DNA of 64,000 bases from Mobula hypostoma (Eukaryota): contig NC_086097.1 of NCBI RefSeq assembly GCF_963921235.1, positions 164,302,001 through 164,366,000 on the forward strand, given 5' to 3'. The notes beneath the pieces were generated by a model that saw only the letters and a program-made list of their open reading frames with translations, had not been told where the DNA came from and did not search any database. Each line of letters begins with the position of its first letter. Positions within the stretch are counted from its first letter, which is position 1. The translations under genes and the position numbers were made by a program. This document shows, in pieces, positions 1-64,000 of this stretch.

Positions 1-1484
1 TAAGTATACAAAAAAGGTAAGCCATATAAACATTAATACAATGTTAAAGTATAATAAAATTCCAAAAGATAACAATACCAAAAAGAAAATACTACAAACA
101 ATGTAATTTAAACATAAGAAACCAAGATAACATAATAGTATACTAGATTTTATATATATCAATGGAAAAAAAGAAAAAAAAAAAAAAAACCCCAAAAAAA
201 AACCCACCGTGCAACTAACTAAAAGCAAAGCAAAGCAATGGGCTAACTTGAAACCAAACAGAGTTAAACTTAAAATCACGTCCTCAATCCCGACCTCCAT
301 TAAAACAGTGAAGAGAAAACAAGAAGGGTAAATATTACATTAAATGAAAATATCGAATAAAAGGTCCCCAAATCTGTTCAAATTTAAATGAAGAATCATA
401 AAGGTTACTTCTAATTTTCTCCAGATTCAAACATAAAATCGTCTGAGAAAACCAAAAAAAGGTAGTTGGAGCATTAAGCTCTTTCCAATGTTGTAAAATA
501 CATCTTTTCGCCATTAAAGTAAGAAATGCAATCATTCTACGGGCTGAAGGGGAAAGATTACTAGAAATTTTAGGTAGTCCAAAGATAGCAGTAATAGGGT
601 GAGGAGAGATATCTATATTTAATACCTTAGAAATAATATTGAAAATATCTCTCCAAAAAGTTTCCAAAGTAGGGCAAGACCAAAACATATGAGTTAAAGA
701 GGCTATCTGCCCCGAACATCTATCACAGAAAGGATTAATATGCGAGTAAAAACGCGCTAACTTATCTTTGGACATATGTGCTCTATGAACCACTTTAAAT
801 TGAATTAGGGAATGTTTAGCACAAATAGAGGAAGTATTAACTAATTGTAAAATCTGCCCCCAATCATCTACAGAAATGGTAAGCCCCAATTCCTGTTCCC
901 AATCTACCCTAATCTTATCAAATGGAGCTTTCCTAAGTTTCATAATAATATTATAAATCATAGCCGATGCACCTTTCTGACATGGATTAAGGTTAATTAT
1001 CGAATCTAAAATATATATAGGAGGAAGCATTGGAAAGGAAGTAAGTATAGTACTTAGGAAATTTCTAACTTGTAAATATCTAAAAAAATGTATTCTTGAT
1101 AAGTTATATTTGTTAGATAATTGTTCAAAAGACATAAGGGAACCATCTAAAAATAAATCCAAAAACCGTAAAATACCCTTAGTCTTCCAAGTTTGAAAAG
1201 CGCGATCCGTAAAAGAGGGAGGAAAAAATATGTTACCTAAAATAGGAATCGCTAACCCGAATTGATTAAGATCAAAAAATTTTCTGAATTGAAACCAAAT
1301 GCGCAAAGCATATTTAACTATCGGGTTAGAGACCTGCTTAAGACGTTTCGAATCAAAAGGAAGAGAGGAACCTAAAATAGAACCAAGTGTATAACCCTGA
1401 ACAGATTGTAATTCCAATGCTACCCATTTAGGAATAAATAGTATGTCCCGATCAAGTAACCAAAATTTCATATGTCGAATATTA
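1..1484 (-). mobile_element. L1 copy 1, non-inverted 3' part (ORF2 C-terminus with CCHC knuckle plus 3' UTR; tail lies just off-window)
   Basis: Open ORF 335-1471 with CDRC..HMFWSC; about 99% identical by eye to 43060-44540. Confidence 0.93.
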
Positions 1485-3234
1485 CAGAAGTGTCTTAGAT
1501 TACAATGGTGAAGGCTGTGAATTGGTTGATTTTAACTTTTCTGTGCCCTATTTGGGCAGAAAAGTTTACTTTCGATTTCTTAATATGGCTACTAAACTTT
1601 CTTTTTAACTGCGTCATTTCTTTCTTTTCCCAGGGGATTCTGGGTGGTTACTTCCCTTTTGTCATCTTACGTATTTCCTGTGCGGCCTTAAATTTTGTAG
1701 TTTTTGTTTAAATTTTATTCTGTTTTGCTTTTTATAATCACTTTATGTTAATAATCCTATTTTTTTTTGTTGCTGTGTCTATTCATGAGTTTGAGGTTTA
1801 TTGTGGTTTTTTTTTAATATATATTTTCCGGCTTTTGTTCTGTTCTGTGTGTATTCTAATTGAGCTAACTTTTTTTTACTTATTTTTTTACTGTTTTACA
1901 ATTAGCTGATCCTTTTCATATTTATACCTTTTTTTTAGGGAGCGTATACCGGAAGTCATGGGGGTAGTTTTAGCGCTTGCTTCTTTCTGGCGGGTCTGCT
2001 TTAGATTTTGCCTTGGGGTCTTGGGCTGGGGGGTGGCGGGAGGGGCTTCACGTTTTAGTTTGTTTTTCTTTGGGCTATATACATTATTGAAGTACTGGTT
2101 GCGTCCTTTTCCCCGGTATCTTTTGTATGTTCTGTTTCCTCTCCGGGTTTGTGGGTCGCGCCTATTGTCAATCCTCCTTGTCGTGGGTTGACTTTAGGAT
2201 TTATGGAATCTATTATTAATTTTGTCTCCTGGAATACTAATGGTCTTAATCATCCTATTAAAAGAAAAAAAGTTTTTAAAGTGTTCCGGAGACTTAAAGC
2301 ACAAATTTTATTTTTACAAGAGACCCATGTACGGAGGGGGGACAGACTACGTTTTTTCAAATTCTGGAAGGGACAACAATTTCATTCGAACTCCAATGCT
2401 AAGATTCGAGGCGTCTCTATTTTTATAGATTCCTCAGTTACTTTTATACAACAGGATATTATCTCTGATCCGAATGGTAGATTTTTATTGGTTAGTGGTT
2501 TACTATTTAATAAAAAAGTAGTTTTGGTTAATGTTTATGCTCCTAATATGGATTGTCCGGAATTTTATAAATCATTGTTTGATCAGTTTCCGAATTTGAA
2601 CGAGTTTTCATTGATTTGGGGCGGAGATCTTAATACCTGTTTATCTCCAGCTTTGGACCGTTCGGCTCCTTTACGGACTTTACCTAATAAATCTGCAAAT
2701 TTGATTAATTTTTTCCTTTCTGATTCTGGGTCGACGGACATTTGGCGTTTTCTGCATCCTCAGGAAAAAGATTTTTCCTTCTTTTCACATGTTCATCATT
2801 CCTATTCAAGAATTGATTATTTTTTCATTGATTCTCGTCTCATTTCTTCAGTGATTAAATGTGATTATGATTCTATAACCATTTCGGATCATGCTCCACT
2901 TAAGCTTTCTATTAAAATTATGGCCAATATACCAAACAATAGACAATGGCGTTTTAATTCGCTGTTACTTCAGGACTCGGACTTTGTTAATTTTATGAAT
3001 GAACAGATTGAGCTTTTTTTTACAATTAACCATACAGAAGATATTTCGGTTAACACTCTTTGGGACACTTTTAAAGCCTATATTCGGGGTCAGATTATTT
3101 CGTATTCCGTTGCTTTGAGGAAGAAACAGAAGCAGGAGGAGATGGTAATTGTGGACAAGATTAAAGAAATTGATAAGAAATATGTTATGGCTCCTTCTGA
3201 GGAGCTATACAAACAAAGAACTGAACTTCAGATG
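1482..3234 (+). mobile_element. L1 copy 1, inverted arm (AT-rich spacer plus ORF2 APE endonuclease, ATG at 2203)
   Basis: Motifs SWNTNGLN, LQETH, NVYAPN, GGDLN, SRIDY, SDH; reverse complement of about 46140-47888; the ~1.6 kb carrying the RT domain is missing. Confidence 0.93.
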
Positions 3235-3340
3235 TTGGATATCCAAAGCAACACACATAAAATACTGGAAGAACTCAGCAGGTCAGGCAGCATCTATGGA
3301 AAAGAGTAAATAGTCGACGTTTTGGGCCGGGACCCTTCAG
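3229..3340 (-). repeat. Penelope-like terminal repeat fragment; insertion site of L1 copy 1
   Basis: cagatgttggatatccaaagcaacacac...gaactcagcaggtcaggcagcatctatgga...gtcgacgttttgggccgggacccttc, same family as 9305-9400. Confidence 0.75.
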
Positions 3341-3344
3341 TCAC

Positions 3345-4490
3345 GTATCTCATTTGGATGAAAGGACCAAACATCTAGTTGCTAAGTTTGCTGTTGACAC
3401 AATTACAGACAGTAATTTAAGTCATGAAGAGGACATAGAGGCCATAAAAGGAAAGAGATGAGATTAGTGAGTAGGTTGAAAGACTAAGAGGGATTTATAT
3501 ATCCTACTGAATGATATTGCGGAAGGCTTGTATTTAAGTGCAGTGAAAAGCTAAAAAGATATAGACAAATTTGTGCTGTTTTATCTGGAGTGTTAGAAGT
3601 TTATACAATAGTGAGAGCCTTTGATAGGTTAGACAGTGAGAGTATGTTTCCAAAGGTAGAAATGCTAAATTATGGAGGGCATGCATGAAAGGTGAGGTGG
3701 TGGTTTAAAGATGACGTGTGGGTCAAGTTGTTTTTACACAAAGAGTGGTGGTTAGAACGGGCTTCCAGGGGTATGATGGAAGTAGACATGAAGGAGGTTT
3801 TCAGAGAGAGACAGGAATATGCAGGGAACAGTGTGAATGAAGAAGTTCAGTCTGAGGTTGGAATTGTGTTTGGCACGGAAATCACTGGCCAAAGGGTCTG
3901 TTCCTGTGCTGTATATTTCTATGTTCTATCTTCCATATGTTTATCTTTGTTTATTGCTCATGCAAAAGTAGGGATATTATGCGTTAGTTATGTTGGCGCA
4001 GTAATGAGACCATATCTCTACTGATCTTGCTTAAGGAAGGGTGTTGATGCATTAGGAACAGTTTAGAGAAGCTTTACCACAGACATCACTGAAATAGCAG
4101 GGTGTTTTGTAAGAAAAGGCTGTATATGCAGAAGTTTTGAAGGATGATAGCAGAGTTACGGAGCCTGATACAAGATCCTGATGGATCTGGAAAGGATGAA
4201 TGTGCAGAGGATGGTTCCTCTTGTGGGAGAGTTTGGATCTAGCATTACAAATTATAGATGAGAAAGGGCTCTGGGTCTTTGGAACCCTCGCTCACAAAGA
4301 CAGATGGAAGCAGGATCTTTGAATATTTTTAAGGCAAAGGTTGACCAATACATAATACACAGGGGTAAAGGTTATTGCAATTGGATAGAAATATGGAATT
4401 GTGGTTATAATTATGTCTGTTGTGAATTGATTAAATGGTAGAACAGGCTTAAGGAGCCATGTATCAACTCCTGATTCTAATTATTGTTTT
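3345..4490 (+). mobile_element. Degraded CR1 LINE fragments
   Basis: gctaagtttgctgttgacac (KFADD-like), CR1 C-terminal and 3' UTR similarity to other copies in the window. Confidence 0.6.
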
Positions 4491-4698
4491 TGAATATACA
4501 TATTTTAACTTTTCCTTCTAAAATCATTCACAGTGAAAGTTTAATCACTTCAGAGGTTGGAAATTAGCGAGTGATATTGCTGTCTTAGTTGCTATTTTAA
4601 GTTATTCAGAATATAGAATAAAAGTTCAGAATAAGTTTCTATCTGAATGTTTCATTTTCTCATATACTGATGTCTGGAAACTTTTAATCTGTGTGCAG

Positions 4699-4796
4699 GA
4701 CCAATGCAAGAAACAGTCTACGATTTCTGGAGGATGATTTGGCAAGAAAATACTGCTTCTATTGTCATGGTGACAAACCTGGTGGAGGTTGGAAGG
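4699..4796 (+). CDS. PTPRM: PTPRM exon, D1: [33 protein letters not shown]
   Basis: Acceptor tgtgcag, donor gtgagt; PTP DFWRM and IVMVT motifs. Confidence 0.95.
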
Positions 4797-6016
4797 GTGA
4801 GTGTGCCCAGAAGTGAAATGAATCATCTTGAGAGACTTGTCATGGCTTCATTTTCACAGGATGGGCAGAACGATTTCTTTCACTGATCATATGTGAGTTT
4901 TGGTTCCTAGATGTTAGGCAAGTTTCAGTATCAACAAGACCTTGGTTCTAAGCCTGAGTTCTAATCATGAACATTTGACCACAGACTACAACTGGCATGA
5001 TTTCAAATCTCACCTTTCAAATAATTCAATACATACTTTTTTAAGTTAGCTCTGTCTCAGTAATGGCGCCCAAGACCATCAGATTGTGTTGGGAACTCAC
5101 TACCAGGGAGGCTGGTGTTGTTCAGCCATGGAATCTGCTGTCTTTATCCAGTCTAGCTGATGAATGATGTTTGACTTTTAGCTTTCTCCTCAATTCAAGG
5201 TAATAATTAATGCTGGTATTGCCAGTGACGTTCAGATCTTACAAATGAATATATAAGTAACCAGTGTATAAACAAAATAGAAAATTCTGCTGTGAGCTCC
5301 CTGTAACACACTCACTCACCCTCAAAGCAATTTTTAATCATTATAAATGAACTCACCTTAACTGAGATATATGTGTGCCCTCTGCAGAGGATTCAGGAGC
5401 CACAGAAAAGTTTCTGGTTATAGGCTGCACCTCTTGAAAGTGGACTCTGTTCCCAACTCATGTGCTGCCAGTAAAGGACTTTTTTTTAATTTTCCCAGAT
5501 CCAGGCTGTTCTCTTTGTTGCTGATATCAAAGTCACATAAAAGCTGTGCTTTGACTGTTTTCTTCTAACGAACCAATTTTTATAGCAGCATATCACGTAA
5601 CTGCTCACACCGGCCCTGCTTGTATTGAGACTAAAACCTCTGATGTGTCATTAACAGAGATCCATCTGCTGCCTTAGTCGACAGTCCTATTGCATTAAAT
5701 TGCAAAATCACAAGTGGCAATTTTACTTAATGACTTTTCAATATGTTTAGCAGGAAAATATATTTAGTTTAATGGATGGCTGAGGGTTGGCTGGCTGTTT
5801 GTTGAGACAGTGAACTGCATCTCCCAAAAAAAGCTGTTGTTTTGTTATTACTTACTGGAGTCACTTTGTGCATCAGGTCTCTGGTATCTGAGGTGTCTAA
5901 TTAAGGCTTATTGGACCCACACTGGCTGTATAATTACTCAGGTGCCTTGTGACTTTGAGAATATTTATGTGCAAATCCACCGAATAGAAGATCTCCTTTT
6001 GTAGGAAAGATATTTT

Positions 6017-7575
6017 GTAAGAGAGTCTTAGAGTCATACAAAACGAAAAAAGGCCCTTCAGTCCAACTGGTCCATGGTATCCACGCCGGTCCCATTTGAC
6101 TGCTCCTGGCCCATAACCTTTAACCTTTTTTCTATTTAAGCTTTTTCTCAAACCATCTTTTAAAACTTACTATTGTACCTGCTTCAACCGCTTCCTCTGA
6201 CAGCTCATTCCACATACATACCACCCTCTGTCTGAAGAATTTCCCCCTCAAGTGTCTATTAGATCTTTCCCCTCTCATCTTAAACTTATGCCCTTTAGTT
6301 CTTGATTCCCCAACTGTGGGAAAAAGACTGAGTGCATTCACCCTATCTATGCTCCTCATGATTTTATCAACAAGGTCACCACCCAGTCTCCTACGCTCCA
6401 AGGAATAAAGTCTCAGCCTGTCCATCCTTTTCCTATACCTCAGGACTTCAAGTCCTGGCAACATTCTTGTAAATCTTTTCTTCATCCTTTCCAGCTTAAG
6501 AATGTCTTTCCCATAGCAGGGTGAGCAAGACTGAACACAGTACTCCAAGTGCAGCCTCACTAGCTTCTTGTACAAATATACCATCTCCTACCAACTTTTA
6601 TAAGACCATAAGGCATAGGAGCAGAATCAAGCCATTCAGCCCATCGAGTCTGATCTGCCATTTCATTATGGTTGATCCATTTCCCTCTGAATCCCATTTT
6701 CCTGCCTTCTCTCTAGAAACTTTCACACCCTGACTAATCAGACCTCCACCTTAAAATAAACCCAGTGAAATATTGCACAGATTCATGACCCTCTAACTGA
6801 AGAAATTCCTCCTCATCTCTGCTCTAAATGGACAACCCTCTATAATGAGGCTATGCCCTCTGATCTGTGACTCCCCCACCAAAAGAAACATTGGCTTCAC
6901 ATTCACTCTATTTAAGCCTTTCAACATTCGAAAGGTTTCAATGAGATCCCCCTCATTCTTCTAAATTCCAGTAAGTACAGGCCCAAAGCCTCCAATCACT
7001 GCTCAAATGATAACATGTTTATTCCCAGAATCTTTCTTGTGAACCTCCTCTGAATTGCCTTCTTTCTAAGATATGGGATCCAAAACTGCTCATAATACTC
7101 CAAGTGAGGGCTCACCAGTGACTTTTAAAGCGTCAGCATTACATCCTTGCTTTTATATTATCATCCCCTTGAAATGAATGCTAACGTTGCATTGGCCTTC
7201 CTCACCACTGACTCAACTTGCAAATTAATCTGTGGGGAATCTTGCATGAGGACTCCCACATCCAATGGTGCCTCGGATTTCTGAGTTTTCTCCCGATCCA
7301 GAAAACAGTCTATGCTTTTATTCCTTCTACCAAAATGTGTGACCATACACTTCCCGATACTGCATTCCATCTGCCACCTCTTTGCCCACTCTCCTAATCT
7401 GTCTAAGTCCTTCTGCTGCCTCTCTGATTCCTCAATACTACCTGCTCCACCACCTAACTTCATATCATCTGCAAACTTGGCAACAAAGCCATCAATTCCA
7501 TCATCCAATTCATTGACATGCAATGTAGAAAGAAGCGGTCCCAGCATAGACCCCTGTGAAACACCACTAGCTATG
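6017..7575 (-). mobile_element. Two adjacent 5'-truncated CR1 LINEs (about 6017-6590 and 6600-7575)
   Basis: ORFs LVRLHLEYCVQ..LERRRLGGDL and KFADDMKLGG; short tandem tails agagtc and taagac. Confidence 0.85.
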
Positions 7576-7844
7576 GGACAAACCTAAGAGCTATATTCCC
7601 TTGTGTATAAAGCCTTGCATCACGTATATTACAAATTGTACATCCTACCTTGTACCTCTCATCCTGACCCTGACCAAATCTTTTTCACCTTGTCTTCAGT
7701 GATCCACACTGGCTTTTGGTTACCCAAATCTCACATTTAAAATCCTGATACACCTGAAACACACCAAGTATTTCTAGGCACCAGCTCGTAAAAAAGATTG
7801 ATCGGCATTGAAGGAAGTGCAGCATAGGCATACCAGAATCTCAC

Positions 7845-9400
7845 TGACTCCACCACCAACTACAACGGCTCACGATGCCTCTGGACTGGTGACAGTATTG
7901 TAGCCAACCCAGCTTCCAATGACACCAGATCCAGAACCCGGATTCCGCCTCCGCTAATGCCAGTTCCAGTGACCCTGAACACCTTCAGACTGCAAATTGC
8001 GTGGCCACAGCTATGTCTGCCTCTTTATTGGCTATGTAGAACAGTCCATGTTCAAAGCCTTCACCGTTAATACTGCCCGACTCTTCCTCCACTGCTTTGA
8101 CGACTGCATTGGTGCTGCATCATGCACCCATACTGAACTTGTCAATTTCATGAACTTTGCCTCTAACTTCCACTTTGCCCTTAAATTCACTTGGTCCATT
8201 ACTGATACCTTCCTCCCTTTCTCAATCTGTCTGTCTCCATCTCTGGAGACAAGCTGTCAATCAACTTCTTTTATAAACCTACTGATTCCTGTGGTTACCT
8301 TGACTATACCTCTTCCTAACCTGTTTCCTGTAAGAATGCTATTTACTTTTCTCGGTTCCTTTACCTCCACTGCATCTACTTCCAGGATATGACTTTCCTT
8401 TCTAGGACATGAGAGATTCTTCCATCTTCAAAGAACAGGGCTTCCCTTCCTCCACTATTGATGCTGCCCTCACCCGTATCTCTTACATTTCTCAAACTTC
8501 TGCGCTCACCCCATCTTCCCAGCACCTTAACAGTGATAGATTTCCTCTTGCCCTTACCTACCACCTTGTGAGCCTCCGCAACTTCTCCAACCCCCCCACC
8601 CCGCTTTCCGCAGAGCTCGCTCCCTCCCTGATTCCTCTGTCTATTCATCCTTCCCCATTAATCTCCCACCCAGCCCTTACCCTCAAGCAGCCTACGTGCT
8701 ACACCTGACCATTCACCTCCTTCCACATCTCCGTTCTGGGCCCCAGACAGCCCTTCCAGGGAATCTACTGGGGTTGTCTGTTGTGTCTGGTGCTCCCAAT
8801 TCAGCCTTCTCTACCTACGTGGAACCCATCTTAAATTAGGGGACTACTTCATCGATCACCTCGGCTCCATCTCCCTAAAGCGGAACTTCCCAGTGGGCAA
8901 CATTTGAATTCCCATTCCCATTTCAACATGTCAGTCCATGATCTCCTCTTGTGCCAAGATGAGGTCATCCTCAGGGTGGAGGAGCAACACCTTATATTCC
9001 GTCTGGGTGGCCTCCAACCTGACAGCGTGAATATCGATTTCTCCTTCCGGTTAAAAAAAACTCCTTCCCACTCCCCTCTGGCCTTCTTTCATCTCTTCTC
9101 ACCTGCCTATCACTTCCCCTTGGATCTTCTCCTCCTTCTCTTTCCCCCATGATCCACTCTCTTCCCCTATCAGGCTCCTTCTTCTCTAGCCCCTAACCTT
9201 TCCCTCCTGGATAGCTTCACCTATCACCTTCTGGCTAGCCTGCCTTCCTTCCCCCACCTTTTTGTTCTTGCATCTTCCTCACCCACCCCCCCCCCGCTCC
9301 GTTTCACTCCTGAAGAAGGGTCTTGGCCAAAACGTTGACTGTTTATTCATTTCCATAGATGCTGTCTGACCTGCTGAGATCCTCCAGCATTTTGTGTGTG
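7845..9400 (+). mobile_element. Penelope-like element relic (RT C-terminus, GIY-YIG end, pyrimidine-rich 3' UTR, terminal repeat with hammerhead motif)
   Basis: SYVCLFIGYVEQS..FDDCIGAA..ALKFTWSI; EEQHLIFRLGGLQPDSVNIDFS. Confidence 0.85.
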
Positions 9401-10429
9401 ATACCAGAATTACATCTGTGTTGAATAATGAGGATGAATTACACCAACTAGGATTGTATTCTTTAGAATTTAGAAGGTGTGGTGAAGCACTCATGTTATT
9501 ATGTGGAATAATGGGGACAAACAGAGAGAAGCTTTTTCTGCTATTTGGAGAAATCAGGAGAACAATGTCAGCCTTACATCCAGGTCTATCAAGACTGAAG
9601 TTTGCAAGCTGTTCTACATGCAGCAGGTAGTAAAAATTTATCTTCCTGTTCTGCAAACAGCAATTGATGTGAGCTCAGTTGTTAACCTTAGTTAAGATTA
9701 ATCAAACTATATTAAGGATTCTGGAGAAAGGGCAGTTGTATGGGGCTGGTTCTTATTAAATGGCAGACAAGTTTGAGGGATTTGTCACCATCTTTCTGAT
9801 TATTAATGTTAAATTCTTACTCTGTCTCTCCTTATCTCTTTAACCTCTTGAAATCTGGTGGCTCTCTTCCATCCTAGGCCATTTGTCCTGACCAGGGACC
9901 TGCCCCATGAAACTTAAGTGTTTTTGGGAGCAAGTAGGGAAGTTTTAGGAAGCAAGGAAGCAAAACACCAATCAGAACGTGAGCCCACTAATGTTATCAG
10001 AAAACTCAAGGCTTTCATTTCAGTGGCACTAGAGTGGCAATTTATAGAGAGTTTGGCTGCTCCTCCAACTGAGTCTGTCTGTCAACTCACAAATATGGAA
10101 ACAGCATTCAAAATATGAGAAGTCTCTAATTTTGTTATTTCTGGAAGCATCTCATCAGTTGAGAAAGATTAATCCAGCATAGAGGAATGAAATTCCATAC
10201 AACTCAACAGATTTAAAACCACAGGGAAGCCATTAGTATTTTATTTTCATTGACAAAGTGAATAGAGGCCAAAAATTTTCCAACTGAGAAATTAGCTGCA
10301 TTGTGTGATGAACTCAGTGCTGTAGGCTCAAACATTACTCTTGGTGTAAAACTGCATCTTTCACAGTGACAATTTTTACAGAAACATCTCAGAATTGCTC
10401 AAATTATTTAATATACATGAAGCCTGTCA

Positions 10430-11440
10430 TGATATCAAGCTCTTCCCTGCCACCTCCAACTCCATGCCCATTTATTTGGCAAAGATTTCCAACACCATCC
10501 CACTGATGACCCCACTTCATGTCTCTGACAATCCAATTTCTCTTTTACCTTTTACTTTCGACCTTTTAATCTTCAATTGCCATTGCAACATCAATCACCT
10601 CAATTGTCCACGTCCTTCCCAGCCACCATACTCCATCAAGAAGGGGTTAAAGTCTTCTGCTTCTTTCTGAAGCAAAGATCCAACGATCCCTTCCATCAAT
10701 GTTCTCCTACCCCTGACCAAACCTATTCTTACCCTGAACAATTTCTCTTTTGACTACTCCCACTTCCTACAAATCAAAGATATAGCAGTTGGCTCTCTTA
10801 GCTACACCCGTACTTTGTTTGGCTACATGTAACAGTGATTGTTTCAGTCATTCTGTGGTGCCACTCCCCAACTTTTCTCTGTAATGTCAATGACTATATT
10901 AGAGCTATTTCCAAGGCATCGATTTTATCAGCCTCGCAGCTAACTTCTATCCCACTCTCAAATTCATTTTTGGTATTCCTCTCTCTTTCCTGAATCTCAA
11001 GAGAGTAACTATCCATGGATGTTTACTATAAACTTATTGACCGCTACATCTATTTAGATCATGTCTCTTCCTACCCTGTCTCTTGAAAGGGTGCCATCCT
11101 TTCTCCCAGTTTCTCCCGGTCCACTGCATCTGTTCCTAAGATGAGACCTTCCATTCCAGGATATCTGAAATATTATTTTACAGGAAACATGGCTTCAGTA
11201 CTACTGTGGTTGACGGAGCTTTCTCTCACATTTCCTTTGTTTCTCAAACATTTGCTCTCACTCCACTTCCCTACAGATAGAACAGAGAAAGAGGTTCCCA
11301 GCAATGTATTCCATTCAAGTCCAATTTTTTTTCTCTGTATCTTAATATTTAAATCTCTGACTCCTTTGTGATTTTTGTAAACGTTTGCATTTTCACTGTG
11401 CAGATGCTGTCTGATCTGCTGAGTATTTCCAGTAGGTTCT
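10430..11440 (+). mobile_element. Older degraded Penelope-like relic
   Basis: cttaccctgaacaatttctcttttgac (LTLNNFSFD-like RT stretch), segments parallel to 8100-8500, terminal repeat at about 11400. Confidence 0.6.
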
Positions 11441-11849
11441 GATAGAAAGTAGTCTTTACAAAGCTAAAAGATAAAATGAAGAGGAATTCATTTACACAGA
11501 AAGATAGAAGATTCACAAGCAGAATGTTGAAGCCAAAATTGCCGAAGGTCTTTGAATGAGATATTGCAATATGAAAGGGAGATAGGAAGAGCAGCGTGGA
11601 TAAGAATAATTGAAATGAGAAGTAGTCTTGTCTGGATGATAACCAATGTTCTTGTCTATGTCATTCTGAGAAGTTTTTGAAAATAAATTTCTCTTTTTCA
11701 TAGTAGTAGCAGTGAAACATTCATAACAGACCTCTTTTAAAAGATTTATTCATTCCAATCAGGGCCAGTGTTTTCTGTTTTTGTTTGTTTATTCTGTTTC
11801 AGTTAGATTTCCCCTGTTGGTGAAGATAAGATTTCTCCTGATTTGTGAA

Positions 11850-12650
11850 GGGAAGATCTTGCCTGACAAATCTGCTAGAATTCTTTGATGAGTTAACAAG
11901 CAGTTTAGATGAAAGAGAGTTGATCATGTTATATGCCAGTATCTTCTGGAGTTCTTTCACAAAGCACTACACACGAGGAAAGGCACTAGCGTGAATAAAA
12001 GATTGGCTGCTTGGCTGAAATGAGAAAATGGGGATAAAGGGGAATATTTTGGGATGGCTGCCAGTAACCAAGGGTTAGTGTTGGCTCTGCAATCTCTCAC
12101 TTTATATATTAATGATCTGAATGAGGAATTGATGGCATTGTGGCCAAGTTTGCAGATGATATTAAGATAGGTGGAGGGGCAGGTAGGTAGAGAGTCTGCA
12201 AAAGAATTTGTGCAGGTTGGGAGACAAGGCAAAGAAGGGGCAGGTGGAACACAGCATAGGAGAGTGTGAGGTTATGCACTTTTGAAGGAAGAATGTGGTG
12301 TGGAACATTTTCTAAATGAGGAGATAATGGTAGAGCACTTGGGAGTCCTAGTTCAGGATTTCCTTGGGTTGAGTCCATAGTATAGAAAACAAATGCAATG
12401 CTAGCTTTCATTTTGAGAGGACTAGAATATTAAAGTAAGGATGTATTACTGAGGTTCTGTAAGGCAATTGGCAGACCACATTTGGAATATTGTAAGCAAT
12501 TTTGGGTAATACATTGAAGGAAAGATGTGATGATGCTGGAGAGGGTCCAGAGGAAGTTAACAAGAAGTTAACAAGAGTGAAAGGCTTAATGTATGAAGAG
12601 AGTTTGATTTTTCTGGTGGAGTTCAGAAAGTTGAAAACTTTCTCATTGAA
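11850..12650 (+). mobile_element. Degraded CR1 RT fragment; resumes at about 16078-16760 after a nested block
   Basis: gccaagtttgcagatgat (KFADD), agaccacatttggaatattgt (RPHLEYC). Confidence 0.75.
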
Positions 12651-14727
12651 GAGTTACAAAATACAGTTGGACTAAGATGTTAACTGTCCTGTGCTATCAC
12701 CAGTGAGATCATCAGTTGATCTGCCACCTGTTAAAGCACCACCTCCCACTGGTGAGCTTAAAAACTTGGCATCTGCCTCTATCAGAGTTGTTGGTCACTT
12801 CTATCCAACACATAGTCTGCTCTTCAGCTGTCTATGCAACTACTGAAGGGTTTGCAAGATATGTCTACACTGTCTATCTGCCCCTCTGGACATATTTGGT
12901 CCACACCCATGCTGATCCTTTCTCTGCTGCCTCAGCTACAGCCCTGCTGGTTGACTTGATCTCTCTTCTAGTGAAGCCAAGGTCACGCAGCCACTTCTGG
13001 AAAGTGAACACAATAAACCCACGGCAGCCTACTTCGAATGGATAGCATGAGACCTTCCACCCTCTGTCTCTGCACTCTGATCTTAATTCTGCATACCTGG
13101 TTAACTTGCACTCATGGGCTTCATCGATGTTGTCTTCCCAGGGGACTGTGAATTCACCAATAACCACTTCTCTACTGGTGTCAGACCATACGATTATATC
13201 TGGACGCCATGTTATGAAAACTATTTGCTCCGGGAAACTGCCTTTCCCATCCCGGTCAGCCTCAACACACCAACCGTTGGCTGAAGAAAGTATGCTTGAT
13301 CGTGAGCCTGCGCTGTACACCCTTGATTTGGAGCCTTCTTTCACAAATGATATGCGATGTTCTGTGCAGCATGGGGCACAAGATAAGTTGTGCTGCAGTA
13401 CTCTCTGCTCAACCGCTTCTGTTACAACTTTGAGAACGTTGTTATGTCTCCAAGTGTACATGCCGCTGGAAAGATTGATTCTGCATGCCCTCAAGATATG
13501 TTGAATTGTTCCCTTCTCGCCACAAACAGCACACCTGTCTGGCTTATCTTCATACCAAGTGCTGAGGTTGGCAGGTGTTGGGAGCAGATCGTACGCTGCT
13601 CTGCATAGAAAAGAAATGCGGAGCGGTTCCATCTGCCACAGAACATCTGAAGATAGATGTCGTTGTTCAACACTTTCCCACCGGGTCCAAGCCCCTTGTT
13701 TGGCCAGGCCAGCTGATACTCCTCTTCTACCTCTCGTATTTCCTGTGTTACAAGCTCACGGCACTCCTTACCTGTAGAAGATGACCACCACTTGTGGGTT
13801 GTCCGTCCAAATCCCTGGCGGCCTAGCTGGATAGCCCCAGCCATCTCCTTGTGCTTCAATCTAGACTCTGCCTCATCAACTGCTACATGGGCTGACCACT
13901 TCCTGCCTGATCTCACATCCGGCTGGGTGTTCTTGATGACAGGGTCTTTTGAGTCTCGAAGCATCAAGAATGATCTTACCTTGGCTACCTTGACCTCCTC
14001 AACAAGGGATTGCACTGGGATGGTAAGCTTTGTCTGGCTACTGTGGGTTGCAACATTGGTGAGGCTGCTCGGTACTCCAAGCCACTTCTTCACATACTTG
14101 TTGATCTTCCGTTCCATTGCCTCAACATGGGACATTGCCACTTCATAGACAGTTAGTGGCCACATTATCCGTGGCATCAGTCCGTACTGCAAGCACCACA
14201 ACTTCAACTTGCCAGGCAAGCCACACTTGTCAACAGACATCAAACCTCTGTTGATCTGTTCTCCTGTCTCTTGAACCCTCTTGGTGTCTCTCAGCTCCTC
14301 TGTGTACCATCGCCTGAGGCTCTTAACTGATTGGTCCTGAATGGATGGAATCTCCTCTCCACAAAGGGTGAAATGAAAGTCAACCAACTTTCCTCTCCCA
14401 AGAACAAGGCTCTTTGACTTATTGGTCTTGAACTTCATTCTTCCCCAATCCATTAGCTCCTCGAGTCTAGATAGTACATTTTCCACTGCCTCCGTGCTGG
14501 GACCCAAAAGCGTAAGATCGTCCCTGAATGCTCGTATTGGTGGAAACTCCTCTCCACCATCAAGTGCGACACCTGGTCCCACTGATTCTGCAGCCCTCAC
14601 AATGACCTCCATGGCTAACACAAAAAGGATGGGTGAAATTGCACATCCCATTGGGATTCCAACATCCAAGCTCTGCCACCTAGTTGTAAACTGCTGAGTG
14701 GAAAATCTCATCCGGAAATCGTTATAG
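12651..14727 (-). mobile_element. HERO-clade (R2-group, restriction-like endonuclease) non-LTR retrotransposon, 5'-truncated and frameshifted
   Basis: RT GIPMGCAISPILF and AFRDD; CAVC..HILRAC knuckle, YTWRHN, RPDI..EFTVPWEDNIDEAHECK..YPFEVGCRGF; frameshift near 13715. Confidence 0.8.
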
Positions 14728-15212
14728 GACACTGAAAGACCTAGCAGAGGAAAGTCACAGCGGTCAGGTCTCTGGCACTGAGTCTGACTCTGCAACTCAG
14801 AAGAGAATTGGGGAGAAGAGGTGTGCTGTGGTGATAGGGGATTCGTTAGTTAGGGGAACAGAAGGTCTGTGGACGAGAACAAGATTCCCTGATGGTATGT
14901 TGCTTCCTGGGTACTAGGGTCCGGGAGTGAACACCCAGTGGTCATGGTTCATGTCGGTAGGAAGAGTGGCAAGCTTCTGCAAAGGAAGTTGAGAGAGTTA
15001 GGTGCTACGTTAAAAGGCAGGGTTGTAATCTCAGGATGTTTACCATGACACATGCCAGTGGGAGTCAGAAATAGGAAGATTATACATTTTAAAATATGGC
15101 TAAGGAGTTGGTGTCAGAGGAAGGGCATAAAATTTATAGATCATTGGGCTCTCTTCCAGGAAAGGTGGGATCTGCACAGGAGATATAGTTTGCACCTGAA
15201 CTAGAAAGGAAT
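14728..15212 (+). mobile_element. CR1 ORF1 (SGNH esterase) fragment
   Basis: gctgtggtgataggggattcgttagttagggga (AVVIGDSLVRG); homologous to 59400-59960 on the - strand. Confidence 0.75.
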
Positions 15213-15214
15213 TA

Positions 15215-15552
15215 GCAAATACAAAATGCTGGAGGAGCTCAGCAGGCCAGGCAGCATCTGTGGAAAAGAGGATTGTCAACATTTCAGGCCGAGACCCTTC
15301 ATCAGGACTAGAGGAGAAAAAGAGTTAGAGGGTGGGGGAGGGTAGAAAGAAGCACAAGGTGATAGGTGAAACCGGGAGTGGGGGGGAACAGGTGAAGTAA
15401 AGAGCTGGGAAGTTAAAGAGATACAGGGCTGGAAAAGGGGGAATCTGATAGGAGAGGACAGAAGGCCACAGAACAAAGAAAAGGGGTAGGAGCACCAGAG
15501 GGAAGTGATGGGCAGGTAAGGAGATAAGAATGAGAGAGGAAATGAGGAATGG
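15215..15552 (-). repeat. Penelope-like 3' end with hammerhead motif (15275-15308)
   Basis: Reverse complement tagtc-CTGATGA-agggtctcggcct-GAAA-tgtt-gac; purine-rich on +, mirrors 9080-9400. Confidence 0.8.
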
Positions 15553-16077
15553 TGAAGTTTGAAAGAGTATACAAAAAATTTACAAGGATGTTGCCTTGTA
15601 TGCATACGTATGCTGAATTATACAAGGAGGACCTGAGTTATAAGGAAAGATTGAGTAGGTTAGGACTTTATTCCTTGGAACTTAGAAAATTGAGAGGAGT
15701 TTTGGTAGAGGTCTACAAAATTATGAGGTCTATAAATAGGGTAAATGCAAGCAGGTTTTTTCCACTGAATTTGGGTGGGACTACAACCAGAAGTCATGGG
15801 TTAAGGGTGAAAGGTGAGATTTTTAAGAGGATCATGAGGGGAATCTTCTTCACTCAGAGGGTCATGACAATGTGGAACGAGCTGTCAGCACAAGTGGTGC
15901 ATGTGAGCCCAATTTCAACATTTAAGAGAAGGTTGAATAGATACGTGGACATTGGGGATATGGAGGGCTATGGACCTGGTGTAAGTCAATGGGAGTAGGC
16001 AGTTTAAATGGTTTGGCACTGACTAGATGGGCTGAATGGCCTATTTCTGTGCTGTACTTTTCTATGACTCTATGACC
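15553..16077 (+). mobile_element. CR1 3' fragment with (ctatgact) tail
   Basis: ORF 15549-15998 ERLSRLGLYSLE..FFTQRV; tail ctatgactctatgac. Confidence 0.85.
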
Positions 16078-16352
16078 TGAATAGAGTAGATGTGGAAAAG
16101 ATGTCCCTTTATTCTGAGGGTGTATCCTTTGATCCAAGACTCTCTAAACTAGGAGAATCTTGGATCAAAGGATACACCCTCAGAATAAAGGGACACCCCT
16201 TTAAAACTAAGATTACCAGATATTTCTAAAGGAAGAGGGTGGTGAATCTGTGGAATTTGTTGCCACAGAGGGCTTATGAAAGTGAAGGCCCTAGATGTTT
16301 ATAAGGCAGAGATTGTTATGTGCTCAATTTTTAAGGTATTTAAGGGTTATGG

Positions 16353-16654
16353 GGTGTTGGCGCGTGGCCAAATGGTTAAGGCATCGGTCTAGTGATCTGA
16401 AGGTCGCTAGTTCGAGCCTCAGCTGAGGCAGCATGTTGTTAAGCAAGGCACTTAACCACACATTGCTCTGCGACGACACCAGTGCCAAGCTGTATCGGCC
16501 CTAGTGCCCTTCCCTTGGACAACATCGGTGGTGTGGAGATGGGAGACGCAGCATGGGCAACTGCTGGTCTTCCATACAAACTTGCCCAGGCCTGCGCCCT
16601 GGAAACCTTCCAAGGTGCAAATCCATGGTCTCACGAGACTGACGGATGCCTATA
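16353..16654 (+). mobile_element. tRNA-derived SINE (CORE-like centre, RTE-like 3' end) with 12-bp TSD
   Basis: A box TGGCCAAATGG, B box GTTCGAGCC; TSD taagggttatgg at 16341-16352 and 16655-16666. Confidence 0.85.
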
Positions 16655-17886
16655 TAAGGGTTATGGAGAGAAGACAAGACAATGCAATTGAAAATATAAG
16701 CAATGATTAAATGGTGGAGCAGGATAAATGGACTGAATGGCTAGCTGTGCTCTTTTCCTCTCTTCTTGGAAAGATAATTTTATGTTTTCACTGATTGTCT
16801 TTCCCTATACTGTGCCTGACAATGTTGAGTGAAGTTAATCCTCGTGTAAAGTGTAACATCAGAAAATACCGTGGATAATAAAATTAAAACCTTTGCCTTT
16901 TTTCCTTGTGAAATGCGTCTATGGAGTTGAATTATTTTAATGCGTGACTAGATATCAGCCTTTGCAGATCTGAAGTCTATTTACACTCTCTCAAATATTT
17001 TTATCTAAATCCATCTCCTCTGGCTATAAAAATTGGGTTTATATTGATCTCTTTTATATTTTAATTTAATTATTTAGAACATGAGAACTAGGAGCTGGAA
17101 CAGATCATTGAGCTCCTAAGCCTACATCAACATTTAGGGTGATCATGGCACATCTTGTAGAACAGCACAGGAACAGGTCCCTCAGCCCACTATGTTATGC
17201 CAAACTAATGAAATTACTAATCAAATTTAGCCCAACTAAATTAATCTCTACTGCCTGCACAGTGTGCATTTCCTTCCATTTCCTGCACATTTATCTGCCT
17301 ATCTAAAAGGCTCTTTGTGTTGTATTTACCTCACCATCAACCTGACAGTGCATCCCAGGCACCTACCACTCTGTGTAAATAACCTGCTTTGCACACCTCA
17401 TTTGAACTTACCCTCTCTCACATTAAATGCATGCCTTCTGAAATTAGATACCTCAACTCTGGAAAACAATACTGGCTATCTACTCTGTTTATGAATCTCA
17501 TAATCTTATAAATCCATATCAGATCTCCCAGCAGACTCAGTTGCTTCAGTGGAAACAACTCAAGTTTGTCCATCTTCTACTGCCTTCTGATCCAGGCAAC
17601 ACCCTCTCCACAGCCTTGACATTCTTCTTATAAAGGGGCTACTAGAACTGAATGCAGTACTCTATGTGCAGTTTAACCAGAACTAGGTGTGATGCTGTTC
17701 CTATTCTTCTAAACTCTAAACAGTTGAAACCATTGTAAGATCCTCTATAATCTAAGATAAATCAGGATTCCAGTCTACCTTACAAAATGCTGGAGGAACT
17801 CAGCAGGCCAGGCAGCATCTATGGAAAAGAGTACAGTCGATGTTTCGGGACGAGACCCTTTGAGTTCCTCCAGCATTTTGTGTGTG

Positions 17887-18620
17887 TCACAAGATCACAA
17901 GACAAAGGAACAGAAGTAGGCCATTCGGCCCATCGAGTCTGCTCCGCAGCTCCCCCATGAGCTAAACTATTCACCCATCTAGTTCCAATTTCCAGCTTTT
18001 TCCCCATTTTCCTTGATGCCCTGACCAATTAGATACCCGTCAATCTCCTCCTTAAACACCCTCAATGATCGGGCCTCCACAGCCATATGTGGCAACAAAT
18101 TCCACAAATCCACGACCCTCTGGCTAAATAATTTCTCCTCATCTCTGTTTTAACTGGGTACTCTCTAATTCTAAGACGATGGCCTCTTGTCCTGGACTCA
18201 CCCATCAAGGGAAACAACCTTTCCACATCTGCTCTGTCCAACCCTTTCAACATTTGAAACGTTTCTACGAGATCCCCTCTCATTCTTCTATACTTTAATG
18301 AATACAATCCAAGAGCCGACAGACGCCCCTCATATGTTAGCCCCTGCATTCCAGGAATCATCCTCGTAAATCTTCTCTGAACTCTCTCCGACATCAGTAC
18401 ATCCTTTCTAAGACAGGGGGCTCAAAACTGCACACAGTATTCCAAATGAGGTCTCACTAATGCCCCATAGAGCCTCATCAACACCTCCTTACTCTTAAAC
18501 ACTATTCCTCTTGAAATGAATGCCAACATAGCATTCGCTTTCCTTACCGCCGATCCAACTTGGTGGTTAACCTTTAGGGTATCCTGCACGAGGACCCCCA
18601 AGTCCCTTTGCACTTCCGAT
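17887..18620 (-). mobile_element. 5'-truncated CR1 nested in a PLE terminal repeat
   Basis: ORFs 18062-18394 and 18422-18697 (LVRPHLEYCVQF); cacaagat tail; the PLE repeat resumes at about 18622. Confidence 0.88.
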
Positions 18621-19472
18621 ATGTCGCTTGGATTTCCAGCATCTGCGGATTTTCTCTTGTTTGTATTCCAGTCTACCTCCCCAGGCACCACATTCATGAC
18701 TCAGACCTCCACCTCTGCTGCTCGCTAGGGGTGGGGATGTTTAACCATTCCCTGTCACCTATCCACCCAATCCCAGCTCCCAGACTCTCAAATTTCTGCA
18801 GAAGATTCAGTGAGCCAAACCAATCAGGTCCCTGAATTGCTGCATTGAGAGAGCAGCAACTTACTGAGGTAAAACATACCACACGCATAACATTTGCACA
18901 ATTCAAATGTTTCTTTTAAAGTTGGCAATGTAGCTGAAAACTGTTTCTACCCCAAGAAATGAACATGTCCACTGACTTTTGCAAGTTATAACAACTAATT
19001 CAAGGAAATATTATTTTCCACAAACTTGAATGTCTTGCCTGCAAGTGCAGCTGGATATGTTTTGAAGATCCTCCTGCAGTTTAGGTGGAGCTTTATCATT
19101 TTGCTTCATCTTTCCTCACTGGGCAATGCCCTCATCTCGGAAACCACTGTAGTGAATTTTTTCCTACATTGCTTACCGTAAGTTGGGACAGTAGTTTCTT
19201 TGATGGAACTAAAACAGTACTCAGAACTCTGGATGCTGCTTTATTGAAGATACTTTATTTGTGGCAGGGATTGCAATAACACCATTAAATGGTGTACCTC
19301 CATGCTGACTTTCTGTGCTTTTCATGAGTCATTGCCAGGATCTCTCTGATCAGCAGCAGTCAGTTGTCCCACGTTATTTAAGATTCTGCAGATGCTGGAA
19401 ATCTAAAGAAACACAACCAAAATGCTGCAGGAACTCAGCAGGTCAGACAACATCTGTGGAGGGATATGAACA

Positions 19473-20205
19473 TCCTCCGTCTGGTTGCTTAATGCCCTGG
19501 CATGAAAATACCAATGCCTTTGGACTTAAACTCCTACAAGAAGGAGTGGATATGGCCAAGTCCATCACGGGTAAAGCCCTGCCCGCCATTGAGCACATTG
19601 ACGCAGAGCGCTGTCGCAGGAAAGCTGCATCCATCATCAAAGATACCCACCACCCAAGCCATGCTCATTTTGCTGCTGCCATCAGGAAGGAGCTTCTGGA
19701 ACTTCAGGACCAAAACTACCAGGTTCAGGAACAGTTATTGCCCCTCAGCCATCAGGCTCTTGAACTAGAGGGGATGACTTCACTCAACATCATTCTCACC
19801 ATTACTGAAATGTTCCCACAACCTATGGACTCACTTTCAAGGACTCTTCAGCTCATATTCTCAATATTTATTGCTTATTTATTTATTTAGTTTTTCTCCG
19901 CTCAAGCTGGTAAAACTTGAGGTATGGACATAGCCAAGCATACTTATTTCTCAATTGCTAGGAACTTTCAGGCTATCCTGGTGGGGTTTAATGTTGTGGC
20001 TCTCTGGATATGGATGTTGCTGTGTAGCCTTAATTGTTTAATACTTTTGTGTAGTGCCTTTGGGATGATACAAGCTGTGGTCTTTCATTGATTCTATTGT
20101 ATTTCTTGGATTTACTGTGTATGCCTGCAAGAAAATGAATCTCAGGGTTGTATGTGGTGACATGCAGTCCATCTATTTTGATAATAAAGTTACTTTGAAC
20201 TTTGA
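19473..20205 (+). mobile_element. Rex1/Babar-like LINE 3' fragment
   Basis: RRKAASIIKDTHHPSHA..LLPSGR..TTRFRNSY; ends aataaagttactttgaactttgaa. Confidence 0.7.
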
Positions 20206-21269
20206 ATAGTTAACTTTTCAGACTGAGATCGGGTGATCCTTTTGAAGAACTTTGACCTGTAAAGTTAATTGTTCATTTCCATCTATAGATGGTCCCTGAT
20301 TGCTGAATTCCTCCGGCAATCTGTGTAAGCTGCTCTTACTTTCTACCTATCTTCATTTTTCAATTATTGTTGTTATTACAGATTATATTGGTCATTGGGA
20401 ATTGGTATAAAACTGGTCAAAATCCTTTTTAAGAAACAGGACTCCAAGAAGGCACCAATACATGGGACAGGAGATACAGAAAGTTGCTTTTAACTTTATG
20501 CCGTTTCAATCCACATATCCACAACTTTATTTATGCAAGAAGCACCATTTATAACACCGTAGACTGCTGTATCCCATCTTTAGGTTGCAGAGATTAATAG
20601 GTCTGATGTGCGTTAAGGCAATCAAAGGATCTGGTGTTAGTGTAGAAAGTTACCACCAGGTCAAAGATCAGCCACAATCTGACTCAGTGATGGAACTGGC
20701 TCTGGAGATAGCAGCCTTCTTCCACTTCTTTCTTAAACTTGTAAATATTAGGGATTGATTAATACCCCAGCCAAGTCCATCTGTACCTCTCCTCCCTTTG
20801 GCCTTGCCTGCATAACTGTTTCTTTAAATCCTCCCAGTTTCTTACTTCCTTCTTTAGTGCAAGGGATCACTTAACGATGAAAGAAATGATTTTGACCTTT
20901 TGTTTTTCATTTGTGTTCATCTCAGTGAAATACTTTGACAACCTGTGTATTGTCCAAAAGGGTTGGGAAATAGGATTACAGTAGATTGCTTCAATTGAAA
21001 AGCTGGAACAGACATTGATACAATGGGCAAATTGCCTTTCGCTGTGCTGTACCTCTATGATTTCAAAATAGATTTTAAGATATTAATCTGTCTGGCTCTT
21101 AAAACTGTTTTAACCTTCTGGGCCTTTCCAAACATTTTTTTTGACATTTTAAACTTCATACCACAAACAATATTTTCACCAGATAAACAAGGCTTTCTTT
21201 CATTTTTAAACTGTAGCTTTAGTTATTTGATATGTTTATCAGTGCTTGTGTATTAGCATGAATATTTCT

Positions 21270-21500
21270 GTGTGCTGCAGTGTGTGCGTACATGAATTTG
21301 TGTCTGGGTAAGTATGTGTGCACATGAATTTGTGTATGTGTGGAGGGAGGTTATGTGTGTACATGTGTCTAAGAGAGTATGTATGTACGTTTGCAGACAC
21401 ACTCATGCCTCTCTTTATACTGATTGTGTGTGCCACTGTTTCTGCATGTGTGTGCCTTCCTGTATGTTGATCTCTATGCCTCTGTCTGCCTGTGACCATT
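21270..21500. repeat. Degenerate (TG)-rich low-complexity tract
   Basis: Repeated tgtgtg, tgtatg and catgaatttgtgt units. Confidence 0.7.
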
Positions 21501-22980
21501 GAGATTCAGTGTCTGTGTTTTAAGATATTGGCTGATTCCCAGCACACTTTTTACAATGGAGCTGAATTATGATTAATGACCAAGTTAAAGAGCAAGGTAT
21601 TTAGAAATGGCAGCAAAGGTAGTCGATCTTTGGCAGGAGACGACGAGCAAAGCTAAATCAATAAGATAGGTTAAGAGAACATGGATCCTCTTTTTATAAG
21701 TTATTTTCATGGTTGTAATTTGTTCAAAAATTAAAATGTAATCACCTAATTAACAAAGGCATCTTATTTGTTGGATCAGTGCCAGCAGCATTCTAATGAT
21801 ACATTAATGAAATCTTTTGTGGTAATCAATATGCTGATAGCAATTTACTCCTTTAATTTGACAGCAGTCAGGGTTGGCAGTGTGGTGTGCAGGGGGGCGG
21901 TGGGTGGGGGGAGAGAGGAAGATTTTACGGATTGCTCTCTCAGTAACTGTGCATCACAGGCCAAGTGCATTGAAATGTGATTTAAACCGACATGTAATAA
22001 TGTGAGGCCCCTTATCAGACTTTCACAGTTCCACTTTATTCATCCATTACCCATGAAATAATCACTCAGAGGTAGTGCTTATGGTATTTGAAGAGTTTCA
22101 AAGGCAACCAGTACACTTTTCCTTTTGTGGGGAAATCTTGCTTTGCCCAGTGAGATAATTAAAAGGGTAATAATAAACTGCCTCCATTTATTGACCAGGC
22201 CATCATAATCCCATGGGAACCATTCTACATAAAATGACAGCTCCCATACTATTCCTACCGTAGTTCTGAAGGATAAAGTGCATCAATATTCATTACCTTG
22301 GTTATTCTGCCTGTAGATCTGTTACATACGTTAATGAGTTGTGCATCACTTCGATATGATGTACCTAAAGAAATTCAAGCTGTGCTCTGGGATTGTAATA
22401 GGTGTGTGTATTTATATTAATCTGGGACCTGACTTTGCACACAATAGTGAAATCTGGCATTCATTACAATCGTATCTGCAGGAGATTTTGCATTGGACTT
22501 CAGAGAGTCATTTCAGGTAGCTCCTCACACATGAGATTCCATGTGTATGGACAAGACAAACAATTGTCTCTCCTTCACCTATCAGACTGTTGATTATTAA
22601 TGAGTAGCAGAGAGCCTGGATCAAATCTGTTTTCCATTTACTTCAGTATCAAAGCAGGTGCAGAAGGTAAAAGGAAATGAGGGAAAACAAAATGTAATGA
22701 AAGAAGGATAAATAGGGAAAAAAATTAAAGAATGTGATTTATTTAAAAATCTTCAGTCATAATTGACGAATGAAAGAAAGAAGTTCTGCACAATCTTCAG
22801 TGCTGGGGAAGATATTGTGTGCAAAGTCAGGCCCAGATCAACATCAGTAATTAAGACCTACTGTATGTTAACATTTTACGCAGGATAAAATGTAAATTCC
22901 CTAGCCATTGGTAGCATGTTAGTGGGTATAGAGCAGGAGCTTTAAGCTGTTGCAGAAGTGGTATTTAAGCAGTACTTAAC

Positions 22981-23205
22981 CATTGCCTCCCCCTAATGTA
23001 AGAAGAACGGTAGCCAGCAAGAAAGAACGACTCCGTCATGCATCAGATGAGAGGCACCCTCTACATGGTCATACACCTACACCCAGCCACCTAAAGTCAA
23101 GGAGGAGCTTCATGAACAGTGTTGTTCCATTACAATCAACCCCATCTGAAGCCCGCATCGCCTTGTGGAAACACCGGCTCGCCAGTCTGTTGCTGTCCTT
23201 GCCAA
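22981..23205 (+). mobile_element. Vingi/Ingi-like LINE fragment (post-RT region)
   Basis: PPPNVRRTVASKKE..DERHPLHGH..HLKSRRSF resembles the Vingi APPxIRR..HPL..RLKSRxxF motif (from memory). Confidence 0.55.
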
Positions 23206-23209
23206 ATTC

Positions 23210-24757
23210 AACAACAATAGACAATAGGTGCAGGAGTAGGCCATTTGGCCCTTCGAGCCAGCACCGCCATTCACTGTGATCATGGCTGATCATCCACAAT
23301 CAGTATCCAGTTCCTGCCTTATCCCCATAACCTTTGATTCCGCTATCTTTAAGAGTTCTATCCACCTCTTTCTTGAAAGCATCCAGAGATTTGGCCTCCA
23401 CAGCCTTCTGGGGCAGAGCATTCCATATAACCACCACTCTCTGGGTGAAAAAGTTTTTCCTCAACTCCGTTCTAAATGGCCTACCCCTTATTCTTAAATT
23501 GTGGCCTCTGGTTCTGGACTCACCCATCAGTGGGAACATGCTTCCTGCCTCCAACGTGTCCAATCCCTTAATAATCTTATACGTTTCAATAAGATCCCCT
23601 CTCAGCCTTCTAAATTCCAGAGTATACAAGCCCAGTCGCTCCAATCTTTCAAAATATGACAGTCCCACCATCCCGGGAATTAACCTTGTGAACCTACGCT
23701 GCACTACCTCAATAGCAAGAATGTCCTTCCTCAAATTTGGAGACCAAAACTGCACACAGTACTCCAGGTGTGGTCTCACCAGGGCCCTGTACAGTTGCAG
23801 AAGGACCTCTTTGCTCTTATACTCAATTCCTCTTGTTATGAAGGCCAGCATGTCATTAGCTTTCTTCACTGCCTGCTGTACTTGCATGCTTGCTTTCAGT
23901 GACTGATGTACAAGTACACCTAGATCTCGTTGTACTTCCCCTTTTCCTAACTTGACTCCATTTAGATAATAATCTGCCTTACCGTTCTTACCACCAAAGT
24001 GGATAACCTCACATTTATCCACATTAAACTGCATCTGCCCACTCACCCAGCCTGTCCAAGTCACCCTGCATTCTCATAACATCCTCCTCACATTTCACAC
24101 TGCCACATTGGTAAATTTGCTAATGTTACTTTTAATTCCCTCATCTAAATCATTAATATATATTGTAAACAGCTGCGGTCCCAGCACTGAACCCTGCGGT
24201 ACCCCACTGGTCACCACCTGCCATTCCGAAAGGGCCCTGTTAATCGCTACTCCTTGTTTTCTGTCAGCCAGCCAATTTTCAATCCATGTCAGTACTCTGC
24301 CCCCAATACCATGTGCCCTAATTTTACCCACTAATCTCCAATGTGGGACTTCATCAAAGGCTTTCTGAAAGTCCAGGTACACTGGCTCTCCCTTATCCAT
24401 TTTCATAGTTACATACTCAAAAAATTCCAGAAGATTAGTCAAGCACAATTTCCCCTTTGTAAATCCGTGCTGACCGATCCTGTTACTGCTATCCAGATGT
24501 GTCGTAATTTCATCTTTTATAATTGACTCCAGCATCTTCCCACCACTGACATCAGGCTAACCGGTCTATAATTCCCTGTTTTCTCTCTTCCTCCCTTCTT
24601 GAAAAGAGGGACAACATTAGCCACCCTCCAATCCACAGGAACGGATCCTGAATCTATAAAACATTGGAAAATGATTATCAATGCGTCCACGATTTCTAAA
24701 GCCACCTCCTTAAGTACCCTGGGATGCAGACCATCAGGTCCCGGGGACTTATCAGCC
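23210..24757 (-). mobile_element. Relatively young 5'-truncated CR1 LINE
   Basis: ORFs [41 protein letters not shown]; caatag tail. Confidence 0.92.
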
Positions 24758-25849
24758 CGTAACAAGGCGCAAAAATGTGTCCAGTTCTGGCTGGGCCATG
24801 TATAGACTGGCCGTGGACACGATAAGAAGAAGACCATTGCCTGGTTTCCACAGGAACAAGGCCACTCAGGCAAGGCAGCTGCCTGATTCCTGTATCTAAC
24901 TGCCTATGTGACTGCTTAAATCTGCTTTCTGTTTTACACTTTAGTGACAGTAGAATTATTTCTACAACAGGGTCCATCTTGAACAATTTTGTTCATACTT
25001 ACATGAACAAAACAGAAATCATAATCTAAAGTAAAAGTTTGGGATTATTGTTAATTTTAACAAAGGCCTTGTAAAATCTTGAGGCCAAATATGTGGCCAC
25101 ATTTCATTTACTCTGAGTAATTGGCTAAAAAGTAGTTGTCAACATGATTGAAAGTCAGCTGAAACACATCCAATGTAAACATAATTTTATTTTTGAGCTT
25201 CCAAGCACTCTTTGCATCTTTATGAAGACTATCTATGCCCATCTCTGTAGCATCATTAAATACTGTGGTACCTCATGACATCTGCCAAAACCCAGCCCTG
25301 TCTCTGGGCGTGCCTAATATCTTCCACCTTCCATGAACTTGCCACCCAGGCTTGCACCTCATAGTCACATCAAAATACATTGAGTCCCATTCACCCCAGT
25401 TCTCACTTCTCATTCTGGCCTTGAACTTAAAATTCTCCTTTTTGTTTATAAATTCATTCATAACTTCATCCTTCATTATCTTTGGGACCTTTCCTAGCCT
25501 TGTATTCCTTCAGTTCTTCTGCTGTTAAACCTACGGCTGTTCCCATCTCCTAGACTCTGTTGCCTCATTTTCCTCTGTTAACATACTCCTTCGAAATTGC
25601 CTTGCTGCCTAAATATATCCTTACATATCTTACTGCCAAATTTTGTTTGATAACCTGCCTACAAACCATTTTCTGAGCTTTTCATAAGCTGTTGCTGTTG
25701 GTTGATACAAGAAACCTCGATTGCTAAAGCCTGTTTATTTTCTTAACTTCATGTTTGCATTCCTACCTTCTGCTCTCATTGCACCAGAAATTTCCCACCT
25801 TGCATTGATATTTGCTTTGTGTCTATTCATCTAAGAGGAAACAGAGGAA

Positions 25850-26345
25850 CATCAGAATCAGGTTTATTAAATTAAAGTGAAATCTGCTGCTTTGCAGCAA
25901 CAGTACAGGACAAGACATAAGAAGTGCTGTGTTACAGAAAATAAATAAGTAAATGTGCAAAAGAAGAAAAGTGAGGTGGGATCTATGAACCAGTCTTGAA
26001 CTTAAAATTCTCCTTTTTGTTTATAAATTCATTCATAACTTCATCCCTCATTATCTTTGGGACCTTTTCTAGCCTTGTATTCCTTCAATTCTTCTGCTGT
26101 TCTTCTGCTGTCTGCCAATATGATAGCAGACGGGGAGAAACTGTTCCTAAACCACTGAGTGTGTGTATGTAGAGTCCCTTACCTCCTCCTTAATGGTAGT
26201 AACGAGAAGAGGGCACACCCAGACCATGAGGATCCCTTAATGATGAATGCAGCCTTCTTGAGGCACCCTCTGTTGAAAATGTCCTCAGTGGTGAAGAGGG
26301 TTGTGCCTGTGATGGAGCTGGTGCGTCTACAACCCGCTGCAGGAC
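25850..26345 (-). mobile_element. Rex1/Babar-like 3' fragment containing a 107-bp local insertion
   Basis: CLKKAAFIIK..ALFSLLPLRRR; tail atcagaatcagg. Confidence 0.65.
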
Positions 26346-27642
26346 CTAGAGTGAATTGTCTTATGAGATACAATACCTTGATCTCTAGCAAGCAGAATGC
26401 AGCAGACTTACAGTTCACTTTAAATTTGTCTAGAAAGCCAGGTAATTGAATACCAGAAAACAATGCGAGAAGATCTAGTGGCATCTAATCGTTGAGGTTC
26501 ACCCAGCAGTGGAAGGAGATTAAAAGCACAATTGGTGCTGGAAATAAAAGACATAATGTTCCTTTAAAAAGCACAACATGGTGATAATTTGAAGATTCCA
26601 AGCACAACTGAAAATACTGTGACCTTCCAGTATAAAGAAAAGGAGATCTGAAATATTTTTGTGGTAGACCCTCGAGATCTAATAATGGAAGTCTTCAGTA
26701 AGAATGTCCACTTTACTAATCAATTTACTAATCCATTCCTGTGAGTATTATTAAACAGAATAGCTTTCCTCAAAAAAGCAGAAAAGGCTGGTTTGCTGAA
26801 CTGAAATTCTTATTTTGTTCCCAGTTCAGAGAAGAGAAGGGATATGTGCAAAGAAATGTAAAGTTTCAAGTAAAAGTTACTACAAATGTGCATTGCCGGT
26901 TAGTGATACGCAATTGAAGCTTTTTATACCTAAAATGATAATTAACGTATCATCAGTCTCAAAGTTTTGACCATCTCAAGTTGGTGAAAGCTATTTATGG
27001 CTGGTATTGTACACCACCTATTGTTTGTCCCATCAGCAGCATCGTGTTTGGGCATTTCCATTGTTTCTAAGCAATGGATTGAAAATGATCAGAAAATTAC
27101 ATGTTCACGACGGCCAGCATCATATGGGTTTATGTTGAGATAACGGCCATCAATTGAAATCCTCAGTAAAATTGCCAATTTTCACATCATTAAAGTTCAG
27201 TGACTAGCACAGGAATACTAAACCAAGGGTCATTTCTTCCTTCTGAATAATGTCAGGACTCAGTAGCTTAGTGGGAAGAAGTGTCTACTATTCAGGTGCA
27301 CCGCATGAGTTCTCTGCAGGCAGGCGGCACTGTGGCTTTTGTGGAAAATTTGCAGGTCAATTTCACAAGTCTGCAAAATCTCTCAGAAAGGCATCTTAAA
27401 CAGTCAAGAGGTAAGTTCAACTCCAATATTAGGAGTGAAAGAAATGGTAAAGTTGTGTTTATGTTAATAAAGAAAGCTAAGGAAATAATGAGTCATTACC
27501 TCAGTGCTGTTTTTGTTTCTAAAAATTACTTTCTGCATCTGCATGTACAGACTGTATTTAATTATATAGCCTTTTAATATTAACATATGAAGAGCACATA
27601 TTTCTAATATCAGATTGCATTGATATTGCTCTTGGTTAACAG

Positions 27643-27759
27643 GTGAAGTGCTGCAAGTATTGGCCGGATGATACAGAAATCTACAGAGACATCAAAGTAA
27701 CTCTCATTGAAACAGAACTGTTGGCTGAATACGTCATCAGAACATTTGCAGTAGAGAAG
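27643..27759 (+). CDS. PTPRM: PTPRM exon, D1: [39 protein letters not shown]
   Basis: Acceptor ttaacag, donor gtgagg; KCxxYWP motif; absent from the ORF track, translated by hand. Confidence 0.95.
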
Positions 27760-27899
27760 GTGAGGAAAATGCTGGTATGTCAAGCTTGAAACCATTCCAT
27801 TTGTCACATTAATTCATGGGCCAGTGTTGGCCCATGGAGCACTTGAAGCTTCATGTTTGGACCACCAGATTCAAGAACAGCTGCTTCCCTTCAACTATT

Positions 27900-28190
27900 C
27901 AGTTGTTTTCTTTTCAATTAGATTCATTTTATTTACCACATGTAAATAAAAACATACAATCAAATCAGCATGGGCTGTGATGGGTGGCCCGCAAGAGTCT
28001 TCTCGCATTCCCACAGCTCCCTCGCCTGAACTGTACACTTTTGGAACACAGGAGAAAATCAGAGCATCTGGAGGAAACCCACATGGCCACGGAGAACATA
28101 GAAACTCTTTACAGTCAGCACTGAGAACTGAACCCTGATCTTACAGCTGGCACTGTAAAAGTGTTACGCTAACCTCTATGCTACTGTGCC
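27900..28190 (-). mobile_element. HE1-like V-SINE inside a Rex-like 3' fragment
   Basis: gagcatctggaggaaacccacatggccacggagaacatagaaactc (V-domain-like) followed by a tRNA-like head on the - strand. Confidence 0.65.
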
Positions 28191-30078
28191 ATCTGGGTGA
28201 GGTACAGTGGATTGTTAAATCAACCAGCAAAATCTTAATCACTACCGTTTACCAACACTATGGCCACTTCAATCACTTGGCATTAAAATTAACTTTTTTT
28301 GTTCTATTTGTGTCTTGTAGATATTATGTACAATTTCAGTTTAATTTGCCTTTTCCGTGTGAATGCTGCTTTTATAATGCAATGTACCTGTGATACTGGT
28401 ACATTGCACCTGTGCATCCAAGTACTGTGCATATGACACTAAACCCCACTTTGACTTTGACTCCTTTGTTCCTCAGCAGTGAATTAGGAACAATAGACAT
28501 TGATGATAATTCAAAAATCAATAGTTCTGACGACAGTCTTTGGTGCGAAATCTTTCTCTTTCTACAATGCTGCCCCAGCTGCTGAGTATTTCTAGTATTT
28601 TCTGGTTTCATTTCAGATTTGATGTTTCTTCTTTTTTTTCTTTAAATTAAGTTTTTTCTGGTGTAATTGAAATCTGAGGGAGAGTAGCTTAATGCTGTTG
28701 ATTGGTAGAGAGAAGCTTAAATCTTTAATATAATTTAAAATAGTTACAGCTTCTTTATTTCCAAGTTAGGGCTTCCAAGGAGAAAACATATGATTTGTCA
28801 CTGTTTAATAAAGTCACATTGAAGGAGGGTTACGATGCATGTGATATGACTAACTGTTTCATTCCAACTCTCTTAGTGTGATTTTTGACACCATCGCTTT
28901 CTGCTATCCCTGTGAATACTAGGTGATGTCCATAAATCTCCATAGGTAACAAGAAATATTTACAGTGGTTTCATTACTAATTCCTGGGATGTAGGTGCCA
29001 CGAGCCATGCTAGTACTAGTTACATATTCCCTATGGTCCTTGAGAAGGTGGTAGCTCACTGCTTTCATGAACCACTGTAACCATTCCGGTGAAGGGATCT
29101 CTAATGATATTGCAGTTGCAAGATCTACACCAACTGACGATGAAGAAATGGTGATATATTTTCAAGTGAGTGTTCATGAGATTTGTAGTTGGATTTCCCA
29201 TATGCCTGCTGTCCTTGTCCATCTTAGTGGTAGATGTTTGGGAGATACTGTCAGAATAACCTGCGTGTGGAACTGCAAAGGGTTCTGTATGGTATACACT
29301 GCAGGTGCTTTGCACTGGTAACATATATTTGGGGTGATATATATTTTGAGTAAATCTTTGGGGTGATAGATGGAATACCAGATGAGATAGAGTCCTTTAT
29401 TGACTGAGGTAAGGAGAACAAGTTCAAAGAATATATATTGGGATTGCATAAAATGTGTTAGACCATTAACTACTGCGTGCTGTTCTGATCACTGCTCTAC
29501 AAGAGAGATGTGAAAGTTCCAGAGAGACTGCAGAGGAGATTTATGAGAATGTTTCTTTATGAGAAGTTTAATTCTGACAAAAGGTCATCAGTACTCTGGT
29601 TGTTATTGTTTTAACAGGAAAGTGATCCAGATAGGGTGAATAGGGATGGCATGTTTCGCCTGACAGAAAGGTTAACAACTATGGAATATCAATCCAAGAC
29701 AATAAGATGAAGGATTAAAAAGCAAAAAAAATGTGGTTTTCACCTAAAGCGTATTGGAGGTCTGGTGCTTCCTGCTTAAAAGGACATTGGAGGCAGAAAT
29801 CCTCATCACGTATAAGAAACTTACAAGGCTGTGGATCGAGAAGTGTGACAAGGGGTTAACTTCAGCACTTCATTGGGTCCGAATGGGCATTGAGGGAAAA
29901 TCAGCACCAGGCTGTACCATAAGTTTCTGTAACTCAATGTCTGACCATTTTCAAAAGAAGGGCAATTTGGATTATATGTTGTTGGCAACTTACTTTTATC
30001 TTCCAAATTTAAGTTGCAGCTTACTGTATCTGTAACTTTACAGTTCTTAAGGAGATATTCCCTCCTGTTTTTTAATAG

Positions 30079-30233
30079 AGGGGTGCCCATGAGATACGAG
30101 AGATCAGGCAGCTCCATTTCACTGGTTGGCCAGACCATGGTGTTCCATACCATGCTACAGGGCTTCTGGGCTTTGTTCGACGTGTCAAGACAAAGAATCC
30201 AGCAGGTGCTGGACCTATTGTGGTGCATTGCAG
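30079..30233 (+). CDS. PTPRM: PTPRM exon, D1 WPD loop: [52 protein letters not shown]
   Basis: Acceptor tttaatag, donor gtaggt; WPDHGVP and VVHC motifs. Confidence 0.95.
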
Positions 30234-30889
30234 GTAGGTGCAATCTTATTAGTACACAAGGACGAGTCAACCCATTCAATTCCATCATTCAGTACAATCT
30301 CCAGGCTTCGTTCCATATCCCTTAACTACCTCATCTACCTCATCTACCAAAACCCAGCAATCCCAGTTTTGAGATTTTTGATGATATGGATGCAGTAATG
30401 TGATTCCTTTCATCTCAGTCTGTCCTAAGTATTTCCAGTTGATGGCTCAGTATATCTCTGGTACATTGTGCTCCAATTAGTAATTATCAGAATGAGAAAG
30501 ACTTTATTTGTGTTGCTACTCATCCAAAAGATCTTCCACTCTGTAAACTTAAGAATTTGTTTCAATTTCTTTGCATTTTTGAAGGTTTTGCCTTGACCAA
30601 TATGAAAGTGAAGGTAAAGATATAGACCCCAAAGGCTTGAATCTCATCTCACATAATGGCAAAAAATATTTAAAATCAACATTCTAGGTCCTTTCAGGTG
30701 GATTTAATATGGACTGGAGTACTTTTCAAAAAAGACTGAGGGAACTCTCCCAGTGATCTGACTGCTGTGTACCAGAGACTTGAACATAAAAACCTGGACT
30801 GAAAGTCCATCTTTTGAGGGGCTGGTGCTCCATACGAGGTGTTACTCCGTGGATGAGACATTCATACAAGACTGCAAACATACACTTTC

Positions 30890-32390
30890 ATAGAATATAC
30901 AATAGAACAGCACAGTCCAAGCCTTTGGCCCAACTTGTTGTGCCGACATTTCAACCTGCTCCAAGATCAATCTAACCCTTCCCTCCCACATTGTCCTCAT
31001 GTTTCATCCATGTGCTAACCTAAGATTCTGTTAAATGTCCCTGATGTGTCTGCCTCTGCCACTGCCACTGCCGCAGCAGGGCATTCCAGGCACCTACCTC
31101 CCTCAGTGTAAAAACATACCTTCGACATCCCTGCTATACTTTCCTCCAAAAACCTTGAAATTATGCCCTCTCCTATAATCCATTGCTGCCCTGGGAAATA
31201 GGTGTTGGTCATGCACTCTATCTATCCCTCTTATCATCTTATACAACTCTATCGAGTCACCTCTCATCTTCCTTCACTTCAAAGCGAAAAGCCCTACCTC
31301 ACTCAATCCAGGCATCATCCTAGTAAATCTCCACTGCATCCTCTGTAAAGCTTCCACAAGCTTCCCTTAATGAGGAGACCAGAAATGAAAACAATACTCT
31401 AAATATGGTATAACCCAAGGGTTCCCAATCTTTTTTATGCCGTGGAGCCATGCCATAGAGTCTTACCATTAACCAAGGAGTGCATGAACTCCAGATAGGG
31501 AACACCTGATTTAACCAGAGGTTTATAGAGCTGCAACATTACTTTGCGGTTCTTGAACCCAATCCCCCAACTAATGAAGGCGATTAATTTACACAGCAAC
31601 TTTGAGGGATCAATGGACAGGGATCTCAAGATCCCTCATTCTTAGGAGAGGCTTCACTTCTGAGGTCATCTGCCACCTCTCTGTCTAGCTGTGTATCCTA
31701 TCAATGTCCTGTTGCACCCTACAACAGCCTTCTTCACTATCCACACACCACCAACTTTTGTGCCAGCTGCAAACTTACCAACCCAGCCTTCCACTGCCTC
31801 ATCCAAGTTATTTATAAAAATCACTAAGAACAGCAGTCCCAGAACAGATCCTGTGGAACACCACAAGTCACCAAGCTCCAGGCAAAAAAAAAATGGTCCC
31901 TATACTACTACAATCCAACCTTCTTTGGGCAAACCTATTCTGAATCCATGCAGCCATGTTTCCCTGGATCCAATCCCTCCTAACATTCTGACTTAGCCAA
32001 CGATAGGGAACCTTGTCAAGTTACTAAAATTCATGTACACCACATTCACTGCTCAACCATTCACTGTTTTGTCACTTTTTCAAATAATTCACTCAGACTC
32101 ATGTGCCATGGCCTGCCTCTTAAAAAGCTATGCTAACTGTTCCTAATCAGTCTATGCTTCTGCAAATTCTCATAAATCCTGTCTTTAAGAATCCCTTCAA
32201 TAGTTTGCCCACCACCTATGTACGACTCCATGGTCTGTAATTCCTAGGATTCTCCTCTTATTCCCTTTGTTTTGAACTAGGGAATGACATTTGACACCCT
32301 CCAATCATCTGGTTCTACTCCTCCAGCCAGTGAGGATGCAAAGATCATTTCCAAAGATGCAGCAATCTCTTCCCTCATTTCTTATCTTTC
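30890..32390 (-). mobile_element. Degraded CR1 LINE
   Basis: GSVLGLLFLVIFINNLD..KFAAGTKVGG; CR1 3' UTR and tail at about 30890. Confidence 0.8.
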
Positions 32391-33243
32391 TCTCTTTCCT
32401 ATTTTATCTCTTACTTTAAGACCTTTATAGACTTTTGGATGTTAGACAGTAATATATGGTTAGAGCAGATAAGTGGTGCTCACAGTCAATGATTCAGGAA
32501 CAGCATCCTCCCGTACACCATCAGATTTCTGAAAGGTCCATCAACACCACCTCATCATTCCTTTTGTTTATTTTCGTCATTTATCGTAACTGCCTGAATT
32601 TACACTGCACTACTGCTGGAAAACAACATAAGTCAGTGATAATAAATCTGATTCTGATTCTGAAGTTATAGATCTTTTATGAATTAAAGCAGACACTCTG
32701 TTTATTCATCTTTCCTCTTTCCCGTTCCACCTTACTCTCCTGTTGATCTTTCTCTCTTTCGTCAATTGACCCTTGGTCTCATGTAACTGGCATCTCGCCA
32801 TGTCTGATCTTATGCTTTATTACTATTTGTTGGACTTGTTTATGTGTGAGTTGCCAGTTGAGTCAACATTATTGCAATCCCACATCAGAAAAACTGACTT
32901 GGTTATAAAACATATTGGGAAAATTTGAGGTCATGTAAGGTAAATATAAGTGCGCAACTTTATGTAATTGATTTCAGATGGCCACAGAGACTTAAATTTA
33001 CAAAGAAACATCATAGATGAGAGGAGGGTTAGCAATAAAGAATTGTGCCTATCCAACAATATCTAAATTAATGCAGAATATTCACAGACCCAGAGTGGCT
33101 GAGTTTGACATAGATGATATTCCATTCATGGGTAGTGCAGTATCTATGTGATGTAAAATTGATAATTCTATTACATTCAACATGTGAGTGTTACTGACAG
33201 GTTACGGCAGTTGGTTCAGTGATATTAATTCTCTGTATTTCAG

Positions 33244-33379
33244 TGCTGGAGCAGGAAGGACGGGGTGCTTCATGGTCATTGACATCATGTTGGACATGGC
33301 AGAGAGGGAAGGAGTTGTCGATATCTACAACTGTGTCAGAGAGCTGCGATCACGCAGGGTCAACATGGTCCAGACAGAG
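33244..33379 (+). CDS. PTPRM: PTPRM exon, D1 P-loop: [45 protein letters not shown]
   Basis: Acceptor atttcag, donor gtatgg; completes [10 protein letters not shown]. Confidence 0.95.
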
Positions 33380-35394
33380 GTATGGATTCCAAATGATCTA
33401 CTAAAGACTGGTCACTCTCAATCCTAACATTCCTTAACCAAATATCCTCCTAAAAAAAATCTTAAGCAAATTCCTTAACCAAATCTCCTAAAACTCAAGT
33501 GCAAAGAGGACAGGGTGTCTACCGGCTTCACATGACATCAGCCAATCAAATGCTGCACTGCAGAGAGGTTAGGACAGAAAGAGAACAGATTGGTGGACCA
33601 CACAAAGCCATACAGCTGAGTAACACTGTCCTCTGAGGGGTGTCAATGCTGATACCAAGAACACATCTCCCATTTTCTCACACAGTCCTGGGTCTTAGCC
33701 TGGAAAAGGATTCTGGGTGGAAATTAGGTGGTTTCATTGCTTTAGGAGCTCAGAAAGTATGGGTCCATATATTCCACAGGAAGTATTTGCAGGGATTATT
33801 CTATACCTTTGTGAAGGGTTGCCACCTTTATTGGGTAGGCTGGAACGGTGAAGACCAGATCACCTAGAATCATGCTTTACAAGGCAAAAAGCCACAAGAG
33901 CAAGAGACTGATGTAGGTAGTGAATGAAAACATGGGATTGAGGGGAAAGGACATCTTATTTATGAGGAATGTTTAAGTGCTGCATTTAGTGGGCAATATC
34001 AGGGGATGAGTGGAATATCTTCTCGCCAAGATGGTGCTAAGCTGCCACGTACATCGATGTCATGGCTCAGACTTTGTTATTTTGGTTGGGTTTGTAGGGA
34101 TGGTTTTAGGGACAGAGAGGGGAGTTAGGGGTCAGGTTAGGCTTTAGAAACAGGGAAGAGGGAGGGCTAGAGGTTTGGGGTAGTAAATGAATAGTCTGGG
34201 CACCAGTTTGAGTCCACGTTGAAGCACTCCACAGTCAAACATCAGAGATCCCAGAAGTCGTATCGCATTGCGGGCTTCAGGAGACCAGCAATCCCCAGGT
34301 CAGAGACAGAAATCCATACAGGTGCTGAGTCTCGGGTATGGACGGGAGTCATGAGGACTAGGTAACTAGGGTCAAAGGTCCATGTGAGTCTGGAAGTGGA
34401 GGCCTGGAGGTCAAACCCAGCGAAGTTCAGAGGGCAAAGCTGAAGGTTGATGCCTAAGGTTCAAAGACCAAAGGTCAGGGCCTGAAGAATTCATAAGGGT
34501 CCAAAGGAGTCTTGAAGGCACAGGTCACTGGGGTGGGAGGTCCGTGCAAGCCTGGAGTTTAAGGCCCAAAGGTCAAATCCATCAAATGGCACCTTGGGCT
34601 GAAGTCTAAAGTATGGAGGCCTGATGTCTGTGAGCCTGAGAATCCGCGTTTCATGACTAGAGGCCCGGAGGTGGCCTGTCCTGCAGTTGGAAGCCTAGCT
34701 GGATGTGTGAGTGGGTGGATGACTGGGTGGTGGGAAGAATGGGAAGGGGCTTGTTTTGCTGCTGTTCAAAGAAAATTCATTATCAAAGTACATACAGTAT
34801 ATGTCACCATATACAACCCTGATATATATTTTCTTGTGGGCACTCACAGTAAACACAAAAAACACAACAGAATCAATGAAAGATTGCACCCAGCAAGATG
34901 GACAAACATCCAAACTGCAAAAGACAACAAGCTGTGCAAAATCAAAAGGAAATATAATTACTATTATAATAAACAAAATGAAATAAATATCGAGAACATG
35001 AGATGGAGGGTCCTTGAAATTGAATCCACAGGTTGTGGGAACATTTGGCACCAGAATGTGCAGCAATATTTGTGAGCTGTCCCCAGTATTTCCCTGGGTG
35101 CGCTGATTGTTGAAGCAAACGACACAATTCCCTGTAGGCTTCAGGATAAATAAATCTGAATCTGCCTCTGAAGTACATGGAGATCTGTGTTGTGAGGAAG
35201 AAGTTTGAAGACTATGGTCAGGCATCACCAATGATAATAAAAGATGGGTATTTTAAGGGATATGTGGATAAGATGTAAAATGTTGCTAATTGGCCAAGAC
35301 CCGCACTAGAAGGAACCCAACCCACATATTCAACCCTGTTCAGACTGCTTTCCAAGGCTCGGGTTACAGAACAACCCATTTATGATACTCAAGC

Positions 35395-35878
35395 TGTTAA
35401 GTCGAGTTTATTGTCGTGTGCATGGATATGGTATGGTACGGCTACAGTGAATAAGCCTGGTTACAGTAGCATCATAGGCAACACACAGAATATGAATTAT
35501 GTGTAAACTATTCAAAACAGTGCAGAGAGAGAGAGAAAAGTGTGCAACAAAAGACCTGGAGACAATCAGAGACAAATCCATGTCAGTGTAAGAGGTGGTC
35601 TATAGTGTTCCATTGCTGAGGTAGGATTAGGATTGTGCGGGTCAATTCAAGACATGATAGTTGTAGGAAAGTAGCTGTTGCTGAACCTGGTGGTGTGCAT
35701 CTTCAGGTTTCTGTACCTTCAGCCCAATGATAGTAACAAGGAGAGAGCAATACTCCAGTGGAGGGGTTCCTTGATTACAGATGCCACCTTTTTGATGCAT
35801 CAAGTCCAATAGATGCTGTTAGTGTTGAGGAGACCTGTGCTGGAGATGGACCAGGCTGTGTCTATTACTCTCTGCAGA
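35395..35878 (-). mobile_element. Rex1/Babar-like 3' fragment
   Basis: LQRVIDTAWSISST..; layout parallel to 53670-54150. Confidence 0.6.
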
Positions 35879-36008
35879 GTCGAAGGGTCTCGGCCTGAAA
35901 CGTCGACTGCACCTCTTCCTAGAGATGCTGCCTGGCCTGCTGCGTTCACCAGCAACTTTGATGTGTGTTGCTTGAATTTCCAGCATCTGCAGAATTCCTG
36001 TTGTTTGC
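35879..36008 (+). repeat. Young PLE terminal repeat, 5'-truncated inside the hammerhead core
   Basis: cgaagggtctcggcctgaaacgtcgactg...cagcatctgcagaattcctgttgtttgc; CpGs retained. Confidence 0.8.
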
Positions 36009-36011
36009 AAT

Positions 36012-36886
36012 TTTGATCGTGCTCACTTTCATTCCTCACTGCAACTCACTTGCATCTCGGACTGCTGTTTCTATTGATGCAGTGATTTCAACTGTTCTTT
36101 TAAATACAAGTTGTGCTTCAGTTAGGAGTCATTTTGAGTGCTTGTTTGTAAGATTCCACAAACTATCTGATCTCTCAGTGCATCGTTAAGCCCATGTGTG
36201 AATTGACAATGCTCAGACAACTTCTTCAATTCACTCATGTATGTTGAAGTGGACTTCCCTTCCTTTTGAATCCACTTATGAAACCTAAAGCATTCTGCAA
36301 TCAACAATGATTTTGGTTCTACATGTTCCTGCGTTACTTATACAATATCAGCAAGGTTCAGTTTAGCTGGTTTCGTTGGCGCAGTCAAACTTCTAAGCAA
36401 ACTGTCTGCCTTTCTGCCCAGTGCATTTAGCAAAACCGGCGCTCACTTTTCATTGAATATTTCATTTGCTTCGAAGTACTGCTCAATTTGCTCACTATAC
36501 ATCAGCCGGTTACCGTCTATGCAATCAAACATGTCTATCTTTCCAATGTAGCCAGCTATTTCTGCATTTTTAATTTATTGTTGCAATCACCTGGTTTTAA
36601 ACTTGAACATCTCACTGCACTTCGACGGATAGGTTGTTGTCTTGGGTTCGTTTAAAACTGCTTGTCACCCCTATTTTGTTTTGTAACTTAAAAACATAAA
36701 ACTAATTGAAAGAAAAGCATGGAGTTGAAAATAACATGTCTACTTCATTCTTTTATTTTAGCGAGGTGCACACATGACATGGTGGTGTCATGACATATGC
36801 CATTCAAATCAGCAAATAAAAATGCTTAATCAAACAATATATTTACAATATTACTCAACTATTACAGAAATATTACATACACAACA
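36012..36886 (-). mobile_element. Gypsy-type LTR retrotransposon 5' fragment (LTR about 36672-36886, PBS-like, gag)
   Basis: gag LIAECFRFHK..ELKKLSEHCQF..LNDALRDQIVCGI; AGYIGKID N-terminus; LTR begins TGT on the - strand. Confidence 0.75.
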
Positions 36887-37095
36887 CACACACTGAAACA
36901 TTGCCAGTAAGCACTGTCTGACACAGAGTAATTTTGAGTGCGTGGTGTGATATGAATTACATCTCACTCAGCAAGAAATCATTAAGCCTCATGCTCAAAA
37001 GTGCCTCTGTGAAAACCTTTCTCAATCTTTAATTCCTGTGCATTTATTGATTCCACTTTGATTGAAAATCACTACTCTCTCCTCTGTCTCAACAG

Positions 37096-37245
37096 GAACA
37101 GTATGTGTTCATCCATGACGCCATACTAGAAGCCTGTCTGTGTGGAGATACAGCAATTCCCGCCTCTCAGCTCAGGTCTGCCTATTATGAGATGAATAAG
37201 CTGGAGCCACAAACTAATTCTTCGCAGATAAAGGAGGAGTATAGG
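37096..37245 (+). CDS. PTPRM: PTPRM exon, end of D1 and linker: [50 protein letters not shown]
   Basis: Acceptor tcaacag, donor gtatgc; Q-loop QTEEQY. Confidence 0.95.
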
Positions 37246-38724
37246 GTATGCAAAGAAATTTTCCAACACTTCTCATGGTACAAAGGGGCTTTTTATAAAA
37301 TGGAATGTGTGCATGTCCAGAACTGATCAAAACGTTCCTTCGAAAATATTTTAATACCTGAAATCTGCTGGGATAGGATGGGTGAATTTTCATTCAGAAG
37401 GAGAAGAGTGATACTCCTCATAGAGTCATTGAGCACCACAGCACAGAAACAGACCAGTTAGCCCATTTAGTTCATGTTGACTTGCTCTTCTGCCTTGTTC
37501 TATCTACCTGCACCCAGACCATATCCCTCCAAACCCCAGCCATCCACATACCTTTCCAGACATCTCTTACACGTTACATTTAAGAACCTGTATCTACCAC
37601 TTTCACAGGCAGCTTATTCTACGCTTGCAACACCTTCTAAGTGCAGAGGATCCCCCTCAGATTCTCCTTAAATATTTTTCGGTCGCTATTTACTCGCAGA
37701 TGAAGGTTACCACCAGGAAACATTTAGACTTTTTTTGCTTCAGTTTGATTCAGGTCAGAAGCCCATTAGTACCTGGCTATTTATTGTGATCTTATAGTTC
37801 TGAATAGCTCACACACTCAGAATCAAATTAGGTCTATCTCACCGCCAGTGAATATCAATCCCCTTTTTGTCACCACTGGACAGAGGAAGCAGGATGATTG
37901 TCTGCGCGAAGCATTGACAATTTTTTAAAAAAACTGCAGATGCTGGGAATCTAAAATAAAAACAGAAGATAGGGAGAGAAACAGGGTCAATGCCTCAGGC
38001 TGATAATTCTTCCTTAGAATTGAGATCTGACAAAAGGTCTTTGACCTGAAACACTAACAATCAATTACAAGTTATTCTGAGGTTCTGGACATTCTTCTTT
38101 AGGAAAGGATTGATCACCCCTCCTATTTGTCCCATGAAAAGGTGGTGTTGAGTCACTATCTACAGCTGACTGACTTATTAAGTTCTTGAGACTTGACCAG
38201 GTGAAATAGGTCATGGATGGGTAAGGAAAGTAAATTTCCTCCCCATAGAACATTCATGAACCACATGGGTTTTTCATTACAATCCAGTAGTTCTTGTGCT
38301 CATCATTTCTAAAATGGTCTTTGTATACCACCTTATTAACTCTAGTTAAATAACACAACTGTAATGGGACTTGAACTCCGATTGCTGGTCATCCCAGATG
38401 AAAGGTCTCAACCTAATACACCAACTGTCCATTTTCTCCCATAGATGCTGCCTGGCCTGCAGAGTTCATCCAGTTTTTTGTTTGTTGCTCCAGATTCCAA
38501 CATCTGCAGACTCTAGTGTTTTCTGTGTTTGTGTTGTGTTGTGTTCTCTCTTGTGTTTTCTGTCTCTGGGATGTTAGTCCAGGTAAATGAACTGCTTCAA
38601 AATCACCATGCCCCTGTTAACTTTGTTAAAGTAGATCAGCCACAGGAGGGAAGTTGAAACCAGCTTGATGGATCAATCATTTTGGTCCACAGTTGATGAA
38701 AATGTCCATGCAGGGAATTTTAAA

Positions 38725-40165
38725 ATGAGGACCTGGGAGTCCTCAAGCATGATTTCCTAAAGGTTAACTTGTAGTTTGAGTTGGTGGTAAGGAAGGCAAT
38801 TGCAATGTGTGCATTCATTTCGAGAGGACTAGAATATAAAAGCAAGGATGTAAGAATGAGGTTTTATAAAGCATTAGTCAGACTGCACTTGGTTTATTGT
38901 GAGCCCTGTATCTAAGAAAAGATGTGCTGTCATTGGAAAGGGTCCAGAGGAGGTTAATGAGAATTATCCCAAGAATGAAAGAGTTAATGTGTAAGCATTT
39001 GATGGCTCTGCTCCTGTTCTAACTGGGGTTTAGAAGAATGAGGGAGGATCTTATTTAAACCTATCAAATGTTGAAAGGCCCAAAGAGAAAGGACATGGAG
39101 AGGATGTTTCCAATATTGGGAGAGTCTAGGATCAGAGGGCACAGCCTTAGAATAAAAGTATGTCACTTTAGAACAGAGATGAAGAAGAATTTCTTTAGCC
39201 AAAAGATGGTGAATCTGTTTAATGCTGACCAGCAACTCCTGTGATGCTGCTGGTGCCAAACTGTACCAGTTTCTGCTGTTCCTTTGGATTCATCGGCTGC
39301 ATGGAGAGGGGCAGCAGCTTGCTCTCTGTATTGTACTGTCCCAGCTTGATTATTACATAGACAGCTAAGATGCAATATCCATGTCAGCCCCTGACCAATG
39401 GAGGGCCTCAGGTAAATCTGTGGAATTCATTGCTACAGACGGCTGTGGAGGTCAAGTCATTGAGTATATTTAAAGCAGGGATTGATAGGTTCTTGATTAG
39501 TAAGGCTGTCAAAAGTTACAGGGAGAAGGTAGGAGAATGGGGTTGAGAGGGATAATAAATCAGCCTTAATGGAACGGTGCAGCACACTCAATGAGCCAAA
39601 TAGAGCAGCTCTATAAAACTCTGGTTAGGCCACACTTGGGAGTACTGTGTCCACTTCTGGTCACCTCACTATAGGAAGGATGTGGAAGCATTGGAAAGAG
39701 TACAGAGGAGATTTACCAGGATGCTGCCTGGTTTAGAGAGTATGCATTATGATCAGAGATTAAGAGAGCTAGGGCTTTACTCTTTGGAGAGAAGGAGGAT
39801 GAGAGGAGACATGATAGAGATGTACAAGATAATAAGAGGAATAGATAGAGTGGATAGCCAGCTCCTCTTCCCCAGGGCACCACTGCTCAATACAAGAGGA
39901 CATGGCTTTAAGGTAAGGGGTGGGAAGTTCAAGGGGGATATTAGAGGAAGGTTTTTTACTCAGAGAGTAGTTGGTGCGTGGAATGCACTGCCTGAGTCAG
40001 TGGTGGAGGCAGATACACTAGTGAAGTTTAAGAGACTACTAGACAGGTATATGGAGGAATTTAAGGTGGGGCTTATATGGGAGGCAGGGTTGAGGGTCGG
40101 CACAACATTGTGGGCCAAAAGGCCTGTACTGTGCTGTACTATTCTATGTTCTATGTTCTATGTTC
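38725..40165 (+). mobile_element. Two CR1 3' fragments; the younger (about 39601-40165) is nested in the older one's 3' UTR
   Basis: ORF 39682-40230 ALERVQRRFTRMLPG..; tail (ttctatg)n. Confidence 0.85.
39219..39410 (+). mobile_element. Short 5'-truncated SINE-like insertion with 11-bp imperfect TSD
   Basis: ggtgaatctgt (39208-39218) and ggtaaatctgt (39411-39421); gtgccaaactgta and atccatg motifs shared with the SINE at 16353. Confidence 0.6.
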
Positions 40166-40712
40166 CATGTTCTAAAGGCCTAATACTGCTCCCACATTTT
40201 ATGGTCTTATGGAAAGAGAAGGTATTATAAAGCAAACTTCAAAGACCAAAGCCCAATTCATAGCAGCACTGAGGTTGATCATGAGCAATTATAAAAGCCT
40301 CAAGTTCCAATAAACACACAGTTCAAATGTCACATTCATAAAGTTTCCTGTAATAATGATATTGATGTTAATAATAAATTCAATGTCCTGGCAGAAGTGA
40401 GGAAACCTTTAGCATTGCTTCACGTATTAATAGATATGTCTCATAACAAGGGAAATATTGACAAAGGGGAAAAGAGCAGCAGATGCTGGAAATCTTCAGC
40501 AACACACACAGAACGCCTGAGGAACTCAGCCGGGCAGCCATCTGTGGAGGGAAGAGTGTCATGATGAAGGGTGTCAGTCCAAAACATCAACTATTTGTTC
40601 TCTCCATGAGCAGTATTTTGTGCATGCTGTTAGTTAAAATAAGTTCATTTTGATCCATTAACTGTCAAGTTCTATTAAAATATGAATATATTCTGCCACC
40701 TTCCTCTTTCAG

Positions 40713-40886
40713 ACTCTTAATATGGTGACCCCAACACTACGGGTCGAGGACTGCAGTATAGCCCTCCTACCCCGGAACCATGAGAAGAACCGATGCATGG
40801 ATGTCCTTCCACCAGACAGATGTCTCCCATTCCTCATCACCATAGACGGTGAGAGCAGCAACTACATCAATGCAGCCCTAATGGAT
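40713..40886 (+). CDS. PTPRM: PTPRM exon, start of D2: [58 protein letters not shown]
   Basis: Acceptor ctttcag, donor gtgagt; KNR and NYINA motifs. Confidence 0.95.
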
Positions 40887-42071
40887 GTGAGTATTTCTGG
40901 AGAACATGATGCGTAAGAAGCTGTAAGACTGTGTCAATGGTGGTTGTCTGGCAATTAGATCAACTACAGATACAGATTAGATTGCAGGAGAGAGACAAGA
41001 TCCTATAGACAATATTGGAAAATTGTAATTGGGTTATTATTATCACAAGATAATAACAGTGAAAAGCTTTGATTTACACGCCATGCAGGCAGATCATTCC
41101 AAATATAAGTGCATCAAGATATTACAAAGAGGAAAGCAATAGCAGAATGTAGACTATAGTTTTACACTTACAGAGACAGCGTCATGCAGGTAAATAGATA
41201 GAGTGAAAGGACTGTGACAAAGTAGACTGAAGGATCAAGAGCTCATCTTTATTATCTAACAGGTCCATTCAGAAGTCTTATAACAGCTCTCCTTAAGTCT
41301 GGTGGGAGATATCTCAGGGGAATGATGCATTGACATAAAGTATCTCCTGGTTCATGCAGCAGATCAACATGCTAGCACACAACACCTCTCTGATCGCGTG
41401 GAACAGTTTACTGCCAGTGGTCACTTTCTCTTTGGTTCTGGAGAAAGGTGAGCTGCTGAAAGGGACATCCCCATTGCACTGAGAACAGCAGTGTGCTGAC
41501 TCGTGACAGTTCTCAGCTCCGTGAGGATACCGTGCTACGCCACCGTAGCAGACAGCAGAGCTCCAAATGGATCAAGGCAGGTCTCCATAGAAACGAGACA
41601 AATGCAACCTCAATCTTTAGCTGAACCATGTATGTGATGGAATCCCCACTAAGGAAGTGTCCAATGGTCCATGACATCTGGAGAGAAGTCACAGTCTCCT
41701 GGCTCCACGCAATCTCCTGCGAGATTCCTATACATCCCTTGTTATCTCCTTCACCTGTGCCAATTACTTTGTTTGTTAATCTGGCTAATACGTCATTATT
41801 GTTCAGCAAGGTCCAAGAGTATTAATGAACACCTCACTTTGCTGTCTCCGTGCATTAATAAGTTAGGAATAAGGTGGCTGTTGTTTTTCTGGTGTGTGTT
41901 GGCGGTAGCTGAGGACAAAGATAATCTAAAATGAGAACAGTAAATGCTGGAAATTCTCAGTGGGTCAGGTAACTGCTATGGAGAGAGAAACACATTTAAT
42001 GCTTTATCAAACCTGGAACTACCTGCTGGTCTAATTTCTTGTTCGGTCTAATCTCTTGTTCATGTTTTTAG

Positions 42072-42203
42072 AGCTATAAGCAGCCATCTGCCTTCATTGT
42101 CACTCAACACCCATTGCCAAATACTGTGAAGGACTTCTGGAGACTGGTGTTGGACTATCACTGTACATCAATCGTCATGCTGAATGATGTGGACCATGCT
42201 CAG
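42072..42203 (+). CDS. PTPRM: PTPRM exon, D2: [44 protein letters not shown]
   Basis: Acceptor tttttag, donor gtatgt; TQHPL and DFWR motifs. Confidence 0.95.
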
Positions 42204-42814
42204 GTATGTGTCTGCACAAACCACTGAAAGCCATGGGAGACTCTCACCAAATCAAGGAGCATCTGCACAATACTGCTTCAGATCCATCACCTCTCCAATG
42301 CATCGAATCATCATGGGTGATTTAGGGTCAGTTTTACATCGAGTGTCAGCGCTAATATCTTCATATTTTTCACCTGTATGCAACAGGATACACCTGCAAA
42401 GTGTGTGTGCTGTTGCAGTTAGCAGTTCAAATTACATAGAAACCTGGAGATAAGTACATACAAAATTGTGTAAAGCTTTCCATTGTCAGAAACAAAGATT
42501 TTTTTAAAAATCCAAATAAGCAAATATGTACAGTATCTTTGTACAAGATATTAAAAATTGTTTTACAGACAATGGTGTACATTGGAGTAGTGAATATCAA
42601 GGTAATTTATACAATAATCTGTAGATTTTCTGCCCCAACTTCCATTGTATCAATCATTATGTTTAGGTGCACCTACAGCCTTAGTTATAACTGACTTGGA
42701 CGCTTCTGTACAACATCACAGCCCAAACCAGTGTCTGGCCATCTTTCTTGAAACTGTTGAATAGCTATTCGTGATCCAAGATGGATTGCACAGACCTGGA
42801 GTACAAGAGGATCA

Positions 42815-42950
42815 TTCACAACACGCTGGAGGAACTCAGCAGTTCGGGCAGCGTCTGTGGAAAAGATTACTCGACGTTTCGGACCTGAACCCTTCGTCAG
42901 GACTGTAGAGGGAAGGAGCAGAGACCCTATGAAGAAGGTGGGGGGAGGGT
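42815..42950 (-). repeat. PLE terminal repeat with core-intact minimal hammerhead (42868-42905)
   Basis: Reverse complement cagtc-CTGACGA-agggttcaggtcc-GAAA-c-GTC-gagta. Confidence 0.8.
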
Positions 42951-43029
42951 GGTTATGGCAAAATCTCCACATTTTTAATACTCCATATTTAGGGTCGTCT
43001 TTCATAAATTTCTTTGACCATTGTAATCT

Positions 43030-46000
43030 TTTTCTTTCTTTTTAAATCTTTTTATTGAGTAAGTATACAAAAAAGGTAAGCCATATAAACATTAATACAA
43101 TGTTAAAGTATAATAAAATTCCAAAAGATAACAATACCAAAAAGAAAATACTACAAACAATGTAATTTAAGCATAAGAAACCAAGATAACATAATAGTAT
43201 ACTAGATTTTATATATATCAATGGAAAAAAAGAAAAAAAAAAACCCCAAAAAAAAACCCACCGTGCAACTAACTAAAAGCAAAGCAAAGCAATGGGCTAA
43301 CTTGAAACCAAACAGAGTTAAACTTAAAATCACGTCCTCAATCCCGACCTCCATTAAAACAGTGAAAAAAAAAACAAGAAGGGTAAATATTACATTAAAT
43401 GAAAATATCGAATAAAAGGTCCCCAAATCTGTTCAAATTTAAATGAAGAATCATAAAGGTTACTTCTAATTTTCTCCAGATTCAAACATAAAATCGTCTG
43501 AGAAAACCAAAAAAAAGGTAGTTGGAGCATTAAGCTCTTTCCAATGTTGTAAAATACATCTTTTCGCCATTAAAGTAAGAAATGCAATCATTCTACGGGC
43601 TGAAGGGGAAAGATTACTAGAAATTTTAGGTAGTCCAAAGATAGCAGTAATAGGGTGAGGAGAGATATCTATATTTAATACCTTAGAAATAATATTGAAA
43701 ATATCTCTCCAAAAAGTTTCCAAAGTAGGGCAAGACCAAAACATATGAGTTAAAGAGGCTATCTGCCCCGAACATCTATCACAGAAAGGATTAATATGCG
43801 AGTAAAAACGCGCTAACTTATCTTTGGACATATGTGCTCTATGCACCACTTTAAATTGAATTAGGGAATGTTTAGCACAAATAGAGGAAGTATTAACTAA
43901 TTGTAAAATCTGCCCCCAATCATCCACAGAAATGGTAAGCCCCAATTCCTGTTCCCAATCTACCCTAATCTTATCAAATGGAGCTTACCTGAGTTTCATA
44001 ATAATATTATAAATCATAGCCGATGCACCTTTCTGACATGGATTAAGGTTAATTATCGAATCTAAAATATATATAGGAGGAAGCATTGGAAAGGAAGGAA
44101 GTATAGTACTTAGAAAATTTCTAACTTGTAAATATCTAAAAAAATGTATTCTTGATAGGTTATATTTATTAGATAATTGTTCAAAAGACATAAGGGAACC
44201 ATCTAAAAATAAATCCAAAAACCGTAAAATACCCTTAGTCTTCCAAGTTTGAAAAGCGCGATCCGTAAAAGAGGGAGGAAAAAATATGTTACCTAAAATA
44301 GGAATCGCTAACCCGAATTGATTAAGATCAAACAATTTTCTGAATTGAAACCAAATACGCAAAGCATATTTAACGATCGGGTTAGAGACCTGCTTAAGGC
44401 GTTTTGAATCAAAAGGAAGAGATGAACCTAAAATAGAACCAAGTGTATAACCCTGAACAGATTGTAATTCCAATGCTACCCATTTAGGAATAAATAGTAT
44501 ATCCCGGTCAAGTAACCAAAATTTCATATGTCGAATATTAATAGCCCAATAATAAAATCTAAAGTTAGGTAATGCTAAACCTCCATCTCTCTTAGCTTTC
44601 TGTAAATGTATTTTACCCAGTCTCGGATTCTTATTCTGCCAAATAAATGAAGAAATTTTAGAGTCGACTTTATCAAAAAAAGATTTAGGAACGAAAATTG
44701 GTAATGCCTGAAACACATATAAAAATTTTGGCAAAAAAAACATCTTAACTGCATTAATACGACCAATCAAAGTTAAATATAAAGGAAACCATTTAGATGA
44801 AAGTTGAGTAATATGGTCTATTAATGGTAAAAAGTTAGTCTTAAATAAATCTTTATGTTTACAAGTAATTTTAATCCCAAGATATGAAAGGTAATTATTA
44901 ATCAATTTAAATGGAAATTTATAATATAAGGGAAGATGTTTATTAATCGGAAAAAGTTCACTCTTACTAAGATTTAATTTATAACCTGAGAAAAGACCAA
45001 ATTGTGCTAATAACTCTAAAACAGCAGGAATAGATCTCTCAGGATTAGAAATATATAAAAGTAAATCATCAGCATAGAGTGATAATTTATGGGACTTTAA
45101 TCCCCGAGTTATCCCAGTAATATTTGAAGATTCTCGAATAGCAATTGCAAGAGGTTCTAATGCAATATCAAATAATAGGGGACTAAGAGGACAGCCTTGT
45201 CGAGTACCACGAAAGAGAGGAAAAAAAGGTGAATTTAAAGAGTTAGTACGAACCGAGGCTACAGGGGAGTGATATAACAGTTTAATCCAGGATATAAATT
45301 TCAGGCTAAAATTAAACATTTCAAGCACCTTAAATAAATAAGGCCATTCTACTCTATCAAAAGCTTTCTCGGCATCTAAAGAAATAACACACTCAGGAAC
45401 ATTTTGTGAGGGAGTATAAACGATATTTAACAATGTACGAATATTATAAAAAGAGTAACGACCTTTAATAAAACCCGTTTGGTCTTCCGAAATAATAGAA
45501 GGAAGTACTTTTTCTAGTCTATTTGCTAATAACTTAGAAAAAACTTTAGAATCAACATTTAATAAAGATATTGGTCTATAAGATGCACATTGAGCAGGGT
45601 CTTTATCCTTCTTTAGTATTAAAGAAATTGATGCTCTATTAAAAGATTCCGGAAGTTTACCAAGTTTCAAAGAAGCCTCAAAAACCTTATAGAGCCAAGG
45701 AATCAATAAAGAAGCAAAACATTTATAAAATTCAACGGTAAACCCATCAGGGCCAGGAGCTTTCCCCAGATTCATAGAAAAAATAACATTCTTAATCTCA
45801 TCCATTGTAATGGAAGTATCTAATAAAGAAGACATATCCTGTGAAATCTGAGGAAAGTCTAACTTATCTAAAAAATCATTCATATATTTAGAATCTCGAG
45901 GAGACTCTGATTGATATAAAGAAGAATAAAAATCACAAAAGGTTTGATTAATCCCCACATGATCCAATATCAATCGATCATTTTGGTTATAAATCTGATT

Positions 46001-47860
46001 GATTTGAGATTTAACATAATTAGATTTCAATTGATTAGCCAGCAGCTTGCCAATTTTATCACTGTGAACATAAAAATCACTTCTTGTTTTCTTTAATTGG
46101 TTTACAATCGAGGACGAGAGTAGTAAACTGTGTTCCATTTGAAGTTCAGTTCTTTGTTTGTATAGCTCCTCAGAAGGAGCCATAACATATTTCTTATCAA
46201 TTTCTTTAATCTTGTCCACAATTGCCATCTCCTCCTGCTTCTGTTTCTTCCTCAAAGCAACGGAATACGAAATAATCTGACCACGAATATAGGCTTTAAA
46301 AGTGTCCCAAAGAGTGTTAACCGAAATATCTTCTGTATGGTTAATTATAAAAAAAAGCTCAATCTGTTCATTCATAAAATTAACAAAGTCCGAGTCCTGA
46401 AGCAACAGCGAATTAAAACGCCATTGTCTATTGTTTGGTATATTGGCCATAATTTTAATAGAAAGCTTAAGTGGAGCATGATCCGAAATGGTTATAGAAT
46501 CATAATCACATTTAATCACTGAAGGAATGAGACGAGAATCAATAAAAAAATAATCAATTCTTGAATAGGAATGATGAACATGTGAAAAAAAGGAAAAATC
46601 TTTTTCCTGAGGATGCAGAAAACGCCAAATATCCGTCGACCCAGAATCAGAAAGGAAAAAATTAATCAAATTTGCAGATTTATTAGGTAAAGTCCGTAAA
46701 GGAGCCGAACGGTCCAAAGCTGGAGATAAACAGGTATTAAGATCTCCGCCCCAAATCAATGAAAACTCGTTCAAATTCGGAAACTGATCAAACAATGATT
46801 TATAAAATTCCAGACAATCCATATTAGGAGCATAAACATTAACCAAAACTACTTTTTTATTAAATAGTAAACCACTAACCAATAAAAATCTACCATTCGG
46901 ATCAGAGATAATATCCTGTTGTATAAAAGTAACTGAGGAATCTATAAAAATAGAGACGCCTCGAATCTTAGCATTGGAGTTCGAATGAAATTGTTGTCCC
47001 TTCCAGAATTTGAAAAAACGTAGTCTGTCCCCCCTCCGTACATGGGTCTCTTGTAAAAATAAAATTTGTGCTTTAAGTCTCCGGAACACTTTAAAAACTT
47101 TTTTTCTTTTAATAGGATGATTAAGACCATTAGTATTCCAGGAGACAAAATTAATAATAGATTCCATAAATCCTAAAGTCAACCCACGACAAGGAGGATT
47201 GACAATAGGCGCGACCCACAAACCCGGAGAGGAAACAGAACATACAAAAGATACCGGGGAAAAGGACGCAACCAGTACTTCAATAATGTATATAGCCCAA
47301 AGAAAAACAAACTAAAACGTGAAGCCCCTCCCGCCACCCCCCAGCCCAAGACCCCAAGGCAAAATCTAAAGCAGACCCGCCAGAAAGAAGCAAGCGCTAA
47401 AACTACCCCCATGACTTCCGGTATACGCTCCCTAAAAAAAAGGTATAAATATGAAAAGGATCAGCTAATTGTAAAACAGTAAAAAAATAAGTAAAAAAAA
47501 GTTAGCTCAATTAGAATACACACAGAACAGAACAAAAGCCGGAAAATATATATTAAAAAAAAACCACAATAAACCTCAAACTCATGAATAGACACAGCAA
47601 CAAAAAAAAATAGGATTATTAACATAAAGTGATTATAAAAAGCAAAACAGAATAAAATTTAAACAAAAACTACAAAATTTAAGGCCGCACAGGAAATACG
47701 TAAGATGACAAAAGGGAAGTAACCACCCAGAATCCCCTGGGAAAAGAAAGAAATGACGCAGTTAAAAAGAAAGTTTAGTAGCCATATTAAGAAATCGAAA
47801 GTAAACTTTTCTGCCCAAATAGGGCACAGAAAAGTTAAAATCAACCAATTCACAGCCTTC
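43030..47860 (-). mobile_element. L1 copy 2: 5'-truncated (no ORF1), full-length ORF2 span with two lesions, 13-bp TSD
   Basis: TSD accattgtaatct at 43017-43029 and 47861-47873; TCT/AA cut site; AATAAA at 43051-43056 and AAAG-type tail. Confidence 0.93.
43390..47167 (-). pseudogene. L1 ORF2 (APE, RT, CCHC) disrupted by a nonsense codon at 43985-43987 and +1 A in a homopolymer near 43510
   Basis: KAPGPDG, SLDAEKAFD, GTRQGCPLSP, LYADD intact; TAA where copy 1 has AAA; A8 versus A7. Confidence 0.9.
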
Positions 47861-48224
47861 ACCATTGTAATCTAAGACACTTCTGTAAGCATGTTTAGTT
47901 CCTCCATACTTTTTTTGAAAGTAGTGGTGAAAATGATTCTTTTTCAATATCTATTGAATGTCTCATATTTGCAGGATTGAACGAAAACACATGCCAACAG
48001 TACAAAGCTTTCTGAAAGGTTGTCAATAAAATTTTTTTTTAAATTGAATTCAATAACTGAGGAACTGCAGAGGGCACTTTTCATAAACCCATTAGTGAAA
48101 ATCCTTTTGTCTGATTACTGAAACGAAATCTGGATTTATCAGGTCCCAATTGGTAGAAGTTTCAAAAGCAAGCAACATCATAAATACGATTTGCAAAACT
48201 TAAAATCAGAATGTTTGTCTATCA

Positions 48225-48555
48225 TTGTGAGATACAGCATGGAAACAGGCTCTGCAGATCTCCTAAAGTTCGTGCTGACCATCAACAACCCTTTAACAGT
48301 AATCCTACATTAGTACAGTACCACTTTTTATTCTCCCTAAATTCTGATCAGCTGCTCACTACCGGGGAACTTACATGGGATAATTAAGCTGCCAACTTGC
48401 ATGCCTTTGGGATGTGGCAAGAAACTGGAGCACCCAGAGTAAACCAGTACACCTCAGGTTGAGAACTTGTAAACAACACAGGCAGCACTCTGCAGAATAG
48501 AACCAGAGTCGCTGGAACCGTGAGACAGCATCTTCATTCGCTGTGTCACTGTCTG
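48225..48555 (-). mobile_element. HE1-like V-SINE
   Basis: tttgggatgtggcaagaaactggagcacccagagtaaacc..tagaaccagagtcgctgg. Confidence 0.65.
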
Positions 48556-50918
48556 TCCACTTAAAGCCATGGAATCTCTCAGTTTAATCATGTCCCTCTG
48601 CTTCAGTTCACTTCTAAACATTGTTAGGTTTAGCATGCAGTAGGTATGGTGTCAGCCTGATATAGGTGTAGGTGGTTAGAATGGTTATGTATGGCAACAC
48701 ATCAGTGTTGTGTACTGTCATATCTTAAAGAAACATTCACTTACTGACATGGGAAAACAGCCTCAATAGACTGTCCTGGCACAGAGCCTCACTTGCCAGA
48801 TTCAGTTGTCAGAAAGTCCAGCTGACCCCAGCAAAAAAGCCTTGACCTTGCATGAAGAATGCCCTGGTAACATTTCCTCAAGGGCTATTTTATTCCATAT
48901 CTTCAGGGAAGCTATTTGGCTTTTGCAGAAGTTATAGCAGGAGACTGAAAGTTACCATCAAGGAGTGCTATGAAATTTGATTTGTTTGCTTCAGTATTAG
49001 GAAACAAACTACCAGAGCTGTGTGAGGCACAGATGAAAGCATAGGTTTCAGCAGGCAATAAACATCAGCGAACATACTCAAGTCCTTCAATTAGTTGCAG
49101 AAATAGCCCTAATGATCTAAAAGCAGCCAGCTTTTGCACTGTCAAATAAAAAGGGATTTAAAATGTTGATTCTTGAGCGTCACTTATTTTTCCTCTATAT
49201 CACTCTGATGGAAAGTACTTATTCACTTAGCCTCCCCTAAGAGTGAAGTAGAACAGATTATTTTTTGGACCATTAACTTTCTCATTTGCAAAATGGGTTT
49301 TGATCTCTTGTAAACTGGATGTCTGGGTTTGTAACCAATAAACACATTCAACATGCCATAGTGTGGCCCAGTTGAAAGCCTTTGGCCACCCTCAAAATAT
49401 TGATCATTTGGCCAGGCAGCAAACATGAATCATAATTTTTCTACTCCACCTTCACTACTGCACTCTGTGACCTGTAGTGACATTATGTACCAGATTGATG
49501 TACCAGATCTGGAAATGGTGCCACTGATCTCTAGTGGATGTATGGAGGATTGTTGCACTGAGATTGTAATGGATAAATTACCTCAGGAAACTATGGAACC
49601 AGAACCACAAGCAAGCAACAATGATTTGCTCCGACGCAGTTAACCCGAGCTTCACTGTACTTGTCCTGCTCAGCTAACACTTGGCCACATGTTTTAATGT
49701 AATTTCAGCAAATGGGATCATTGCCCTTTTATATAAGGGATAAGGTTTGGATCAGGTCCAGACCGATGGGGCAGATCTTCTGTAACAGTGACAGCTGTAA
49801 GACTTTTAACTAGAAAACCTTTGTAGAAAAGGTATCAGCAAATTCCACCATATGTATCGTTGGGGTGAGCTGATAAGTGCACATTTTTAAATTTTAAAAA
49901 AAGCCCTTGATCTGAAGTTCTGGGAATATTCTTTTGAGCATGGCAAAGGAAAAATATTAACTTGCAGCATGAGTCACTAGTTCACACCGAGGATCCATAT
50001 TGAACGGAAACAATGCATCCGGAATTTGAGACTTTATGTCATTTATACTAATCAAGCACAAAAAAAGTTATGTTTGTCTGTGTGCAATTGATCAGAAGTT
50101 ACTTTCATGCCTTTAACCTTTCACTTATTGATTTTCCCTAGTCAGGTGCTGGACTTCACCAGCCAGCTATTGCTAATTTGTACATATGAATAATTGTCCA
50201 ACATGCACATGACCCCAGATAATGGTACCTTGCCACCAGAGGTGGCTACTTGTGATAATTTCTTCCAGTGTTTCACTTCCCTTGCCATCTCCTGTGACTG
50301 GAGATATGAACATGGCTTCATAGGTTCACACATTGCTGTCAGAGATACGTCAATCTTCAGTGGCGACTTGCTATGTAAATATGTCAGTGGACATTTCTGT
50401 CTTCTGACCAAAGCAAGTGTACTTCACAGATCGTAAATCAATATTATCAGTCAATATTCACCATTCCTTATCCCATCGCTACTAAATTGTGCATCAAAAT
50501 ATCTATCAAAGGTAAAGCAGTGAGGTTGACATGTCTTTAAAAATTCTTAAAGAGAAGCAGTGATATCCTGATGAAGGGTCTTGGCACGTAACATTGACTG
50601 ATCATATCCTTCCATAGATACTGCTTGACCCACTGCATTCCTTCAGCATCTTGTGTGTGTGTGTGTTGCTCAAGGTTTACAGCATCTGCAGAATCCCTTG
50701 TTGCATCCAAAAGGACTCCCTTATAGTCTTCCGCAAAAAACATCATTGACCATTTCGTATTTATTGAGTTTTGGCTATGGAACACTCGCCACATTCTATT
50801 AAATTATCAAAGCAGCTTATTATATTTGGAACGCGTTAGGGTGCTGTTTTTTTCTGCAAGTGCAAATGTTTTGCATTAGTAGCTTGTGGATCTAAATATT
50901 GATGATTTTTCCAACTAG

Positions 50919-51044
50919 CTGTGCCCTCAGTACTGGCCGGAAAATGGTGTCCATCGGCATGGGCCTCTCCAGGTGGAGTTTGTGTCCGCTAACCTTGAAG
51001 AAGACATAATCAGCAGAATATTCCGAATTTACAATGCATCCAGG
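50919..51044 (+). CDS. PTPRM: PTPRM exon, D2: [42 protein letters not shown]
   Basis: Acceptor caactag, donor gtaagg; CPQYWP motif. Confidence 0.95.
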
Positions 51045-52222
51045 GTAAGGAGCTGCTTTGTGCCATGGTGAGAGAAAATAATCAATTAAAATCTTCAGAA
51101 GCGCTTTCGAACTCCACTTACCATGTCTAAACATAAGAGCTTTAGATTCCTCACTAGCACTTGACAGTAAGTTAATGATGCTGAGGAGAAGAATGAGTAT
51201 CCTGTCAGTCCTGTGAATCCAAGCATCTGAACAGCTTTGCTGGATAGTACTTACAGCTTGAAGCATTTCCAATTTTAATATATAATTATGCTCTATGGCT
51301 TCTATAGCTCTAATTGAGGGTTGTGTTAAAAATGCTATTTAAAAAGCATAAAATGAAATTTTTTCCTACACATTGCTAACATACTGTCTTAAGCTTATTA
51401 TGCTTACTGAACATAACATTGGTTGTTAAAATATTTAGACTGGGCTAAAATATTTAAAAAAGCAGCTACTGTGTGGTAAAATTCTGTTGTTTAGTAATAT
51501 GTGCTAATTGTTTGATGAAAAAAAATCTAACTTTAAGTGGTACAAGATATACTTCTAACCTCTCTTCATTACAGGTGTGGTCAGAGTTGAGAGGGTGGAT
51601 CTCAGCCACTGTTCTCACCAGTTATTTTTTTCTCAATTTAAACAGTATTGTCATGCAATTAGGAGGCATTTAACTGATTCAATTTTAACAGGAGCTTCAA
51701 GTGAAAGGGCAGCTTCATAATTGTCAACTTATAAATCTATCCTCTTAGTGACTGGTATAGTGAAATAAATTAGGCATTGTATATTGGCAGGAGAATAGAG
51801 TGGAATTTAAAACAAGATACCCTGGAGGACTAATGACTGTTCTGGTCATTGTCTTTAAGATAAAGTGGGGCAAACCATGGAGATATGGATTGGGGATGGG
51901 AAAGAAGAACAGGGTGATTTTGGTGACTGGAGGTTTCTTAACCATTCCCAAAGCTTGCTTACTTTGGGAAAAGCAAATGATGGTTTAGTTTTCATATGTT
52001 GATCATCTATAATCCCAGTTGAGGTGATTTGCTAGCCAGCTTGTCCATCTTATTGTTACAATAATCAACCATGCATTGCTCCAATAAAACCACCTACCTT
52101 GGCACCTGATCATCAAAAACTTTTCTAAACGCTATTAGTGCAAAGGTTTTATTTAATTTTCTAATATACTGCTCGTAGAATTTTAATTTAGTGCACCTTG
52201 CTGATGTATTGAATAGTAAATA

Positions 52223-52814
52223 TGAGGGGTGATTGATAAGTTCACGGCCTAAGGTAGAAGGAATCAATTTTAGAAAACCTAGCACATTTATTTTTCCTAC
52301 ATTTACACACTTAGTCCAGTGGTCATGGAGCATACGGATCCCTTCTTTGTAGAAGTCAGTGTCTTGGACCTCCAGAGCACAGCAGGGGTGATTGATATGT
52401 TCGTGGCCTAAAGTAAAAGGAGATGAGGAGACCTTCTGCATTTTCACTCAGTGAGTTGAACTGCACGTGCATGTAACGAGAGCAATATAACTCATCACCT
52501 TCTACCTTAGGCCACGAACTTATCAACCACCCCTGCTGTGGACCATCTGGAGGTCCAAGACGTTCTCGTTACATGCACGTTACATACATTCTTTGAGTGA
52601 TAACGCAGAAAGCTTGAAGTTAATAACTCATCGCCTTTTACCTTAGGCCATGAACTTATCAATCACCCCTGCTGTGGACCACTTCTACAAAGAAGGGATC
52701 CGTATGCTCCACGACCGCTGGACTAAGTGTGTAAATGTAGGAAAAATAAATGTGCTAGGTTTTCTAAAATTGATTTCTTCTACCGTAGGCCACAAACTTA
52801 TCAATCACTCCTCT
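52223..52814. mobile_element. Non-autonomous mariner derivative, palindromic, five TIR copies, TA TSD
   Basis: TIR gaggggtgattgataagttc..ggcctaaggtagaagga; TA at 52221-52222 and 52815-52816; transposase C-terminus FYKEGIRMLHDxWTKCVNVG in both arms. Confidence 0.88.
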
Positions 52815-53406
52815 TACTCAGCAGATTAAGCAGCATCTGTGTAGAAACAAATCAAGTTAAAGTTTCGAATCCATGGCCTTTCTCCAGAACTGGAAAAAAT
52901 TGAGATGTCATGTCATAAAATGCAGAGAAGGTGGGGAAGAAAGATGAAAATACAAGGGAAAATCTGTGATAGAGTTAAATGCAGGAGATGCCAATTATTA
53001 TTTAATTTCTCCTCTCCTCTTCCCAATCACTTTTTGTTCTCACCTCCCTTTCTCTGCATGCTCTTTACCAAAGGTTTTTCCCAATTCTGACGAAAACCCA
53101 TTTATCTGAGGCAATAACTTTCCTTGTCTCCCTTAACAAAAATGCCTGCTTAATTTTACCTTCCCCATATTTTATGTTGGAGCTTAGATTTCTCATAGTA
53201 TTTTGCTTTACATGTTTCTATAGAGGACAGATAAAATCGTTGGTTTATATTTGCTTGAAATTCTGTTATTGGATAGGAAAAGAGCGTTTTTACGTTCTAC
53301 ACTAAGTGGAAAAGGGTTGACACACACAATAAAGGAATACAGAGAGCTCAGTAAATAATTAGTTAAGTTTGCTTAATGACTTTTATTTCCTTTTGTGTCC
53401 ATTCAG

Positions 53407-53570
53407 CCTCAAGATGGCTGTAGGATGGTGCAGCAGTTCCAGTTTCTGGGATGGCCCAAGTGTCGAGACAATCCCATCTCCAAACGTTCCTTCTTGAAAC
53501 TCATCAGACAGGTGGAAAAATGGCAGGAGGAATATGATGGTGGGGAGGGTCGCACAGTTGTACACTGTCT
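53407..53570 (+). CDS. PTPRM: PTPRM exon, D2: [55 protein letters not shown]
   Basis: Acceptor cattcag, donor gtaagt; VVHC motif. Confidence 0.95.
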
Positions 53571-53669
53571 GTAAGTCATGCTTATTTCTCTCTGGCAACT
53601 TGTACCTTATTAAAGTGCATCAAACAAACTGAATTCACCAAAATGGTGGATGTTATATTGTGGCACAAA

Positions 53670-54805
53670 CAAAGTTCAAAGTAAAATGTATTATCAGAGT
53701 ACATACATGTCACCATATACAACCCTGAGATTCTTTTTCTGCAAGCATATTTAGCAAATCTATGGAACAGTAACTATAAATAATGGACAATAAGTTGAGC
53801 AAATGCAGATATAAGTAAATGGGAATAAATAACCAGCATGAAATAACAGGATAAGAGTTCTTCCTTAAATGAGTGTAGTTATCCCCTTTTGTTCAAGAGC
53901 CTGATGATTGAGGAGTAGTAACTGTTCTTGAACCTGGTGGTGTGAGTCCTGAGGAACTTGTAACTTCTGCCTGATGACATAGTGAGAAAAGAGTGTGGCC
54001 TAGATGGGGAGGATCTTTGATGATAGATGCTGCTTTTCTATGATAACATGTAGATATGCTCAATGGCTGGGAGGGTTTTACCCGTGGTGTACTGGGCCAA
54101 ATCCACTACCTTTTGTAGGATTTTCCGCTCAAAGGCATTGGTGTTCCGATACTAGGCCATAATTTAGCCACTCAGCACACTTTCCACCACACGTCTATAG
54201 GAGTTCTCCAAGGTTTTTAATGACATGCCTAATCTCCACAAACTCCTAAGGAAGTAGAGGCGCTGTTGTGCTTTCTTCGCAATTATATTTATATGATGAG
54301 TCCAGGACAGGTCCTCTGAGATAGTGACACCCAGGAATTTAAAGTTACTGACACTCTCCACCTCTGATCCTCTGATGATTACTGGCTTCTCGAGCGCTGT
54401 TTCCCTCCCCCAAAGTCTGCAATCAGTTCCTTGGTCTTATTGACATTGAGGGAGAGGTTGTTGTTATTACACTACTCAGCCAAATTTTCATTCTCCCTCC
54501 TGTATGCTGATTCTTCACAACCTTTGATACAACTCACAACAGCGGTGTTGTCAGCAAACTTGTGCGTGGTGTTGGAGCTGTACTCAGCCACACAGTCATA
54601 GGTGTAAAGAAAGTAGAGCAGGGGGCTAAGTACACATCCCTGTGGTGCTCCTGTGTTGATGGAGATTGTGGAGGAGATGGTTTTGCCAATCCAAACTGAC
54701 TGGGGTCTACAAGTGAGGGAAAATCCAGGATCCAATTGCACAAGGGGTTACTGAGGTCCAGGCCTTGGAATTCACTGATCAGTTCTGAGGGGATTACGAT
54801 CTCCA
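53670..54805 (-). mobile_element. Rex1/Babar-like LINE, RT to 3' end
   Basis: NTGAPQGCVLSPLLY..KFADNT; FKFLGVTISEDLSW..KAQQRLYFLR; tail aaagttcaaagt. Confidence 0.85.
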
Positions 54806-56519
54806 TTTGGATTCAATTGTTTACTATAGTGCCTGATAATTCTTTCCATTTTACCCTTCGAAAGGGAGGACTTTGGAGATTGGAACAGTTTGCTTTGAAT
54901 AATAGTTCACATTTGGGAGTTATCTAAATAATTTAACAGAAGCATTCTCGAAAAGGCAATATCTTGATTATACACCTGAAAATCCATTAGCCAAGTGAAT
55001 CAATGTGGAGGAGCACTGAATGATCTCACATCTCTGGTGTGAGAGCTGACTCCGGTTTAGGTTAATGTGATGGAAGTAATCACACTGTTTGCTGACTGCA
55101 TACAATTAGTTTGTGAAGCCTGAAGCCCAGTGGAAGTGAATCACCCGTGCAAACTTGCATAGAAATGTGTTGCACAGCAGGGCCAGCCTCACCCAAACAA
55201 CACATGGTGCGGGAAGTGGCAATGTCCTCCTGGCAAAATAAGAACTGGCTTGAAGTGCAAATTGAGTCCACGTGAGAGATATTTTATGCAAGCACTACCA
55301 TCACTTAACTGCCTTCATTTAATTAGTTTTATTTATTTATTTTCTTAAACGGCCGATCAAGCAGTACATCTCAAACTACCATTTCTTGTTGGCATCGACT
55401 GTTAAGATGTGGCCTCCAGTAATGGGTTCTGTTTTATTCCCTTTCCCTTGAGTGTTTCTCACCGATTGAGATCATGGCTGGTGTACTCCGATTTCTTTCT
55501 GTTAGGTGCATCTTCATATTGCTCCTTCCCATCACATGAACACAAGAAGCCTGGAGAAGGAGTTGGCCACAAAGTCTGTCCCACCATTTAATATGATCAA
55601 TTCAATTCAATACAAGTTTAATTGTTATTCAACCATACATGCATACCCATGGATACAGCTAAACAAGACAGCATTACTCCAGGGCCGAGGTGCAAGATAC
55701 AGCATCAACAGTCACACACAGCACAAAACACACATAGCACATAAAGATATCAGTCAGATACAGCCACACAAAGATGTCCAGGCCAGGGCCATGAATGCCA
55801 CAGAAATCTGCAGCTTCTCTTCTGCCTAGTGAACACTGGGGGCATCAGCATCTCCAGCCTGGATGCCATGTTACACTGCTCCTGGTGGAGTACATCGTGG
55901 TTGGTCTGTGGTGGCCTCAAGTCCTTTTGCTGTGACGGTTCCCCATAACCCTCAATTCTTTACTTTCAAATATTTACCTATCTGGACAATAGATGTATCT
56001 TATGATCAGCCCAGCATCACCCTGCGGAGTAGCGAATTCCAGTTATTCACCACCCTTCGGCAGATTACATTTCTACGCACCTCTCTTGGCCCCTTATTTT
56101 AAATCGATGTCCCCTTGTATATGACTCTCCCATTTGAGAAAACATTTCAACACCTGTCAAGCCTGGTTAGGATCTTACATGTTTGAATAAGGTCACTCCT
56201 TTCTTCTAAAGCCCCAGGGAATACAGTTACAAACTGTTGATGCTCATTTGGTGAGAGGGAAATTAGCTGTGTGCATCTCATTGGGCTGCCTGCGATATTA
56301 CACAATCATTTTTTTAGTTAAAGGGGCCCAACATGTACATGGTACTCCAAGTGTGTCCCCACCAACAACTTTTAGAACTGTAACAAAACCTCCCTATTCT
56401 TAAATTCCAACCCCTTCACAGTAAAGGGCAACATGCTATTTGCTTCTTGTTGGACCATGCTTGTTATCTGTTCATGTACTTCATGTACTAGAACACATAC
56501 TTCACTAGAACAGTGCAGC

Positions 56520-56960
56520 AGGAGCGCCTCCAAGGTGCCCACAACCTTGTCGTTGGGTTTGGAGGCTTACTGCCTCAATGATCTGGAGAAAAAGTGCTGG
56601 CTGGAGTCAGGGCCTTGTACTTTGGCTCTTGGTAGGGACAACCATGCCAACCCAGTCAAAGGGTAGAGAACAGACTAAGAGGGGTCCACTGGTCCTCCAG
56701 GTTTGGGGTTCAGCTCAGGGCTAACAACCTGAACGGTATAACAAAATTGTTGCAGAAACAACAATGAAGAATTCCTCAACATCTGAGTGCTGATGGTATT
56801 CCTGAGTCTCCACTCGGGACTTGCGTGACTGACAGTACTGTAGTGACAACCGAGTGGGTGCAACTGACATAATGAAGAAAGTCCTGAACACCACCAGAGA
56901 TGGAGAACCTTCATTACTGCCCTAAACACCCACAGTATCCCACCAAACTAATTAAGCTAG
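56520..56960 (+). mobile_element. Non-autonomous RTE-derived element (5' UTR joined to 3' end)
   Basis: caaccttgtcgt..ggaggc and ggggttcagctcagggctaacaacc resemble RTE leaders; 3' part tggagaaccttcattactgccctaaacacc. Confidence 0.55.
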
Positions 56961-57185
56961 TGATGGAGCTTAGAAAAATAGAGGGTTATGGGTAACCCTC
57001 GATAATTTCTAAAGTAAGTACATGTTCAGCACAGCATTGTGGGCCGAAGGGCCTGTATTGTGCTGCAGGTTATCTGTGTTTCTATATGTAACTAAACTAA
57101 TAAGACCATAAGACAATGGAGCAGAATTAAGCTATTCAGCCTATCGAGTCTGCTGCACCATTTGATCATGGGTGATTTAATTTCC

Positions 57186-60100
57186 ATAAGATCATAAGAT
57201 ACAGGAGCAGAATTAGGCCATTTGGCCCATCAAGTCTGCTCCGTCATTTCATCATGACTGATCCAAGTTTCCTTTCAGCCCCAATCTCCTGCCTTCTCCG
57301 TATATCTCTTCATGCCCTGATCAATCAAGAATCTATCAACCTCTGCCTTAAATATACATAAAGATTTGGCCTTCACAGCTCCTGTGGAAAGGAATTCCAC
57401 CAATTCACCGCTCTCTGGCTAGAGATATTCCGTCTCATCTCCCTTCTAAAGGGACACTCCTCTATTCTGAGGCTGTGTCCACTAGTCTTAGGAAACATCC
57501 TCTCCACATCCAGTCTATCAAGGTCTCTCACCATTTGATAGGTTTCAATGAGGACACCACTCTTTCTTCTGAATTCCAGTGTATGCAGGCCAGGAACCAT
57601 CAAACACTCTTCATATAACAAGCCATTCAGTCCTGAAATCATTTTTGTGAACCTCCTTTGAACCCTCTCTAATTTCAGCACATTCTTTCTAAGATAAGGG
57701 GCCCAAAACTGCTCACAATACTCCAAGTGAGGCTGCACCAGTGCTTTATAATGTCTCAACATTACATCCTTGCTGTTATATCCTAGTACTCCTGAAATGA
57801 ATGCTAACATTGCATTTGCCTTCCTCACCTCAGACTCAACCTGTAAAGTAACCTTTAGAAAATACTACATAAGGACTCCCAACTTCCTTTGCTACTCAGT
57901 TTTTTTTGTATTTTCTCTCCTTTTAGAAAAGAGTGAACCCTTGCATTTCTTCTGCCAAAGTGCATGATCATACACTTCCCAACACTGTATTCCATCTGGC
58001 ATTTGCCAATTCTCCTAAATCCTTCAGTAGCCTCTCTACTTCCACAAAGATACCTCCACCTCCACCTATCTTCATATCATCTGCAAACTTTTCAACAAAG
58101 CCATCAAATCCAGTATCCAAATCATTAACATATAATGTAAAAAGAATCGGTCCCAACACAGACTCCTGTGGAATACCACTTGTCACTGGCAGCCAGCCAG
58201 AAAAGGCTTCCTTTATTCACACCCATTGCCTCCTGCCAATCAGCCACTGCTTTATCCATGCTAGAATCTTTCCTGTAATCCCGTGGGCTCATAGCTTGTT
58301 AAGCAACCTCATGTGTGGCACTAGTCAAAGGCCTTCTAAAATCTAAGTACGCAACATCAATCATTTCTCCTTTGTCTATCTCACTTATTATTTCTTCATA
58401 GAATTCCAACAGATTTGTCAGGCAAGATTTTCCCTTGAGGGAACCATGCTGACTATGGCCTGTTTTATCATGTGCTCCCAAGTACCCTGAGACATCATCC
58501 TTAATAATCGACTCCAACATCTTCCCAACCATCGAGGTCAGACTAACAGGCCTATAGTTCCCTTCTTTTCCTCTGCCTCTCTCCCTTCTTGAAGAGTGGA
58601 GTGACATTCACAATTTTCCAGTCTTTCGGAACCATTCCAGAATCTAGTAATCCCTGAAAGATCGTTACTAATGCCTCCACAATCTCTTCAGATGTTTCTT
58701 TCAGAACTCTGTGTGTATACCTCCTTGCTACTGTTTGAGGGGGTCTGTATATAACTCTCATCAGGGTCTTTTCACCCTTGCAGTTCTTTAGCTCTATCCA
58801 TAATGATTCAATACCTTCCAACCTTATGTCATCTCTCTCTAATGATTTGATTTCACTTTTTACCAACAGAGCAATGCCACCCCCTCTGCCTTCCTACCTA
58901 TCCTTTTGATACAATTTGTATCCTTGGACATTAAGTTCCCAGCCATAATCTTCTTTCAGCCATTATTCAGTGATGCCTACAACATCATACATACCAATCT
59001 GCAACTGTGCTGCAAGTTCATCTACCTTATTCCATATCCCGCACTTATTCAAATATAACACCTTCAGTCCTGTATTCACCCTTTTCAATCTTGTCCACCT
59101 TTTACATTGCAACTCACCCTGTTGACTGCTATTTTGCCCTATCAACAGCCTCTCCTCACTACACGTTGCCTCTGTAAACCAGCCACCTCATCTTCAGCAC
59201 TATCATCCACCTTTCCTACAATACATCTTGCATTGAAATATTGGCAGCTAGGACATTAGTCACATCATGCTCAACCTTTTGATTCGGGGCTTTGTGTGAG
59301 GTCTTACCAACACTTGCTTCCACAACCTCTCCACTAACTGTTCTGGCACTCTGGTTCCCATCCCACTGCAACTCTAGTTTAAACCCAACCGTGCAGTCTT
59401 AACAAACCTTCCTGCTAGGATATGAGTCACCCTCCAGTTCAGGTGCAAACCATCCCTTCTGTGCAGGTCCTACCTTCCATGGAAGAGAGCCCAATGATCT
59501 AAAATTATGCCCTCCCTACTACACCAACTCCCTAGCCACATATTAAACTGTATAATCTTCCTAGTTCTGGCCTCACCATCATGTGGCATGGGTAGCAATT
59601 CTGAGATCACAACCCTAGAGGTCCTGCCCTTTAACTTAGCATTTAACTACATGAACTCCCTTTGCAGAACGTTGTCACTCGTCCTACCTACGTCATTGGT
59701 ACCTACATGGACCACAACTTCTGGCTGTTCACACTTCCACTTAAGAATGCTGAGGAGTCGATCCAAGATATCCCAGACCCTGGCGCCTGGGAGGCAACAT
59801 ACCATCTGGGAGTATCATTCTCACCCACAGATTCTCCTGTCTGATCCCTTACCTAATGAATCCCCTATTAGCACAGAGTGCCTTTTCTCCCCCTTTCCCT
59901 CCTGAGTCACCAAGGCAGACTCTGTGTCAGAGACCCAACCACTGTGACTTTCCTCTGTTGGGTCAGCTTCCCCCCCCCACAGCCCACCAACTGTATCCAA
60001 AGTGATATACCTGTTATTGGGGGGGATGGCCATAGGGGTACTCTATACTGGCTGCTCAACCCCTTTCCACTTCCTGACTGTCACCCTGTTTCCTGTGTCC

Positions 60101-60655
60101 TACACCTTGGATGTAATTACCTCTCTATATGTCCTATCTATCAGCCTCCCAAATGATCTGGAGTTCATCCAGTTCCAGCTCCAACTCCTTAACGTGGTTT
60201 TGTCAGAAGCTGCAGCTGGATGTACTTCTTGTAGTTGTAGTCGTCAGGGACACTGGAGGTCTCCCTGCCTTCCCTCAACCCACAAGAGGAGCATTTCACT
60301 ATCCTGCCCGGCATCTCTACTGTCCTAGCTGAGCAGATATAAAGAAGAGAAGGAAAAACTTGACCTTTTCTCTCCTCTGCTTTCTCTGAGTGAAGCCTTT
60401 CTTCGCTGAAGACTCGAAGAGCTAAAGTCTTACTATCACCACTCTATGTCCATTCAGATGAGGGCCACTGCACTTATTGCTGCCTTCCTTTAATATGCTC
60501 TAACTAATTTATCCCAAACACCGACTAACTGCTAGTCAAAGCTTTATTATGCGGCCACGACTCACTCCTGCCTTTTACCCTTGAGCAGTGGACCTAATTG
60601 AAGTCTCCTTCTCTCAACACTTCCGATGTCAGGATTGATCTCTGGTCAAAACTCT
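57186..60655 (-). mobile_element. Near full-length degraded CR1 (ORF1 Zn finger plus SGNH esterase; ORF2 EN-RT with internal deletion) nested in another CR1 3' UTR
   Basis: VLIGDSLGKGSDRRICG; LKVLYLN..VVGITE; NYRPVSLTS; KFADDMK; cataagat tail; TSD atttcc at 57180-57185 and 60656-60661. Confidence 0.85.
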
Positions 60656-60724
60656 ATTTCCCTCTCAAACCACTCTCTCCTGCCTTCTTCCTGTAACCTT
60701 TGGCATTCTTACTAATCAAGAACC

Positions 60725-61890
60725 AACTTCCTTACTGTGTAGGATGTGTTCTAGGACTATGAGAGGTTGTGCGTCATTTGCACTCCCAGGAATTTGAAAC
60801 TGCTTACAGTTTTCACTGCTGCGCTGTCAATGTAAAACGGAGTGTGATTGGTGCAAGTGCTCCTCAAGTCGATAACCATCTCCTTTGTCTTGCTGACATT
60901 GTGAAAGAGGCTATTTGCCTGGCACCAGACCTCGAGCTCTTCCACCTCCTAACTGTTGGCTGCCTCATCGTTAGTGGTGATGAGACACACCTCTGTGGTG
61001 TTATCGGTGAATCTGATGATTTGATTGCGCAGGTATTTAGCCGCGCAATCATGACTCAGCAGTGTACGGCAGTGGTCTCAGCACACAGCCCGGGGGGCGG
61101 GGGGCACCTGTGCTGAGGATGATGGGAGGGAGGAGCAGTTCTGCATCCTGACTATCTGAGATCTGTTCATTACAAGACCAACACCAAGTTGCACCGTACT
61201 GTATTTAGACCGAGGAGTAGGGTTTGGGGGTCAATACTGTAGAATGCTAGACTGAAATCCAGAAATCAGTGAGCTGGTGTGCACACTCCAGGAGTACTCA
61301 GCTTGGGATGTTGCCTGTCCTGGCCGCCTTATGGAGACTGACACTCTGCAGAGCTCTTCTCACATTCTGCTGCTGTTACAGGTAGCGGCTGCTCACTTGG
61401 AAATGGGGTAGCTTTCGTGGCCGTCATTGTGTCGCATGCATAAGCATTGTTTAGAGCATCAGCGAGGGAAGTATCACTATACAGTTGACTCTGTTTTTCC
61501 TTGTGTAGTCAATAATGGCTTTAATGCTCAGCTACATGCATCAGGGATCGTTGATGATGGACTGTTTGTTCCACTCCCATCATGGAGGAGGCTACATAGC
61601 ATTTACACCAGGACCACCTGACTCAAAAACAGTTACTTACCCCAAGCAGTAAGGCTGATCAACATCTCCACCACGACTTTATTATTTCCTTTCAGTCTCC
61701 TAGTGTACAGCAACACTTTATGGACATACAATCAATCAATATATATAACCTATCTTATGTACTTATATTTATTATGTTTCTTTTTATTATATTATTCTGT
61801 TTTTGTGCTGCATCAGATCCAGAGTTAGAATTATCTTGTTCTCCTTTACACTTGTGTACAGGAAATGATATTAAACAATTTCGTATTTAC
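60725..61890. mobile_element. Rex1/Babar-like pieces: RT portion on - (about 60725-61260) and 3' end on + (about 61550-61890)
   Basis: WCQANSLFHNVSKTKEMVID..FKFLGV on -; LFVPLPSWRRLHSIYTRTT on +. Confidence 0.65.
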
Positions 61891-63127
61891 AATACAAAAA
61901 TTGTAAATACAATTTTGTATTTGTATTTATGATGGATATTTACTGCCCAGATCAGCTTTCTAAACACAGCAGCGAACACTTCAAAAGATCAAAGTGTTAT
62001 TTTTGAATAAATTAAACCTCTGTAAATAAAGCAACTTCTTTGTTTAGCTGTTTGTCGTGAATGGGAGCCAGTCTTCAGTTCTTAATGTAAATGGCAAGCA
62101 GTAATCAGTTTGAAAGTGAAAGGTCAGCTTTTCAAGCAGTATTGTCTATAAAGCAAAGATTGCTGGCTGCGCTTGCTTTAACTGCTCAGGAGGTGCAGCA
62201 TAAGACAAATGGTTATTTAATTCAGCTTGAATCAAAACAGACAATGCTAGCTGAGTTATTTAGTTCAAGGCAGCTTGCAGACCAGATGTATATTATTATT
62301 TAGCATATCAGTAATTTATGACTGTAAGATATAAGAGCAGAATTAGGCCATTCAGCCCATCGATTAGTATGTTATCTATTAGTATGTTGGAAGACTTATG
62401 TACTCAAGTAGTCAGCTTCACAGCGATAATTGTGGGTAACTGGGAATTGTCTCTGGAAGCTATTAGAGCTATTAGTGTTAAAAGGTATCTAAAATAATAT
62501 CACATGTGTGTGAAGTCACACAAGGGGCACGGAAAAGTATAAATTTAGAGAAAAGTTCAGATTTTTTTGGAATGACCCAGGAACATCAAGATAGATGACG
62601 GAAACTATTCGTCTGCCTTTGATTTCTGCGACAAATGACTGGTCTGAGTGAAGTTCGGTGGTGTGCCTTTTTAGCTTAGAGAAACTGTATCTGTGTTTTG
62701 GAAATCTTTTGTGTTTTAGAAGTAGTTCGTATTTTGGAAATCTTTTATAAGATAGAAATCCTTTGTCAGTTTGAAATGTGTTGTAAGAATATTGTTTGGA
62801 TTTAAGTGTGTATCTTTGAAAATAGATGAACTGTGTTTAAACTACTTTCTTAGCTGGAAGTGTCTCCTCTTTGATAGGAAGGGGGAACCTTCCACTCAAG
62901 TAGTGGGTAAACAGGAAAGTGAAATAGTCCTTAAAGGTTAGGTGTAATTTCCCTTTAGTAAAGGTTCCCATGGCTATTTATATCAATAGGGCTTAAGGTC
63001 CTCATTTGAGTTTAGAACTTTGTAGTTAGCAAACTCAGTACTGTCACACGTTCATCTTGGGATCTGGATTGTAGTATTAATTATGACCTGGGCACTGAAT
63101 CATGTTCATTCTCTGGTGCACATACAG

Positions 63128-63263
63128 GAATGGTGGAGGACGCAGTGGTGCATTCTGTGCAATCAGTATCGTATGTGAAATGCTGCGGCATCAGCGGGCT
63201 GTAGATGTGTTCCACGCTGTAAAAACACTGCGTAACAACAAGCCCAATATGGTTGACTTGCTG
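63128..63263 (+). CDS. PTPRM: PTPRM exon, D2 P-loop: [45 protein letters not shown]
   Basis: Acceptor catacag, donor gtaagt; completes HCLNGGGRSG. The terminal coding exon is not seen in the window. Confidence 0.95.
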
Positions 63264-64000
63264 GTAAGTGCAAATTGAAACTACGACATTTAACTCACAG
63301 ATAACAGGCGTCTATACGCATCGCCTGTTCACCATAATTACATATCTGGCTAGACTTCCCACTGGGATTCTCTATATATTCCTGGAAAGACCTGTGCTGG
63401 CTCAACAGACAGCCCACAGGAGGAGATGATAAGAACCCAACCCTATGTAAAGTTTGCCAGGAACAGTCACTCTCATCGAGATGGCTATATCTCACATTGG
63501 GACAGTTAGGGTTTGGGCTTACATTAGGAACATGTGAAGTTTCCGTGAAGACAGGAATAGGGAACAGGAGCAAAGCAAGCTAACCAAGCAGCAAACAATC
63601 CGCTGGAGGTACTCAGCAAATCAAGCACCATCTGTGGGAAGAAAAGAACTGTCAATTTTTCAAGTCGAATTCCTGTGTCAGGACCCTGTTCTACCATTCA
63701 GTCAGATCTATTTTCCCATCTAATCCATATATCAGAGACACAAGATGCTCTGCTAATGCTGGCAGTCTTGAGCAACACCCACAGAATCCTGGAGAAAAAC
63801 AGTAGGTCAGGCAACAAGTATGGAAGAAATTGTACAGCTGACATTTTGTGCCAAGATCCTTCATCAGGACTCAGTCCATAGATGCTACCTAACCGCTGAG
63901 CTCCTCCAGCATTATATGTGTGTTAAGCCTTATGTTCATTCCTGGTGTTCAAATCCAGCTTTGAATGTTTAACAAAACTGAGCAACAGAACTCCTCTGAG

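Follow-up and report, generated by a model that had tools for sequence, protein, structure and literature searches.

Chimeric L1 elements and intrachromosomal duplications were reportedly described by Gilbert and colleagues in 2005. L1 copies with an inverted 5' end are attributed to twin priming, according to the model of Ostertag and Kazazian (2001) as presented in later work (10.1101/2024.08.27.596794; PMC11702581), and for human insertions of this kind the median deletion is given as 14.5 bp (10.1101/2024.08.27.596794). Templated insertions, for which an SDSA-like model is cited, number 22 in tumours, where they are typically shorter than 250 bp and lie within 15 bp of the site (10.1101/2024.08.27.596794), and three in L1-expressing cells (PMC11702581); L1 chimeras made of two RNAs have likewise been catalogued (PMC13174262). 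In addition, a human inverted L1, NCLI34 (Sen et al., 2007; PMC1920257), contains a 377-bp middle segment that matches another L1 downstream on the same chromosome, and repair-mediated duplications of about 150 bp, with donors mostly within 5 kb, are described as vertebrate-wide, the proximal ones examined there being without retrotransposition marks (Pace et al., 2009; PMC2671141).

The window analysed here, that is, the whole stretch of 64,000 nucleotides of Mobula hypostoma, opens with a very young 5'-inverted L1 (copy 1, 1-3230) surrounded by a 15-bp target-site duplication (TSD). Our results indicate that 1.0-1.25 kb of its inverted arm come from a second L1 of the window (copy 2) and its border, and were likely acquired in the course of the insertion. 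In a self-comparison of the window, 1-1484 matches 43060-44540 of copy 2 directly, with 98.25% identity and in the same orientation, and 1482-3234 matches 46136-47888 inverted and gap-free, with 99.43% identity and 10 mismatches; about 1.6 kb of L1 is absent between the arms, and the trinucleotide TTA at 1482-1484 is common to the 3' arm and to the captured flank. The original prediction had described this layout, which is confirmed. The non-inverted arm (1-1484, minus strand) comprises the end of ORF2 and the 3' UTR, and the final 29 bases of the tail together with the left TSD copy lie directly before the window start. The TSD, AGATGTTGGATATCC, is found 44 to 30 bases before position 1 and again at 3230-3244 (plus strand), where its first base is shared with L1 and the L1 end falls at 3229/3230. 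A TSD upstream of position 1 had been anticipated, beginning cagatgttgg; it is there, with A as its first base instead of C. As for the ca-atg match between target and L1 proposed for about 3229-3234, the target end at the internal priming site agrees with L1 at one base exactly, or at four of five with one mismatch.

As expected from twin priming, the TSD encloses both arms and a tail marks the 3' end. Two further marks of that process, arms derived wholly from one L1 RNA and closely spaced arm breakpoints, are not those of copy 1: 2739-3230 and the 3' arm comply with the former, 1482-2503 derives from copy 2, and the breakpoints are separated by the 1.6-kb gap. Across the family copies surveyed (L066-L224), target sites are mostly Y/R steps (TT/AG, TT/GG, TT/GA) with TSDs of 9-20 bp, and the tails are of the (GAAA)n type and not pure poly(A).

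Over 1482-2557, copies 1 and 2 are identical at 1076 of 1076 positions, and the identical tract spans the TSD of copy 2, 15 bp of its flank and two of its private alleles. The first 28 bp of this tract (1482-1509, plus strand) are captured non-L1 DNA, exactly the reverse complement of 47861-47888 (minus strand) as claimed beforehand, and consist of 15 bp of copy 2 flank (1482-1496, corresponding to 47874-47888) followed by the 13-bp TSD of copy 2 (1497-1509, corresponding to 47861-47873). Thereafter, 1510-2503 (plus strand) carries copy 2's own 5' junction (GA), the spacer and the start of ORF2. The 28 bp are not shared by many family copies, a circumstance that had been named as fatal to the idea: a 21-mer over flank and TSD occurs at exactly two sites in the 3.48-Gb assembly, copies 1 and 2, and upstream of 1512 all 27 of the other copies compared (28 were fetched, one lacking the search key) share a different family sequence, which rules out that the 28 bp belong to the family. 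The 8-mer with which the captured flank begins (1482-1489) also matches the full-length relative L110 near 6432, where it occurs just once in the L1 sense strand, 65 bases from the 3' arm breakpoint; the nominal chance of this is about 1.6% before hindsight, and we give it no weight.

The alleles 1529A and 2208A are common to copies 1 and 2, all 28 other copies having G. Exact patterns containing 1529A and 2208A each occur at two sites genome-wide, which excludes a third copy or an unsampled sub-lineage as donor, and the family allele at 2208 occurs at 1,180 sites. Copy 2, 45 kb away, is thus the donor among at least 1,180 copies, which supports the view that proximity mattered. The copy 2 flank and private alleles are found in no other copy beyond copy 1, so copy 2 has left no offspring. 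The mismatches between the inverted arm and copy 2 fall at 2558, 2739, 2781, 2826, 2845, 2967, 3023, 3087, 3146 and 3231; the gap-free alignment bears out the earlier counts of a single difference (2558) in 1482-2738 and of eight in 2739-3230, and the densities of 1/1257 and 8/492 differ with a Fisher p of 2.5e-4 at a breakpoint picked post hoc. In line with a templated insertion, the segment is identical to a resident locus, the donor is intact (copy 2 is complete, with both TSD copies), entry was through homology, with a seamless switch in 2504-2738, and exit was through the TTA microhomology.

The remainder of copy 1 belongs to another L1 subfamily. We defined set A as the 19 copies matching the ends of copy 1 and set B as the 20 matching its spacer, the two being separated at 53 columns. 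Copy 2 is B at 37 of the 38 columns that it covers. Copy 1 is B at 19/19 columns up to 2503 and A at 4/4 thereafter, and its 3' arm is A at 6/6; the spacer and endonuclease region, whose invariance across the family would have refuted the idea, thus holds 19 subfamily-diagnostic sites. Both A parts share three rarer alleles with the sister copies L066 and L067, from which they show no substitution (0 in 1,513 + 727 bp, 2,240 bp in all, when compared with L067). The ORF2 part of the 3' arm differs from copy 2 by 13 synonymous and 3 non-synonymous changes, as had been counted, and the earlier suggestion of a different master element finds support in its A state as compared with the B state of copy 2.

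A single, clean change from B to A takes place within 2504-2738 (plus strand), an interval equal to L066 and L067 and differing from copy 2 only at 2558, and 2739-3230 (plus strand) follows from a subfamily A master of the same sub-lineage as the 3' arm. Copy 1 lacks both 2558T and 3087T of copy 2 and, given the absence of the former, the switch probably lies in 2504-2557; the original prediction was right that template had changed, the position it gave (2738) being one end of the range allowed. No comparable block switch was found in 79 other copies scored at the 53 sites, of which 39 had served to define the sets and all had been picked as best matches to one segment, nor does the pattern of copy 1 recur in any of the 74 loci of a position-ordered sample. 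The latter sample contains further sub-lineages with interleaved patterns, so the division into A and B is a simplification.

Taken together, these data support copy 1 as a mosaic of a subfamily A master and the resident copy 2, and not as the product of ordinary twin priming, since the tract and its markers come from copy 2 and the rest from another subfamily. Transfer from copy 1 to copy 2 is ruled out, because the flank and the TSD belong to copy 2, which is B throughout. A 5' transduction from copy 2 followed by divergence is ruled out as well, given that the 3' arm and 2739-3230 are A and copy 2 is B.

Copy 2 (43030-47860, minus strand) is a 5'-truncated subfamily B element that lacks the 5' UTR and ORF1, has a premature stop in ORF2 near 43985 and is bounded by its 13-bp TSD, the 3' copy of which lies at 43017-43029 (minus strand). 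Its full-length relative L110 (5.9 kb) places the family in the L1 clade, with an ORF1 of 299 aa bearing the L1 RNA-binding domain (PF02994) and an ORF2 of 1258 aa bearing an APE endonuclease (PF03372) and a reverse transcriptase (PF00078). Private substitutions number about 9 in the 4.8 kb of copy 2, and copy 1 shows none in 2.2 kb (at the rate of copy 2, Poisson p=0.017), so copy 2 is the older resident. The copying postdates two mutations of copy 2, since 1529A and 2208A lie in the tract. Insertion and copying are inseparable in time, given the zero substitutions in 2,240 bp and in 1,076 bp, a count that sets an upper bound on age and nothing more.

The wider family gives a measure of how uncommon this structure is. 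Among 152 distinct other loci, 12 copies are 5'-inverted; the arm breakpoints are at most 120 bp apart in 11 of these, the twelfth (L223) having a 3.2-kb gap, and non-L1 sequence of more than about 10 bases was seen at none of the 12 inversion junctions. Inversion is thus ordinary in the family, a large gap uncommon and capture of a neighbour rare. Copy 1's own 1.6-kb gap is unusual both by this standard and by the human median of 14.5 bp. The exceptional copy, L223:4554-5595, is twin-primed; its inverted arm measures 143 bp, a short word is repeated at the junction, and the TSD is short (a 7-bp TSD-like repeat). In L153, L170, L172 and L209 the inverted arm reaches the 5' end of the element, so that no part of the element is missing and just its front is inverted. 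L203:5408-6006 is an isolated internal piece of 600 bp from a young subfamily (99.7% identity to L110), and neither a tail nor a 3' arm was found in the 10 kb covered; an insertion by break repair is possible. Three close pairs (L145-L146, L147-L148 and L149-L150) were considered as neighbour captures and rejected, being nested insertions in which a full-length L1 sits inside ORF2 of an older full-length family copy. They lie near 29.40, 47.74 and 168.77 Mb of contig C1 of the assembly (G000), at element positions of about 3310, 3470 and 3020 of 5.9 kb, and three nested pairs among the 88 C1 places listed are seemingly above the expectation from even spacing.

The host gene encodes a receptor-type protein tyrosine phosphatase (PTP). 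An exon of its first phosphatase domain is found at 4695-4796 (plus strand), and further PTP exons occur near 27.6, 30.1, 37.1, 40.8, 42.1, 50.9, 53.4 and 63.1 kb, all on the plus strand, so that copy 2, on the minus strand, is antisense to the gene. At least six exons separate the target and donor introns. A motif search of the 20 kb upstream of copy 1 revealed no host exon, and copy 1 is placed in an intron because the next exon is an internal one. The original prediction had named the host gene PTPRM, with copy 2 antisense in it; by sequence comparison the name gains modest support, PTP-mu scoring best among single-domain entries for the first exon (60.9 bits, as compared with 58.4 for T and 53.6 for kappa). 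Other repeats of the window include two self-inverted repeats, probably small DNA-transposon-like elements, at 52221-52816 (about 600 bp, 74% identity) and 16102-16195 (94 bp, 91% identity), and a 107-bp direct repeat with 97% identity at 25420-25526 and 25995-26101, 575 bp apart. At 12877-14849 (minus strand), frames of 452 and 293 aa resemble, by eye, a reverse transcriptase with a restriction-like endonuclease tail, as in a decayed non-LTR element.

Sequencing runs were compared as short-word contigs, in which holes in cover prove nothing. In the comparison of 1445-1565 with runs X1, X2, X3 and X5, the 5' junction of copy 2 is covered by an unbroken 2.86-kb contig in X1-X3, and the depth over 1485-1509 equals that of the one contig of the copy 2 junction. 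No contig bridging the inversion junction of copy 1 appears among 30 of the 177 pieces listed, a hole of the kind that carries no weight in such contigs. Assemblers drop short low-depth links beside very deep repeats. When the whole of copy 1 was compared with X1, X2, X5 and X6, family contigs dominated, and no empty-site joint is present among 15 of the 387 listed. In X5, which comes from another organism with flanks about 1.6% different, 1485-1565 is without cover, again a hole that proves nothing, and the empty sites did not turn up in the contigs compared.

We consider it somewhat better than an even bet that the internally primed cDNA of copy 1 invaded the DNA of copy 2, continued beyond the 5' end of that copy and was then joined at the TTA microhomology. 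The anatomy of copy 1 shows that a subfamily A RNA was inserted at a staggered cut, giving the 15-bp TSD, one arm of 1.5 kb primed at the tail and a second arm that would have been primed at the L1 position of 3230. This second arm follows A for 0.5-0.7 kb and then copy 2, whose 5' junction it crosses before running on for another 28 bp. Once released, its 3' end may have annealed to copy 2, which lies 45 kb off and shares about 98.5% identity with it, and host repair synthesis would have extended it there or corrected it to the donor in a one-sided, SDSA-like manner. In a twin-primed intermediate each of the two free ends is antisense to L1, which leaves the extended strand without a complementary partner; by this geometry it would have to be finished by end joining, here at TTA. 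Such a course predicts a seamless entry within homology, an exit at short microhomology and no damage to either the donor or the TSD, and each of these is seen. In addition, the rewritten stretch stops exactly at the inversion junction, that is, at the free cDNA end, and the RNA-derived arms, 1.51 and 0.5-0.7 kb, equal the medians of 1.51 and 0.54 kb given for human twin priming (10.1101/2024.08.27.596794). The 1.6-kb gap calls for no later deletion, since L223 combines a 3.2-kb gap with a short TSD. On the other hand, the tract is longer and its donor farther off than in the published templated insertions and in most repair-mediated duplications, copying soon after insertion would give the same final sequence, and simple extension does not explain the stop 28 bp past homology, for which clipping of a longer cDNA flap together with short synthesis would, as an untested possibility, account. 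The proposal rests on one case. The original prediction spoke of homology-guided local capture by an L1 RNP; the neighbour was indeed the donor, and host repair is likelier to have been the agent than the L1 RNP.

The most substantial competitor, which we regard as unlikely, is an ordinary twin-primed insertion that soon suffered a break, or a stalled fork, across the inversion junction; repair would then have invaded copy 2, an inverted repeat of the copy 1 arm, from one side and joined the end by microhomology, with the loss of 1.6 kb from the 3' arm. This would deliver the tract, the flank, TTA and the large gap in one step; NCLI34 has been read in the same way (PMC1920257), and proximal capture with microhomology is described as common in vertebrates (PMC2671141). 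It demands a second rare event in a time too short for one substitution in 2,240 + 1,076 bp, none of the 79 other copies scored at the 53 sites is a block mosaic, and L223 has its large gap without any donor tract. An assembly artefact, in which the 5' end of copy 2 was built into copy 1, is conceivable given that the two loci are near-identical repeats, and is very improbable: the window has no Ns, the element measures just 3.3 kb between unique flanks that bear the TSD, the junction shows microhomology, copy 1 lacks 2558T and 3087T, and the subfamily changes once, inside homology.

Two further routes would use RNA as the second template. The template put forward in the original prediction, nascent host pre-mRNA, would require that the tail-primed cDNA jumped via TTA to just past copy 2, copied it in the sense direction and annealed to the second cDNA, with pairing between the incoming L1 RNA and the antisense copy as a tether, as may be the case. 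The orientation of copy 2 relative to the host exons suits this, as predicted, the start of the tract just outside homology would be accounted for, and L1 insertions from two RNAs are known (PMC11702581; PMC13174262). We hold it to be improbable and the weaker option: at least six exons lie between the target and donor introns, it needs an internal jump on 3 bases, DNA strand invasion yields the same structure by a known pathway, and the 1,076-bp tract has no A-to-I footprint, since not one of its 470 T and 226 A positions differs. Editing is expected of a 4.8-kb RNA duplex. Edited inserts have been reported for 3 of 235 pseudogenes (PMC11702581). If the pre-mRNA route were true, intronic antisense L1s would both tether new insertions within their gene and supply the template for them. 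Least probable of the accounts weighed here is a local sense transcript of copy 2, started in its upstream flank and serving as second RNA, to which the internally primed cDNA switched by homology before running off its 5' end. A 5' end near 47888 would account for the stop 28 bp past the junction, and the polarity suits continuous synthesis of the second cDNA; yet copy 2 is without 5' UTR and ORF1 and has left no offspring, and if the template was a diffusible RNA, nothing accounts for a target just 45 kb off.

Copy 1, as it stands in the assembly, provides an unusually clean natural record of an insertion intermediate, or of a just-inserted copy, exchanging sequence with its nearest relative. 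Unique markers fix the donor, the direction, the interval of the switch and the point of exit. Events of this kind offer a route for recombination between L1 subfamilies, and they duplicate the TSD and flank of one element at a distance of tens of kb, a possible source of error when subfamilies are dated or elements are annotated by their TSDs. Copy 1 itself is one dead intronic copy with no sign of function. The side on which the donor lies and its orientation relative to host transcription afford a genome-wide test between DNA and RNA templates. A literature search, with most subscription papers and the supplements of two preprints outside its reach, returned no case of the exact form of copy 1.

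The kind of event is known from SDSA-type chimeric L1s, templated insertions and NCLI34. Copy 1 resembles twin-primed insertions in its discrete 15-bp TSD, inverted 5' arm, junction microhomology, arm lengths and perhaps in a target end that nearly matches the RNA, and departs from them in that two thirds of the inverted arm do not come from the inserted RNA, non-L1 DNA stands at the junction and 1.6 kb is missing. With the SDSA-type chimeric L1s and templated insertions it would share a nascent cDNA that quits its RNA and copies nearby genomic DNA, which is duplicated in one insertion; unlike the published templated insertions, which come from tumours or cultured cells, it has a donor at a distance of 45 kb, a copied segment of about 1.1 kb that sits in the internally primed arm, and it is found in the genome assembly of a non-mammal. 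Similarly to NCLI34, it is a truncated and inverted L1 whose middle segment is best matched by an L1 of the same chromosome. NCLI34 is assigned to the endonuclease-independent class, its identity to the donor is 98%, and the segment was attributed to gene conversion at a later time (PMC1920257), whereas copy 1 has an intact TSD and a 100% match that includes the TSD and flank of the donor. Repair-mediated duplications, too, are conservative copies of proximal DNA with microhomology at the junction, and differ from copy 1, which has one end in long homology inside a fresh L1. In this regard, what is new here is a genomic, non-mammalian case with a donor known base by base, located 45 kb away and copied at the internally primed arm.
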